A DNA stretch of 64,000 bases. It comes from Candidatus Binatia bacterium (lineage in GTDB: Bacteria; Desulfobacterota; Binatia; HRBIN30). The stretch is taken from the NCBI GenBank assembly GCA_038245295.1, contig JBBRSP010000010.1, forward strand, positions 1 to 64,000. Direction: 5' to 3'. How positions within the stretch are numbered: position 1 is the first letter of the stretch; each line of letters begins with the position of its first letter. Shown here piece by piece: positions 1 to 64,000 of the stretch. A program made the position numbers and the translations under genes. The notes under the pieces were generated by a model. It did not search any database. It had not been told where the DNA came from and saw only the letters and a program-made list of their open reading frames with translations.

Positions 1-145
1 CCGTGTTCATCCGTGGCCAACAGCCCGTCGACGTTCCGCCTGGCTCAATCGCCACAGATGCACACAGATAAACACAGATACTTCCGAACCAGGCGGCACG
101 CGCGCCGAAGGTCGCGCCCGCGCCATCCGTGTTCATCCGTGGCCA
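1..145. repeat. Left part of the GxxExxY-associated inverted-repeat array (cut by window edge)
   Basis: ...CCGTGTTCATCCGTGGCC (1-18), 32-bp spacer, GCCACAGATGCACACAGATAAACACAGAT (51-79), ATCCGTGTTCATCCGTGGCC (125-144); same unit as 684-1147. Confidence 0.95.
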
Positions 146-149
146 TTCA

Positions 150-560
150 TTACCAATCGTGTTCACGATCGACCAGCATGCCCTGGCTGGGGCCAGCGAT
201 ACGCTTCACTTCGCAACGAGGATTCCCGAAGTTGAGCAGCAGGCACAACCCGAGCCCTGTTGCCCTCAAGTAATTGATACACTGAGCGATGTTGATGTTA
301 CTCAAAGACTTGGCGGCTTTCAGCTCGACCAAGATAGTGTCCGCCACAAGGAGATCCACGAAGTAGTCGCCGACAATCGCGCCATGATACCGGACCGTGA
401 CAGGCCACTGTTGGCGAACTAACAGACCAGAACAGCGAAGCTCGTATGCGAGCGCGTTCTCGTAAACCTTCTCTAGGAACCCAGCACCGAGCGTGTTGCT
501 GACTCGGAACGCTGCAGCAATGATCGCCCCCGTCGTCTGGTTGAGCTCCGCCTTATTCAT
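150..560 (-). CDS. GxxExxY protein (PD-(D/E)XK nuclease fold)
   Basis: LGAGFLEKVYENAL (GxxExxY), VDLLV...VELKA catalytic motif, QCINYL...LLLNFG; start taken at MNKAELNQ. Confidence 0.93.
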   Translation of the reverse strand: MNKAELNQTTGAIIAAAFRVSNTLGAGFLEKVYENALAYELRCSGLLVRQQWPVTVRYHGAIVGDYFVDLLVADTILVELKAAKSLSNINIAQCINYLRATGLGLCLLLNFGNPRCEVKRIAGPSQGMLVDREHDW

Positions 561-683
561 CCTGCAGAAACGCTGCCAACTACTCAGCGAACACACAATC
601 GCTTGGCTGCCTCGATGCATTGCAGCTAGCGGGCGCTCGGCGTTTGATCGTCACCTGGTCGACGACCGACTCCTCGGAGTAGC

Positions 684-1147
684 GCCACGGGGATACAGAC
701 CTCACGCGCACCGAAGGCCGCGCCTGCGCCATCTGTGTTTATCCGTGTTCATCCGTGGCCAACGGCGCGTCATCGTTGCGGCTGGCTCAAGCGCCACAGA
801 TGCACACAGATAACCCGACCAGACCGCACGCGCGCCGAAGGCCGCGCCCCGGCCATCTGTGTTCATCCGTGTTCATCCGTGGCCAACAGCCCGTCATCGT
901 TCCATCGGGCTCAAGCGCCACAGATGCACACAGATAAACACAGATACTTCCGAACCAGACCGCACGCGCGCCGAAGGCCGCGCCCCGGCCATCTGTGTTC
1001 ATCCGTGTTCATCCGTGGCCAACAGCGCGTCATCGTTCCATCGGGCTCAAGCGCCACAGATGAACACAGATACGTCCCGACCAGACCGCACGCGCGCCGA
1101 AGGCCGCGCCCCGGCCATCTGTGTTCATCCGTATTCATCCGTGGCCA
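684..1147. repeat. Right part of the GxxExxY-associated array: about 3.5 tandem units of 124-136 bp built from inverted repeat pairs
   Basis: ATCTGTGTT(C/T)ATCCGT(G/A)TTCATCCGTGGCC at 731, 855, 991, 1117; inverted GCCACAGATG(C/A)ACACAGAT at 793, 917, 1053; degenerate copy at 684. Confidence 0.95.
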
Positions 1148-1183
1148 ACACCCTGTCGACGCTCGCCACGGCCCGCAAAGGAC

Positions 1184-1534
1184 CTACGGCTTGACGATCC
1201 CGGCACTCACAACCACCGCAACGCCCAGCGCCGCAACCGCCACGTAACAAAACCAGCCGGCGACGATCGATGAGAGATGCCGTCCGCGAAACCACGGACG
1301 TCGCACCGCAGCGAAGACGGCTAGCGTCGGGAGGCCGACGAATACGGCGCCGAGCACGGCGCCTTCGGTCCATGGGTCACCGGCGTTGAGAACGGAGAAC
1401 GCGACGGAGATCGCGACGCCGGCCACCACGATCGTTGCCGGAAGGGTCCAGTAGATCGAGGCGCGCGCGTCGCGGCTGGCCGTGGCGATACTCGCGAGAA
1501 TGGCGGGCCACAGGAGGAATACGAGGAAGTCCAT
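1184..1534 (-). CDS. Small integral membrane protein (about 4 TM)
   Basis: Hydrophobic ORF from MDFLVFLLWP; AAGGA upstream. Confidence 0.6.
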   Translation of the reverse strand: MDFLVFLLWPAILASIATASRDARASIYWTLPATIVVAGVAISVAFSVLNAGDPWTEGAVLGAVFVGLPTLAVFAAVRRPWFRGRHLSSIVAGWFCYVAVAALGVAVVVSAGIVKP

Positions 1535-1574
1535 CAGCGTCCTTGCGTGACAACGAGTGGCGGGCGTCGCTGTC

Positions 1575-3512
1575 CTACGCACCGTAGAGCAGCCGGAGCA
1601 AGGCGATGACATCGGCGGCGGTGACTCTTCCGTCAGCATTGACGTCGGCTTCGAGCGGCGTCGGCGTGACGTTGCCGTAGATCACGTGTTGCAGCGCTTC
1701 GAGGTCGCGCTCGTCGACGCTGCCATCCAGGTTGGCGTCGCCGCGCAGCGGCGGAGGTGTTGGGGTGCCGGTAGGTGATGCGGTCGCGGTGAACGACGCG
1801 GTCGCCGTCGCTGTGGCCGTCACCGACGGCGTCGCGGTGGGTGTTGCCGTTGGTGTGGCCGTCGGCGTCGACGTCGGCAGGTCGGTATTGGTTGCCGTCG
1901 CCGTCGGCAGGGGTGTGTCGGTTGCGGTCGGCGTCGGCGTCGTGCTTGGCGTCGAGGTGGGCGTCGACGTCGGCGTCGCGGTGGGTGTGTCGGTCACCGT
2001 TGATGTCGGCGATGGTGTGGCCGTCGCGGTTGGTGTGGCGGTTTGCGTCGGCGTCGGAGTCGGGGTGTTTGTCGGGGTGTCGGTCGGCGTCGACGTTGGA
2101 GTTGGTGTCGATGACGGTGTGGCGGTTGCGGTCGGCGTCGACGTCGAGGTGCGGCTCGGCGTCGACGTTGGGGTGGGCGTCGGCTGCTCCCAACACACTT
2201 CTAAATACAGACTCGTGGTGCGGATCGGGTCGTTCAACGACACTTGATGGGCAATGCCGAGTCGGGTGGTGGCGACGTCGTCCCATGTCCAAAGGCGGCC
2301 GAATAAAGGGTGTGTGCAGACACCCGGCGCCGTGCCGCAGAAGATGGCGAGGTAGTCCTGGTAGTTCACCGTCACCGGCTGCTGCACGGCGGCGTTCTGG
2401 CGCACCCCCGTGCCGGTGCGCAGATAGGTCCGCACCGTGTCGGCGCCGACGCCGCGCTCCGAACGCGACACGGCATGGACGGCGACGTAGTTGATGCGTT
2501 CCACGTGTGGTGGCGCAGCACTCAGGACGTACTCGTCCTCGACCGGCCCTGACAATCCGGTGGCCGTATCCCAATGAATGTACGACGCGTCGCCATCGTT
2601 GCCGTTGAGACAACTGAAATTCTGTGCGGCGCCAAAAGCTTTGTTCTTCGGCGGCAGGCTGTTGCCGATCGGCCCGACGGCGATGCAGTTCGGGCGCGAC
2701 GTCGGGAACGTTGTCGCGGTCGGGGTTGGCGTCGACACGATACAGCGCCCCGACACCGCGTCGCAGCTACCATTGTACACGGGGGTACCCTGTGAACCAC
2801 AACCGACGTCGGTTGCGGGCGCGCCGCAGAGCGAAACAACGCCGGCCTGGTACTGACAACAATCGGACGGCCCCGGCGTCGGCGTTTGGGTGATCGTCGG
2901 GGTCGTAGTGGCGGTCGGCGTTGCCGTTTGCGTCGCGGTTTGGGTGGCAGTGGGCGTCTGTGTCGACGTCGGGCTCGGCGACGCGGTCGGCGTCGCCGTT
3001 TGACTCGGGAGATGGGTCAACGTCGGCGTACCGGTCTGCGTGGGCGTTGGGGTGAAGACGGCGCACGTGCCGCCAATACAGGCGGCGTTGAAGACGATCA
3101 GGCCGCTGCCGCACGAGCCGTTGGTCGGCGCACCACAGAACAAGGAACCGCTGACGTTGATCTGGCAGCAGTCACCGCTCCCCGGCGTAACCGTAGGCGT
3201 GCGTGTCACCGTCGGTGTCGGCGTGATCGTCGGCGTGCGCGTTCCGGTCGGCAGCTTGGTGCTGGTGCGTGTCTGGGTGATGGTCGACGTTGGCGTCGAA
3301 GAACGCGTCGACGTCACGGTTGGCGTCGAGGTCGGCGTCCAAGTACTGGATGGTGTGCGGGTCGCAGTTGGCGTGCGCGTGAACGTGCGGGTCGCATTGG
3401 ACGTCGGCGTCACGCCGAGGGCCGACGCGTCCCATGATAAAGCGGCGATCGAGAGGGCCACGAGGCCCAGTCGCCAAATTGAGCTAACGATCACCGTGAT
3501 CCTTCCTAGCAC
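1575..3512 (-). CDS. Secreted Thr/Pro-rich protein with two Cys-rich modules and a C-terminal dockerin-like domain
   Basis: Signal peptide; (T-X)n linkers; two DCCQ...CGAP modules; C-terminal [15 protein letters not shown]...[14 protein letters not shown]. Confidence 0.85.
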
Positions 3513-3733
3513 GCGAACATCCGATGAGAAGAACGGGCGCGCTAGCGAGGATTGACCAGACGCACAACGGCGGCGCCGAAATCAAGGCGGCCGTTGAGGT
3601 TCCGACCTACCATGATTGACACACCCTTTGTTCAAGCCCTAACTACGTCGGCTGTGCGCCCTGTTCGCCCGTCGGCCCCGCCTGAAGGAGTGTTCATGAT
3701 CTCCCGTCGTCCGTACCCGTTAAAATCCAGGCG

Positions 3734-3877
3734 CCCCCTCTCCCACATCGAGTGGACCGGCGGCGTGTGGGAGAGGGTCGGGGTGAGGGTACACACGCGT
3801 AGCTGCTCCACTCCGCTGGCAGGCCCTCACCCTAACCCTCTCCCAGCGGCGTCCATCCATTTGAACCGGGAGAGGGG
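3734..3877. repeat. Inverted pair of CCCTCTCCC...GGGAGAGGG palindromic repeats
   Basis: CCCCCTCTCCC-loop-GGGAGAGGGTCGGGGTGAGGG then CCCTCACCCTAACCCTCTCCC-loop-GGGAGAGGGG; related copies near 21786, 38861, 60993. Confidence 0.85.
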
Positions 3878-3930
3878 ATGTTTGCGCACACCAGCTTCGA
3901 GGGGACCGCGATGCAGGAAGAGCATGTCCC

Positions 3931-4980
3931 ATGAAGCGTGAGCGGCTGCGGATCATTCTGCCGTTGCTGCTGGTCGTCGGCGGACTTGGCTACTACCTCT
4001 GGCAATTGCGCGCCACCGAGTTGGTGTTGACTGGCATCGTGACGACGCACGAAGTGATCGTCAGCCCACAGATCGCCGGGCGCATCGACAAGTTGTTGGT
4101 CAACGACGGCGACACCGTGAAACGCGACCAGTTGCTGGTTTCTATCGTGCCGGACGAGCTGCGCGCCGACAGCGCTTTCTACAGCCACAGCGCCGAGGGC
4201 CTGGCGTCACAGGTCAAAGAGAGCGAAGCGGCGCTGCGGCTGCAGGAGAAACAAACCACCGATCAAATCCGCCAGGCCGAGGCCATGCTGGCTTCCTCTG
4301 AATCGCAGCTGGTGGCGGCCCAGGCCGACACGGAAAACGTACGTTTGCGCTTCGAGCGCAATCAGCAGCTCAAACCGCAGGGTGTCGTCTCTACCGAAGA
4401 GTTCGATCAAACGCGCACCGCCTACGACGCCGCCAAGGCGCGTGTCGATTCGCTGCGCAAACAGGCCGACGCGGCGCGCGCGACATTGGAGTTGGCGCGT
4501 TCGAACGCTGAGCAGACCGAGATGCGCAGCCAGGCCTTGCACGCCAGCCAGCAGCAGCAAGAAGCCGCGGCAGCGCAACGCGCCAAGGCCGATGTGCGCC
4601 TCGCCTACACGTCGATCACCGCACCGATCGATGCAACGGTGGATGTCGTCGCGGTGCGCCAGGGAGAAGTGGTGAGCCCAGGCCAGCCCCTGCTGACGCT
4701 GATCAACCCCGACGACCTCTGGGTGCGCGTCGACATCGAAGAGACGTATATCGACCGTATCCGTATCGGCGACACCATGACGGTTCGTTTGCCCTCCGGC
4801 GACGAACGCCAAGGGAGTGTGTTTTTTCGCGGCGTGGATGCCGGCTTTGCGACACAGCGCGATGTCAGCCGTTTCAAGCGCGACATCAAGACGTTCGAGG
4901 TCCGCCTGCGCGTCGACAATCGCGATCGCCGTCTTGCTGTTGGTATGACCGCCTACATCCAGCTCGCACTGTCGCACTGA
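3931..4980 (+). CDS. HlyD-family membrane fusion protein of an ABC exporter
   Basis: N-terminal TM, biotinyl-like GRIDKLLVNDGDTVKRDQLL, long coiled coil, ITAPID...GEVVSPGQPL. Confidence 0.92.
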   Translation: MKRERLRIILPLLLVVGGLGYYLWQLRATELVLTGIVTTHEVIVSPQIAGRIDKLLVNDGDTVKRDQLLVSIVPDELRADSAFYSHSAEGLASQVKESEAALRLQEKQTTDQIRQAEAMLASSESQLVAAQADTENVRLRFERNQQLKPQGVVSTEEFDQTRTAYDAAKARVDSLRKQADAARATLELARSNAEQTEMRSQALHASQQQQEAAAAQRAKADVRLAYTSITAPIDATVDVVAVRQGEVVSPGQPLLTLINPDDLWVRVDIEETYIDRIRIGDTMTVRLPSGDERQGSVFFRGVDAGFATQRDVSRFKRDIKTFEVRLRVDNRDRRLAVGMTAYIQLALSH

Positions 4981-5966
4981 TGCTGGCCATCGACGTCCGC
5001 GAGATCGTCAAGCGCTTCGGCGAGTTCACGGCAGTGAACGGCGTCAGCTTCTCGGTTCAATCCGGTGAGATCTTTGGGCTGCTGGGGCCGAACGGCGCCG
5101 GCAAGTCGACCTTGATCCGCATGTTGACGACGCTGCTGCCGCCGAGCGCCGGCACGGCGAGCGTCGGCGGCTGCGACATCGTCGCGGATCCCGACGGCGT
5201 GCGGCACGTGATCGGCGTCATTCCGCAGGCGATGACGAGTGATCTCGAGCTCAGCGTGTACGAAAATCTACTGATCTTCGCCAAGCTCTACGGTGTGGCG
5301 CGCAGCAAGCGCGAACGTCTGATCGCCGAGCTACTCGAGGCGGTGGAGCTGACCCAATGGGCCGACAAGCAGGTGAAGAACCTGTCGGGCGGCATGCGGC
5401 GGCGGGTTGAGATCGCCCGCGGCCTGGTGCACGAACCGAGCATCTTCTTTCTCGACGAGCCTACGACGGGCTTGGATCCGGTATCGCGCGTCGCCGTATG
5501 GGGAATGATCCAGCGTGTCCAGAAGGAGCGCAACCTGACAGTGCTGCTGACGACGCACTACATGGACGAGGCCGACAAGCTTTGTGATCGCATCGCCATC
5601 GTCGATCACGGAAAACTCATGGCGCTCGACTCGCCAATGCGTTTGAAGGCGTCGATCCCCGGGAAGAACGTTCTGGAGGTCAGCTTCGCCAGCCCGCCAG
5701 AGGGTTGGGATCGGGCCCTGGCGGCGCTGCCGAACGTCGAAAGCGTCACCGGCGAAGACGATCTGTTCCGCATCGCCTCCGACAACGGCCCGGCGACGAC
5801 GACGGCTCTGATGGAAATGGCGTCGCGGGTCGGGGTCACGGTTCTTTCCCTCTCGGTGCAAAGCACGTCGCTCGACGATGTCTTCGTGCATTACACCGGC
5901 CACGCTCTGCGCGACGCGCTGCAGAATGCGTCACCGCTCGACGGACCATTCATGCTGCGCCGCTAG
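4980..5966 (+). CDS. ABC transporter ATP-binding protein (DrrA-like)
   Basis: Walker A GPNGAGKST, LSGGM signature, FLDEPT, TTHYMDEA; start overlaps upstream stop. Confidence 0.95.
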   Translation: MLAIDVREIVKRFGEFTAVNGVSFSVQSGEIFGLLGPNGAGKSTLIRMLTTLLPPSAGTASVGGCDIVADPDGVRHVIGVIPQAMTSDLELSVYENLLIFAKLYGVARSKRERLIAELLEAVELTQWADKQVKNLSGGMRRRVEIARGLVHEPSIFFLDEPTTGLDPVSRVAVWGMIQRVQKERNLTVLLTTHYMDEADKLCDRIAIVDHGKLMALDSPMRLKASIPGKNVLEVSFASPPEGWDRALAALPNVESVTGEDDLFRIASDNGPATTTALMEMASRVGVTVLSLSVQSTSLDDVFVHYTGHALRDALQNASPLDGPFMLRR

Positions 5967-5974
5967 AAGGAACG

Positions 5975-7090
5975 ATGCATCGAACCTGGGCCATCATCGA
6001 ACGTGAGATGCGGCGGTTCCGCCGCAGCCCAACGCTCATCGTCATGTCGCTGTTCTTCCCGATCGTGCAACTCGTCGTGCTGGGCTACGCGTTCGGCGGC
6101 ATCGTCAAGAACCTCAAGGTGGGTGTCGTCGATCAAGACCACGGTCTCTCGGCGGTGCAAGTGCGCGAGTTGTGCAATGCCGTCGCCAGTGGCGCGCGCA
6201 CCTTCGATACGATCCAGTACAGCAACGAAGGTGAGGCGCTGGCCGACCTGCGCAACGGTCACATCAACGGCGTGCTGATCATCCCGCCGGAGTTCACGCG
6301 ACGGCGTCTAGAGAATGCGGCGCCGCGTTTGGCGCTCATCGAGGACAACACCGACAACTTCGTCGCTGCGACGCTGGCAGCGTCGATGAGCGGGGTTATT
6401 GGAGCACTGAGCCAACCGGCCGCCGACACGCGGCGCGTGGCGGCCCATCCGACGATGGATCTCGTCGAAGTCTATCCCTACGTGCCGTACATCCAATACC
6501 TGTTGCCGGGTTCGATCGTCATGTCGGTGTTCATGATGGTAATGATCGGCGGCGGCATCATCTTCATCGACGACAAGGCGCGCGGCCTGCACGAGGGTTA
6601 TCTCGTCACACCGATCACCAAGCTCGAGCTCATCGCCGGCTTCAACCTGTCGGGTACGATCAAGGCGGTCATGGCAGGGTTTGTTCTGCTGACCGTCGGC
6701 TCGTTGATCGCCGGCATCCCGGATCCGTTTGCCCCGCTGCGTCTGCTCAAGGTGATGTTGGTGATCGTCATCACAGCATTCGCGTTGATCAGCCTGATGT
6801 TTCTATTGATGGTGCGGGTCAGCGATCCGCTCGTGCCGCGCGCCATGTTCGGCGTTCTGAACACCATGCTCTACTTCCCCAGCGGTGCGGTCTACCCGCG
6901 CCAAGGCTTTCCGGCGTGGATGCAATTCATCTCGGCGCTCGATCCGTTCACCTATGCCGTGCATGCGCTGAAGTGCTTGCTGCTCAAGGACACCGGCTTC
7001 GCGGCGATCACCGGCGACCTGGCGTTTCTGGTGTTGTTCTCAACCGTGGCGATGACGGCGGCGACGAGGTTGTTCCGGCGCACGCTTTGA
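5975..7090 (+). CDS. ABC-2 type permease
   Basis: AAGGA RBS, MHRTWAIIEREM, N-terminal TM, extracytoplasmic loop, C-terminal TMs with SGAVYP...PAWMQ...PFTYA. Confidence 0.92.
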   Translation: MHRTWAIIEREMRRFRRSPTLIVMSLFFPIVQLVVLGYAFGGIVKNLKVGVVDQDHGLSAVQVRELCNAVASGARTFDTIQYSNEGEALADLRNGHINGVLIIPPEFTRRRLENAAPRLALIEDNTDNFVAATLAASMSGVIGALSQPAADTRRVAAHPTMDLVEVYPYVPYIQYLLPGSIVMSVFMMVMIGGGIIFIDDKARGLHEGYLVTPITKLELIAGFNLSGTIKAVMAGFVLLTVGSLIAGIPDPFAPLRLLKVMLVIVITAFALISLMFLLMVRVSDPLVPRAMFGVLNTMLYFPSGAVYPRQGFPAWMQFISALDPFTYAVHALKCLLLKDTGFAAITGDLAFLVLFSTVAMTAATRLFRRTL

Positions 7091-7098
7091 GCGTCTCG

Positions 7099-7306
7099 CC
7101 GCAGGCTGAACCCTGCGCCTTACCAATGCATCCGAGGGAAAGCGGGTAGGCGCAGGCTGAAGAGGCTGTCTCAAAACCTTGCGGAGCCGGCTTCGACAGG
7201 CTCAGCCTGAGCGGGTGCTTGGTTGATTTTCAAAGACATTTTGTCCGCTCGCCCTGAGCCCGTCGAAGGGTGAGCCTGGGTTTTGAGACAGCCTCTTCAG
7301 CCTGCG
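7099..7306. repeat. GTAG-type REP doublet whose right REP is interrupted by a MITE
   Basis: CCGCAGGCTGAACCCTGCGCCTTACC ... GTAGGCGCAGGCTGAA|MITE|TTCAGCCTGCG. Confidence 0.9.
7162..7295. mobile_element. 134-bp MITE, copy 1 (TIR GAGGCTGTCTCAAAAC), carrying an internal CTTCGACAGGCTCAG/CTGAGCCCGTCGAAG repeat pair
   Basis: Perfect terminal inverted repeats; near-identical copy at 9532-9665. Confidence 0.9.
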
Positions 7307-7525
7307 GCGTGTGGTGCATCGGTGAGAGTGCCTACGGGCGTCGCTTCGCGAGCCAGGCTCCGAAGCCGCCGAGGGCGGCGACGTAGACGAGATGCTTCAC
7401 GGCCTTGAGAGCGCCGGTGTGCGCCGCGACGAGGCGCCGCGCACAATTGCCAACGGCGCAAAGCAGCCTTGCGCTTTTGGGAGGGCACGTTGCGCCGATG
7501 CGGCACCGCGCTACCTAGGGACGCC

Positions 7526-8194
7526 ATGAACGTAGTCGACGCCATCAAGGGACGTATCTCGACGCGAGCCTTCCTTGAACAGCCGGTCGGTGAGGCCGAC
7601 CTACGCGCCATCCTGGACATCGCGCGCTGGGCTCCATCGGGTGGCAACTGTCAGCCCTGGCACGTCTACGGGTTGTCGGGTGCCTCGATGGTGCGCTTCC
7701 GCGTCGAAGTGAAGGAAGCCAACGCCGGCAACCCGCGCGGCGACCAACCGGAGTTTCCGATCTACCCGCCGGAGATCAAGGAGCCGTATCGGGCGCGCCG
7801 CTTCGCGTGCGGCGAAGGACTCTACAAGAGCATCGGCATCCCGCGCGAGGACCGTCCCGGACGCTTGCAGCAGTTTGCCAAGAATCTCGACTTCTTCGGC
7901 GCCCCGGCGGCTTTCTTCTTCGCGCTCGATCGGCAGATGGGCCCGGGGCAATGGGCCCATCTGGGAATGCTGATGCAGAGCATCGCGCTGACCGCGGAAG
8001 AGCGCGGCCTGGCGACGTGTATGCAGGAGGCCTGGGTGCAGCGCCACACGCTGGTGCGCCGCTTCTTCGGCATCCCGGACCATCTGCAGATCTACTGCGG
8101 CATGGCCGTCGGCTATGCCGACCGCGAGGCGCCGATCAATCGCTGGCGTACAGAGAGAGCGCCGGTCGACGAGATCGCGACGTTCCTTAGCTGA
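7526..8194 (+). CDS. Nitroreductase family protein
   Basis: RISTRAF...ARWAPSGGNCQPW; FFGAP; GLATC; GMAVGY. Confidence 0.92.
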   Translation: MNVVDAIKGRISTRAFLEQPVGEADLRAILDIARWAPSGGNCQPWHVYGLSGASMVRFRVEVKEANAGNPRGDQPEFPIYPPEIKEPYRARRFACGEGLYKSIGIPREDRPGRLQQFAKNLDFFGAPAAFFFALDRQMGPGQWAHLGMLMQSIALTAEERGLATCMQEAWVQRHTLVRRFFGIPDHLQIYCGMAVGYADREAPINRWRTERAPVDEIATFLS

Positions 8195-8273
8195 TCAGGC
8201 CGCTTCGTCGGTGTGCTCCCGGGCGGTTCTCAACCTCCGCGCCCAGCGCTACGGCCGACAAGCCGAACCGCCC

Positions 8274-9410
8274 CTACCCGTGGGTCACCTTGTTGATCGT
8301 TCCGCTGATATCGAGGGTGAACGTACCCACGGCGCCCTGGAAAACGAGACCTTTGACCATCGTCACACCGAAGGCATGGACATTTAGCTTGCCGCCACCG
8401 GCATCGGTGATCACCAGCGTGCCGCCGGTGGAACTCCAGTTGTGGATGAAATTGTTCGCCGGGTTGGTTGTGACGTTATTCTCGGTATAGGTGATGCCGA
8501 TGAAGGGTGGAGTGCCCGAGGCGATCGTATAGGTCCCCGGTTGGATCGCTGTGCCGACACCGATTCCCTGGAGGGCAATGCCGCGCAACGGCTGGTTGGC
8601 AACCGGCTGACAGACAGCGCCGACGACAACCCAGATGTAGCTGTTGCTGCTACCGTCGAAGACGTCCGAGGCCGACGACTTGCCGAGGCCGAGAGCCGCG
8701 GTGTTGGCGTTCGTGTCGGCCGAGACGTTGGAGAAGGACACGCTAAGCGAGCCATCCCCACAACTCGCGACGGGCGTCGGCGTCGGCCCCGACGGCGTGG
8801 GTGTCGGTGTCGGGGCACCGGCGCTGAGGGTGCCGTTGAAGGTCTGGTCGCCGATCTGCGCCGAGATAGCGACCGTACCGGTCGACCCAGGCAGCGTCCC
8901 CGTGATGTGGATCGGGATCGTCTGCACTCCGTCGTTGAAACTGCCATTCACCTCGAAGGCGCCCGTCGCCGGATTGACGCTGCCGTCGAGGGTTGCTGAG
9001 AAGCCGCCTACCGGGAAGGTTACCGCGGTCCACAGGCGCGCCGCCAGGGACGTGCTTTCCACCACAAGAGAGCCAGTGAGGTGACCCGACGCATCCGCGC
9101 TCAGCTCGATGCTGGCGTGGCGCGCCCCGAGGGTCAGATCGCCGGAATAGTCGCCTTCCACCGAACCGGTGCAGCCGGCTAGGAGATTGTTCACACCGGC
9201 AATGATCTCATTGATGGTCACATCGCCATCGCCGCTGGCGTCGAACGGTACACACTGCGAAGCCGCGGCGTTGCCAAGAGCGATGTTGACGCCCTGAATA
9301 AGCTCGTCGACCGTCACCTCGCCGTTGGCGTTGCAGTCGCCCACACACGCGGCATCGGCACGCCCAATGAGCCCCCATACCAACATCGTCACCACAATAA
9401 ACCGCTGCAT
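8274..9410 (-). CDS. Secreted protein with N-terminal dockerin-like domain
   Basis: GGAGG RBS, signal peptide, CVGDCNANGEVTVDELIQGVNIALG...DASGDGDVTINEII. Confidence 0.85.
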   Translation of the reverse strand: MQRFIVVTMLVWGLIGRADAACVGDCNANGEVTVDELIQGVNIALGNAAASQCVPFDASGDGDVTINEIIAGVNNLLAGCTGSVEGDYSGDLTLGARHASIELSADASGHLTGSLVVESTSLAARLWTAVTFPVGGFSATLDGSVNPATGAFEVNGSFNDGVQTIPIHITGTLPGSTGTVAISAQIGDQTFNGTLSAGAPTPTPTPSGPTPTPVASCGDGSLSVSFSNVSADTNANTAALGLGKSSASDVFDGSSNSYIWVVVGAVCQPVANQPLRGIALQGIGVGTAIQPGTYTIASGTPPFIGITYTENNVTTNPANNFIHNWSSTGGTLVITDAGGGKLNVHAFGVTMVKGLVFQGAVGTFTLDISGTINKVTHG

Positions 9411-9531
9411 GGCAGACCTCCCCGTCTGCCCCTACAGGCGTTCAATCCGGTTGAACGGCGTTCCGTGAAACGGCACCGCCGGTTGGCGGGGCTGCAAACC
9501 AGACGTTGGTCGGTGGTAGGCGCAGGCTTCA

Positions 9532-9665
9532 GAGGCTGTCTCAAAACCATGCGGAGCCGGCTTCGACAGGCTCAGCCTGAGCGGGTGCTTGGTTGATTTT
9601 CAAAGACATCTTGTCCGCTCGCCCTGAGCCCGTCGAAGGGTGAGCCTATGTTTTGAGACAGCCTC
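9532..9665. mobile_element. 134-bp MITE, copy 2, inserted in the loop of a GTAG REP with a 4-bp TTCA duplication
   Basis: GTAGGCGCAGGC-TTCA|GAGGCTGTCTCAAAAC...GTTTTGAGACAGCCTC|TTCA-GCCTGCG (TSD 9528-9531 and 9666-9669). Confidence 0.92.
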
Positions 9666-9726
9666 TTCAGCCTGCGGTCACCTCAGCAAGACCGCCGGGC
9701 CTTAGGCTGGCCCGGGCCCGAACGCT

Positions 9727-10446
9727 CTAGTCACGACGGCGGCCGAACAAACGCAGCATGATAAGGAAGAGGTTGACGAAATCGAGATAGAGGATCAGGG
9801 CTCCGGAGATCGTCGACTTGCGCTCCTGCTCGGTTCCTTCACTGCCGGGGACATAGAGTCCCTTGATCTTCTGCGTGTCGTAGGCGGTCAGCCCGACGAA
9901 CACGATGACACCGGCAAATGTCGTCCACCAATAGAGCATCGAGTTGTGCAGGAAGAGGTTGACCAACGACGCGATGATCAAACCGATGAGCCCCATGAAA
10001 CAAAAGGTCCCGAGGCCCGTAAGGTCCCGCTTCGTCGCGTAGCCATAGGCACTCATGGCCCCGAAGGTGGCCGAGGTGATGAAGAACGTCGAGGTAATCG
10101 ATTCGCGCGTGTAGGCGAGGAAGACGACGGATAGGGTCAGACCGTTGAGCGCTGAATAGAACAGAAAGGCGCCAACTGTGGCCGACGCACTCATTCCACC
10201 GATCCAGCCGGCCATCGATCCAACCAGTGCCAATTCAGCAATGATCAATCCGAAGAAGAGAATCGGCTGGCGTGCCAAGCCGATGACCAGATCTGGATTG
10301 GCCACCATGATCGCCGACACGATTCCTGTGAGCGCCAATCCGAGCGTCATCCAGTTGTAGACGCGTAGCAAGAAGGCCGAGGCTCCGACCTGCAGCGTGC
10401 TTGCGGCGCTTCCAACACTCATCCGGTTGTCTCGTACTGGATCCAT
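9727..10446 (-). CDS. Bax inhibitor-1/YccA family membrane protein
   Basis: VYNWMTLGL, YGYATKRDL, LTAYDTQKIK, ALILYLDFVNLF. Confidence 0.95.
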   Translation of the reverse strand: MDPVRDNRMSVGSAASTLQVGASAFLLRVYNWMTLGLALTGIVSAIMVANPDLVIGLARQPILFFGLIIAELALVGSMAGWIGGMSASATVGAFLFYSALNGLTLSVVFLAYTRESITSTFFITSATFGAMSAYGYATKRDLTGLGTFCFMGLIGLIIASLVNLFLHNSMLYWWTTFAGVIVFVGLTAYDTQKIKGLYVPGSEGTEQERKSTISGALILYLDFVNLFLIMLRLFGRRRD

Positions 10447-10524
10447 AGATCTTCCTTAGCCGATGGTTCATTTTCGGCCAACCTTGGGAGTGGTGGTGTC
10501 GTCAAGTTCGTGATGGCGGCGTCG

Positions 10525-10791
10525 GAGACTGTCGATGAGGTAGAGATGAAAATGCATACGTCGTCCCGGCGAAGGAGACTGTCGTAAACCAAAGTGGAGC
10601 AACGTCATCCCGGTGAAAACCGGGATCTCCTCGAGTGGAAGGCCCAAATGCCGGGAAGAGATACCGGCTTTCGCCGGTATGACGGCGGTGTTTGCGTTGT
10701 TTCAAACGATGAATCAGAGAAAACCGACAGTCTCCTTCGCCGGGGTGACGGCACCTCCAGAGACTCTATTCCACAGAGCATCGACAGTCTC
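10525..10791. mobile_element. 267-bp composite MITE: 13-bp TIR GAGACTGTCGATG, 4-bp GTCG duplication, containing a second MITE (10575-10734) and CGTC-type REPs
   Basis: GTCG|GAGACTGTCGATG...CATCGACAGTCTC|GTCG; inner GAGACTGTCG...CGACAGTCTC; REP halves 10559-10574 and 10735-10750; REP doublet about 10603-10684. Confidence 0.85.
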
Positions 10792-11009
10792 GTCGGCGGG
10801 GATCCAGAGCTGAAAGTGTCGGGACAGGGCGCGGGTTCGCTCGAAGCGAAGAACGTTCCAGAACATGGGAATCACAACGCTCCATCCAGGTCATGGGTGA
10901 CGCCAGACTCCGCGCCCGCATCTGGCATCAATCTCGCTTCGATCTGTGTACCCATGTCGCGCCCGGGCGCTGACACGGCACGAGGAAAGGTGTACTGAGG
11001 CAACCACGC

Positions 11010-12308
11010 ATGGCGAGACACAAGGTCTACGTAGACGGCTTTACTCATCCCGACTTCCACCCGGTGGTCAGCACCTTACGCGACATCGTCGGGCAGTTCG
11101 GCGGCGGCGCCGGGGTGTGCATCTATCACCATGGCGAAGTGGTGGCGGATATCTGGGCCGGGCAGCGCAATCGCGCCGGCGCACCGTGGTTGTCCGACAC
11201 CATGGCGCCGAGCTTCTCGACCACCAAGGGGGTGGCGTCGACCCTCCTGCACATCCTGGTCGATCGGGGCCTGCTCGACTACGACGACCGCGTTTGTGAC
11301 CATTGGCCCGAGTTTGCGCAGGCCGGCAAGGAGCACATCACCGTGCGCCAGGTGTTGTCGCACCAATCGGGGCTGTACCACATTCGCCAGATGATCGATC
11401 ACGCCGACCGCATGCGCGACTGGCCGCATATGATCGCGGCGATCGAAAAAGCCTCGCCGATCCATACGCCCGGCACGCACACCGGGTACCATGGTCTGAC
11501 CTACGGTTTTCTCGTCGGTGAGCTGGTGCGGCGTGTCAGCGGCCAGCCGATCCCGCAGCTGGTGCGTGATCTCATCGTGCGGCCGCTTGGTCTGGACGGC
11601 ATGTATATCGGCGCTCCGCGAGCCGTTCTGCATCGCGCCGCCGAGTTGATCTGGCCTGGGCAATCGCGCGGTCTGCTCAACCTCGAGGGCACGGCACCCG
11701 GCCGCGCCATCCTGCAAGCGGCGCATATGGTTGGCGGCCTGCTACGCCCTATCGGCCTGCAGCTCGATCTCGACAGTATTCTCGACTCGTTGGCGCCGCG
11801 CGGCATCGGCGCTTTCGACTTCGGCAGCCCCGACACCTTGCGTGCAACGATTCCCGCCGCCAACGGCTTGTTTACCGCGCGATCCTTGGCGCGCATGTAC
11901 GCGGCTCTAGCCGGCGGCGGCGAGCTCGATGGGACACGCCTACTGTCGAGGCGAACGTTGTCGCGCGCGACACGCGTGCAAGACCGCACGCATGGCCGGC
12001 GCGTCATCCCGTGGGATATGCGTTGGCGCCTCGGCTACCACGGCGTCGCCACAACCTACGGCATCCCACGCCGCGCCTTCGGCCACTTCGGCTTCGGTGG
12101 TTCGGGGGCCTGGGCCGATCCGGAGCGCAATCTCTCCGTTGGATTGATCGTCAATGCCGGCTTCGGAACACCCTTCGGCGATATCCGCATCCTGCGCATC
12201 GGCGGGGCGGCGCTGCGCTGCAGCGAGAAACGGCTGGATCGACGCCCGATAGCTGCTCCACCCGAGCGCCGCCTGCGCAGTGTGCCGGCAGCGCTCGGGG
12301 CGAATTGA
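11010..12308 (+). CDS. Serine hydrolase, beta-lactamase/esterase family
   Basis: FSTTKG (SxxK), LSHQSG, GYHGLTYG, FGHFGFGGS. Confidence 0.93.
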   Translation: MARHKVYVDGFTHPDFHPVVSTLRDIVGQFGGGAGVCIYHHGEVVADIWAGQRNRAGAPWLSDTMAPSFSTTKGVASTLLHILVDRGLLDYDDRVCDHWPEFAQAGKEHITVRQVLSHQSGLYHIRQMIDHADRMRDWPHMIAAIEKASPIHTPGTHTGYHGLTYGFLVGELVRRVSGQPIPQLVRDLIVRPLGLDGMYIGAPRAVLHRAAELIWPGQSRGLLNLEGTAPGRAILQAAHMVGGLLRPIGLQLDLDSILDSLAPRGIGAFDFGSPDTLRATIPAANGLFTARSLARMYAALAGGGELDGTRLLSRRTLSRATRVQDRTHGRRVIPWDMRWRLGYHGVATTYGIPRRAFGHFGFGGSGAWADPERNLSVGLIVNAGFGTPFGDIRILRIGGAALRCSEKRLDRRPIAAPPERRLRSVPAALGAN

Positions 12309-12362
12309 TTGCGGCCCTCGGCGACGCGACTCACGCTACATCCTCATCGTTTGGACCGTTCA

Positions 12363-12396
12363 ATCGTAGGGGCGGTTCGCGAACCGCCCCTACGAT
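12363..12396. repeat. 34-bp perfect palindrome of a second GTAG REP family
   Basis: ATCGTAGGGGCGGTTCG/CGAACCGCCCCTACGAT; relatives at about 8221-8277, 13219-13243, 15390. Confidence 0.9.
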
Positions 12397-13013
12397 GCAT
12401 TGCCGCTTCCCACTCCGCACGGCTTATCTGCCAGCTGCGCCTCCAGCTCGGCGATGCGTTGTCGCAGCGGCTGGACAGCTACGGCAACTTCATCGGCCGT
12501 AAAGCGTGGCGTGATGTGTTGCGAGCAGTTCCACTCGAACGACACGACATCGATGAAGATGATCCGCTCGACACGCCCCTCCGGCTTGGAGCCGGCCAAC
12601 TGCGCCACTAGCTCGGGGTGTTTGCGTGCGTCTTCGACACGCGCATGCCCCAGCAGTTTAAGGCGGGCGCGATTCAAGTAGTCCATGAGAAACAGGGCAA
12701 CGCGGTCGTTGACGCTCAAACTGCCGACGCTGATCAACTGGTGGTTGCCCTGGTAGTCGGCGAAGGCAAGCGTCGTCGCATCGAGCCCGTGAAGAAACCC
12801 GCGCGGGCCGCCGCGATGCTGCATGTAGGGCCAGCCGTTTTCGGTCACCGTGGCCATGTAGAAACTGTCGCGCTCGGCGACGAAGGCCTGTTCATCCGGA
12901 CCGAGCGGATCACGCTCGGGCGCCCCGCGCATCGGTCGGGCGCGCCCGTAGTACTTCTCCTGAGCCCGCAACACGGCCGGGGTCAAAGCAACCTCGAGAA
13001 ATTTGTGCGCCAT
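12390..13013 (-). CDS. Pyridoxamine 5'-phosphate oxidase-like FMN-binding protein
   Basis: RDSFYMATVTENGWPYMQHRGGPRGF, ADYQGN, WNCSQHITPR; start at MAHKFLE. Confidence 0.92.
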   Translation of the reverse strand: MAHKFLEVALTPAVLRAQEKYYGRARPMRGAPERDPLGPDEQAFVAERDSFYMATVTENGWPYMQHRGGPRGFLHGLDATTLAFADYQGNHQLISVGSLSVNDRVALFLMDYLNRARLKLLGHARVEDARKHPELVAQLAGSKPEGRVERIIFIDVVSFEWNCSQHITPRFTADEVAVAVQPLRQRIAELEAQLADKPCGVGSGNAS

Positions 13014-13278
13014 GCGCGGCAATATCGGTTGCCGCGCCCCTCCGGGCAATACGCGCTTGGTGGCGAAGTCTATTGCTCGGCGCGGAATAATGGCATGGAC
13101 GCCCCGCATGATGAGACTGAGAGCCGGGGACTGCGGCAAGGACATGCGCCGTAGGATCGAATCAAGTAACGCCGGACTCGACGGTGGCCCTGCACGTGCG
13201 TGTGTATCGCCGGTTCGCCGGGCGGTTCGGGAACCGCCCCTACATCCCAGCGCTCCGCACAAGCGACGACACGCCTGT

Positions 13279-14142
13279 TTGACAACGGCCTCGTCTCTCG
13301 TGGCGATCGTATTGTCGGCGGGCTGTGGACATCTCAACGAGCTGCCGTACGAGCCACTGACGACGCCGCAGCAATGGTGCGAACGCCGGCCGTGTATCCG
13401 CCTTGGCAGCGTGGTGTTCAACGAACCGCTGGGATCGTTCCTGGTCTTCTCCCTGGCCGTCCTGTGGATCGGCGTCGGCCTGCATTTCCTCTACACGCGC
13501 CGCGCTGAGCGCTCGCGCGCCTGGTTTGGTGTCGCCTTGATTCTCGGCGGCATCGGCGCGGCTCAAGCGGGGATCAGCTACCAGGCTTTCAGTTACGAGC
13601 TCAAATGCGCCGGCCGCGCCGCGTGTGTGCTAACCAACGGCTTCGAAGTCGGCTACAGCGTCACCCAGGCTGTGAGCGTCAGCGCCATGCTGATTGCGGT
13701 CGCCTATGCCTGCGCCATCGGCAAGCGGCGGCGTGTTTTGATCCTCTACTCGATTGCCAATGCGACGGTCTATCTCATCGTCGCCATCGCCGGGGTCGCA
13801 ATGCCGAGCCGAGTACTGCTGTCGTTTGAAGTGCTCATGCTCTTCGCCCTGCCCGGCATTCTCCTGGTGATTCTGGTCGCCGGCGTCGAGGCAGCATCGC
13901 GGCAGGCCGCGAGCCGCTCGATGCGGACCGCCGCCGTGTTGCTGTTGCTCGTGCAGGTCGCCTATTTCTCTTACGCCGCCGCCGGCATCACCACACGCCT
14001 GTGGAACAGCGGCCAGGGCTTCTACTTCTCGGAGAACGACGTGCTTCATATTGGCATGATCGCCTGGCTCGCCTACGTCTACGTGGCCGTGGGAACACAT
14101 CTCGTCGATCTGGAGGGAGTATGTACGACGTCGTTGCACTGA
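13279..14142 (+). CDS. Multi-pass membrane protein with lipoprotein-like N-terminus
   Basis: LSAGC lipobox-like segment then about 7 TM segments, FSENDVLH near the end; start uncertain. Confidence 0.7.
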   Translation: MTTASSLVAIVLSAGCGHLNELPYEPLTTPQQWCERRPCIRLGSVVFNEPLGSFLVFSLAVLWIGVGLHFLYTRRAERSRAWFGVALILGGIGAAQAGISYQAFSYELKCAGRAACVLTNGFEVGYSVTQAVSVSAMLIAVAYACAIGKRRRVLILYSIANATVYLIVAIAGVAMPSRVLLSFEVLMLFALPGILLVILVAGVEAASRQAASRSMRTAAVLLLLVQVAYFSYAAAGITTRLWNSGQGFYFSENDVLHIGMIAWLAYVYVAVGTHLVDLEGVCTTSLH

Positions 14143-14238
14143 GCGCCGTCACCCTACCGGCAACAATACTTCTTGTATGCCGCCGGATGTCTTCGTATAT
14201 CGCCAACGATTCAGACGAATTCGGGTAGGAGGTTTGCG

Positions 14239-15393
14239 ATGATGCGTCGCGGCACGCACGTTGGTTCAAAGGCGGTTGGGGTTTTGGTTGCGGCACTGGT
14301 GCTCACCGGCGCGGTAGGATGCGGCGACGACGGCGAGTGCTGTGGCATGCCGACCTCCAGCGCCTCGGAGCCCGCATACGCCGGCAAGGGCCCGTATCCG
14401 GTCGGCGTGACAACGCTGCAGCTCAGCGATCGCAAGGTCGAGGTCTGGTACCCGGCGGTACCGGGGAGCGAGACCGGGCTGGCACACGACACCTACAACC
14501 AAACCGATCCCCTCACCGATCCTATTCTGCTCAGCCTTGCCACGGGCATCGCCCGACGCGAGCACATCAACCTTATCTACCAGACCCGCGCCTACCGGAA
14601 CTTGACGCCAAGCCGCAGTGGCGCGTTCCCGGTCATCCTGTTCAGTCACGGCTTCGGCGGTTGGCGTGACGCCAATTCCTCCCTCGTCGCCGGCATCGCC
14701 TCGTGGGGCTTCGTCGTGGCCTCGGCCGACTATCTCGAACGCGGCCTGAACGCGGTCGCCACCAGCACGGTTGCCGCCAGTGCCGAGAAGGATCGCTCGA
14801 TCACGCTCGATACACTGGCTCTATTACGCAGCAAGAATGCGGAGACCGGCGGTATGATGGCGGGGCTGATGAACTTCGATCACATCGCCACGGCCGGACA
14901 CTCCGCGGGCGGGCACACGGCTCTGGATGTGCTCTCTGAACCCGACATCGATGTTGCCGTCGGTTACGCGGCCGCCGGTGGTGGAACCAACGGCGGCAAG
15001 CCGGTGATGCTGATCGCGGCGCGTGGCGATATCGGCGTCACTACGGCGTCCACCGAGACTCTGTTCGCGTCGCTGTCGACACCAAAGCGGCTGGCGATCA
15101 TCGAGCGCGCCGGCCACAACAGCTTCAGCGACACCTGCGCCGCGATTCGCGACGGTGCCTCCCTGGCACAGCTGGCGCGCGAGGCCGGATTACAAATCGA
15201 CGAGCGGTTGCTCGCACTGGCGGCGAATGGGTGCGAAGCCGAGAACCTGGCACCGGACGGCGCCTGGGCAATCGCTCAGCACTTCACCGTAGCGCAACTT
15301 CGCTTCGCCTTCGGCATCGACAAGACGCCGGTGGGTCTCGGCACGGCTGTCGCCAACGCGTTCGAGGTACCGGTGGAGTATCGGGTACAGTAG
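14239..15393 (+). CDS. Alpha/beta hydrolase lipoprotein (dienelactone hydrolase/PAF-acetylhydrolase-like)
   Basis: AGGAGG RBS, AVGC lipobox, ILFSHGFGG, GHSAGG nucleophile elbow, AGHNSF. Confidence 0.88.
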   Translation: MMRRGTHVGSKAVGVLVAALVLTGAVGCGDDGECCGMPTSSASEPAYAGKGPYPVGVTTLQLSDRKVEVWYPAVPGSETGLAHDTYNQTDPLTDPILLSLATGIARREHINLIYQTRAYRNLTPSRSGAFPVILFSHGFGGWRDANSSLVAGIASWGFVVASADYLERGLNAVATSTVAASAEKDRSITLDTLALLRSKNAETGGMMAGLMNFDHIATAGHSAGGHTALDVLSEPDIDVAVGYAAAGGGTNGGKPVMLIAARGDIGVTTASTETLFASLSTPKRLAIIERAGHNSFSDTCAAIRDGASLAQLAREAGLQIDERLLALAANGCEAENLAPDGAWAIAQHFTVAQLRFAFGIDKTPVGLGTAVANAFEVPVEYRVQ

Positions 15394-15540
15394 GGGCAGT
15401 TCGAGGGGCCACCGATCGGCGCCACGGTTGGCCCCTCCTCCAACGCAGCGCCCAAGGTTGCAACCGATGCGCGCATGACTCTCGACACAAGCGGAGGGTC
15501 AAGGTCCTTCGGTGGACCGTCGCGGAGCCATCGGCGCGCA

Positions 15541-15619
15541 CCGCAGGCTAAAGCCTGCGCCTACCGGGCCATCTTCCGCCTGCGTGATCAGAGGGGTAGG
15601 CGCAGGCTTCAGCCTGCGG
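15541..15619. repeat. GTAG REP doublet
   Basis: CCGCAGGCTAAAGCCTGCGCCTACC...GGTAGGCGCAGGCTTCAGCCTGCGG between convergent genes. Confidence 0.9.
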
Positions 15620-15695
15620 CGTTGGCGTTGCCGGACTTTAGATGCAAAGCCGACGCAGCCTGCGGCGGAGCTCAACCCAAGCGCCACGGAAGGCG

Positions 15696-16415
15696 TCAGG
15701 TGTGGGCGTCGACGTCGTAGCGACCGCCGGCGGCGAGATCCGGCAACGCCAGGATACGCAACACCGCCACCGCCACCTTGGCAGGATCGCGTAGCTCGCC
15801 GCTCTCGTGACGCTTCACGAAGCGTTCGATGTCGGGAAAGTCGGACTTGGTGGAGCCGCGAATTTCGGTCTGCATCGCCGTGTCCATTACATTTGGATTG
15901 ATGTTCACAGGAACGAAGGGAAACGTTTCAGCCGCCTGCTCCAACGCCACGGCGCGAATGAAATGCTCGAGCCCGGCCTTGGCGGCGCAGTACAACGACC
16001 AACCGGCATAGGGCTTCGTCGCGGCGCCGGAGGAGATGTTGGCGATAACCTTACGACAGCGGTGCGGCTGAAACGCCGCGATGGTCTGTGTCAGCAAGAG
16101 AATTGCCGACGTGATGTTGGTGTTGATGTTGCCGACGACGGCGTCTCGATCCTGGCGTGATGTAGGTCCGATCGGGCTGAGCATGCCGGCGTTGCTGATG
16201 ACGACGATTTCATCCCAAGCCTGCGGCGCTAGCGGCACCAGGGCCGCCGCGACCGCGTCTGCCGCAGCAGCAGGATCGGCGAGGTCGGCGCGTACCGAGA
16301 ACGGGTGGGGTGCGGAGCGCGACAGCTCCAACACGTGATCACCGCGCGCGTGCAAAGCGCGACACAAGCTCAGACCAAGACCCCTCGATCCACCGGAGAC
16401 TATTGCGAGCCGCAT
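15696..16415 (-). CDS. Short-chain dehydrogenase/reductase (sepiapterin/benzil reductase-like)
   Basis: SGGSRGLG, SNAG, NISSG, YCAAK. Confidence 0.92.
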   Translation of the reverse strand: MRLAIVSGGSRGLGLSLCRALHARGDHVLELSRSAPHPFSVRADLADPAAAADAVAAALVPLAPQAWDEIVVISNAGMLSPIGPTSRQDRDAVVGNINTNITSAILLLTQTIAAFQPHRCRKVIANISSGAATKPYAGWSLYCAAKAGLEHFIRAVALEQAAETFPFVPVNINPNVMDTAMQTEIRGSTKSDFPDIERFVKRHESGELRDPAKVAVAVLRILALPDLAAGGRYDVDAHT

Positions 16416-16518
16416 GATGCGCCCTGCCTAGCATCAACCGCTGGGGTTTCTCACAGGGGGACAACCTCCTACTGGTTTGGCAGCTGCGCTTGCCGCAGCA
16501 GCATGGTACACGGTCGGC

Positions 16519-16812
16519 ATGGAGCCGACAGATGATCGCGAGCGCAACCGACGCTACGTGGCACGGCTCGATGCGGCGCGAGCGACTCTTGCCGACGAGC
16601 TCGAGCCGGAGATCGAGCAGGTTCGCGCCCTGACTCTGACCGAGCGCGGCCAGTGGGTGGCCAGCGCGTGTGCGGCGGCGGCAGCGATCGTCGAGGCACG
16701 CCGGCGAGCGGGCACATGGCACGACGTGGACGAACCACCGGCCGCCGATTTCGCCGAGAAGTGGCAAGTCCTGCGGGCGCGCTACCGTGCCCAACAGCGG
16801 AAATCGCCGTGA
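16519..16812 (+). CDS. Small helical hypothetical protein, possible antitoxin/partner of the downstream nucleotidyltransferase
   Basis: 97-aa ORF; its TGA overlaps the GTG start of the next gene (GTGA). Confidence 0.65.
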   Translation: MEPTDDRERNRRYVARLDAARATLADELEPEIEQVRALTLTERGQWVASACAAAAAIVEARRRAGTWHDVDEPPAADFAEKWQVLRARYRAQQRKSP

Positions 16813-17381
16813 ACGCCGCCGAGCTTGCGGTTCAACTCGCCGAGCAACTCAAACAAGCCGGCATCCCACACGCGATCGGCGGCGCCATCGCCTATGGCTT
16901 TTGGGGCAACCCACGCGGTACCCGCGATGTCGATCTCAACGTATTTGTTCCCGCCGACGAGGCAGCGACGGCGATTGATGTCCTTACGCAGTTTGGATTG
17001 CGCATCGATAAGGACTCAGCTCTCGCGTCGGCCAGGGATCGCGGCGACGCCCGCGGGTACCATGAGGATCTGCCGGTCGACCTGTTCTTCATCTCGATAC
17101 CACTGCACGAGTCCGCGGCGCGGCGCACCGTGCGTGTCGACCTCCTCGGCCATGACGTGGCCGTGCTCTCACCCGAAGACCTGATCGTCCTCAAGCTCTT
17201 GTTCTTCCGCGGTAAGGATGTCGTCGACATCGAACGAGTGGTGGCGGTCCAAGGTCAACGGCTGGACCGCGACTACGTCCGCCGTTGGTTGGTGGACTGC
17301 GTCGGCGAGAGCGATCCACGTGTCGAACGTTGGGACCGCCTCTGCCTGGCTTTGCCGATGGCCGATTCCGACCCTTCGTGA
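16809..17381 (+). CDS. Nucleotidyltransferase (pol-beta superfamily, AbiEii/DUF6036-like)
   Basis: IGGAIA...PRGTRDVDL, SPEDLIVLKL...RGKDVVDI. Confidence 0.85.
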   Translation: MNAAELAVQLAEQLKQAGIPHAIGGAIAYGFWGNPRGTRDVDLNVFVPADEAATAIDVLTQFGLRIDKDSALASARDRGDARGYHEDLPVDLFFISIPLHESAARRTVRVDLLGHDVAVLSPEDLIVLKLLFFRGKDVVDIERVVAVQGQRLDRDYVRRWLVDCVGESDPRVERWDRLCLALPMADSDPS

Positions 17382-17613
17382 GACAGAGCTCAGGAGCCGT
17401 ACCGGGCGCCTCGCGCAGCGCCGCCCGGGCGAGCAGCCTGGTATGGTTCCGCGAATGCAGCTCGGACCCCATCGCTTAGCGTCCTGGCATTGCTGACGAC
17501 GAAGATCTCGCTTCACGTCTGGCCGCCCAGGTGCCACTAACACCGACGGCAGGCAGACGGCCAGGATACATCTCGTCTCGCTCGTCCGGTTGACCTTGCA
17601 GAGGTTGCGCGCC

Positions 17614-18714
17614 ATGCAGCAAGCAGATCGGGAGGACAAGCAGCGCGTGGAGCGACACGGATGGAACCACTGTGGACGCCGCAGAGTCTGGCGAACAACA
17701 ATCGGTCTGGCGCTCCTCCTGCTCAGCGGATGCACGGGAGCGATTGCAGACCTGCACCCGTTTGATGGAACGCAGCCGGTCGGCTGCGGCCCCGACGCGG
17801 CAACCAAGGGTCTCGACCTGACCTATCTCGGAACCGGTGGTTTCCTGATGCGCTGGAACGGGCACGCCATCATGACCGCGCCCTTCTATTCCAATCCCGG
17901 GCTGCTGCAGGTTGGCCTCGGCTTGCCGATTTCGCCCAACACGACGCGCATCGATGCACACTTGCCGCCGATCGAAGACGTCGAGGTCATCCTGGTCGGT
18001 CACGCGCACTACGATCATCTCATGGACGCCGTCTACGCCGCCGAAGCACATGCACCACGCGCCGTCTTCTACGGCAACGCCACGATGGCGCACATCCTGG
18101 CGGCGCGCGAGAAACTGCGCGGCCGGGTTGTCGGGCTCGATGCCGCAGCGGGAGATTGGTGGCAGCCAGGGCACTGGCAGTATGTCGCCGACGGCTCGAT
18201 TCGTTTTATGGCGCTGCGCTCGGAGCACGCGCCGCATTTCCTTGGCATCAAGCTCTTCGGCGGCGATGTCGACAAAGACCTGCCCCAGCTGCCGAGCAAC
18301 GCGTACGGCTGGAAGGAAGGGCAAACCTTTGCCTTCCTCATCGATTTCCTCGGCCCCGATGGCTCGGTCCAGGTGCGGCTGCATTACCAGGACGCCGGGA
18401 GCAATCCGCCGGCCGGCTTTGCTCCACCCCCCGATTCGAGCCTCGCCGAACCGGTTGATGTGGCGATCCTCTGTGTCGCCTCCTACGGCGAAGTCGACGA
18501 CTACCCGGAAGCCATTATCCGCCAACTACAGCCGCATACGGTCGTCCTCGGCCACTACGAGAGTTTCTTCCGGTCTCCTGATCGCCCATTGAGAGCGGTC
18601 CCGTTCACCGACACCAAAGCGTTCGCACGACGACTCACCGACGCGCTGCCGGACGGAGCCCGCTGGTACACGCCGCATCCGAAGGGGACGCTGCACATTT
18701 GTCCGCGGCGCTAA
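17614..18714 (+). CDS. Metallo-beta-lactamase fold lipoprotein
   Basis: LSGC lipobox, YLGTGG, GHAHYDH motif, GHYE. Confidence 0.85.
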   Translation: MQQADREDKQRVERHGWNHCGRRRVWRTTIGLALLLLSGCTGAIADLHPFDGTQPVGCGPDAATKGLDLTYLGTGGFLMRWNGHAIMTAPFYSNPGLLQVGLGLPISPNTTRIDAHLPPIEDVEVILVGHAHYDHLMDAVYAAEAHAPRAVFYGNATMAHILAAREKLRGRVVGLDAAAGDWWQPGHWQYVADGSIRFMALRSEHAPHFLGIKLFGGDVDKDLPQLPSNAYGWKEGQTFAFLIDFLGPDGSVQVRLHYQDAGSNPPAGFAPPPDSSLAEPVDVAILCVASYGEVDDYPEAIIRQLQPHTVVLGHYESFFRSPDRPLRAVPFTDTKAFARRLTDALPDGARWYTPHPKGTLHICPRR

Positions 18715-18730
18715 CACGAACTGCCGATTC

Positions 18731-20221
18731 ATGTTGTCACCTTCGTCGTTCCCCCAGCGCCCGGTGGCGCGCCGCCTGTTGATTTTGCTCGGGCATGCAG
18801 CCCTCTTGCTCGTCTTCGGATGGCTGCTCGATGCGGCGCGGCGCTGCCCCGATATGTTGATGTGGGACGAGGCCGAGTATGCCTCGATTGCCCGATCGGT
18901 TGTGCGGGGCGAGGGGTTCAGCATCAGCGGCCAACCCAACTCATTGCGCCCGCCGCTGTGGCCTCTGGCGATTGCCGCGCGGCTGGTCGTCAGTGGCGAC
19001 GAGTCCGATGCCAGCCTGAAGGTAACGACCCTCGTCTTCGTGCTCCTTTGTATTCTGGTGGTCGCCGTCATCACGACGCGGCTGTTCGACGAGACCACCG
19101 GCTGGATCGCGGCGATCTGCCTCGGCTTGATGCCGGAGATGTGGCTTCACGCCGGTAGCTTGTTGTCGGAGCCGGCGTTCCTGGCTTTCTTTACCCTCGC
19201 GGTCGGCGGGCTTTACATCGGCCTGCACCACGATTCCCGTTGGCTCCTGATCAGCGCCGCAGGTGCGGCCCTGGCGTTGTTGACGCGCTACACGGCCTTG
19301 CTTCTCGGACCAATCGCTGTCGTCTTCGCTGGCTCGGCCGTCTTCAACCAGGTCGCCCGTGATCGTTGGCGCAGCCGCTGGGCGATGGGCGGCGCAGCCA
19401 CGGCGATGCTTCTTTTGATTCCATGGTTTGTTCGACAGCAGATGACGTTTGGCAACGCGCTGATCGGCGTGACGCGCTCGTCGCAACAACTGCTGGTGTA
19501 CGCACCCGGCGTGTCGATGCCATGGAGCTTCTATGTCGTCGGGCTGCCGGACCTGTTGTCGTGGCCCGTCGCTGCCGCCGCATCGGCAGGTGTGTTGTGG
19601 GGTGTGGTTCGGCGCAACCGCGCCGTGCTTCACATCGCTTTGACGACGGTCGGCTTGCTCGTGTGGTTCAGTGTCTACCGCTACAAAGAGCCGCGTTTGA
19701 TCGCCGCCGTGTTGCCGTTCTGCGCCATGCTGGCGGGTATCGGGATCGTCCAGACCCTCAACGAGACGCCGGCGCGCCGCTGGCGACTTCCCCTTTCGCT
19801 CATCGCGATGTTTGCCCTCGGGTGGCACAACGTCCCGATGGCGCGGCAGGCCGTCGAGCAAAGAGTCACGGCGGGCTTCCCGATCTTTGCCGAGGCGTTG
19901 CACGAGTTGAAGCGGCGCTGCCCGACCGACGGATTGATTCTGTCATCCAACGTCCCAGTGACGGCCTGGTACACCGACCGACGAGTCGAACCCCTCCCCG
20001 CGCAAGGATCTGAGCTCGCGACGCGCGCGGCACAGGCGAACTGGATCGTCATCACTAATTTCGAAGCCGGCCAACCGGCTTATGCCAAGGACCTGGCCAA
20101 GCAGATCCCGCGGCTGCAACCGTCGGCCGCGCAGTTCATGTTTCTTCACGACAAACAGTCGGCTGTGGCGCTGATCGATGCGCCGTACCTGGCGCGGCAC
20201 CTGCGCGCCGAAGGGCCTTGA
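18731..20221 (+). CDS. ArnT/PMT-like (GT-C) membrane glycosyltransferase
   Basis: WDEAEY, RPPLWP, LLSEP, many TM helices, KEPR motif. Confidence 0.85.
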   Translation: MLSPSSFPQRPVARRLLILLGHAALLLVFGWLLDAARRCPDMLMWDEAEYASIARSVVRGEGFSISGQPNSLRPPLWPLAIAARLVVSGDESDASLKVTTLVFVLLCILVVAVITTRLFDETTGWIAAICLGLMPEMWLHAGSLLSEPAFLAFFTLAVGGLYIGLHHDSRWLLISAAGAALALLTRYTALLLGPIAVVFAGSAVFNQVARDRWRSRWAMGGAATAMLLLIPWFVRQQMTFGNALIGVTRSSQQLLVYAPGVSMPWSFYVVGLPDLLSWPVAAAASAGVLWGVVRRNRAVLHIALTTVGLLVWFSVYRYKEPRLIAAVLPFCAMLAGIGIVQTLNETPARRWRLPLSLIAMFALGWHNVPMARQAVEQRVTAGFPIFAEALHELKRRCPTDGLILSSNVPVTAWYTDRRVEPLPAQGSELATRAAQANWIVITNFEAGQPAYAKDLAKQIPRLQPSAAQFMFLHDKQSAVALIDAPYLARHLRAEGP

Positions 20222-20249
20222 GTGGCACGCGGCACCGACACTCCGCTGA

Positions 20250-20329
20250 CCGCAGGCTAAAAGCCTGCGCCTACCAGCTTCAAATCCACAGGTAGATTGG
20301 AACCGGTAGGCGCAGGCTTCAGCCTGCGG
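20250..20329. repeat. GTAG REP doublet
   Basis: CCGCAGGCTAAAAGCCTGCGCCTACC...GGTAGGCGCAGGCTTCAGCCTGCGG. Confidence 0.9.
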
Positions 20330-20378
20330 AGCGGCGACGCTGCTTGCACCAACACCGGCGCGCAACCTAGAAGCGTTC

Positions 20379-21773
20379 GTGACCAAAACCGAACGCCGCG
20401 AGTACTTCGACGAGGTCGCGACCCTGGGCGATCGGTGGGCCAGGCGGGCCGAATACTACCGGCGCCAAGTACAGCAGGCGTGTCGCTTCCTCATCCCGCG
20501 CGGCGCCCGGGTTCTGGAAATTGGCTGCGGCTCCGGTGATCTGCTGGCGAGCCTCGATCCGTCGCGCGGCCTCGGCATTGATCTCAGCCCGGTGATGGTC
20601 GGCAAGGCTCGCGCCGCCCATCCGAGCCTCGAGTTCCGCATCGGTGACGCTGAAGCGCTGGCGGTGGAAGAGGAATTCGACTTCGTCGTCCTCTCCGACC
20701 TGCTCGGGCATCTGGATGACGTGCAAGCGTGTTTCGCACAGGTGGCCAGAGTCATGCGCCCCGACACGCGCCTCATCCTCACGTGGCACAACTTCCTGTG
20801 GCAACCGATCCTGAAGCTCGCCGAACGTCTCGGCCTCAAGATGCCGCAGCCGCCGCTCAACTGGCTCGATGGCGGCGATGTGGCAAATCTGCTCGCTCTG
20901 GCCGATCTCGAAATCATTCGCCGCACGCAACGGGTGCTACTTCCGCTGCCGGTACCGCTGGTGAACTCCGTCTTGTCGCAACTGCCCGGGTTGCGCCGCC
21001 TGTGTCTGGTCAATGTTGCCGTGGCGCGCCTGCGCCAACAACCACACGAGCCCGAGCTGAGTGTCAGCGTCGTCGTTCCGACGCGCAACGAGCGCGGCAA
21101 CATCGCGGCGATCATCGAGCGCACGCCGCCGCTTGGGAGCCACACGGAGATCATCTTCGTCGATGGACATTCGACGGACGGCACGCTGGCCGAAACGCAG
21201 GCGCAGATCGCGCGTCATCCGGAACGGGCGCTGCGTTCGCTCACCCAGGATGGCACGGGCAAGGGAGACGCCGTGCGTAAGGCGTTCGATCTGGCAACCG
21301 GCGACGTGCTGATGATCCTCGATGCCGACCTGACGGTGGCGCCAGAGGAGCTCTCGAAGTTCTTCGACGCCCTGGCGCGAGGCCGCGGCGACCTGATCAA
21401 CGGCTGCCGCCTGGTGTATCCGATGGAGGATCGCGCCATGCGGCCGCTTAATCTGCTGGGCAACAAACTCTTCGCCCTGCTGTTCAGCTGGCTGCTCGAT
21501 CAACGTTTCAAGGACACCCTCTGCGGTACCAAGGTCTTGCGGCGCCGCGACTACATCAAGATCCGCGACAATCGCGCCTTCTTCGGCGACTTTGATCCGT
21601 ACGGCGATTTCGACTTGTTGCTCGGCGCCTCAAAGCAGAACCTGAAGATCGTCGACATCCCGATCCGCTATCGCGAGCGCATGTACGGCACGACCAACAT
21701 CGCACGCTGGCACGGCGGATGGGTCCTGCTGAAGATGAGCCTGTTTGCCTATCGCAAGCTGAAGGTCGTGTGA
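20379..21773 (+). CDS. Class I SAM methyltransferase-GT2 glycosyltransferase fusion
   Basis: VLEIGCGSG; VVVPTRNE, VDGHSTDGT, GKGDAV, ILDADL, DTLCGTK. Confidence 0.93.
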   Translation: MTKTERREYFDEVATLGDRWARRAEYYRRQVQQACRFLIPRGARVLEIGCGSGDLLASLDPSRGLGIDLSPVMVGKARAAHPSLEFRIGDAEALAVEEEFDFVVLSDLLGHLDDVQACFAQVARVMRPDTRLILTWHNFLWQPILKLAERLGLKMPQPPLNWLDGGDVANLLALADLEIIRRTQRVLLPLPVPLVNSVLSQLPGLRRLCLVNVAVARLRQQPHEPELSVSVVVPTRNERGNIAAIIERTPPLGSHTEIIFVDGHSTDGTLAETQAQIARHPERALRSLTQDGTGKGDAVRKAFDLATGDVLMILDADLTVAPEELSKFFDALARGRGDLINGCRLVYPMEDRAMRPLNLLGNKLFALLFSWLLDQRFKDTLCGTKVLRRRDYIKIRDNRAFFGDFDPYGDFDLLLGASKQNLKIVDIPIRYRERMYGTTNIARWHGGWVLLKMSLFAYRKLKVV

Positions 21774-21834
21774 TGAAAGCAAGCGCCCCCTCTCCCGCTT
21801 GCGCCATTCGCAACAGCCTTGTGTGGGAGCACGA

Positions 21835-22025
21835 GGTGACCATCGCAAGCGACCAAGTGAACATTCGGCGACCACTCCGCTGACAGAGTTCCCCCCCAAA
21901 CTGTCTTCGAGCGCGCGCAACTGGGCGCTGATCGTTGGCTGCGCCAGCCGCAATTGGGCAGCCGCAGCGGAGACGCTGCCCTCGCGCACGATCGTCCAGA
22001 AATACAAAAGGTCATTCCATAGCAC
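21835..22025 (-). pseudogene. nhaR: Truncated NhaR-like LysR regulator
   Basis: LLYFWTIVREGSVSAAAAQLRLAQPTISAQLRALEDSLG helix-turn-helix, then breaks off; divergent from hpf-terC. Confidence 0.8.
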
Positions 22026-22036
22026 GATCCCCACCA

Positions 22037-22075
22037 ATAGATTTTTTCGATTCCAGGTGAGCTATTTATCTATTT
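22037..22075. promoter_or_regulatory. Putative LysR (T-N11-A) boxes in the divergent promoter
   Basis: ATAG-N7-CGAT at 22037-22051 and AT-rich TATTTATCTAT downstream, between the LysR remnant and hpf. Confidence 0.55.
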
Positions 22076-22145
22076 GCTAGTCGGTTTCGTGGGTGTGTAT
22101 TCAGAACTCCGGATGAATCAGGCAACCAGACAGAAGGAGGAACCC

Positions 22146-22490
22146 ATGAGAATCGAGATTCGCGGACGGGAAGTCGGCGTGACCGCCGCCTTGACGGAGC
22201 ACGTCGAACGCCGCTTGCGCTTTGCACTGGGTCGCTTCGCAACAAAGGTGCGGCGCGCCACAGTTCGCCTCAGCGACGCCAATGGGCCACGGGGCGGCGT
22301 CGACAAGCTGTGCCGCATTGCCGTAACGATGCCCCGCTTCCAGCCAATGGTGATCGAAGACACCGCTAGTGACCTGTACGCGGCGATTGACCGGGCTTCG
22401 GACCGCGCCAGTCGCGTCGTTGAGCGTCAACTCTCGCGCAGCCGAAACAGGCACCCGGTCCCTGCCCTGGACACGGGAGAGGCGGCGTAA
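22146..22490 (+). CDS. HPF/RaiA family ribosome-associated protein
   Basis: AAGGAGG RBS, HVERRLRFALGRF, DANGPRGGVDKLCRI, DLYAAID. Confidence 0.9.
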   Translation: MRIEIRGREVGVTAALTEHVERRLRFALGRFATKVRRATVRLSDANGPRGGVDKLCRIAVTMPRFQPMVIEDTASDLYAAIDRASDRASRVVERQLSRSRNRHPVPALDTGEAA

Positions 22491-22522
22491 TCAACCGGTT
22501 CGGCCGGACGCAGGAGACTCGA

Positions 22523-23476
22523 ATGATCGAGAGTGTGGGTAGCCCGGCCCTATGGGCGGGATTCATGGTGTTTGTCGCGGCGATGTTGGCGCTCGATCTA
22601 GGTGTGTTCCATCGCAAGGCACATGTAGTCGCCACGCGCGAAGCGCTGACGTGGAGCATCATCTGGATCGGCCTGGCACTGCTGTTCAGCTTGGGCGTGT
22701 GGGCTGGATTCGGCCCGCAGCGCGGCATCGAGTTCCTCACCGGCTACCTGATCGAGAAATCACTGTCGATCGACAACATCTTCATCTTCGTCGTGATCTT
22801 CTCGTCTCTCAAGATTCCGGCAGCCTACCAGCACCGCATCCTATTTTATGGCATCCTAACCGCCTTGATCCTACGCGCCGCCATGATCTTTGCCGGCGCG
22901 GCGATGTTGGCGCGATTTCACTGGCTCATCTACGTCTTCGGCGTTTTTCTGATTCTCACCGGCATCAAGCTGTTCCGCGACCGCGGCAAGGAATCCCATC
23001 CAGAGGACAGCTGGCTGATGCGCCAGCTGCGCCGCTTGATCCCGAGCACGACGGAATTCGACGGACCTCGGTTCTTCACCCGAATCGACGGCCGTGTCGT
23101 CGCCACGCCGGTGTTCATGGCGCTGCTCATGGTGGAGATCACGGACCTAGTCTTCGCGGTCGACTCCATCCCGGCGATCTTTGCCGTCACCACGGATACG
23201 TTCATCGTATTCACGTCGAACATCTTCGCAATCCTCGGCCTGCGATCGCTATTCTTCCTGCTCGCCGATCTGGTGGATCGTTTCCGCTACCTCAAGGTCG
23301 GCCTGGCGGCGGTGCTGGTGTTCGTCGGCATCAAGATGAGCGTGGTCGACTTCTACAAGATGCCACCATTGGTGTCGCTGTGCGTCGTGTTGCTCTTGCT
23401 CGGCGGCTCGGTGGTGGCGTCGCTGTATGCCAGTCGTCGCGAGGAACGAGGGGCACTAACGGCAGCCGAGGCATAG
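22523..23476 (+). CDS. TerC/Alx family membrane protein
   Basis: LALDLGVF, GYLIEKSLSIDNIF, DLVFAVDSIPA, TSNIFAILGLRSL. Confidence 0.95.
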   Translation: MIESVGSPALWAGFMVFVAAMLALDLGVFHRKAHVVATREALTWSIIWIGLALLFSLGVWAGFGPQRGIEFLTGYLIEKSLSIDNIFIFVVIFSSLKIPAAYQHRILFYGILTALILRAAMIFAGAAMLARFHWLIYVFGVFLILTGIKLFRDRGKESHPEDSWLMRQLRRLIPSTTEFDGPRFFTRIDGRVVATPVFMALLMVEITDLVFAVDSIPAIFAVTTDTFIVFTSNIFAILGLRSLFFLLADLVDRFRYLKVGLAAVLVFVGIKMSVVDFYKMPPLVSLCVVLLLLGGSVVASLYASRREERGALTAAEA

Positions 23477-23565
23477 CGGCATGGTGAGACAAACCACGTC
23501 TGGGGAGACACGCCGGACTGGCGCGTCGCTTCATACCCGACGGCTCAAATGGTATCGCTCGTTCC

Positions 23566-24858
23566 ATGCGGATCGACAGCCAGCTACCCGGAGCGATGGG
23601 GAGACGCGTATTCATCGCCGTAACGCTTCTCCTTACCCAATCGTTACGCACCCTGGCTCAGCCACAGCCCAATTGCGCCGAGCCCGGCAGTCAATGCAGC
23701 CTTGCCGCCACGGCGATCCAGGCCGGCGCCTTTATCGGCGCTGCCGTCAACGACCCAGGGGCGACGGCGGCGCAGTCGACCGTACCGCGCGACTTCAATG
23801 CCCTGACGCCTGAGAACGCCATGAAGTGGGGGAGCCTGGCGCACAACGTCGGCCAATACGACTTCAGCGCCGCCGATGCGATCGCCGATTTCGCCGGCGT
23901 CACCGGAGCGCGACTGCGCGGCCACACGTTGATCTGGGGGCGCACGCAGCTGCCACAAGATCTTGCCGCCGATGTCGCCGCGGCCGCGGATCCGGCGGCG
24001 CAGCTGCGCGCCCGCATGAGCGAGCACATCGCCACGGTTGTCGATCGCTATCAGGGCCGTGTAGCGTTGTGGGACGTTGTCAACGAACCGCTGGACGACA
24101 ACTCCGGCCGCTTCCAGGACAACATATTCTTCCGCACCCTCGGCGACGGTTACATCGCCGAAGCATTCCATCTGGCGCGGGCGCACGACGCCGAGGCGCC
24201 ATTGTTCCTCAATGAGTTCTTGTTTGGCTACAGCGGCGCCAAGGCAATTGCTCTGCGCAATCTGGTGGCCCGCTTGCGCACCGCGGGCGTCCCGGTCGAT
24301 GGCGTTGGCATCCAGGCCCACTTTTTCCCGGGCCTTCCCCTACCGACCCGTACCGCATTTGAGAGCTACCTGCGTTCACTCGGTGATCTGGGGGTGAAGG
24401 TCGAGATTACCGAGCTCGACGTTTCGATTGACCACTTCCTCGATGCGGCCGACCCCTTGGCACGCCAGGCGGAGTTCTACGGTGACATCGTCGCCGCGTG
24501 CATGGCGGTCCCCGCCTGCCAGGGCGTGACATTGTGGGGTATAAGCGACGGCCACACATGGCTCGACACCACCGAGCCATTCTCCGCCTCGGCACCGAAC
24601 CTGCCCCTGCTCTTCGACGCGGCGCTGCAGCCGAAGCCAGCCTATGCGGCGGTACAACGCGCCTTGGCGCGGCGGCTGCCGCAAAGCTTCGACTGCAACG
24701 GCGATGGCAGCGTCAGCGTCGACGATCTCATCGTCGGTGTGACGATCGCCCTCGACGAGCAGCCGCTTGCCGATTGTGCGTCGTTCGATCGCAACGGCGA
24801 TGCGAGCGTAACGGTCGAGGAGCTGCTCCTCGCTGTGCGCCGTGCCCTCGAGTCCTGA
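23566..24858 (+). CDS. GH10 endo-1,4-beta-xylanase with C-terminal dockerin-like domain
   Basis: TPENAMKW, RGHTLIW, WDVVNE, GIQAH, ITELD; C-terminal DCNGDGSVSVDDL...DRNGDASVTVEEL. Confidence 0.92.
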   Translation: MRIDSQLPGAMGRRVFIAVTLLLTQSLRTLAQPQPNCAEPGSQCSLAATAIQAGAFIGAAVNDPGATAAQSTVPRDFNALTPENAMKWGSLAHNVGQYDFSAADAIADFAGVTGARLRGHTLIWGRTQLPQDLAADVAAAADPAAQLRARMSEHIATVVDRYQGRVALWDVVNEPLDDNSGRFQDNIFFRTLGDGYIAEAFHLARAHDAEAPLFLNEFLFGYSGAKAIALRNLVARLRTAGVPVDGVGIQAHFFPGLPLPTRTAFESYLRSLGDLGVKVEITELDVSIDHFLDAADPLARQAEFYGDIVAACMAVPACQGVTLWGISDGHTWLDTTEPFSASAPNLPLLFDAALQPKPAYAAVQRALARRLPQSFDCNGDGSVSVDDLIVGVTIALDEQPLADCASFDRNGDASVTVEELLLAVRRALES

Positions 24859-25079
24859 GGGGACACGCCGTTTCCCTTACGCCCAAAAGACCATTGGGAT
24901 AAACGCACGCGGCCAAAAGATGGGCGCGTTGGGGAGGTTGCGAATGATTGCACCGTCGGATGCCTGTTCGCTCTCGGGATGTGGTGCCTTCGCTTGCGCG
25001 AAGAACGAAGTCGAGGTTGATCGGCGCCCCACACGACGCCTTTTGACTTCACGCTCTGACCAACGGAGCGGCGCTCGCC

Positions 25080-25481
25080 TTAGAATTGCCCGGTGAGAAG
25101 CTCGGTGAAGTTGGTGTCGGTAACGCTGAACGGCCGACCAGTGATGCTGTTGAGGAAGATATCGGGTGACACCGTCTCCGCCTTGCCGTTGGCGAAGTTG
25201 AACGCCTCACCAATGATGGGCTGGCGGCCTGGGAAAACTGGGTAAAGCGTCGTGTTCGCAGGTGCGCCGCCGCGAACCACCACGTGCAGAAACGACAGCC
25301 CGAAGCATTCGTCGATCTCGGCGCGACCGCGCAGATGCAGCGCAGCGCCATCGGGCGTCGGCGTTAGTTGGATGACCTTGACGGCATGACACACAAACCC
25401 GCTGGCGTTGGCGGGAGCGCCGACGAGCGCAAAGGTCAACGCAGCGGTGGCGATACGTACGGCGATCCTAATCTTGGCCAT
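25080..25481 (-). CDS. Small secreted hypothetical protein
   Basis: GGAGG RBS, signal peptide ending PANA. Confidence 0.7.
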   Translation of the reverse strand: MAKIRIAVRIATAALTFALVGAPANASGFVCHAVKVIQLTPTPDGAALHLRGRAEIDECFGLSFLHVVVRGGAPANTTLYPVFPGRQPIIGEAFNFANGKAETVSPDIFLNSITGRPFSVTDTNFTELLTGQF

Positions 25482-25508
25482 TGTCTGTTCCTCCGGTTCC
25501 CCGTAGAC

Positions 25509-25524
25509 GCACGATGCATGCCAA
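25509..25524 (-). promoter_or_regulatory. Putative sigma-54 promoter
   Basis: Minus strand TTGGCATGCATCGTGC (GG-N10-GC) 28 bp upstream of the 25481 start. Confidence 0.45.
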
Positions 25525-25635
25525 CAACCCCGCTGCGGTCGCCTTCAAAAATCGGAACTCGATGTGGTCGTCGGCGTGCAAGAACCTGCAGGCACCAGAC
25601 GATGCGCGGTAGAGATCTGCAGTGGTGGGCCCCCA

Positions 25636-25691
25636 AAGCAGTAAAAGGGGATGACCCCCATTGAAGCAGTAAAAGGGGATGACCCCCATTG
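25636..25691. repeat. Perfect 28-bp tandem duplication containing a GGGG-ATGA-CCCC hairpin
   Basis: AAGCAGTAAAAGGGGATGACCCCCATTG twice (25636-25663, 25664-25691). Confidence 0.9.
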
Positions 25692-25735
25692 TGCAGCTCG
25701 ATCTCCGGCCTGCCGCTGCCCGACCGTTCCGCTGC

Positions 25736-28381
25736 TCAGCCACCCAACCACTGCGCCAGCTGGAGCCCAACTTTACGCGTCCCCTGCTTGGCAGAGCGGT
25801 AGACCCCGTCCCAAGCGGAACGGACCCCATAGGCCGCCAAGGCAGTCCACGGGGGCGAGTCGGGTAACGCCAAGGTCGTCGATGCGGCCGGGTAATCATC
25901 GACCATCACATAGGCCCGTACGGCCCCACGGGCACCACCGGGAGGAAATTGAATCGTCACCGATTCAACGATCCCGCCGGCCGCAGCAGTGCGTGTCGTC
26001 TGCTGCGCATAGTCGAGCGGTAGTGGGCGCCCGGTAGCCACATCAACCAGCAGAACACAGATGTTGTGCGCGTCGTTGCGTAGCGTCGAGTCGCGAAGGG
26101 TTGCCGTCACCGATGTCGCGTCGCCGCGAAAACTGACTCCCCCGACACCCGTGGGCGCAGCACTCTGCCCAGCGCCGCGCGGCCGCAGCTCAGCAGCGCC
26201 GACAACATTCAGCAGATCGGTGCTCGGATTGCAGTATCCGAGGCGCTGCAGGAACTCGCCGTAGAAGTCGATCTTGCCGCAGGTGGTCTTGGCATTGATG
26301 GCCGCATGGTCGATGGCTGCCCCTTGGGCATCGACGCGTGCCGCCACGCGGAAGAATTCGAACGGCAGCGGGAAGCCGTTAAACTCGATGGTGAAGCCGG
26401 CTTCGTTGCGCAACGTCAGCAGATCGCCGTCGAGCTCGACCTCGACCGGAAAGCGGACGCGCGAACCCGGATCGACCTCGGTATGATTTTCCGCATCGGC
26501 CAATCGCCCACCGACGACCCAGCCGATCGCGCGGCGTTCGTCACCCTCGACGAGACCGAGGAGGTAGTGGATCGAGTCGAAGCCAATCTGGTTGTAACTT
26601 GGCAGGATCGTCGGCAACGGCGCCGCCAGACGATAGAGCTCCCACTTGGTCGCTGGGTCGCCTGCGTGCTTCGGCACGGTCAGCTGAAATCCATTGAGGT
26701 CGTGCGGCCGCAGTTGGAACTCGAATGTTCCGCTGACGTCGGGATTCTTGCTCTCAATCGGTTCTCCGGCGGCCAGGTAGCGCGCTTGGATGTAAACCCC
26801 GAGCGCTCCCCCGGCAGTGACGCCGAAACTGCCCTGCGGCACAACCGTCACGAATCGGCGGTCACCTGACACCTGCACATCGGCAGGCAGCGGCGGCTCC
26901 AGGGTGACACGAACGCTTTCGGAATCGAGCAGCGCCGGCTGGGTGTCGTTGTCGGCGCGCACCGACAACGAAAAGGTCAGCGGCTGATTCGCGTCGATGA
27001 TCGCTGGCGCCTCTGACAAGGTTCGGCCGAAGGAAGTCGTGTAGACGAAGGACGCACCGTCACGGGGGAGCCCTTCTCCATCACGAGCGATGCAGCGTGC
27101 GTCGCTCGCGGCCGCCGGACGCAAGCAGTAGTCGTACGGCACACCGAACACGCCGCCGTTCTCGCCACCGATGACGATGGTATCGGCACCCAGCGCCGGT
27201 GACGAGTTCAGGTCATCGCGTGCCTCGTCGATGAGCCGCATTGCCCAACGCAGAGTGCCGTCGGGGTTGAGGACGAAAAGCTTCCCTTCCCCGGAGCCGA
27301 CATAGATGTTGCCGTTCCCGTCGATCGCCGGCGAAGAACGGATCGGCTCACGCGTGTCAAAGGCCCAGCGGATGCTGCCATCCTCTGGACGCAGCGCGTA
27401 GATCGTGCCGTCGGCACTCGGCTGGATGATTGTCCCATCGGCGGCCTCGGCGGCACTGGCGTACACATGATCGCGCAGGCGACGCTCCCAAAGCGGGCGC
27501 CCGCTCTCGAGATCATGCGCCCGCACCAGGCCGTCGAAGGCGCCAACCACCACGCGACGGGTGGCGCCTACTGTCGTGAGTAGCGGGCTGGCAACCACCG
27601 AGCCGCGCGCCCGCGCGATCCAGCGGCGCTTCCCGTTGGCCGCGTCGAGGGCGAAGGTGTTGCCGAGGAACGGAAAGTTGTTGCCAATCAGCAGCGTGTT
27701 GGTCGCCAGGTCCAGCGCCGGCAGCGACCAGGTCTGGTCCCGGGTCAGAGCGCACCACAAACGTTTACCGCTGCCACGGCTCACACCATACGTGCAGAAA
27801 TTGTCGTTGGGGGCGAAGAGGATGCCATCGGCTCCGATGGCAACGTTGCCTTCGAACCAGCGGATGAAGGCATCGTTTACCGACGGCGGATCGGAGAGGA
27901 ACGCCCACTGCTGGGTCCCGGTGTCGCGATCGAGGGCGTAGAGCCGCCCATCGCCGGAGCCGAAGATCACCCGTCCCTGATCGTCGAGCAGCGCCGCGGA
28001 GTCGATGATTTCGCCGGTGGGGAACTGCCAGCGCAAGTGGCCGGCGCCGTCGATGGCATAGAAGGAGTGATCGGCCGAGCCGACGTACACTGTACCCTCG
28101 CCGTCGATCACCGGCGAGCTGAACACGCCCTTGCCCGTGCGAAAGACCCAGGGCGCACGGCCGGAGTCAACTGGCACCACAGGGCTGCGGCCGCTCTGCG
28201 GCGCATCGCGACGAAACTTCGGCCACGGGCTGAGGGGATCGAGCGGGACGCCGTAGGCAAAACGCGGCGGCTCAACCGCTGCTGCGACAGTCGCTGAGCC
28301 CAACGTGAACAACAGCACGGCCGCAGCTCCGAGAAGGAAGTAGCCGCGTAGTTGGCCCACGCTGCCCGGCCGAGTCATCAT
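25736..28381 (-). CDS. PQQ-binding-like beta-propeller (BamB-type repeat) protein
   Basis: SPWPKFRRD, repeated SSPxID...YVGS...LRW blades; signal peptide. Confidence 0.88.
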   Translation of the reverse strand: MMTRPGSVGQLRGYFLLGAAAVLLFTLGSATVAAAVEPPRFAYGVPLDPLSPWPKFRRDAPQSGRSPVVPVDSGRAPWVFRTGKGVFSSPVIDGEGTVYVGSADHSFYAIDGAGHLRWQFPTGEIIDSAALLDDQGRVIFGSGDGRLYALDRDTGTQQWAFLSDPPSVNDAFIRWFEGNVAIGADGILFAPNDNFCTYGVSRGSGKRLWCALTRDQTWSLPALDLATNTLLIGNNFPFLGNTFALDAANGKRRWIARARGSVVASPLLTTVGATRRVVVGAFDGLVRAHDLESGRPLWERRLRDHVYASAAEAADGTIIQPSADGTIYALRPEDGSIRWAFDTREPIRSSPAIDGNGNIYVGSGEGKLFVLNPDGTLRWAMRLIDEARDDLNSSPALGADTIVIGGENGGVFGVPYDYCLRPAAASDARCIARDGEGLPRDGASFVYTTSFGRTLSEAPAIIDANQPLTFSLSVRADNDTQPALLDSESVRVTLEPPLPADVQVSGDRRFVTVVPQGSFGVTAGGALGVYIQARYLAAGEPIESKNPDVSGTFEFQLRPHDLNGFQLTVPKHAGDPATKWELYRLAAPLPTILPSYNQIGFDSIHYLLGLVEGDERRAIGWVVGGRLADAENHTEVDPGSRVRFPVEVELDGDLLTLRNEAGFTIEFNGFPLPFEFFRVAARVDAQGAAIDHAAINAKTTCGKIDFYGEFLQRLGYCNPSTDLLNVVGAAELRPRGAGQSAAPTGVGGVSFRGDATSVTATLRDSTLRNDAHNICVLLVDVATGRPLPLDYAQQTTRTAAAGGIVESVTIQFPPGGARGAVRAYVMVDDYPAASTTLALPDSPPWTALAAYGVRSAWDGVYRSAKQGTRKVGLQLAQWLGG

Positions 28382-28608
28382 CTCGACACACGCACGTCTG
28401 TTACGCGTTGCAATGAGCGTTCCTCTCCCGGCGAAGCGGGCCACGTGGAGCCTGCGAGTGAAGAATCGTCCAGACAGCTTCCCGTCGCCTGGAATTCGCT
28501 CCAATCGGCTTCGCGCTGGTGGGAGGCGGACGCCCCGGTGCGGCGATCTGGCACTTCGGCGCGATCACTTGCCGGTCGACTACGCATCGTGCCACGGTGT
28601 GCTTCACG

Positions 28609-29736
28609 ATGACGATGTCGAGCGGGACAAAGGGGATCACGTGGCTGTTGGCAATTTTTGGTTGCGTGGTGACACTGATGGCATGTGGTGAGGAATCGGG
28701 TGGCGCCGCACCGACCACCCTGCGCAGCCTGGCGGAGGCGCGCGGCCGTTCGTTTGGCTCGGCGGCGCACGACGAACATCTGCTCGACGATCCGACCTAT
28801 GGCGTGGTCCTGGCACGCGAGTTCGACTCGATCACGCCGTACACAGCAATGAAGTGGGGACGCCTGCATCCCGAGCCGAACCGATACGACTTCTCCGGCG
28901 CCGACACTATCGTCGATTTCGCGCGCGCCCATGCCATGCGCGTGCGCGGGCATACGCTCGTCTGGGGTGGCGCGTCCGACCCGCCGAACCCAGACTACGT
29001 CAACAATGTTACCGATCCGGAGACACTGCGGTCGCTCGTAACCGACCACATCCAGACCGTGATGCGACACTACGCCGGGCGCGTCGATCGCTGGGACGTG
29101 GTCAACGAGCCAATCACCTCGCTCGGCGAGACGGGCACGACCGACGGGCTGCGCGACAGCGTCTTCCTGCAGCAGTTGGGGCCGAACTACATTGCCGATG
29201 CGTTGCGGATCGCTCACCAGGCCGATCCGAACGCGCAACTGTTCGTCAACGACGTGTTCGTGCTGAAGCCAGGACCGAAGCAAGAACGCTATTTTCGACT
29301 AGTGCGAGACTTGCTCGACGCCAACGTCCCGCTGCACGGTGTCGGCTTTCAGGGCCATCTGGACTTCCTACCGGTTGCGCCCCCGGGGCAGGTCGACCTA
29401 CCGACGGAAGCCGAGATGACCGCCACCCTCCAGCGTTTCGCCGCCCTCGGCGTCGACGTCGAGATCACCGAGCTCAACGTCCATACGTGGCGCCTCAAGG
29501 GTGATCGCGCCGCTCGCCTGGAGCAGCAACGCGAGCTCTACGCTGGTGCGATGCGAGCCTGCCTCGCGGTACCGCGGTGCAAGGCGATCACCGTCTGGCT
29601 GTTCACGGACAAGTACCCGACCAGCCTCGAGCTGCTGCTCAATCGCGACGCCTACCCGCTGTTGTTCGACGAAAGCTACGCGCCGAAGCCGGCGTACTTT
29701 GGCGTGCGCGACGCCCTTCTGGGCACGCGTCCTTAA
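28609..29736 (+). CDS. GH10 endo-1,4-beta-xylanase, lipoprotein
   Basis: LMAC lipobox, AMKW, RGHTLVW, WDVVNE, GFQGH, ITELN. Confidence 0.92.
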   Translation: MTMSSGTKGITWLLAIFGCVVTLMACGEESGGAAPTTLRSLAEARGRSFGSAAHDEHLLDDPTYGVVLAREFDSITPYTAMKWGRLHPEPNRYDFSGADTIVDFARAHAMRVRGHTLVWGGASDPPNPDYVNNVTDPETLRSLVTDHIQTVMRHYAGRVDRWDVVNEPITSLGETGTTDGLRDSVFLQQLGPNYIADALRIAHQADPNAQLFVNDVFVLKPGPKQERYFRLVRDLLDANVPLHGVGFQGHLDFLPVAPPGQVDLPTEAEMTATLQRFAALGVDVEITELNVHTWRLKGDRAARLEQQRELYAGAMRACLAVPRCKAITVWLFTDKYPTSLELLLNRDAYPLLFDESYAPKPAYFGVRDALLGTRP

Positions 29737-29744
29737 CGACCCGG

Positions 29745-30170
29745 CTACTTGCCGGACTTCAAGGGCAATCCCTGCTGTGCCCAGCCCGACATGTGCCCCT
29801 GCAGATCGAGCACGTCGGTGTAGCCGGCTTGGGCTAAAACGGCTTCGGCCTTGGCGGCACGCCCACCGGCCTGGCAATGGACGACGATCTCCGTCGTCTT
29901 CGCCGCCGGGATCTCGCTGAGTCGCGCCGCCAGCTCGTCATGCGGGATATTGATCGCCCCCGGAATGTGGCCCGCCGCAAACTCCGCCGGTGTTCGGACA
30001 TCGAGCACGACCGGGGCCTTGCCGCTGGCGACACGCTGCGCCAGATCCGCGGCGGCGATCGACCCAACTTGCGTCGAGGGATGCTGGCATGCAGACGCGA
30101 CGACAGCACCGAGGAGCAGGAGACCAAGGCGAAAACCGCCGGAACGACCCATGCTCGTGGGGTGCATCAT
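29745..30170 (-). CDS. Rhodanese-like lipoprotein
   Basis: LDVRTPAEFAAGHIPGA, VHCQAGGRA. Confidence 0.92.
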   Translation of the reverse strand: MMHPTSMGRSGGFRLGLLLLGAVVASACQHPSTQVGSIAAADLAQRVASGKAPVVLDVRTPAEFAAGHIPGAINIPHDELAARLSEIPAAKTTEIVVHCQAGGRAAKAEAVLAQAGYTDVLDLQGHMSGWAQQGLPLKSGK

Positions 30171-31591
30171 GCCGGGCAGCCCAGCAGAGCCGCGTTGATC
30201 GCCCGGATGATTTCATCAACGGTGATCTCGCTGTCATGATTGAAGTCTCCGGCGGCGCACGGGCTGGCTGGATTGCCCAGGGCCAGGTTCACTAGCACCA
30301 GCACCTCGTCGATCGTTACCTCCCCGTCGTGATTGCAATCGCCGCCACAGACGACAGCCGCCACCGTCGGTGTTGCCGTTGCGGGTGGCGGCGAGGTCAA
30401 CGTCGGGCTCGCGGGCACCGTCGATGTCAACGTCGGGCTCGCCGGGATGGTCGCGGTTGACGTCGGACTTGGCGGCGTCGTTGATGTTGGTGTCGGGCTA
30501 TGCGGAATTGTCGATGTCGGTGTTGCGGTTCCCAGGGGCGAAGATGTCGGCGTCGGGGTGAATGTCGGCGTTGCGGTGCGAGAGATGGTTGAGGTTGGTG
30601 TGGCGGTGGACGGAATCGTCGACGTCGGCGATGAAGTTCCGAGTGCCGTCGACGTTGGAGTTGGGCTGCCGGTAAACGTTGGTGTCGCGGTACGAGAGAT
30701 CGTCGACGTCGGCGTCGCGCTGCCGAGCATTGTCGATGTTGACGTGGGGCTTGCGGGCGTGCTTCCCGATGTTGAGCTAGGCGTCGGCGTGCGCGTGGCA
30801 GTTGGACTTCCCGTCACCGTGCGTGTGGTCGTCGCTGTTGCCGCCGCCACGGTAGCAGTGCGCGTTGGGGTTGCCGCCGCACTCGTCGGCGTGGTCGTCG
30901 CCGTCGGCGCAGTGCCTGCCACGCCGCGACAGACGCCACGCATGGAGGGCGCGACCTGCGCCGCGCTGAAGCGCGCCTCGGTGAGAGGCATGGGTTCGCC
31001 CATTGCCGATAAGGCGGCAATGCTGCTGCTGAAATCCTCGAGGACGCAGCGATCATCGCTGGTGCATGCGTTGAAGTCGCCCATCGCATCGGGGCAGGGT
31101 TGGCCGATGTTCACCGGCGTACACGTACCGGCGTTGCAGGTCTCGCAGCCGAAGAAGGTGAAGCACTTGTCCCCATCCTGGCATGCCCCGGTTTGCGGAT
31201 TGCAGAAGCCAATCTTGCACGGATCGGCGGAAGGCGGACACTCGATCGGGTTCCCCGGCACGCAAAAGGTGAACGTCCCGAACGTCATGCACTGGCCGGG
31301 CTCAAAACACTTCCCAGCGCCGGGCGGCAGACACTCCGTTCCATCGGGAGCCGCCGTCGTGCCGGTACATACGCCGCTCTGGCACACCGGGTTCGACTTG
31401 CACGAATCCGTCGAGCTCGTGCACGGCAGACCCTCGCGAGTGGGGTCACCCTGACAACTCCCGTCGGCACGGCACGTCGGTGCGGTGGTGCAGTCATTGT
31501 CAACGAAATCTTCGCAAGGGATCGGCGCCGCCGCGCTGGGATGCTGTATGGCAATGAGGATGATGAAGCTGAGGACCGCGCTGCGCAACAT
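30167..31591 (-). CDS. Secreted Cys-rich repeat protein with Thr/Pro linker and C-terminal dockerin-like domain
   Basis: GGGAGG RBS, signal peptide, many Cys repeats, CGGDCNHDGEVTIDEV...DFNHDSEITVDEI. Confidence 0.88.
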   Translation of the reverse strand: MLRSAVLSFIILIAIQHPSAAAPIPCEDFVDNDCTTAPTCRADGSCQGDPTREGLPCTSSTDSCKSNPVCQSGVCTGTTAAPDGTECLPPGAGKCFEPGQCMTFGTFTFCVPGNPIECPPSADPCKIGFCNPQTGACQDGDKCFTFFGCETCNAGTCTPVNIGQPCPDAMGDFNACTSDDRCVLEDFSSSIAALSAMGEPMPLTEARFSAAQVAPSMRGVCRGVAGTAPTATTTPTSAAATPTRTATVAAATATTTRTVTGSPTATRTPTPSSTSGSTPASPTSTSTMLGSATPTSTISRTATPTFTGSPTPTSTALGTSSPTSTIPSTATPTSTISRTATPTFTPTPTSSPLGTATPTSTIPHSPTPTSTTPPSPTSTATIPASPTLTSTVPASPTLTSPPPATATPTVAAVVCGGDCNHDGEVTIDEVLVLVNLALGNPASPCAAGDFNHDSEITVDEIIRAINAALLGCPA

Positions 31592-31724
31592 ATATGCCTC
31601 CCTGTGACGAGGTTCAGACTGCGCGTACTCTACCACGGACCAGGCAACCGCATAGCCCATCTTCGCGTGGCGATTCGCTTTCAACGAGGTTGCGCCACCG
31701 ATGCGCCGGGCATAGCGTCGACTC

Positions 31725-33485
31725 GTGGCGCCCCGGGCGCTCGAGCAAGGAGATCGGTTGCACACGGAGCCCTCACCCGCATCGTTTGATTGGCGTACGT
31801 TTCAACCAAAACTGATCACCGTCCTGCGTGAGGGGTACGGCCGCAGCGACTTCCTGCGCGATCTGCTCGCCGGGGTAATCGTCGCGATTGTCGCCCTGCC
31901 GTTGGCAATTGCTTTCGCGATCGCCTCCGGCGTCAAACCCGAGCAGGGTCTCTACACCGCGGTGGTGGGGGGGGTCCTGATCTCGGCCCTCGGTGGCAGT
32001 CGCGTCCAGATCGGCGGCCCGACCGGCGCCTTCATCGTCATCGTCTACCAGATCGTCCAGCAACACGGGTATGAGGGCCTCGCCGTGGCAACGCTGATGG
32101 GCGGCGTGTTGTTGATTGCCATGGGCGTGGCGCGATTGGGCTCCGTCATTCAATTCATTCCGTATCCGGTGACCGTTGGTTTCACTTCCGGGATCGCCTT
32201 GATCATCGCGACATCACAGGTGCGCGACTTCTTCGGCTTGAACATGCCGACGGTGCCGGCGGACTTCGTCGACAAGCTCGTCTCCTACGCGGCTCATATG
32301 GCCACCTGGAATCCGGCCGCCGGCGCCCTTGGTCTGGCATCGGTACTGATCGTCCTCGGTTGGCCGCGCATCATGACGCGTCTGCCCAGTCCGCTGGTGG
32401 CGATTGTTGCAACGACGCTCGCGGTGCAGTTGTTTCATCTCCAGGTCGACACGATCGGCAGTCGTTTCGGCGCCGTGCCGAGCACGTTGCCACAGTTGGC
32501 GATGCCACACATGACCTGGTCGCTCGCCAAGGAGATGTTCCCCGCGGCGCTTACGATCGCGATGCTGGCAGCGATCGAGTCGCTGCTTTCCGCCGTGGTC
32601 GCCGACGGCATGATCGGCACACGGCATCGCTCCAACGTCGAGCTCATCGCCCAGGGTGTCGCCAACATCGCGTCGCCGCTGTTCGGCGGTATTCCAGCCA
32701 CCGGCGCGATTGCGCGCACCGCAACCAACGTGAAAAACGGCGGTCGCACACCCATCGCCGGAATCATCCATGCCGTCACCCTGCTGCTCATCATGAAGTT
32801 TTTCGCCGGCTGGGCGACCCTCATTCCTATTGCCGGCCTCGCCGGCGTGTTGCTCGTGGTCGCCTACAACATGAGCGAATGGCGCCACTTCGTGGGCCTG
32901 TTCCGGGGGCCGCGTAGTGACGTGCTGGTGCTGGTGACGACGTTTCTGCTGACCGTCTTGGTCGACCTCACGGTTGCCCTCGGTGCCGGTGTTGTCCTGG
33001 CCTCGCTGCTGTTCATGCGGCGCATGGCGAGCCTCAGCCAGGCTGGATACGTCACCGCCATGTTGCGCGAAGAAGAGGCCGACGATCCCAAGGCCATTGC
33101 CCAGCGTAGCGTACCGAGCGGCGTCGAGGTGTTTGAGGTTTACGGCACGTTCTTCTTCGGCGCCGCCACCAAGTTCAAAGACTCGCTGGCGCAGATCGAA
33201 CGTCCACCCAAGGTGCTCATCTTGCGACTGCGCGAGGTGATGGTGATCGATGCCACCGGACTGCACGTCCTCGAGGAGATTCTCGACAAAGGCCTGCGAT
33301 CCGGACCGACACTCATCCTTGCCGGTGTCCACGCCCAGCCATTGTTCGCCATGCAACGCGCCGGGCTCGTCGATAAGATCGGCGCCGACAATCTGACGCC
33401 CGATATCGACGAGGCCCTGGCGCGGGCCCGCGTCATCCTCGGGTTGGCACCGGTGGTGGAGTCCCAATCGAGCCCGACGACCTAA
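31725..33485 (+). CDS. SulP/SLC26 anion permease with STAS domain
   Basis: DLLAGVIVAIVALPL, QIGGPTGAF, ESLLSAVVADGM, ATGAIART, STAS with IDATG; start may be 31758. Confidence 0.95.
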   Translation: MAPRALEQGDRLHTEPSPASFDWRTFQPKLITVLREGYGRSDFLRDLLAGVIVAIVALPLAIAFAIASGVKPEQGLYTAVVGGVLISALGGSRVQIGGPTGAFIVIVYQIVQQHGYEGLAVATLMGGVLLIAMGVARLGSVIQFIPYPVTVGFTSGIALIIATSQVRDFFGLNMPTVPADFVDKLVSYAAHMATWNPAAGALGLASVLIVLGWPRIMTRLPSPLVAIVATTLAVQLFHLQVDTIGSRFGAVPSTLPQLAMPHMTWSLAKEMFPAALTIAMLAAIESLLSAVVADGMIGTRHRSNVELIAQGVANIASPLFGGIPATGAIARTATNVKNGGRTPIAGIIHAVTLLLIMKFFAGWATLIPIAGLAGVLLVVAYNMSEWRHFVGLFRGPRSDVLVLVTTFLLTVLVDLTVALGAGVVLASLLFMRRMASLSQAGYVTAMLREEEADDPKAIAQRSVPSGVEVFEVYGTFFFGAATKFKDSLAQIERPPKVLILRLREVMVIDATGLHVLEEILDKGLRSGPTLILAGVHAQPLFAMQRAGLVDKIGADNLTPDIDEALARARVILGLAPVVESQSSPTT

Positions 33486-33715
33486 ATGCCTTGCGACCTC
33501 GCAAACTCAACCCGCACGACGACGCGCTAGGAAGCCCCAGGACGCGCTCCCAGCACCCCGGACGACCCTACCTAGCCACACAAACTCAACGTTTTTCGGC
33601 GTTTTCCAAGTAAGGTCCCTGAAATCATTGATGATTCGAAACGCCAAACGACGTGCGCCCCAGGGATGGCCTCAAAGGGGCCCTTTCCCCTTGGAAGCCT
33701 CGCGTCGACGGCTGA

Positions 33716-35527
33716 TTATCGGCCGAGAGTTGGCCTTGGGCCACCACGTCCAGCGCCGCCTTCGGTCATCCACTTTCTCAGCGCCTGCTGGGCATAACCA
33801 CGGACGAGCGGTTGCTTCTCGCTCACGTCGTATTCGTCGCGCGGATCCTGCCAGTGGTCGTAGACCTCAACGCGGGGAGGCGTGTCGCCGGACTGCTCCG
33901 TGACGATCACCTTCCAGCCGTTGGTGAACAGCGCGGCCATCGCGGTGCCTTCATCCAAGCTCGTCTGCGCGAAGGACTCGTCGTCGGCGCACGTCCCATC
34001 ACGCAGCTGCAACAACGATTGCCCCGGGAGAGATCGCGGGCCTGTCACCCCGAGTACTTCCAGTATGGTCGGCAGCACATCGATCTGACGCGCCAAACAG
34101 GTGACCCGCTTGGCGCTCTCGGGCGCCACCGGCAACCGCACGATCAACGGCACCGCGAGTTGCTCGGCGTAGAGCGTGTGTCCGTGCTCGAAACCGCCGT
34201 GCTCGTGGAGCTCCTCGCCGTGATCGGCAACCAGGATGATCAGCGTGTGTTCGTAGAGGCCGCGGCGCTTGAGCTCGGCGACCAACTTGCCGAAGTGGTC
34301 ATCGACGAAAGCAACCTCGGCATCATAGAGCGAGCGCAGGTAAGCGAGGTTGTCTTCGGTCGCCAGCGTCGGGTCTTCCTCAGCTCTCTGCAACGGCTGT
34401 TTCTCCGCCGCCAATGAAGCCGCCAGATCGGCAGGGCGAAACGGCGCCGCCGCATCCGGCGACGCAGTGTACGGCGCCTGCGGATCACTGGCGTGCAAGT
34501 AGAGCAGGAATGGTTTTGCCGCGTGCCCATCCAGCCACGGGAATACGAGATCGTTCAGCCCATCGGCGCCGAGATGCAGGGATAGCCGCGACGGATCCTC
34601 ACGCGCATAGGTGAACTCGTCGAAACCACGATCGAAGCCGAAGGCGCCATCGACATTGCGGTTGGTAACGAAGGCCGCCGTCGAGTAACCCTGTGCTCGC
34701 AACAGCTCCGCCAGCATCGGCACGTCGGATCGGATACGATCCCCGGGGCGCAGCGCGCCATGGGCGTAGGGATAACGCCCGGTCAGAATCGCCGCCGTCG
34801 CCGGTAAGGTCCACGGCGCCTGCGCCACCGCGCGCGCGAAGACCAGCGACTCCGAAGCCAGCGCGTCGATGTTCGGCGACGTCGGCAAGGGGTAGCCGTA
34901 ACAGCCCAGATGATCGGCGCGCAGCGAGTCGACGACGTAGAGAAGGACATTTGGTCGCGCGGCGCGTGGATAAACGAGCGGCTCCTGACCATCGCTCTTC
35001 TTGGCGCGACCGGTGATGCGTGGCCGTGACAAGCGCAGCTCGCCACTGCCGCTCACATCGAAATCGAGGCGAACGATCTCGCCGCTAAATCCCCCCAGAT
35101 CAATTCGTGCTGTCGTCGGTGAACCGTCGTGTGTCCAAACCACCCTCGCTTCGCCGCGATCGCGCGCCGCACGAATCGACAATTGCGCGGCGATCGCGCT
35201 TCCAGATGCTACCTCGAAGACGAGGCTGGCGGCATTTGGTAGACGGACAAAGTAACTCACCTGCGAAGGTGCCGGCAGAAGCAAGGCCGTTGGACCTTGC
35301 TCCTCGATGATGAGTTGGGGATGCGTCGCCACGGTGTTGTCCGCCGCGGCGACAGGCAGCGTCAAACCATCGAGGCCCGCCTCGGTGAAGGGAAACATCC
35401 GCAACAGGTCGATCCCGAGCTCGGCGTCATCCCCTCGTTGCCAGCAAGCGGAGGCGAGAAGCAGCAACGACAAGAGCAGCCGGCGCCCGGCCACACGCCG
35501 GGGTATGGAAGCCGCTCGGTTGAACAC
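33716..35527 (-). CDS. Sulfatase-like alkaline phosphatase superfamily lipoprotein
   Basis: PNVLLYVVDSLRADHL, APWTLPATAAILTG, ADHGE, EHGHTLY. Confidence 0.9.
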   Translation of the reverse strand: MFNRAASIPRRVAGRRLLLSLLLLASACWQRGDDAELGIDLLRMFPFTEAGLDGLTLPVAAADNTVATHPQLIIEEQGPTALLLPAPSQVSYFVRLPNAASLVFEVASGSAIAAQLSIRAARDRGEARVVWTHDGSPTTARIDLGGFSGEIVRLDFDVSGSGELRLSRPRITGRAKKSDGQEPLVYPRAARPNVLLYVVDSLRADHLGCYGYPLPTSPNIDALASESLVFARAVAQAPWTLPATAAILTGRYPYAHGALRPGDRIRSDVPMLAELLRAQGYSTAAFVTNRNVDGAFGFDRGFDEFTYAREDPSRLSLHLGADGLNDLVFPWLDGHAAKPFLLYLHASDPQAPYTASPDAAAPFRPADLAASLAAEKQPLQRAEEDPTLATEDNLAYLRSLYDAEVAFVDDHFGKLVAELKRRGLYEHTLIILVADHGEELHEHGGFEHGHTLYAEQLAVPLIVRLPVAPESAKRVTCLARQIDVLPTILEVLGVTGPRSLPGQSLLQLRDGTCADDESFAQTSLDEGTAMAALFTNGWKVIVTEQSGDTPPRVEVYDHWQDPRDEYDVSEKQPLVRGYAQQALRKWMTEGGAGRGGPRPTLGR

Positions 35528-35710
35528 GCCAGGGGTCTAACAGATCAACTACGACTGACCAGAGGAGAACGGCTCGCGCACGATCTGGCCTCCGTTCTGA
35601 GAAACGAGGTTGCCCGGCGCCGGGCTTGTCGGTAGTGCTTCCGCAACGTCATCGGAGATCATCTTGGGTGCGCGTTCGCACGCGGATCCGGGCCAGGGAG
35701 AATACGAACC

Positions 35711-37198
35711 ATGCGCCTAGTTCAGGCTATCTTGGTCGCGGCCGCCTCACGCCGGCGTGCCATATCAATCGTGGCGGCGCTTTTGTTGCTGACGGCTGGG
35801 CAGGGCTCGGCGCGTTCCGGGGTGCGCGGCAAGCTGCGCCCACACCCGGGACTCAGCAGCAACGCGCGGTCGGTCGACGCCAGCAACAACACCTCGGTCG
35901 GGCACTCGCCGTGCACCGTGCGACGTAACAAGCTCGTCTACCACGGCGGTCCACTGGTCAAGAATCCGGATGTGTTCCTGCTCTTCTGGGGCTCGGAGTG
36001 GAATTCAGACGCCGATCACATCGCAGCGAAAGCGGCACTCATCTCGATGTACCAGTCGATCGGCACCAGCGAGTTCGCCTGCGCCTGGCGCGAGTATGGG
36101 ACGGCGACGTACCCGCTGGGAGCCGGCACGTACAACGACTCTTACGTCATCACGGAGGCACCGCCGGATCCGTTGTCGGACGCGCAAATCCAGAGCCGCA
36201 TCGAGAGCGAAGTCTTGGCCGGCCATGCGCCATCACGCACCGACGATCGTGTCTACATCGTCATCCCACCCGCCGGTATCGCCGTCGAGTCTCAAGGCGA
36301 AACCGGCTGTGGCGGCGCCAACTTCATCTTCTGCGGCTATCACAGTGCTTTCCAGTCCGGCGGCTCGTTCCGCTACGCCGTCTTGCCCTTTCCGTGCAGC
36401 GTGCCCGGCGTCGGCACCTGTTTGATCGACAGCGGGCACACCTCTGCCGGATCGCTGCAGATCGTCGGAGCACATGAGCTGACGGAGCTGGTCACTGATC
36501 CCGATGATCCGGGTGGCTGGTACAGTGACCGCACCGGAGACGAAAATGCCGACCTCTGCGCCGCGTCATCCTGCAACGACGTCGTCACCAATGGGATGAC
36601 GACGTTCGAGGTGAACCCGGCGTGGTCGAACCTGGCCAATGGTTGCATCACGTCGGTGCCGTGTTCCCCGGCACCGATCGGCTGTACCGACACAACCCCG
36701 GGCAGCTGCACTCCTGGTCGTGGCAAGGTTCTGAGCTGCGAGCTCGAGTGGCTGGTTGACCCCAACCTGACGCTCAAGCGCACTACCCAATTGCCGAACA
36801 ACAGCGTGTCGTGCACCGACGGCCAAGCGTTCTGCGACTACGACGCAATCGGCGGGCAGTGCACCTTCCACGTTGCCGCCTGTCTCAACAGTACCGATCC
36901 ACGGCTACCGCTGTGCACCCCGTCATCGATCGATAGCCTGACCATCACCAGGCCACCGTTTGGGGACGATCTGACCACGGCACTGCTGAGCGCCCTGCAA
37001 AGCGCCGATGTCGGCTCGACCGGCACTCTTCATCTGAACAGCGTCTCGTACGCGCCGGCCGCAGCCAACACGAACTCCTGCACCGGTTATGTCGACGCCG
37101 TGGTCCCGGCCGGCAAGAAGAAGAAGGTCGGCGTGGCGCTGCACACGCCGGGTGGCGTGGCGAAAAGTCAGCTGACCCTCTCCTGCAAGGCGCCCTAG
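35711..37198 (+). CDS. Secreted Cys-rich protein with PHI-1/EXORDIUM-like domain
   Basis: YHGGP, FWG, FCGYH, HELTELVTDP...GWY...ENADLC motifs. Confidence 0.7.
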   Translation: MRLVQAILVAAASRRRAISIVAALLLLTAGQGSARSGVRGKLRPHPGLSSNARSVDASNNTSVGHSPCTVRRNKLVYHGGPLVKNPDVFLLFWGSEWNSDADHIAAKAALISMYQSIGTSEFACAWREYGTATYPLGAGTYNDSYVITEAPPDPLSDAQIQSRIESEVLAGHAPSRTDDRVYIVIPPAGIAVESQGETGCGGANFIFCGYHSAFQSGGSFRYAVLPFPCSVPGVGTCLIDSGHTSAGSLQIVGAHELTELVTDPDDPGGWYSDRTGDENADLCAASSCNDVVTNGMTTFEVNPAWSNLANGCITSVPCSPAPIGCTDTTPGSCTPGRGKVLSCELEWLVDPNLTLKRTTQLPNNSVSCTDGQAFCDYDAIGGQCTFHVAACLNSTDPRLPLCTPSSIDSLTITRPPFGDDLTTALLSALQSADVGSTGTLHLNSVSYAPAAANTNSCTGYVDAVVPAGKKKKVGVALHTPGGVAKSQLTLSCKAP

Positions 37199-38857
37199 CG
37201 ACAAACCAACATCGCGGCCCCGGCACTACAGCGTGGCCGCACTCCTGCAGGGCCATTCCACTGCAGCGCCGCACATTCACTCGCAGTCCCAAGAGTTACC
37301 GTCGCCTGCACCGTATCGAGTGGCGGCAACACCGACGCCGCATTGATGGCGCGGATGGTGAATGCCAACCGACCATCCTGCACACGGGAACGGTTACGCA
37401 CCGCGACGTGCCGCACACCGCCGTGACTACCGAGCGGGTCATCGAACACCCAGCGTGAGCCAATCACGCGCCAACCGGCGCCACCGGGGATGGTCGCATC
37501 GAGCAGCCCGTTGACGACGACGTGAATGCCATTGGTTGCCGGATCAACAGCGCTCCATGGCTTCGGGATGACGGCGGTGCCACGCAGCTCGAGCTTGCCC
37601 GAAACGAGACGCACACCAAGACGCGAGGCGGTGATAGGGACGCCGCTGGGGCAGTTGCCGATCGCCGCCGGACTGAGGCTCGGTGTCGGCGTCGCGTTGT
37701 TCGGGATCGTCGGCGTCGGTGTCGAGCTATTCGCCGGCGTCTTTGTCGGGGTCTTGGTCGGGGTCGCCGTCGCTGGTCCGCCGGTCGCGGTTGCCGTTGC
37801 GGTGGGCGGCACATAGCCGTTCGACACGAGCTTCCAGTAGGCCAGCAAGTCGGCCAGCGCTTGCGGCGAATTCGTCGGCGGTGTGTGCCCGGCTTGATCG
37901 AACTGATTGACGCCGTGGCACGACCCGCAGACGCGTACTTCACCGGGCTGGAAGGTTACCCAATAACGCTCGCGCACAACGCCGGTACCGGCAGGGTCGG
38001 TGAGCTGCCAGGTCATGGCACGCCGCGCCGGCACGAACGCCGCCCACGATCCATCCGCACCGACCGTGTGTCGTAAACTCCGGTGAGTCGATGCCGTAGT
38101 ACGTGCCCGGGTTGCTCGGATCTTCGGCGGCCTGCAACATGTTGGAGATGAAGCGCGGATTGAAGCGGCTCAACTGGCTGTAATAGTCGATGACATTCGG
38201 ATCATCGGTGCGCGCCGGAGGAATGTAGCCGTGCAGCTCGTGGCGACCGAGGTGGTTGATGACTTCGGACTCGGTGCCGTCCTGAAGCCGGTGATTTCGT
38301 ATTCCGGGAAGACCTCGAGTACGAGCTCACCTCCAGTGCGCCCCGTCGTCGCAGTTCATTCCCGTGCCGAGGCCGGCGACTTCACGCCGATTGTCGACTC
38401 GCAAAGCGGCGCCCTGGCGCTCCTCACGGGAAGAAGTGGTTGAACGTTGTACGGCCACACGTGCCGGCCAGCAAATATAACTTGACCTGGAAGTGCGCCG
38501 GGGCGCCGACAACCATGCTGAAGACGGCCTTGGTCCCGCTCCAATCGACGGCCGGATCGCGCACGGCAATGACATTGGCATCCTGGAGACCATTCGGAGC
38601 GGTACTGCCGAAACCGGCGGCGGCGGTGAGGTTGCGCAGCGTCCCGTTTTCGTAGCGGATCCACAAATCGCCGCCGCGCGGTGCTGAGCTAGGATCGCCT
38701 TTGTGATTGGCGAAGGCCGAAACAAGGCTGGCAAAGTCGGCGCCGAGGGGTACCTGGGTGACGAACAGGATCGGGTACGGAGTCGTAGGTCCAGTCTGCG
38801 CCGTCGCCACAGTTGCCGCAGCAACAAGGATGAGAAGACCAAGGACAAGCTGGGCTA
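37195..38857 (-). pseudogene. Fragmented HzsA-like (hydrazine synthase alpha-related) protein with CxxCH
   Basis: N-terminal ILFVTQVP...PRGGDLWIRY...VRDPAVDWSG; FNHFFP; INHLGRHEL; C-terminal FVPARRAMTWQL...RERYWVTFQPGEVRVCGSCHG; pieces in different frames; no start codon. Confidence 0.75.
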
Positions 38858-38860
38858 GCG

Positions 38861-38913
38861 CCCCCTCTCCCACCTCAAGCGGAATCTCGAAGCCTGGGAG
38901 AGGGTCGGGGTGA
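38861..38913. repeat. CCCTCTCCC...GGGAGAGGG palindromic repeat
   Basis: Same family as 3734-3877; abuts the signal-peptide segment of the pseudogene. Confidence 0.8.
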
Positions 38914-38944
38914 CGGGGCTTTGCACGGCAATTTGCGTTGGAGG

Positions 38945-39029
38945 ACTCCGCAGGCTGAAGCCTGCGCCTACCGGTTCCCAATTCGCCAGCGTATTCAGCG
39001 TGGTAGGCGCAGGCTTCAGCCTGCGGTGA
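38945..39029. repeat. GTAG REP doublet (inverted homolog of 40944-41027)
   Basis: CCGCAGGCTGAAGCCTGCGCCTACC...GGTAGGCGCAGGCTTCAGCCTGCGG. Confidence 0.9.
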
Positions 39030-39113
39030 GCTGAGCCCTGGTTGATCGTCGAATTGCCGTGCAAAGCCGGGTGAGGGCACCCTTCTGAGTCCGCAGACCC
39101 AACCCTCGCCCAG

Positions 39114-40904
39114 CTAGCGCGCCAAACCAATCTCCCACCAGTCGAGTGGCAGCTCATCGCGCCGTTGCGGCGCGCGCAGCCCGGCTTCGGCGAGCTCGCG
39201 CAACGAACGGAACGTATTGAATTCGCGGTGCGAGTCAAGGTGTGCCAACGTAGCGCGCCAGAGACGCAGAGCTTCGTCGCGCATCTGTAGCTGATCGGCG
39301 ACCAGGCCGCGCATGGCCAGGCCGTAGGCGCGCGCGTCGAATGGCGCGTCTGCCTCGTCTTCCGCCGGGGCAAGAGCGGCATACGCCGCCTTCAGATCGC
39401 CAAGCGCGAACAGCGTATGGGCCCGCCCCAGGGCCACACGCGCCGGATCGAGTACCGGGGGAATGGCGGCGGCAATCTCGTCCCACATCCGGCGCGCTTC
39501 GGCATGACGGCCATCGCGTTCCGTCGCGACGGCACGCCGCGCCTGGGCAATCGCGGTGCGATCGCGGGCGAACGCCGGACCATTCAGCTCGGGCGCCACC
39601 GGCAACGACGCAGTACGCGGCGAATCATCGCGCGGCGAGAACGCCACATACTCGCCGAACGGCGCGAACGGTTGCATCGTCGTAGAGTGCCACAACACCC
39701 GGTCGGCGGGCGCGACAACGACGGCATTGAGGACGAACAGGTTTCCCACCGCCGTCTCGTTGGGGAAGCGGTAGCCGGTACGATCGCGTAGGATCTCGGT
39801 CGCCACCTGCGGTGTCAGCGCGCCGAGATGACGTTCAACGGCTTGCTCCATCCCAAGGCGTCGAGCGAACGAATCGGGGCAGCGGTAGTTGTCGAACGGA
39901 ATCATCTCGGTGGTGCGAGCGTGATTCGAATGAGCGAACCAATCCTGTTGCGCCTGTTGCGGACGAAAGACGCTGCAACCACTGTTCGGCCGGCACTCGA
40001 GCAGGGCAATCGCCCCGGAGGTATCGGCCATGGCAACGAAGTTGGCGGCCCCGAGGCGCTTGGTTTCGAGGAAGATACGAATTCCCTCCTCCACCGTGTG
40101 CGCCGTCTGCAAGGCGCGCCGCTGCGGCCATTCCGGCGCAAACAGGGTGAACAGCGGCTCGGTGTCAAAGTAGTTGAGGGAGATGGCAAAGCCGGCTTCG
40201 TTGAGCCCGACGGTCGGCAAGTGCATCAGCGGCCAGGCGGCGGCGACGTGCGCGAGATCGCCGTTGCTCGGGTGATAGTGCGTCACCACCGGCCGCCGGC
40301 GGCCACCGGCATCGCCCCAATCGACATTGCGGCCAATCAAGGCGTGGCCGTCGGCCGTCGCACTACCCGTCGCGGCGAACACGGTCGAGCCCGCATCGAG
40401 CGCCAGCGAAGCGCGAAACACCTCGCGCGGCAAAACGTGCAATACACCGGCGATGCCGCGCACCGTTGCCGCAAAGCCGCTCGTATCGTCGTTGCCGGCG
40501 CTCGCCAAGGGCACCAGCAACGGCTCCATCAGCCGCGTCGCCCAGCCCTGCTCGCGCAACGTACGATCGTAGTCGGCGCGGTGGAAATCGTAGACGTCGC
40601 GCATGAGCGGACCGAGCAGCTCCGCCTGCTGGCGACCCATGTCTTCGTAGGAGCCGTAGACATGCAGCACGACGAGGTCGCCGATGTCCTCGCGCCGCGG
40701 CACCGGCGCGGCGTAAAGCGCCGCGGGCAGCAAAACCAACGCGCCGAGCAGCGCCGCCGCGACAGCACCGATGAGGCTGCCCCGAACATGGTCGTCGCGC
40801 CAAGAGGGGAACCAGATTCTTTGGCCCGGATCAGCGTCGTCGGCAACCGCTTCGACGCAGGCAAACAACGGGTGAGCGGTGTATTCGATTGTGGTTTCCG
40901 CCAT
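39114..40904 (-). CDS. Peptidase C45-like Ntn-hydrolase with C-terminal TPR-like region
   Basis: VYGSYEDMGRQ, ATADGHALIGRNVDW, GLNEAG, HSNH, DSFARR. Confidence 0.85.
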   Translation of the reverse strand: MAETTIEYTAHPLFACVEAVADDADPGQRIWFPSWRDDHVRGSLIGAVAAALLGALVLLPAALYAAPVPRREDIGDLVVLHVYGSYEDMGRQQAELLGPLMRDVYDFHRADYDRTLREQGWATRLMEPLLVPLASAGNDDTSGFAATVRGIAGVLHVLPREVFRASLALDAGSTVFAATGSATADGHALIGRNVDWGDAGGRRRPVVTHYHPSNGDLAHVAAAWPLMHLPTVGLNEAGFAISLNYFDTEPLFTLFAPEWPQRRALQTAHTVEEGIRIFLETKRLGAANFVAMADTSGAIALLECRPNSGCSVFRPQQAQQDWFAHSNHARTTEMIPFDNYRCPDSFARRLGMEQAVERHLGALTPQVATEILRDRTGYRFPNETAVGNLFVLNAVVVAPADRVLWHSTTMQPFAPFGEYVAFSPRDDSPRTASLPVAPELNGPAFARDRTAIAQARRAVATERDGRHAEARRMWDEIAAAIPPVLDPARVALGRAHTLFALGDLKAAYAALAPAEDEADAPFDARAYGLAMRGLVADQLQMRDEALRLWRATLAHLDSHREFNTFRSLRELAEAGLRAPQRRDELPLDWWEIGLAR

Positions 40905-40943
40905 GATGAGCCCCGTATCAGGCATCTGTTTCCGGCGCGACGA

Positions 40944-41027
40944 TCACCGCAGGCTGAAGCCTGCGCCTACCACGCTCATACACCGGCGAATTGGAAACCG
41001 GTAGGCGCAGGCTTCAGCCTGCGGAGT
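40944..41027. repeat. GTAG REP doublet
   Basis: Same REPs; spacer is a diverged reverse complement of the one at 38945. Confidence 0.9.
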
Positions 41028-41105
41028 ACCAGAATACGAATTACTGCAAAGCCGACAATACCTGACCATCCGCTTCGCATTCACAAACTTTATTTTCCGA
41101 GACGA

Positions 41106-44100
41106 TCAGGCGTGTTCAAGAGCGTTGGCCGGAGCTGGCGCCTGCACGGGGCGCGCCCGGCTGACGAGTCGCCGCAGCCAGCGCTCCGCATCGTCGAAGA
41201 GGGTGTAGACGACGGGGACGACCAGCAACGTCAGCAGCGTCGATGTCACCAGGCCGCCGATCGAGATGACACCCATCGGGTTGCGCCACTCGGAGCCGTC
41301 GCCGCTGCTGAGGGCCACCGGCAGCATACCGAAGACGGTTGCCACGGCGGTCATCAATACGGGGCGCAGACGTGTCGGCCCCGCCTGGGTCACCGCCTCG
41401 TACAATCCCATGCCGCCGTCGCGCAGGGTGTTGGTGTAGTCGACGAGCAGGATCGAGTTCTTCATCACCACGCCCATCAACATCAGGAAGGCGATCTGCG
41501 CCATGAGATCGAGCGACATGCCGAGGATCCAGATCGAGGCGAACGCACCGATGAAGGATAGCGGCGCCGACAACATGATGGTTAGCGGATGGATGAAGGA
41601 ATTGAACTGCGACGCCAGCAGCATGTAGATCGCCACCAGGGCCAGAGCGAACGCGAAGATCACCGCGCGTGTCGTCTCCTGTAGACGCTCGCTCGAGCCG
41701 ACCGGCTGGATCTCGTATTCGCCTCCCACACCCAACTCGCGCGCGAAGCGTAGGACCTCTTCGTTGGCCTGCCCTGCCGACTTGCCTTCGAGATTGCCGG
41801 ATAAGGTCACGGCGCGCGTGCGGTTCTCCCGGTCGATCTGCACCGGCCCGCTGCCGACAATCGGCGACACTAGATTGCGCAACGGCACGAGGGCGCCATT
41901 CGGCGCTCTCACACGCACGAGATCGAGCTTACCCGGATCATCGCGATACTCGGGGCGCACCTGCACTCGCACGTCGTAGCGCTCGCCACGATCTTCGAAC
42001 GTCGTAGCTTTGAATCCGGCAAACAACGCCGCGATGGTGCGGCCGATCTGCATCGCCGGAACACCCAGGTCGGCGGCGCGGCCACGCGCGATGTCCAGGG
42101 CAATCTCCGGCTTGCCGGTTTCGTACGACAGATAGAGATCGGTATACCCGCCGGCCGCCTGCATACGTGCCATGAGACCACGGGCGTTGCGTTGCAACTG
42201 GTCGATGTCCGGACCACGCAGCGCATACATGATCTGCGCACTGCGGGCGCCGGGGAAGTTGATCAACGGCACTTCCTCCACCGCAAAGTCGTCGAATGGC
42301 AGGCCGGCGCGGCGGATGACGTCGCGCACGGCGATCATGATCTCCGTCTGACTGCGGCGGCGCTCCCCCTTCGGCGTCAACTGCACGTACACCAGCGCTT
42401 CGTTGACACGTTTCTTGACGCCACCGCCAATGGTCGAAAAGACGGTACGGATCTCCGGCACGCTGCGGATCTGCGCCTCGAGAGCGCGCACCGCCGTGTT
42501 CGACTGATCGATCGTGCTGCCAAGCGGCATCTTGAGCCACAGGTTGAACTCGGAGCGATCTTCGGAGGCGATGAAGTCGACCGGCACACGGCGGGCAATG
42601 AACACGCCCCCCGCTACCGCCAGGAACGCCATGCCCATCACAAGGCCGCGATGCCGCAGGCCCGCTGCCAGGACGCGGCGATAGTGGTTCTCGATTCGTG
42701 TATATCCGCTATCGAGGAGACGGAACGCAAGATTGTCACTGTGGCCACGCCGCAAGAAGCGCGAGCACATCATTGGGGTCAGCGTCAGCGACACGAGCAT
42801 CGAGATGAGAATGGCGGAGGTGGCGACTAACCCGAACTCGCGAAAGAACCGGCCAACGACGCCGCCCATGAAGGCGATCGGCACAAACACCGCGCACAAC
42901 GACAACGTCGTCGCGACCACGGCCAGAGCGATCTCGTTGGTCCCCTTGAGTGCCGCCGCGGCCGGCTCCTCTCCCTCCTCGACGTGGCGATAGACATTCT
43001 CCAAAACAACGATGGCGTCATCGATCAGGATGCCGATCGACAAGGACAGCGCCATCAACGTCATGGTGTTGAGCGTGAACCCGAAGAAATAGAAGAACAC
43101 GAGGCTGCCAAGCAGCGACGACGGGATGGCAACAGCGGCAATCAGGGTGCTGCGCGCGTTGCGCAAGAAGAGCAATACGGTGATCGACGCGAGGACCGCA
43201 CCCCAGGCCAGGTCGACGGCAACATCACGCACGGCGGTGCGGATGAAGCGCGACGAATCCATGGCTTCGACCAACTCGTATCCCGGCGGCAGCGCGGCGC
43301 GGCTAAGAACCAGTTGCTTTTTGACCGCGTCAACAACCGCCACCGTGTTCTGCCCCGACTGACGGCGAATCAGCAACGCGACACCACGCCGGCCATTGAG
43401 CTGCGACAAGGTGCGCTCCTCGGCCATGCCGTCTTCGACCGTCGCCACGTCACGCAAATGAACCGTACGCCCGGCACGCTCGACGACGACGATGTCGCCG
43501 AAACCTTCCGGGCTGGTGATCTTACCCTTCGTCTTGAGGGTGAACTCGCCGTGCTGCGTCGCGATGCGGCCGGCAGGCATCTCGATATGTTCGCGCTGCA
43601 GAGCGGAGAGAACGTCGTCGACGGCCAGCGCGTACCCGGTCAGACGAATCGGATCGATCCAGATACGGATCTCGCGGGCTCGCCCGCCAACCAGCGACAC
43701 ACTGCCGACACCGGGCACTCTTTCGAGACGCGGCTTGATGAACTTGTCGGCGAACTCACTCAGCTCGCCAACACCTTGCGGCCCCGCGAGCATGACCGCC
43801 AGAATCGGCGCCGAGTCGGGATCAATCGTGCCGACCACCGGCGGCTCGAGGTCGCGCGGCAAACCGCCGCGTACTTCGGCGACCTTGTCACGCACCTCCT
43901 GGGTCTTGGCTTGAATGTCGTACTCGAGGCCGAACTCGACGAAGATCAGCGACAGCGAGTCGCTCGACGCGCTGCGCAGGCTCTTGATGCCTTCGATCGT
44001 ATTGATCGCTTCCTCGATGACCTGTGAGACTTCGCGCTCCATGGTGTCCGGCGCCGCCCCTTCGAGGACGGTTGTAACCGTGACCAGCGGGAACTCGACG

Positions 44101-44216
44101 CGCGGGAATAGATCGACGCCAAGACGCGGAATCGAGACGATCCCCAGCACAACGAGACCACCGATCAGCATGACCGCGAACACCGGGCGGCGGATCGAGG
44201 TCTCGGGGAGTTTCAT
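41106..44216 (-). CDS. RND efflux permease (AcrB/AcrD/AcrF family)
   Basis: [36 protein letters not shown]; 1036 aa. Confidence 0.96.
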
Positions 44217-45376
44217 GATTTTGGCTCTGGCGCCGCCGCGTCGGTGACATGCACACGCATACCGGGCGCGATGGTGCGTGCCGAAGCACCGACCAGCACC
44301 AAGTCACCCTCGGCGATTCCGTCGACAACCTCGGCATCATGCTCGTTCACCAAGCCGATGCGCACCGGCACGGCGACCGAGCGATCGTCGCGAATGACCA
44401 TGACACGCGTCCGCGCATCTTCGGTGCGCACCGCTTCGCGGGCCACTAGCAAGACTTCCGATTTCGCGCGCGGGTGCAGCTCCAGAACGGCGAAGACACC
44501 GGCTTTGAGAGTGTGGTTGGCGTTGGGAACGATCGCTTTGACGAGATACGTGCGCGTCGCTGGATCAATCGTGTCACTCACCGCCGAGACCGTCGTGGCG
44601 ATCGGCTGCGGCACACCTTCGACGGAGACGGTGAGCGGGTCGCCCACCTGAACGAGCGCCAACTGGCTCTCCGGAATCGCCGCCCGCGCCTCGAGCTCCG
44701 CCGTCTCCTGGATGACCAGCAGAACCGTTTGCGGCTGCACCAATGCCGTAGTTCCTTCGTCGACGAGGCGTTGAGCGATCGAGCCGGCATAGGGTGCCGG
44801 CACGGTGGTTCGTTCCAATTGATGGCGCGCTAAACCGACCACCTGCTCGGCCTGGCGCACCCGCGCTTCGGCCACCGCCAGCTGAGTGCTCAGCCGATCC
44901 ACTTCCTGCTGCGCCACGACATTCTGTTTGCGCAGCGCGCTACCGCGATGCAGATCCGCATCGATCTGACGCTGTTCGGCGGCCGCCACATCCAGGCCGG
45001 CCTGCGCTTGTCGCAAACCCATCTCGTACGGCGACGGATCAATCTGGAACAATGGCGCGCCGGCTTCGACCCGATCGCCTTCCTTCACCAGGATGCGAAG
45101 AACACGCCCGGCCACCTCGGTGCCGATGCGGCTTTCACGCCGCGCCGCCAGACTGCCGGAGGCGGTGATCACCTGACCGATCGCCCCACGGCGCGCCGGC
45201 ATGGCCTGCACAGCAATGGAAGGTTCACCACCAGCAGAGGTAACCGGCGAGACAGTGGCTTTCGGTGGCTGACGACAGGCGGCCACAGTACAGGCGGCCA
45301 GAGTACAGGCGGCGACGATCAGAATCCGCGCCGCAGTGGAACTGGGTAGTCGGCCCTGTAGAGTGGCGGGCAACAT
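44213..45376 (-). CDS. RND efflux periplasmic adaptor subunit
   Basis: GRVLRILVKEGDRVEAG, APYAGSI, IDPATRT; stop overlaps RND start; start uncertain. Confidence 0.9.
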   Translation of the reverse strand: MLPATLQGRLPSSTAARILIVAACTLAACTVAACRQPPKATVSPVTSAGGEPSIAVQAMPARRGAIGQVITASGSLAARRESRIGTEVAGRVLRILVKEGDRVEAGAPLFQIDPSPYEMGLRQAQAGLDVAAAEQRQIDADLHRGSALRKQNVVAQQEVDRLSTQLAVAEARVRQAEQVVGLARHQLERTTVPAPYAGSIAQRLVDEGTTALVQPQTVLLVIQETAELEARAAIPESQLALVQVGDPLTVSVEGVPQPIATTVSAVSDTIDPATRTYLVKAIVPNANHTLKAGVFAVLELHPRAKSEVLLVAREAVRTEDARTRVMVIRDDRSVAVPVRIGLVNEHDAEVVDGIAEGDLVLVGASARTIAPGMRVHVTDAAAPEPKS

Positions 45377-45587
45377 GGACCTTGTCGGTGCAAACCTTGC
45401 ACCAAGCGCACGCCGGCAACCGCAATAAGGTTGCAACCGCGGAACGCCGCGGCGATTCCCAGCGATGGATCGGGGCACGGCGCGGATTTCTTGGGAATGG
45501 GAGGTGGCGTCGGCGCGCCAGCCGATCTTGCGCACAACGAAGAACACGAGGTGGGCTTTGCCCGCAACCCAACGCAGGCTTATTGCT

Positions 45588-45690
45588 GCCACAGATGAAT
45601 GGGATGAGCACAGATGGCTTGTAAACAGACATCGCCAGCATCGCAGGCCCGACGGGCCTGCATCTGTGTGCATCGGTGTCCATCCGTGGC
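45588..45690. repeat. Solo, gene-free copy of the GxxExxY-type inverted repeat pair
   Basis: GCCACAGATGAATGGGATGAGCACAGAT...ATCTGTGTGCATCGGTGTCCATCCGTGGC; further half-site GCCACGGATAAACACAG at 45768. Confidence 0.85.
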
Positions 45691-45829
45691 AAAGAGCGGC
45701 TGGTGGTGTGTAGGTCGCTCAATCTTCGCGCGCCGCGATGATCCTGCGAGATTGAAAGCGGTTCGTTGCCACGGATAAACACAGCCCGGCCGTTGGCCGG
45801 AACCGACTCAGGCCAAGCAGTCCTACCTC

Positions 45830-46008
45830 CGTCATTCCGGCGAAAGCCGGAATCTCCCAAGCGTTCCGCAGGTTCCAATCGAGGAGATCCCGGCTTTCGA
45901 GACCGTCGATAATGTCTAGGGCGGGCTTCGAGACGCCTGTCCTGATCTACGTCGAACGGGCCTCACGGATCGGATTTCACCAAGTGGGCCTCCTCAGCCC
46001 GAACGGGG
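45830..46008. repeat. CGTC-type REP doublet interrupted by a MITE-like end at 45899
   Basis: CGTCATTCCGGCGAAAGCCGGAATCTC...GAGATCCCGGCTTTC|GAGACCGTCGAT..., followed by CTTCGAGACGCC...CTCCTCAGCCCGAACGG. Confidence 0.7.
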
Positions 46009-46091
46009 TGTCTGTCACTGTGCGGCGAGGGCGCGGTTGACAGAATCATCGCTTGCCCCATATGACCGCGGCGTCCGCAGGGGAGGCGCAC

Positions 46092-47681
46092 TTGGGGAAA
46101 TGTCGGCGACTCAATCTCGTGAGGCTAGTCGTTGCGGCGGCATTGGCTTCGTTCCTACACACAGCCTCCGTCGCCAATGGGGCTATGCCCCGAACCTCCG
46201 GGGTAGAGATAGCGACGCCACGGCCGACTCTGACGCCCACCCGAGTACCCACACCACGCAATACTCCGACTATTCCACGAAGTCCGACAAACATGCCCAG
46301 CGCTACGGCGACGCGCGCCCCGACTCTTCTCGGTGGGAGCTGCAGCGGTGATTGCAACGGGGACGGTGACGTCACGATCGATGAGTTGCTGACCGCCGTG
46401 CTTGTCGGACTCGGCACCACACCAATCGAAGGTTGTGCCCCCGCGGACCAAAGCGGCGACGGCGAGGTCACCATCGATGAGCTCCTGGTAGCGGTCAATC
46501 GTGCGCTGAGCGGGTGCGACGCAAGCCTGCTGCAACAGGGCCGTACCGCGATGTCGCGCGGCCGGCTGGGCGCCGCGAGTCGAGACTTTTGCGAGGCCGC
46601 TGCGGCGACTCCAGAAGATCACGCCGCGCTGCTGAACTGCGCCCTCACACGCGCCGTCGCCAACATCGTCGACAACGCGGCATTCCTCGACTTACTGCGG
46701 CGTGCCGGAGTGACGCTGAGCGGAAGCGGCGACGATATCTGTGGCCTCGGGGCGCGTATCGCGCGCGACGTACCGATCGACTCGCCGCGAACCGGCGAGA
46801 TCTTCGCCGCCCTACGCGCCGATGTGCTGCCACAGATCGAGATGGCATTGGCCGCCATCCGCGAAATACCTGCGACCATCCAAATTCCTTTCGACTTGCG
46901 GCAATTGCCATCTTGTATGCGTCCCTCCCTCACCGTGGCCATCGAGATCGATCAGGGCGACGTCCTCGCGCTATCCGCTTGGCTGCAGTTCATGCACGCC
47001 GTGCTGGACACGCTGTCGTCTTATGATCTCGACATCGACCTGCAGAGTTTGGCGCACACCACGCCGCGCGGTGCATTGGAGCGAGCGCCGGCCTTGTTGA
47101 CACTGACCTCGCCCGCAAATCTGACCCAGGCACGTGGGTACCTCGATCAAGCGCTGAGCAGCGCCGGTACGGCGATCGGCGCGATTTTGGCAGAGACCGA
47201 CAACCAATCGAACGACGTTGTCGTCATTAGCGCGGTAAACAGGGCGGGGGCACAGCGCACCTTGCACGTCTTGGATCTGATCCGGCAATCCGTACAGGGA
47301 GTGGTCGCCATCTCAACCGACATCGGTGTCCAACGCCCCGAGCGGCTTAATCTGAGTCTACTGCTAGGCGGGCAGTTCCAAAGCTTACGACCGTTCTTGC
47401 CCTCATTCACGGCGGACGGTTCGTTCGCTCAGACGTTCCCGGATCCATCGTTCGGCGGAACGGCGCCGGATCTGACCCAGGACGAGATCCAGTACGCCGT
47501 CAAGCAGGTCAGGGACTTCCTTCCGGGCTTGAGGCAGGCGACCCGTCACGACTGCTTTGTGTCCGTCCAGACGCGGAGTGCCGCCGAGTGCGAAGCACTC
47601 CGCCCCGAGTACGACTGCCGACAATCCACATTTTATCCACTCGCGTTCTGCGACCTTTCCGCTTGTAGGTGTACCCTGTGA
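46092..47681 (+). CDS. Secreted protein with N-terminal dockerin-like domain
   Basis: GGGAGG before TTG start, signal peptide, CSGDCNGDGDVTIDELL...DQSGDGEVTIDELL. Confidence 0.82.
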   Translation: MGKCRRLNLVRLVVAAALASFLHTASVANGAMPRTSGVEIATPRPTLTPTRVPTPRNTPTIPRSPTNMPSATATRAPTLLGGSCSGDCNGDGDVTIDELLTAVLVGLGTTPIEGCAPADQSGDGEVTIDELLVAVNRALSGCDASLLQQGRTAMSRGRLGAASRDFCEAAAATPEDHAALLNCALTRAVANIVDNAAFLDLLRRAGVTLSGSGDDICGLGARIARDVPIDSPRTGEIFAALRADVLPQIEMALAAIREIPATIQIPFDLRQLPSCMRPSLTVAIEIDQGDVLALSAWLQFMHAVLDTLSSYDLDIDLQSLAHTTPRGALERAPALLTLTSPANLTQARGYLDQALSSAGTAIGAILAETDNQSNDVVVISAVNRAGAQRTLHVLDLIRQSVQGVVAISTDIGVQRPERLNLSLLLGGQFQSLRPFLPSFTADGSFAQTFPDPSFGGTAPDLTQDEIQYAVKQVRDFLPGLRQATRHDCFVSVQTRSAAECEALRPEYDCRQSTFYPLAFCDLSACRCTL

Positions 47682-48286
47682 CGCTCCGTCGAGATCAACG
47701 GCACGGCCTACCAAGAACGCTAGCGTTGCTCGGCGTCGTTGCCACGTGTCTCGCCATGGTGGCTGTGGGCGTCGCCCTGCGACTCAACGACGCATCGGCA
47801 CCTTTGGCCGCCACCTCCGGGGCGCTGATGACTCTCGGAGGGTTTCGCCGCACCGCATATGACGGCAATCAGCCGCGCTTCCGCGTATCCGGCGAGGTGG
47901 CCACTCTGGCAAACACCAAACTCGTCGGCCCTTTCAGCCTGGGATTCCTCTATTCGATCAGCGCCCGCAACGTCACGATCGAAACCTTTGCGGATGCGGA
48001 TGACGCGGTGGCAGCGACGCCGGAGCAGATGATCATCCAACCACTCACCGCCCTGGTGCGGGAATCATGGCGCGGCGGACAGCTCGGGCAGGCGCAAGTC
48101 GAACAGTTGCGCGTCATCGAGCATCGTCCGGGAGGCGACACACTCCTCCTGCAGGCGGCATCGTGTCGCGTCACACTGACGCGTCGGCGGGCCGAATGCA
48201 GCGACGGAACCATGACCCGACATGGAACCAGCGTGGCGTTCAAAACCGCGTCGTATGACGGCAAGACATTGCAGATGCGGCCCTAA
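47678..48286 (+). CDS. Hypothetical membrane-anchored protein
   Basis: GTG overlaps upstream TGA; single N-terminal TM. Confidence 0.6.
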   Translation: MTLRRDQRHGLPRTLALLGVVATCLAMVAVGVALRLNDASAPLAATSGALMTLGGFRRTAYDGNQPRFRVSGEVATLANTKLVGPFSLGFLYSISARNVTIETFADADDAVAATPEQMIIQPLTALVRESWRGGQLGQAQVEQLRVIEHRPGGDTLLLQAASCRVTLTRRRAECSDGTMTRHGTSVAFKTASYDGKTLQMRP

Positions 48287-48314
48287 GGAGCGCCCTCCGC
48301 AACGGATCGCGTGC

Positions 48315-48430
48315 TCACCCGCAGCCATTCATCACAGCCACGACTCCACGCGTGAGGTCATCGATGCGGCCGTGGCCATCGTCGTTCTGGTCGGCGGGAC
48401 GACACTCCGAGAGCGGCTTGGCGTCGCATT
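48315..48430 (-). pseudogene. Orphan second half of a dockerin-like domain
   Basis: PLSECRPADQNDDGHGRIDDLTRGVVAVMNGCG with no credible upstream gene. Confidence 0.55.
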
Positions 48431-48639
48431 TGCCGGGAAGCGCATTTGCAGCATTTGCCGGGACACCCACCCATGAACGGGCGTCGCGCCGATGCGCTTC
48501 AGTCTCAGGACTGAGAACCTCGCGTCGCCGCCATCGCTGTCCTGCGAATGGTCTGCCTTCCTCCGCCGTCGGCCCAAGGAGATACGGCCCTTCCTGCCAG
48601 GGCATGGAGGTTGTTAGTTAAGCGAGTGGGAGGAACTTC

Positions 48640-49953
48640 GTGAATACTCGCGGTTTGTTCCATGCGATTCTGACCTGTGTGACCGCCGGCCCGGGGCTTG
48701 GATTCAATCGTGCCGTGTTGTTCGTCACCGATGAGGATGGGCATCATCTCGAAGCGGCGATGGCCATCGGCCCCGGAAGCGCCGAGGAAGCCCAGGACAC
48801 GTGGGCCAGCCTGGAAGGCGAGTCAAAGTCGCTAGAGGAACTGTTGCGTTTGCCGCCAGGCAATGCGCATCGGACGTCGTTTCAGTGTCAGATCGAGGGT
48901 CTGACCATGGCGCTCGACGATGACGGAGGAACGAATCCCCTCCTTGAGGCCTACCGCAAGCGGCGCGTCGTGCGGATCGGCGATGAGGCGCGCCTCGATC
49001 AGATCCCCGCGCCGCTGCGCGCCGTGTTCGCCGGCACCGAGGTGATCTGTGTCCCCTTGATCGCACACGATCGCGTCGTCGGGCTCTTGGTGGCCGACAA
49101 TGCCTTCACCCGAACGAAGATCACCGAAGAGCGTATCCAACTTCTGCTGGTGCTCGCCATGTTGGCTGGGCAGGCAATCGACGGCGTCCGGGTCTATCGG
49201 CAACTAGAGCGCCAGGCCGACGAGCTACGCCGTACCGTCGAGGAGTTGAGGACGACGCAAGAGCACCTGATCCGCAGCGAACGCCTGGCCATGGTGGGCG
49301 AGGTCGTAGCGCGGGTCAGTCACGAAATTCGCAACCCACTGAGCACCATCGGCGGCTTCGCCCGCGGCCTTGCCAAGCATCCCGACGATGTCGCGCGCGT
49401 CAGCCGCAACAGCACGATCATCGTCGCCGAAGTCGAAAAACTGGAAACCCTCCTGAAGGAGATGCTCGACTTCACCAGCCCGCGACCGCCGGTGCTGGTG
49501 CCGTGCGACAGCAATGAGATCCTCGAGGCGCTGGCCAATGTGTACCGTGACGAGTTGGCGGAGCGCCACGTACTCCTAAAGCTCGATCTCAGCCGCTCCT
49601 TGGCGCCGGTCCTGGTCGATACGCATCAGCTACACCGGGCTCTGCTCAATCTGTTGCAGAATGGCACCCAGGCAATGGAGTCGAATCCGGCCGGCGAGCC
49701 GCACCGCCTGTCGCTACGGTCTTGGCAAGAGGGCTCGATGGTTTGCATTGGCGTACAAGACACAGGAAGGGGGATCGAAGAAAACGTGTTGGAAAGAATC
49801 TTCACACCATTCTTCACGACCAAGTCGCGCGGCACCGGGCTCGGTTTGGCCGTCGTCAAGAAAATCATCGACGACCATCACGGCACGATCGACGTGCAGA
49901 CACAGCCGGGGCGAGGAACGACGTTCGTCATCTCGCTGCCGGCGGTCGGGTGA
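48640..49953 (+). CDS. GAF-domain sensor histidine kinase
   Basis: GLGFNRAVLF GAF, SHEIRNPL H-box, NLLQNG, DTGRGI, FFTTK, GTGLGL. Confidence 0.93.
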   Translation: MNTRGLFHAILTCVTAGPGLGFNRAVLFVTDEDGHHLEAAMAIGPGSAEEAQDTWASLEGESKSLEELLRLPPGNAHRTSFQCQIEGLTMALDDDGGTNPLLEAYRKRRVVRIGDEARLDQIPAPLRAVFAGTEVICVPLIAHDRVVGLLVADNAFTRTKITEERIQLLLVLAMLAGQAIDGVRVYRQLERQADELRRTVEELRTTQEHLIRSERLAMVGEVVARVSHEIRNPLSTIGGFARGLAKHPDDVARVSRNSTIIVAEVEKLETLLKEMLDFTSPRPPVLVPCDSNEILEALANVYRDELAERHVLLKLDLSRSLAPVLVDTHQLHRALLNLLQNGTQAMESNPAGEPHRLSLRSWQEGSMVCIGVQDTGRGIEENVLERIFTPFFTTKSRGTGLGLAVVKKIIDDHHGTIDVQTQPGRGTTFVISLPAVG

Positions 49954-49957
49954 GTTC

Positions 49958-50353
49958 ATGGCGCGAATCCTGATCGTCGATGACGAAGCGCATCAGCGGC
50001 TCCTCTATCGGGAGTTGCTGGAAGACGAAGGTCACCTGGTGTTGGAAGCAGCCGACGGCGCAATGGCGCTCGAGATCGTCCGTCGTGAGACTCCGGATTT
50101 GGTCATCCTCGATATCAACATGCCCGGGCCCGATGGGCTGCAAACCCTCCGGCGGCTGCACGATCTGAACCCCCGCCTGGCGGTGATTCTCAACTCGGCC
50201 TACGCCGCGTACAAGGATCAGTTTGTCAGCTGGCTGGCCGACGCGTACGTTACCAAGTCGTCGCGAACCGACGATATGATTGCGACCGTTCACGCGGTTC
50301 TAGCGCAGCGTGGCAACAATCGCGTTGCACAGAGTGGGCGCCCGCACGCATGA
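49958..50353 (+). CDS. Single-domain response regulator
   Basis: ILIVDDE, LVILDINMP, YVTKS. Confidence 0.93.
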   Translation: MARILIVDDEAHQRLLYRELLEDEGHLVLEAADGAMALEIVRRETPDLVILDINMPGPDGLQTLRRLHDLNPRLAVILNSAYAAYKDQFVSWLADAYVTKSSRTDDMIATVHAVLAQRGNNRVAQSGRPHA

Positions 50354-51588
50354 ACCACAGAGAATGGAATGAATCGACGCTGGTGATGCTACTCGCCGGC
50401 GGCCAGGGCGAACGTCTGTACCCGCTGACCAAACGGCGCGCCAAGCCGGCCGTTCCATTCGCCGGCTTGTATCGCATCGTCGACTTTACCCTCTCCAATT
50501 GTCTGAATAGCGGCCTGCGTCGGGTCTTCGTTCTAACCCAGCACAAGTCGTTGTCGCTCGATCGCCATCTGCGTGTTGCATGGAGCATTCTGCAGCCCGA
50601 CATGGGCGAGTTCATCCAGAGCGTACCGCCGCAATTGAGTCTCGTGTCGCGTTGGTACGCCGGCACTGCCGATGCCGTCTTCCAGAATCTCGACCTGCTC
50701 GAGGAGGAGCGCGCGCGATACACGCTCATCGTCTCCGGCGATCACATCTACCGGATGGACTATCGTGAGATGCTGCAGTTTCACGCGGACCGCGACGCGG
50801 ATTTGACTGTCGCCTGCACAGAGGTGTCTGTTGACGAGGCAACCCGCATGGGAGTCATCCAGGTTGACGGCGAGGCTCACATCCGCGGCTTTGCCGAGAA
50901 GCCAACACACCCGGCAACACTCCCGAATCGCGCCGGGCGGTGTCTGGCGAGCATGGGGGTATACGTGTTCAAGACCGAAGCGCTGGTCCGTTCTCTCATC
51001 GCCGACGCGAAGAGCGAATCAACACACGACTTCGGGCATGATGTGATCCCGTCGATGCTGTCGTCGGCACGTCGTCTATGCGCCTTCGACGTCATTGAGC
51101 GCCTTCCCCCCACACAACGCTATTGGCAGGACGTCGGCACGCTCGACAGCTATTTCGAAACCAACATGGACCTGCTCGGAGCCAATCCACCGTTCAACCT
51201 GTTCGATCCCGGGTGGGCCGTACGCACTCACATCGGCCATCCACCGCCGGCGCTGTTGCGCAACGCCGACGGCTACGAGGCGCGCGCGGTCAACTGCATC
51301 GTCTCCCCGGGCTGCATGTTGTCCGGAGCCCAGGTGTTCAACTCCGTCTTGTCACCCGGAGTGCAAATCGACGCCGGCGCCACGATCGAATCGTGCATCC
51401 TGATGCCGAACGTCCGCGTCGGTGCCGGAGCAACCTTGCGACGCTCGATCGTCGATGAGAATGTCGTCATCCCACCCGGGATGCAGCTGGGGTGCGATGT
51501 CGATGCGGACCGAAGCCGCTACACGGTGACCAAATCCGGTGTTGTCGTCGTCGGCGAGGGCACCCTGCTCGGGGGAAGCTCGTGGTGA
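50350..51588 (+). CDS. glgC: Glucose-1-phosphate adenylyltransferase
   Basis: LAGGQGERLYPLT..RAKPAVPF, WYAGTADAV, SGDHIYRMDY, FAEKP, ASMGVY, HDFG, YWQDVGTLD. Confidence 0.96.
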   Translation: MNHREWNESTLVMLLAGGQGERLYPLTKRRAKPAVPFAGLYRIVDFTLSNCLNSGLRRVFVLTQHKSLSLDRHLRVAWSILQPDMGEFIQSVPPQLSLVSRWYAGTADAVFQNLDLLEEERARYTLIVSGDHIYRMDYREMLQFHADRDADLTVACTEVSVDEATRMGVIQVDGEAHIRGFAEKPTHPATLPNRAGRCLASMGVYVFKTEALVRSLIADAKSESTHDFGHDVIPSMLSSARRLCAFDVIERLPPTQRYWQDVGTLDSYFETNMDLLGANPPFNLFDPGWAVRTHIGHPPPALLRNADGYEARAVNCIVSPGCMLSGAQVFNSVLSPGVQIDAGATIESCILMPNVRVGAGATLRRSIVDENVVIPPGMQLGCDVDADRSRYTVTKSGVVVVGEGTLLGGSSW

Positions 51589-51844
51589 TTGCGGCGCCGT
51601 CTTTGCCCCCCCAGGGTGTGATTCAGCGTTCAACTTTGACCCCGATCGGCTTCCAATCGTGACCCCCGTTCGACCGGGCAACAATTCAATTGGGCAGGCT
51701 TATTAGGGAACTCCGGGTGGGGTCAATTTTCGACGCCTGCCCCAGGGGCAGACCCCACGCCGATTCACACCCTGCCTTTGTGCACAACAACGATCGCCCG
51801 TGTGAAGCGCTCGTAGCCTTGCTCCTATTGGAGCTGCAGTTCGA

Positions 51845-52699
51845 CTACCACTCGGCAGGGGCGACAACCTGAGTAACGGTTTCGATGGTGATGCGACCGA
51901 GCTTGCCGTCACGGAATTCGTTGAGCAAGACAAGCGCGGCCTTGTTCAAGTCGGGAATAGCGTCCTTCAGAAGCAGGCCGCGGCGACGCGCCACCGCCGC
52001 GATGACCTCGCGTCCGTCAGCCTCCGCCGCGATCGGTCCGAAGCGCTTGTCGAGCTGCTCCGGGTAGTGCGTCATGAGGTACTGTCCAAGCGCCGTCGCC
52101 ACTTCTTGGGCATCGTACGCGTTGACGCCGAGGCTGTTGATGGCGGCGAGTTTTACGGCGCTTTCCTGGGCAATGTTTGGCCACGTCAGGCCCGGCGTAT
52201 CGACAAGCCACATCCCCTGCCCCAGGGCGTGACCCATATGCATCTTCGTGATGGCTGGTTGATCGCCGACCGCGGCGACGTGGCGTTTGAGCAATGCATT
52301 CATCAAGGTCGATTTGCCGACGTTGGGAATGCCGAGGATCATCATCCTCAGGGGCTTGGCGGCGGTGGCGCGCTGACGCGCCAGCAACCGCGCCTCGCTC
52401 GCTATGCGGTTGGCATCGCCGGGCTTCTTTGCCGAGATCGCAATGGCCCTGTCCCCCGGCTGGGCGTTGTAGTGATCGAGCCATGACCGCGTGCGCTCCG
52501 GGTCAGCCAAATCGCTCTTGTTGAGGACCTTCAGGGCCGGCCGCCGGTTCCGTTTGCGCAACGCTTCGATGACCGGATTGCAGCTGGCGTGCGGCGCGCG
52601 CGCGTCGAGTACTTCGATGACAACGTCGGTCTTGCTCATGGCCGCGACCGCATCCTTGCGGGCGGTGACCATATGACCGGGGTACCAGGAGATAGGCAT
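51845..52699 (-). CDS. ylqF: Ribosome biogenesis GTPase YlqF/RbgA
   Basis: ISWYPGHM, EVLDARAP, NKSD, GIPNVGKST, DTPG. Confidence 0.95.
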   Translation of the reverse strand: MPISWYPGHMVTARKDAVAAMSKTDVVIEVLDARAPHASCNPVIEALRKRNRRPALKVLNKSDLADPERTRSWLDHYNAQPGDRAIAISAKKPGDANRIASEARLLARQRATAAKPLRMMILGIPNVGKSTLMNALLKRHVAAVGDQPAITKMHMGHALGQGMWLVDTPGLTWPNIAQESAVKLAAINSLGVNAYDAQEVATALGQYLMTHYPEQLDKRFGPIAAEADGREVIAAVARRRGLLLKDAIPDLNKAALVLLNEFRDGKLGRITIETVTQVVAPAEW

Positions 52700-52980
52700 C
52701 GGCGAAGCGCCTCACGACCGAACAGTCAGTGGCGACATCATAACCGGCGTGGCCTCGACCATTGGAGGACCAGACCCGAGGATCTCAACTGGCTCGCGAT
52801 GGTGTCGATGTCCATGTCGCACGCGTAGCACACGGGTACCCCCGGGGCTTGGGGGTTGTGTGCCTTGTACGGGAGCGTCGATCTCGGGTGGTCTTCGATT
52901 GTTCCCGCCAGGTCCGCGTCTCCGAGTCCTCCCATCGTGAAGCCTCGCATCCGACATCCTCGTTGGGCTAGGATTCTCCC

Positions 52981-54198
52981 ATGGCCTACATCGAAGATCG
53001 CGTCGTTCACGACGCCGACGCGCACGTCATGGAGACACCCTTCTGGTTGCGTGACCATGCCGATCCGGCGATTCGCGACCGCATCGCGCCGCCCGGCTAC
53101 GTCAATGAGCTCAAACAGAGCGGTGAATCGGCGCAGCAAGCTGCCGAGATCGAGGCAGTCTTCGCTCGTGTCGCCGCGAAGCACGCCTCGGACGAGTACC
53201 GCGCCGGCGACGCGGCAGAGATCATGCAACGCAAGAACTTCGCTGCCACCGGCTCCTTTGTTGCTGCCGATCGCCCGCGTGCCCTCGACCTCCTTGGCGT
53301 CCGAAGCCAGCTCGTCTTCAACACCTTCCACAACCGGCGCCTGCACGACTGGGAGCACGCCGATGATCTGGACTTTGCCTACGGTGTGGCGCGCGCCCAC
53401 AACCGCGCCATGCTCGAGTTCTGTCGCGCCGACGCGCGACTCTTGCCGACTCTTTACGTGCCGCTCGCCGATTTCGACCGCGCCCGAGCGATGGCGCGCG
53501 AGTCGATCGAGATGGGAGCGGCGGCATTGCTCATCGCCTCGGGCTGTCCCAAGAAGCATTCTCCTAGCCACATCGGGCTCGATCCAACTTGGGCCGTGGC
53601 CCAAGAAGCCGGGATTCCGATCGTCTTTCACGTCGGTGGCACCGGCGCGCTGATCGACCCAAACTATTTTCACAACGGTCTGCCGATCCCGCCCGACTTC
53701 CATGGCGGCGAGGAGAACTTCCGCTCGGTGGACTACATGGGGATTCCCGGCCCGCCGATGCAGACACTCGCGACGATGATCTTCGACGGTGTGCTCGAAC
53801 GTTTCCCGGAGCTGCGAATTGGCGTCATCGAGCAGGGTGCGATCTGGTTGCCTAGTTGGATCCGCCAGATGGAATCGGCCGTCGAGGCCTTCGGCCGCCA
53901 CGAGGAGCGGCTAGGTAAGCTGTCGTTGCGGCCGACAGAGTACGTGCAGCGGCAGATCCGCGTCACGCCGTATCCGACCGAGGATGTCGGCTGGATTACG
54001 GCGCAGATCGGTCCCGACATCTGCATGTTTTCCACCGACTTTCCGCATGTCGAAGGCGGACGCCGGCCGCTCGAGCGCTTCGAGCGCAGCCTCGGTGACG
54101 CGTCGGCCGCGGTGCGCGAACGATTCTACGCCGACAACTTTATCGACCTGATGGGCCGCGGCCTGCCGGGAGATCTGGTTACATCTCGATCTTCATAG
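52981..54198 (+). CDS. Amidohydrolase family 2 protein
   Basis: DADAHVME, VFHVG, GVLERFPELR, FSTDFPHVE. Confidence 0.92.
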   Translation: MAYIEDRVVHDADAHVMETPFWLRDHADPAIRDRIAPPGYVNELKQSGESAQQAAEIEAVFARVAAKHASDEYRAGDAAEIMQRKNFAATGSFVAADRPRALDLLGVRSQLVFNTFHNRRLHDWEHADDLDFAYGVARAHNRAMLEFCRADARLLPTLYVPLADFDRARAMARESIEMGAAALLIASGCPKKHSPSHIGLDPTWAVAQEAGIPIVFHVGGTGALIDPNYFHNGLPIPPDFHGGEENFRSVDYMGIPGPPMQTLATMIFDGVLERFPELRIGVIEQGAIWLPSWIRQMESAVEAFGRHEERLGKLSLRPTEYVQRQIRVTPYPTEDVGWITAQIGPDICMFSTDFPHVEGGRRPLERFERSLGDASAAVRERFYADNFIDLMGRGLPGDLVTSRSS

Positions 54199-54293
54199 AG
54201 GGGATCGGTCCACGACTGGCAACCGAGGCGGGGGATCCCGGGGGGCATAGTGATCAAGTTTTCCAACGCCGCGAGCAACACCGCATGGCTCCA

Positions 54294-54392
54294 GAGGCGG
54301 CAAGAAGGACACCCATCTCCGCCCGGCGACAGTCACGGAGCGGTGCGCTGATCCAGTGCGCTGAGCTCACGGCAAAATCGCCGAGTCTTGTG
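54294..54392. repeat. 99-bp inverted repeat, left arm (partner 58992-59090)
   Basis: GAGGCGGCAAGAAGGACACCCAT...GAGCGGTGCGCTGATCCA...AATCGCCGAGTCTTGTG matches the reverse complement of 58992-59090. Confidence 0.85.
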
Positions 54393-54455
54393 CGTGGCGT
54401 GGGACACCCTTCGTAAAGCCAACCTACCCACGCACGCCGATCGCGTACGAAGCAG

Positions 54456-54599
54456 CGGACCCAGGGACACCCACCCGTGAACGGCATCGTTACTTGTTGG
54501 TTTATCAAACAGTTGGGCCGATCACCGCGGGAAAGTGTTGTCCTCGACGCGGGTGGGTGTCCTCCATCGCCACTCGGGTGGGTGTCCTCCATCGCCACT
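54456..54599. mobile_element. GGACACCCACCCG element, copy 1, with a 25-bp tandem duplication at its right end
   Basis: GGACACCCACCCG...CGGGTGGGTGTCC inverted ends; CGGGTGGGTGTCCTCCATCGCCACT twice (54550-54599); homologous to 61883-62024. Confidence 0.8.
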
Positions 54600-54619
54600 G
54601 CGCGCCACGCGGCGGGTTG

Positions 54620-55170
54620 TCCTCGCTACCCATCGGCACCGAGCCCTCGCGAGCGTTGACCAGGTCGAACCACAGGACGATGCGCTCGCCGGAGGTGCCA
54701 TACACTTCACGGCGTTTGAGGGCGTCCCAAATCGCGTTGCGGTCCCGACCGGCGCTGTGCACCGCAACGAGGCCACCGGTCATGAAGTAGTTGGCTTGGC
54801 GCTCGAAGTCCCACAGCGGCAACGGCAACACGCCCGTCATTGCGTGCTGAGCCATGGTCAGCGGCACCGACTCTGGCGCCGGCGCCGTCTCTGGGCGCAG
54901 CAGTTGGCGCAGCGCCGCGTCGCGCGGGCCGGCGTGTTCGGTCATATCGCGCCGGTCGTATTCCTTGTAGCCGGTGCCGGGACGCGCGGTGTGATTGTCG
55001 CTGGAGCCGATGAACCCGAAGCGGAAGCGCAACGGTTCCGCGCCGCTCGTGTCGAAGTGACCGATGGCGAGCGCGCGCTGCGCCGAGTTGCCGGGGCGCA
55101 GGCTGAAGGCCGGCTTGAAGCAGTCGCGGCATTGGCCGCAGTCCAGCCAATCCTGTGCGTTGGCGCCAGA
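54620..55170 (-). pseudogene. Internal fragment of a DUF3604-like protein
   Basis: FGFIGSSDNHTARPG, GGLVAVH...RNAIWDALKRREVYGTSGERI; lacks both ends. Confidence 0.75.
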
Positions 55171-55422
55171 GCATCCGATCTTGCCTAGCGATCCGTTGCT
55201 ACGACCATCCTCGGCTTGCCGGTGCACCTCCGCGTCATCAACAGCTACTGGGCGAGCAGCAGCGGGTGCGCGACGCCTATCAAGCCGTGCCGGCGCCTGA
55301 CCGCCCCCGTGTCGACCGCTTCCTTGCCGACATCGGCTGCGCAGGTTTGTTCGAAACAGCCGCCGCGTGGCGCGTGAAGAAGAACGCGGACGGGTGGCTC
55401 GCTGTGTACCGCGCGTAACTAG

Positions 55423-58400
55423 TTAGTTACACTGAATCGTTGTCGACGTCGTACTGACTCGGTCGACGCAGCGCGAGTACGTCACTTCCGCACGGTAGCC
55501 CGAAGCATCGGTCACGACGAGCGTTAGCGGTGCGATCAACGTTGGGAATACAGGGGGGGTCAGATTGACGTGCAGCTTGGCCCGCAGCGTCGTGATTCCA
55601 TCTTTGCCGTAGGCGAAGACCATGCGGTCGGCATGATTCGCCGCCGACTGAGTGCGGCAGAACGAGTCGACTCCACCCGGGCAGCCCCTGCCTTGCGTCA
55701 ACGGTACCCCCGGTATTGAGGTGAACAGATCGACTCCCGCGGAGTCGGTGACGACGATATCGATGGGCGCCTGGATAACCGAACCGTTGTTGGGAGGAAG
55801 ATAACAGCCCGGTGGCGGCGGGCAGCTCGTGGCCGACATCTGCAGCTGGAAGCTACTCGGATCCTTCTTGTAGGCGATCAGCTTTAGCGACCTCGCACCG
55901 GTGCACGGACCGACCACCGGAGGGTGAGTTGCCGTGGGTGCCGCTGGGGCAGTTGCCGTGGCGGTTCGCGTCGCCACACCAGGGGTGAGGGTTCGCGCCA
56001 TGGTAGGCGTAGCGGTGCCCACACCACTCGACCCTCCGCCTGAACCCGTACGCGTCGGCGTGATTGTCGGGGTAGGCGCGTTCGAGTTGGGCAGACCACC
56101 GACTACATTGGTCGCATCGCTGGCGCTGTCATTCGACCGATTGAGATCGCCGGCTGTTGCGACCACCGCCCTATTGATGACCGCCTCCTGCGCCTGGTTC
56201 GAGACACGCACGGTCAACGTCAGGAACGTTACTGCCTTCGGTTGCAATATGATCGAGCTGACGCAAGTCGTGACTTGCCCCGCGGCGCTGCAGAGAAATC
56301 CGCCTCCGGTATTGCTGACGAAGGCGAACCCAACCGGCAACGTATCGGTAACAATGATTGATCCGTTCGTGGGTCCGTCTCCGACGTTGGTGACAGAGAT
56401 CGTGTAGATCCCGGTCTGGCCAACTCGCAGTGAACCGGAATGCTGTTTCACAATCTTGAGGTCTGGAGATGAGAGAGGTGTCCGGGTCGACGTGGCGCTG
56501 GGTGCGACACGCACCGTCGGCGTAGCCGTGGTTGTGGGAGTTGCGGTTGGAGTCGCCGTGGCAGTGTTGGTGCCGGTCGCCGTTTGCGTCGCCGTTTGTG
56601 TGATCGTCGGAGCCTGCGTCGCTGTCGTTGTGACGGTAGCTGTTTGGGTCGGAGTGTCGGTCAGCGTCGGGGGCGGCGTCTGGGTGATCGTCGGCGTCAC
56701 CGTCGCGGTTTGCGTCGCTGTATTGGCGACCGTGGGAGTCCGTGTCGGAGTTTGAGTGATCGTCGAGGTCTGAGTCGGCGTATCCGTCGGCGTGTTGGTC
56801 GCCGTGTCGGTCACCGTCGGGGTGGCCGTCGCGGTCGAGGTCGGTGAGTTAGTGGCCGTTGACGTCGGCGTCGCCTTACTCGTGGAAGTCGGGGTCGCGG
56901 TGCTCGTGACAGTCGCCGTTTGCGTCGGCGTGTTCGTGATCGTCGGCGTCTGAGTCGGTGTACGCGTGGCCGTGCTGGTCGGAGTCTGCGTCGGCGTATC
57001 CGTAGCCGTGCTCGTCGGCGTGCTCGTGTCGGTCACGGTAGGTGTGGCCGTCGGAGTATTGGTGATCGTCGCCGTTTGCGTCGGCGTATCGGTCACCGTG
57101 GGCGTAATCGTCGGCGTCTGAGTCGGCGTTTCGGTGGCCGTACTCGTCGGCGTGATGGTCGCCGTGTCGGTCACCGTAGGCGTGGCCGTCGCGGTCGAGG
57201 TCGGTGAGTTGGTGGCCGTCGACGTCGGCGTTTGAGTCGGGGTGTTCGTGGGCGTCGACGTAGCCGTCGAGGTTGGCGTGGCCGTCACGGTCGGCGTCGA
57301 CGTCGGCGTTTGAGTCGGAGTGGTCGTTGGCGTCGACGTAGGCGTCGAGGTTGGGGTGGCCGTCACGGTCGGCGTCGACGTCGGGGTTTGAGTCGGGGTG
57401 TTCGTTGGCGTCGACGTAGCCGTCGAGGTTGGCGTGGCCGTCACGGTCGGCGTCGACGTCGGGGTTTGAGTCGGGGTGTTCGATGGCGTCGACGTAGCCG
57501 TCGAGGTTGGCGTGGCCGTCACGGTCGGCGTCGACGTCGGCGAATTGGTCGCCGTACTGGTCGGTGTCTGCGTCGGAGTTTGCGTAATCGTCGGCGTCTG
57601 AGTCGGTGTACGCGTGGCCGTGCCGGTTGGTGTCCGCGTCGGCGTCTGGGTCAGCGTCGGCGTTTGCGTCGGCGTGTTCGTCACGGTCGGCGTCGACGTC
57701 GGGGTGTTCGTCGCGGTCGCGGTCGCTGTGGACGTCGGCGTGCTCGTCGGCGTGGATGTTGGCGTTCCGGTTGGCGTGTTCGTGGCGGTCACGGTCGGCG
57801 TCGATGTCGGTGTATTGGTTGCAGTGTTGGTCGGTGTTTGCGTCGGAGTATTGGTGACCGTGGAGGTCCGCGTCGGAGTCTGCGTAATGGTCGCCGTCTG
57901 ACTCGGCGTGTTCGTCGGCGAATTCGTCGCCGTGCTGGTCGACGTCTGTGTTGGAGTCCGCGTGTTGGTAACGGTCGGCGTTGACGTTGCCGTAGTTGTG
58001 GGGGTCTGGGTAGGCGTGCTTGTGATGGTCGCGGTCTGCGTCGGAGTATTGGTGACAGTGGGCGTCCGTGTCGGTGTCTGAGTCGGCGTACGTGTCGATG
58101 TCTGTGTTGGAGTCTGGGTGATCGTTGCCGTCTGCGTCGGCGTACTTGTCGGTGTGTTGCTTATCGTCGACGTGGAGGTCGGCGAATTGGTCGCCGTGCT
58201 GGTCGGCGTCCGCGTTTGAGTCAGCGTCGGTGTCTGAGTCGGCGTACCCGTCGACGTGGTGGTCGGTGTCTGTGTTGGGGTCGGCGTGGTCGTCGCGGTC
58301 TGCGTCGGAGTACCGGTGACCGTGGGGGTCCGCGTCGGGGTCTGCGAAATCGTCGGCGTCTGCGTCGGTGTGCTCGTCCGCGTAGAGCTCGGCGAATTGG

Positions 58401-58713
58401 TCGCCGTACCTGTCGGCGTCCGCGTTGGAGTCCGGGTGATCGTCGCTGTCCGAGTCGGTGTCGGGCTGAGGAAGTTGCCGCCGCAGCCAGTAGCGCAAGT
58501 GTTCCCAGCGCCACCGTGGAAGCTGGCTGTACCGCAGCCAGCGGCGGTACAGCCGCTCGTGCATTGGGAATTGCCGCCGGCGACGTCAATGCACATCGGG
58601 CCCGCGGCGCACGCCGAGCATACGCAGCATCCCGCACCCAATGCGACCTGAGGTGCAAGGGAGCCGAGGATCGACGCGACCACGATGACAAGCAACCAGC
58701 GGTGCAGGTTCAT
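55423..58713 (-). CDS. Large secreted Thr/Pro-rich surface protein with DUF11-like Ig domain
   Basis: Signal peptide, Cys-rich N-terminus, about 660-residue (T-X)n tract, DLKIVK...YTISVTNVG...VTDTLP domain. Confidence 0.9.
57226..57537. repeat. Four tandem 78-bp (26-aa) intragenic repeats
   Basis: Units start at 57226, 57304, 57382, 57460; [26 protein letters not shown]. Confidence 0.9.
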
Positions 58714-58991
58714 CGGGCCCACTCGGCTGCCAAGCCACGGTCGCTGCAGCTTGTGGGAAATGTTCTCCGGTGCCTCGCGGCACCAGGGGAACTCCGGTAA
58801 AAGATAGTGAAAACCCCGAGAGGACCACCCCTGATATGGGGCCTTCCCCTTAAAGTAAGACAACTCCCCTAGCGTAGCAGCGTGCTACGCACTTTAAGGC
58901 CCGGAGTAGTACGCGCGTGTTTCTACCCGCTCAGGTCATTCTGCGCTCGGCCTCGAGGCCGGATCGATTCAGCGAGCGCCTGTTGGACACC

Positions 58992-59090
58992 CACAAGACT
59001 CGGCGATTGCGCCGTGAGATCAGCCCCTTGGATCAGCGCACCGCTCAGCGACTGTCGCTGGGGGGAAATGGGTGTCCTTGTTGCCGCCTC
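58992..59090. repeat. 99-bp inverted repeat, right arm
   Basis: See 54294-54392. Confidence 0.85.
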
Positions 59091-59336
59091 CCCATCGATT
59101 GGATGACACGTGGTCAATCCGATCAGCATTGTCACTGTCACCGAATGGTCCGAATAGTTCCCGCGTCCCCTAAATCGGGCTGAAGGCTCGAATCATGCAC
59201 TGTCGACCCGTATACGGCCTAGACACCCAAGTACTACTCGGCGGCGCCGAGCGTGACTGTCCTATCAGGCGGGGCCGCTCACTGGCGGGCAGGTGCGACT
59301 GTCCGCTGCGTTCGTTCGTTTGGCGGGGCCGACGGT

Positions 59337-59747
59337 TTAGCGCTTTAGGAGATCAGCACCGTTCGGTGCGTCCCAGGCGATCACGACACCGGTTGCCGAA
59401 ACACCCTGCTGAGAGTAGCCGAAGATGCTGCCATATCCTTCACTCCCCAGCTTGCCAACCACGATGGCGTCGCCGCCGTGTTCACAGGCGCAACGCTTGA
59501 GCTCGACTACAGCATCCGGCGTCTTGTCAGATATGGCCCCTCCACCGGTCGCTGTCGCGGTACAAAGCCCAAGCTCCGAGTAGGAGTCGGCCGGCGGCAA
59601 TGCGGTCAACACGCGGATGTCGCAGGTCAGCGGCTTTGGGGATCGCTTCGCTTGCATCATCCCGCTCGCGATGAAGCCGTGCTTGGCCTTGAAGCAGCCA
59701 GATGAAAACGCCATCGCAAGGGCGACGGCAACAGCCGTTGATCGCAT
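59337..59747 (-). CDS. Small lipoprotein (YbjQ/Rcs-like fold possible)
   Basis: FSSGC lipobox, ELKRCACEHGGDAIV. Confidence 0.7.
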   Translation of the reverse strand: MRSTAVAVALAMAFSSGCFKAKHGFIASGMMQAKRSPKPLTCDIRVLTALPPADSYSELGLCTATATGGGAISDKTPDAVVELKRCACEHGGDAIVVGKLGSEGYGSIFGYSQQGVSATGVVIAWDAPNGADLLKR

Positions 59748-59752
59748 GTTAG

Positions 59753-60322
59753 CTAGTCGCCCATGTCCCGCAGTGCCTTCTGGGTTTCTTTATCGTACAC
59801 GTCTTGTGAAATGAGTTTGCGATTATAGAGATCGCGCAGGGTCGTCAGCTTTTCGGCGAGCTTCTGAGTCTTGGTGACGTCCTGCCCGGCGCTTCCTGCT
59901 TGATTGCGGTCACCGACGATCTGGTTGACCGTGATGCCTGCAGGGGCTGGAGACTTTTGTCGCGTTGCCGTCTCGCAGTCGCCGCCATTCAAAGGTGTGT
60001 CGATGGGTGGAAAATAGTATGGCCCACGAAAGATTGCGACAATGCCGAGGGTGAAAATGTATCCGGCGATTCGTCCTCCCGCTACGCGTGTTGTCAACAT
60101 ACCCTCGGCAGAATCGCAGTTGCGATACTCCACACGCCAAGGGTGGGGTGAAGTCACTTTGTCGCGCGGAATTGCGACGGTGGCAGGCGTGGTCCCGATG
60201 AACTGGTCATCGACATAAGCCTTGGCGCCGGGCGGATACGACTTGATCATCGCTTCCTCTGCGCAGCCGGACAAACAGCATGCGTACGCGACGCACACTA
60301 TCCAATGTGCAGTTTTTCTCAT
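59753..60322 (-). CDS. PEGA-domain lipoprotein with C-terminal SHOCT-like helix
   Basis: LSGC lipobox, IKSYPPGAKAYVDDQFIGTTP, LRDLYNRKLISQDVY. Confidence 0.8.
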   Translation of the reverse strand: MRKTAHWIVCVAYACCLSGCAEEAMIKSYPPGAKAYVDDQFIGTTPATVAIPRDKVTSPHPWRVEYRNCDSAEGMLTTRVAGGRIAGYIFTLGIVAIFRGPYYFPPIDTPLNGGDCETATRQKSPAPAGITVNQIVGDRNQAGSAGQDVTKTQKLAEKLTTLRDLYNRKLISQDVYDKETQKALRDMGD

Positions 60323-60390
60323 TCGTCCCCCTGCCTACTCTCGTACATCGTAACCCGCATGATTGAAAGCAACACGAGCCCTCTACCGTG

Positions 60391-60600
60391 GGACTACGGA
60401 GGACACCCTACGGAGGGAGACTACGGAGGAGACTATGGAGAACACCCACACCCCGCGCCGACGGCACCGCCTTCCCACCGAGGTTGCCCAACCACGCAGC
60501 CAACCATAGAAACGACGCCGTTCACGGGTGGGTGTCCTCCATCGCCTCCCCCGTGGCGAAGTGTTGTCTTCGGCTCGGGTGGGTGTCCTCCATCGCCCTC
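60391..60600. repeat. Rearranged GGACACCC element plus short GACTACGGAGG repeats
   Basis: Four (GA)CTA(C/T)GGAG units at 60391-60441; CGGGTGGGTGTCCTCCATCGCC at 60525 and 60576. Confidence 0.75.
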
Positions 60601-60602
60601 CC

Positions 60603-60836
60603 GACGAGATCGCCAATGTCCTCGCGCCGCGGCACCGGCGCGGCGTGAAGCGTTGCGGGTAGCAAAACCAACCCAGCGAGCAACGCCACGGCGACCGCAA
60701 TGATTAGGGTGCCCCGGACAAGGTCGCCGTGCGAACGAGACCAGATTGTTTGGCGCCGACCAGCATCGTCGGCAACCACTTCAACGTGTACCAACAGTGG
60801 GTGTGCGTAGGTGTTTTCGACTGCGGCTTCCGCCAT
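60603..60836 (-). pseudogene. 5' fragment of a diverged paralog of the C45-like gene at 39114-40904
   Basis: MAEAAVENTYAHPLL...AAPVPRREDIGDLV aligns with MAETTIEYTAHPLF...AAPVPRREDIGDLV; upstream DNA also shared. Confidence 0.9.
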
Positions 60837-61069
60837 GATGAGCCCCCGTATCAGGCATCTGTTTCCGGCGCGTCCATAATCCACGCCAATTCCCCGGTGC
60901 ATTCCGACGCACCAGAGAGGGTAGTTGACGGCGTCAGGTTCGCGCGTCATGGCCGCACGCTAGCTTCCCAGCATGAGCGGATACCACTGGTGCCCTCTCC
61001 CGGCTCGAACGGTCCGGCAACATCTGGGAGAGGGTTAGGGTCAATGTCGTCAAGTTAGCGAGAGAAGTG

Positions 61070-61217
61070 CGTCGTCCCGGCCTCCGAGTCTGTCGACTTT
61101 CTCTGATTCATCATTTGAAGCAGCGCAAACACCTCCGTCATACCGGCGAAAGCCGGTATCTCCCCAGCATTCTCGGCCTTCCACTCGAGGAGATCCCGGC
61201 TTTCGCCGGGATGACGT
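61070..61217. mobile_element. Inverted, one-ended copy of the inner MITE at 10575-10734, inside a CGTC REP half
   Basis: CGTCGTCCCGGCCTCC|GAGTCTGTCGACTTTCTCTGATTCATC...GTCATACCGGCGAAAGCCGGTATCTC...GAGATCCCGGCTTTCGCCGGGATGACG. Confidence 0.8.
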
Positions 61218-61256
61218 GGCGTCATTTCAGTTGCCGGGCGTGTTCTTCGGATCCTG

Positions 61257-61450
61257 GTCGAAGAGGGTGTAGACGACGGGAACAACCAGCAACGTCAACA
61301 GCGTCGACGTCACCAGGCCACCGATCGAGATGACACCGATCGCGTTGCGCCACTCGGAGCCGTCGCCGCTGCCAAACCCATCTCGTACGGTGACGGATCA
61401 ATCTGGAACAATGGCGCGGCTGTCCCATCCGTCGCTGGGAATCGCCGCGG
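61257..61450 (-). pseudogene. Fused remnants of the RND permease, adaptor and upstream region
   Basis: 61257-61372 matches 41193-41308; 61373-61418 matches 45014-45059; 61427-61450 matches the reverse complement of 45447-45470. Confidence 0.9.
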
Positions 61451-61504
61451 GCGACGCGGGCGTCCGCCATCGCCCCCCGAGGAGAAGCGACAGCCTCAAG
61501 ATAA

Positions 61505-61563
61505 CGCGCCAGCCGCGATTCGAACGCGGGACCTACGGCTTAGAAGGCCGTTGCTCTATCCAC
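61505..61563 (-). pseudogene. tRNA-Arg(TCT) 3' portion (att-like remnant)
   Basis: GGATAGAGC, ACGGC-CTTCTAA-GCCGT anticodon arm and CCGCG-TTCGAAT-CGCGG T arm are perfect; 5' strand CTCTCCC cannot pair with CTGGCGC; no CCA. Confidence 0.85.
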
Positions 61564-61698
61564 CCGGGCTAGGGAGAGAGCTGTGCCTGCGATCCCGACG
61601 GAGTCAGCCGCCGATTTCTGGTTGGCGGCGCCACGTGGAATTGGTAGCAACGGACCGCGCCTAAGCATCGGCGGGAGGCGCGGGACTGGGAGGTATTG

Positions 61699-61875
61699 AT
61701 GAGCAACGCCAATGCTGCGGGTACGCTGCGGTCGAAGGGTCAGGTCGGGGTCGACCCATACTCGATTGCGCTCGACAATATCGATGTATCGGACTCCGAG
61801 CTGTTCGAGACCGACACCCACTGGGGCTATTTCGAGCGTCTGCGCAACGAAGACCCGGTCCACTACTGCGCCGCC
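61699..61875 (+). pseudogene. N-terminal fragment of a CYP153-like cytochrome P450
   Basis: [48 protein letters not shown], then runs into a repeat element. Confidence 0.8.
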
Positions 61876-61882
61876 AGAGGGA

Positions 61883-62024
61883 CGGACCCAGGGACACCCA
61901 CCCGTGAACGGACCCAGGGACACCCACCCGTGAACGGCGTCGTTACTTGTTCGTTTATCAGATAGTTGGGCCGATCACCGTGGGGAAGTGTTGTCTTCGA
62001 CGCGGGTGGATGTCCTCCATCGCC
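61883..62024. mobile_element. GGACACCCACCCG element, copy 2, with a 26-bp tandem duplication at its left end
   Basis: CGGACCCAGGGACACCCACCCGTGAA twice (61883-61934); body homologous to 54456-54574. Confidence 0.8.
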
Positions 62025-62117
62025 CTCTCCTTCGAGCGTCAGGCACAGCAACTGATCGAGAACGCGCTTCACACCACGGGCCTGATCCACCGGCGCTAGA
62101 AAAGGGGAACAAGAGCC

Positions 62118-63518
62118 ATGTTCTACCAACGCTTGACGGCACTCGACGCATCGTTCGTCCAAATCGAAGACGGCAACGTGCACATGCACGTTGCCGCCGC
62201 CCTGCTCTTCGAGCCCGGCACGCTGGGCAAACGCGGCGGCGGGCTCAGCATGGAGCGCATCCGCGCCTACGTCGAGTCGCGCCTGCACTTCATCCCGCGC
62301 TACCGCCAGAAGCTCGCCTACATTCCGATCGAGCACCACCCGGTGTGGATCGACGACGAGCGCTTCAACCTTTTCTACCACGTGCGTCATACGGCGTTGC
62401 CGCATCCTGGCAGCGAGCGGCAACTGAAACGATTGTGCGGGCGCGTCATGTCGCAGAAGCTCGATATGACCAAGCCGCCGTGGGAGATCTGGATCGTCGA
62501 AGGACTGTCGGAGGGCCGCTTTGCGCTGATTGCCAAGGTGCACCACTGTATGGTCGACGGTATCTCCGGCGTCGATCTGCTCACCGTGCTGTTGCAGCCC
62601 GAGCCCAGCGAGCACGTGCCCAGGCCAGAGCCGTGGGAAGCGCGCCCGGCGCCGACGTCGCAGCAGCTGCTCGTCGGCGAGATCTCGCGGCGGGCATTCC
62701 TACCATTCGATGCGTGGCAAGCGGCGCAGCAGGCATTTGCCGATCCGCTCGCCGCCTTCGAGTCGGCACGCGGCGCGGTCACCGGTGTAATCGAGTTGCT
62801 CGGCGCCGGGCCGGCGTCACCCACACCGATCAATCCGGAGCACATCGGACCGCACCGGCGCTTCGACTGGCTGCGCCTGCCGTTGTCGGAGATCAAGATC
62901 GTCAAGCAGCAGCTGGGCGGAACCCTGAACGATGTCGTGCTCGCCACGGTCACCGGCGCTATGCGCAGCTTTCTGCGCAGCCGCGGCCTGTCGTCCGCCG
63001 GCATGGATTTTCGCGCCATGATCCCGGTGAGCATCCGCGAACGCAGCGAACGCGGCGCTCTCGGCAACCGTGTCGCCCAGATGTTGGCGGCGCTGCCCGT
63101 CGGCGAGAAGAGCGCGCGACGGCGGCTGGAGAAGGTGGCCGTCACAACCCAAGAGATGAAACATTCGCACCAGATCGAAGCGACGGAGCTGATGGAACAG
63201 GTGGGTGACTGGACGGCGACAGCGCTGCTGACGCAACTCGTGCGCATCACGACGGCGCGGCGCCCCTTCAACCTCGTGGTAACCAACGTGCCAGGCCCAC
63301 CGATTCCGCTCTACCTGCTCGGGGCCCGCCTGGTCGCCTCGTTTCCGATGGTACCGCTCTATTCGAACCAGGCCCTCGGCATCGCCCTGTTCAGCTATGA
63401 CCGCGATCTCTTTTGGGGCATCAGCTCAGACTGGGACGCCCTCCCCGATGTGCACAACTTCGTCAGAGCGCTCAGCACCAGTTTCGCAGAGTTGCGGCGC
63501 GCCGCTCGCCAACGCTGA
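62118..63518 (+). CDS. Wax ester synthase/diacylglycerol acyltransferase (WS/DGAT)
   Basis: RLTALDASF, HMHV, HHCMVDG catalytic motif, TLNDVVL, NLVVTNVPGP. Confidence 0.95.
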   Translation: MFYQRLTALDASFVQIEDGNVHMHVAAALLFEPGTLGKRGGGLSMERIRAYVESRLHFIPRYRQKLAYIPIEHHPVWIDDERFNLFYHVRHTALPHPGSERQLKRLCGRVMSQKLDMTKPPWEIWIVEGLSEGRFALIAKVHHCMVDGISGVDLLTVLLQPEPSEHVPRPEPWEARPAPTSQQLLVGEISRRAFLPFDAWQAAQQAFADPLAAFESARGAVTGVIELLGAGPASPTPINPEHIGPHRRFDWLRLPLSEIKIVKQQLGGTLNDVVLATVTGAMRSFLRSRGLSSAGMDFRAMIPVSIRERSERGALGNRVAQMLAALPVGEKSARRRLEKVAVTTQEMKHSHQIEATELMEQVGDWTATALLTQLVRITTARRPFNLVVTNVPGPPIPLYLLGARLVASFPMVPLYSNQALGIALFSYDRDLFWGISSDWDALPDVHNFVRALSTSFAELRRAARQR

Positions 63519-63531
63519 CCGCGAAGAGACC

Positions 63532-63660
63532 AGCGAAGGTTCGATCGAACTTGGCAAGCGTGCCGATCTGGTCATCCTGTCCGCCAATCCCCTAACCGTG
63601 AAACCCAATGCGATCCGCGAGATCAAGGTTCTGCAAACGCTCAAGGACGGGAAGACACCA
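63532..63660 (+). pseudogene. C-terminal fragment of an amidohydrolase (family 3-like)
   Basis: EGSIELGKRADLVILSANPL...IKVLQTLKDGK without the rest of the gene. Confidence 0.7.
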
Positions 63661-63844
63661 TCTATGCCGCAAACTGAACACGGGAAACTCATGCCGGCCG
63701 AAGACAAACCTACGAAACGCGCCATCAGGAGACCATCGCGCCTGGCACCCGGCTCAACACAGAGGGCCCGGAGACGAACCGCGAATTTCATTGTTGCAGT
63801 CGCCCTAGCCAGCCTCGCGCTGCCGGTGCTCGCGCAAGGCCACC

Positions 63845-64000
63845 GTCGACGAGCAGCAGATCGAGTTGCTCGAAGAAGCGCTGCGGTTGGTTTCGCCGAG
63901 CGATGAGAAACAGCAGGTGCACCTGCACAGCCGGCTCGCGCTGGCACTCTACTGGTCGTCCGATACACAGCGTTGCCTGGCTGCGGCCGACAGCGCGGTG
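63845..64000 (+). pseudogene. Internal fragment resembling the helical region of AAA-ATPase/TPR regulators (runs off window)
   Basis: VDEQQIELLEEAL...LHSRLALALYWS; in-frame stop at 63806 and no start between. Confidence 0.45.

Follow-up and report, generated by a model that had tools for sequence, protein, structure and literature searches.

The window, by which we mean the whole 64,000-nt stretch of the Candidatus Binatia bacterium genome that was analysed, opens with an array of hairpin units in which a gene of the GxxExxY nuclease family is embedded (Table 1). The arms of these hairpins consist of two to three copies of a CRCNGAT heptamer with a 10-bp period, and the arm logo is a repeated AAC-CRCNGAT-GAA. 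The array units are 86–96% identical to each other over aligned columns, and their hairpins fold with z values of −5 to −10 on the minus strand. From the positions at which GTGGCC ends and GCCAC starts it follows that four spacers (19–50, 761–792, 885–916, and 1021–1052) are exactly 32 bp long, as a preliminary description of this DNA had stated. The unit lengths of 124, 136, and 126 bp given there were recovered as well (repeat family D4), and the sequence confirms that the fifth spacer (145–683) is replaced by the GxxExxY gene and its upstream region. The layout drawn in that description holds for spacers and units but needs amending in two places: the arm at 684–700 has degenerated, and the first letters of the window already belong to an arm. 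Read in the direction of the gene, the locus begins with three complete hairpin units and one whose right arm has decayed; the gene comes next, followed by a fifth unit and part of a sixth. The gene segment joins the array 1–3 nt from outer arm ends, as read directly in the window. Contig C10 begins with the window, and the end of contig C6 overlaps it by 91 nt and contributes one further partial unit, which terminates in an arm of another type. Because the window opens mid-arm and this overlap adds a partial unit, the true array may exceed its assembled length.

Table 1. Features of the array and of other repeat-bearing sites in the window
Feature	Position	Strand	Remark
GTGGCC ends	18, 144, 760, 884, 1020, 1146		Read from sequence
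GCCAC starts	51, 684, 793, 917, 1053		Read from sequence
Left arm (gene orientation)	1–18	−	Truncated by contig start, runs on into C6
Outer spacer	19–50		32 bp
Three-unit arm	51–79	+	CRCNGAT, 10-bp period
Inner spacer	80–124		45 bp, with GC-rich mini-hairpin
Two-unit arm	125–144	−	Immediately past the stop codon of the gene
GxxExxY / PDDEXK_3 nuclease gene	150–560	−	136 aa, ATG at 560
Upstream region of gene	561–683	−	With the gene, stands in for a 32-bp spacer
Degenerate arm	684–700	+
Three-unit arm	731–760	−
124-bp unit	761–884		32-bp spacer, two-unit arm 793–811, inner spacer, three-unit arm 855–884
136-bp unit	885–1020		32-bp spacer, arm 917–945, inner spacer, arm 991–1020
126-bp unit	1021–1146		32-bp spacer, arm 1053–1071, inner spacer, arm 1117–1146
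Protein-coding gene	1575–3512	−	645 aa, long Thr-Pro repeats, dockerin-like C-terminus
CCCTCACCC-type hairpin repeat	3769–3844		Inverted
Nested inverted repeat	7129–7309		Downstream of ABC permease gene
Relic CACGAAG-type arm	~45533–45551
Gene-less hairpin	45587–45692	+	Arm family of the array, different inner spacer
Lone arm	~45767–45790
GTCATTCCGGC-type palindromic repeat	45831–45854, 61192–61215

A search of Rfam with positions 1–5000 of the window gave no match at the gathering score and two miRNA matches far under threshold, and no sigma-70-like promoter was found. No empty allele of the site was found either: the contigs of four DNA runs gave repeat-derived joints, and a pattern scan of metagenomes gave zero matches. 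The AU test for a horizontal origin of the gene returned p = 0.49. Low-complexity proteins resembling the 645-aa product listed in Table 1 occur in dozens per genome across the order.

The encoded protein scored 129 bits against TIGR04256 (cut-off 35) and 129.1 against PF13366 (cut-off 22). Residues E30, D69, E79, and K81 and the motif Q93xxxY97 are intact in it; G25, E30, Y33, D69, E79, K81, and R120 were invariant in all 72 aligned proteins, and Q93xxxY97 was nearly so. A structure model (pLDDT 92) has as its closest folds the Cas4 protein SSO0001 (Z 8.0, rmsd 5.7, 110 residues aligned; Foldseek E 4e-4), lambda-type exonucleases, and restriction-like folds; such middling Z scores give the fold class, not the function. 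The assignment to GxxExxY proteins with a PD-(D/E)XK fold made in the preliminary description is borne out by the profile scores, the catalytic residues, and the neighbours of the model. The protein shares the fold and the E...D...ExK...QxxxY motifs with Cas4, RecB, and lambda exonuclease, but it differs from that group in lacking the Fe-S cysteine set, in having only 136 aa, and in having no CRISPR array or Cas1 nearby. No solved relative was found by sequence.

GxxExxY proteins form a large family, with 18,032 clusters at 50% identity with E ≤ 1e-10, and they are rare on plasmids (7 of 72,556) and phages (0 of 50,697). In the accessible part of one source, the function of the family is given as unknown, with multiple transfers (PMC3424549). 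The active site was intact in 100 of 103 single-domain proteins. Tandem two-domain proteins made up 47 of the best 150 representatives, a ranking in which summed scores favour them, and 46 of these 47 fusions (among P0001–P0125) had exactly one intact D/E/K site, with two sites in none. Since the GxxExxY tyrosine is invariant even in the dead domain (24 aligned fusions), its role is probably a structural one and not that of a nucleophile. We infer that the protein may act as a dimer for which one cut is enough, without rejoining of the HUH kind.

The arms are a property of the family rather than of this locus. Taking an inverted-repeat score of at least 14 around the gene as presence of arms, we found them at 101 of 124 genes and in 3 of 227 shifted control windows (of 140 loci, two were dropped for lack of a tblastn hit and 14 for lack of 200-nt flanks), which bears out the proposed enrichment of repeats beside GxxExxY genes. 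Among 87 rows of the close clade, 57 had the layout left arm–gene–right arm, and in eight a left arm stood on either side. The left arm usually extends into the region in which the gene starts. Only three had the nearest arms facing outward as in the window; the layout seen here, in which complete hairpins enclose the gene, belongs to a minority. At locus L080 the whole hairpin is duplicated, with one copy on each side of the gene, and tandem arrays are also present at L046, L079, and L088. Two-domain genes often have complete hairpins on both sides, as in the window; an inverted repeat scoring at least 14 was present at 34 of 55 two-domain loci, compared with 1 of 70 controls, and their arms (among L295–L374) have a distinct middle unit at 35 of 47 loci, by a pattern set after inspection.

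The sequence of the arms co-varies with the phylogeny of the protein, a relation that the preliminary description had proposed to test. On a protein tree of 113 columns, from which five genes with internal stops were excluded, 94 rows labelled by arm patterns of our own making (36 unlabelled rows and three duplicates were left out) required 16 changes of arm type; shuffled labels required 30.1 on average and at least 26, and none of 500 shuffles came as low. The FLEKVY clade has GAT arms with a period of 10, the GLLES clade GAG/AAG arms with a period of 9, and the FLEAVY clade GAT arms with a period of 9–10. Further loci agree on inspection, 28 of 66 of them being unlabelled by the patterns used. 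The arm type of the window persists across hosts of 37–70% GC, archaea included. Gene and arms are associated, and arm and protein have co-evolved. Additional arm types were noted at L378 and L387, where GxxExxY genes stand beside TCAGGAA-type heptamer arrays, and in a divergent GxxExxY clade on viral contigs (L290, L292–L294), with AT-rich arms, a longer period, and inverted-repeat scores of 38–53.

The preliminary description also proposed to test whether the number of repeats in a genome depends on the gene. At least five triplet arms were present in 21 of 23 gene-positive relatives and in 1 of 17 gene-negative ones, and in 26 of 35 gene-positive and 6 of 85 gene-negative genomes of the phylum. 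After a hand count removing three hits per gene match, 19 of 23 relatives and 18 of 35 phylum genomes remained, in a sample whose kin are not independent. Among genomes of no more than six listed contigs, four gene-positive ones had 6–97 hits and five gene-negative ones had none. The association is qualified by six gene-less assemblies with 20–176 triplet arms (G059, G073, G093, G108, G138, and G139), all drafts of 100–760 contigs; in five of the six, a profile search for the gene found at most one 24-residue scrap. Gene loss, an assembly gap, or another driver could be responsible.

Within this genome, the arm doublet pattern has 49 matches, compared with none in the reversed genome, and 43 of the 49 are extragenic, in a genome of which about 17% is non-coding by simple in-house gene calls. 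Gene-less hairpins are dispersed in it: 22 left arms were found, 17 of them paired with a right arm, and their inner spacer differs from that of the array. They are often nested within CACGAAG- or ACAGGAT-type arms, of which the genome carries 32 and 31 doublets, respectively, without a gene of either type. No convincing case of another gene family inside arms was found in this genome and at 30 loci of gene-less genomes, in the limited view that a narrow pattern affords. The second GxxExxY gene of this genome (G000:C12:78240–78730, L013) lies inside CGCAGAG-type inverted arms, squeezed into the gap that separates the stop of the gene upstream from the dnaE2 start. The site before dnaE2 is common to five genomes of the order, so some copies are old and static; the arm variants differ in four of the five.

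The window also holds repeats of other families. The CCCTCACCC-type hairpin repeat is a second abundant REP-like family, with 103 matches in the genome and none in its reverse, and the GTCATTCCGGC-type palindromic repeat is a third, with 68 matches and none in the reverse. The segment at 45.5–46.0 kb is a mosaic of three kinds of repeat: arm-family sequences, the GTCATTCCGGC-type palindrome, and a hairpin of the CTTCGAGACG type. In the nested repeat downstream of the ABC permease gene, GAGGCTGTCTCAAAAC-type outer ends enclose a CTTCGACAGGCTCAG-type hairpin, an arrangement resembling a MITE that carries a hairpin as its passenger.

Comparison of related genomes revealed that gene and cognate arms move as a unit. 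Five pairs of cassettes that are 89–98% identical over 397–530 bp occupy separate sites, either within a single genome or in sister genomes, and the gene has up to nine matches per genome. At one orthologous site (L383 and L381), a GAT-type cassette stands in one genome and an AAG-type cassette is nested within the same outer arms in the other; at a second (L379 and L388), a GAC-type cassette departs from its GAG-type counterpart within the first unit of the arm, with the old right arm left in place. In both swaps the junctions are in or beside arms. In two of the five cassette pairs, one junction falls at a gene boundary rather than at an arm, and one pair (L376/L377) has an extended shell with a possible 6–8 bp duplication. 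At L383 a copied left arm and gene precede an empty hairpin, leaving the arm duplicated, and internally deleted copies trail the gene in tandem at L032, L033, L218, and L227. The cassettes thus land in or replace other arm elements and give rise to tandem or deleted derivatives. The longest direct repeats around 37 cassettes were no longer than in shuffled pairs, and the one type of end that was tested in this genome showed no target duplication. The 69 loci compared had 64 distinct upstream neighbourhoods; their hosts are distant, so that synteny would not be expected anyway.

Some arms demonstrably travel by a secondary route, inside IS-derived MITE shells. The relative G015 has a young family of about 190 bp with arms within its outer ends and a 5-bp YTNAR duplication (of 17 copies, 12 have it exactly, four with one mismatch, and one lacks it). 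A MITE family with CCCGAAAA ends and the 5-bp YTNAR duplication was observed in G015, G001, and G005 (L196–L211, L236–L255), with varying passenger hairpins; the G005 copies are at contig ends. Outer ends of the CCCGAAAA type are absent from the genome studied here. Because the same shells also hold unrelated hairpins, we rejected the YTNAR duplication as a signature of GxxExxY.

We compared these features with known systems. Insertion sequences carry one gene between terminal inverted repeats and have internally deleted, gene-less derivatives (MITEs). The GxxExxY gene resembles them in lying between terminal inverted repeats at most loci, in having gene-less deleted copies, and in occurring as near-identical copies at several sites. 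It differs in that the element, of about 0.45–0.5 kb, has no DDE, HUH, serine, tyrosine, or DEDD transposase, shows no consistent target duplication, and is joined for the most part to arms that were already there. Free-standing homing endonucleases, including the PD-(D/E)XK enzyme I-Ssp6803I, are small nucleases without joining activity that spread by cutting and host recombination. By analogy, the GxxExxY protein may likewise be a small nuclease without joining activity that spreads in this way, although it is not found in an intron or intein, has no single conserved site, and has a dispersed repeat family alongside it.

The closest parallel is with the REPIN/REP-RAYT system (REPtron, BIMEs), of which the preliminary description had called the locus a non-HUH analog. 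In the accessible parts of the sources, RAYT is an HUH enzyme with a GTAG tag whose single-copy gene does not jump (PMC8266576; 10.1101/2021.07.10.451892), REPIN clusters are ordered tandems with one cluster beside each RAYT (PMC3116915), and REPINs were not detected in archaea (10.1101/2021.07.10.451892). So far as those parts describe it, both systems consist of extragenic hairpins of about 100 bp with two conserved inverted arms and a variable spacer, and both have dispersed copies as well as ordered tandem clusters of near-identical units by the enzyme gene; both enzymes are rare on plasmids and phages, and both enzyme–repeat pairs co-evolve. On the same reading, the enzyme is HUH/Y1 there and PD-(D/E)XK here; the GTAG/CGTC tag before a short palindrome has no counterpart in our arms, which are runs of heptamers and, unlike REPs, not themselves palindromes; and GxxExxY with its arms also occurs in archaea. 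The RAYT gene is moreover single-copy, non-jumping, and vertically inherited, whereas the GxxExxY gene usually lies within the arms, is multi-copy, and is mobile, with some old sites. The analogy is good for enrichment and co-variation. Repeat abundance is strongly associated with the gene, apart from the six repeat-rich, gene-less drafts. The analogy fails in that the gene is usually inside the arms, is often multi-copy, and is itself mobile.

The nuclease–repeat mobile system is real, and the locus is its array-embedded form. We think that the locus is probably one representative of a minimal but widely distributed selfish element whose protein binds and nicks the arms while host recombination copies cassettes into existing arms. 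Such an element would comprise one PD-(D/E)XK nuclease gene, arms of two to three heptamers about one helical turn apart, and a set of hairpins that lack the gene. The protein would work in dimeric or oligomeric form, would recognise the heptamers either in duplex or in extruded DNA, and may nick near the outer unit of an arm. Given a protein without rejoining chemistry, homology- or microhomology-driven recombination by the host would copy the segment into an existing arm, and on this proposal the arms would be both binding site and landing pad. The products would be lone and nested cassettes, duplicated arms, and tandem arrays, all without target duplication. In the window, empty hairpins may have been amplified locally into a tandem, which the gene segment entered at arm ends or in which it rode along.

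Two other readings concern regulation and RNA. The arms could be operators for expression of the gene itself or of its neighbours (or the protein a mild addiction or defence nuclease), with movement resulting from host recombination between repeats and involving no programmed nick. The overlap of the left arm with the gene start region suits this reading, heptamers at a helical period resemble protein-binding arrays, and left and right arms match barely better in register than out of register (0.77 vs 0.74), as copies of a motif would. We nevertheless regard it as unlikely, since it leaves unexplained the gene-less hairpins, which number dozens to hundreds and go with the presence of the gene, the strict keeping of one active site, and the cassette swaps at arm ends. 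Alternatively, the arms could pair in the transcript, so that an insertion folds away between co-transcribed genes in the manner of an IVS, and the protein would be a hairpin-specific RNase that processes transcripts of cassettes and arrays. The units of the window do fold much better on the strand of the gene, via G-U pairs (−65.1 vs −44.8 kcal/mol), genes of the same direction flank 17 of the 30 spacers that are occupied, and tRNA-splicing endonucleases are among the weak fold matches. Against this, spacers between genes of the same direction are the most frequent kind in the background too (1036 of 1907), and an RNase by itself would not move DNA. Strand-specific selection for an RNA hairpin was unsupported across cassettes: 37 of them have no sense-strand G-U bias (33 G-U vs 27 A-C), and dispersed copies are not clearly oriented with respect to transcription (6 vs 4). 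An RNA system thus seems quite improbable.

It is also conceivable that another mover, DDE-type MITEs or RAYT, spreads the repeats and that the GxxExxY gene once fell into one of them. The G015 family described above, the existence of repeat-rich assemblies without the gene, and five Y1-transposase matches in this genome speak for such a passenger. However, the outer ends of the G015 family enclose unrelated hairpins too and are absent from this genome, the 37 cassettes have no excess of direct repeats, and co-variation with arm sequence across phyla would not be expected of a passenger. Nor do Y1 loci have the arms: this genome's five Y1/RAYT-type genes are without them, and a triplet arm was found at none of 17 Y1-transposase loci, compared with 75 of 134 GxxExxY loci, and we rejected RAYT as the driver. 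This explanation is largely refuted as a general one, and we give it very little credence.

Returning to the proposed nicking of arms by the GxxExxY protein, we give an even chance to a wider proposal: GxxExxY proteins would be sequence-reading nickases of an undescribed class of mobile elements without transposase chemistry of their own, the heptamer arms would serve as recognition code and landing pad, each clade would read its own heptamer and period, and the element would seed REPIN-like hairpins in bacteria and archaea. The nuclease–repeat system is apparently undescribed. Literature searches with GxxExxY, the family accessions, combined terms, and arm sequences found no description of a gene–arm system, although one might be contained in a catalogue of motifs in a supplement or a subscription journal. 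In the portions of the literature accessible to us, GxxExxY is mentioned incidentally, and the accessible part of PMC3733652 does not mention the family.

In summary, the arms supply a family of unknown function with a concrete, clade-specific candidate substrate, which makes a first assay straightforward. If the proposed mechanism is true, it would extend mobile-element chemistry beyond the DDE, HUH, serine, tyrosine, and DEDD classes and would account for the abundant unnamed intergenic hairpins in many environmental phyla. It would also mean that a REPIN-like system of independent origin exists, archaea included, and that nucleases of 130 residues possess a natural protein-to-heptamer code.
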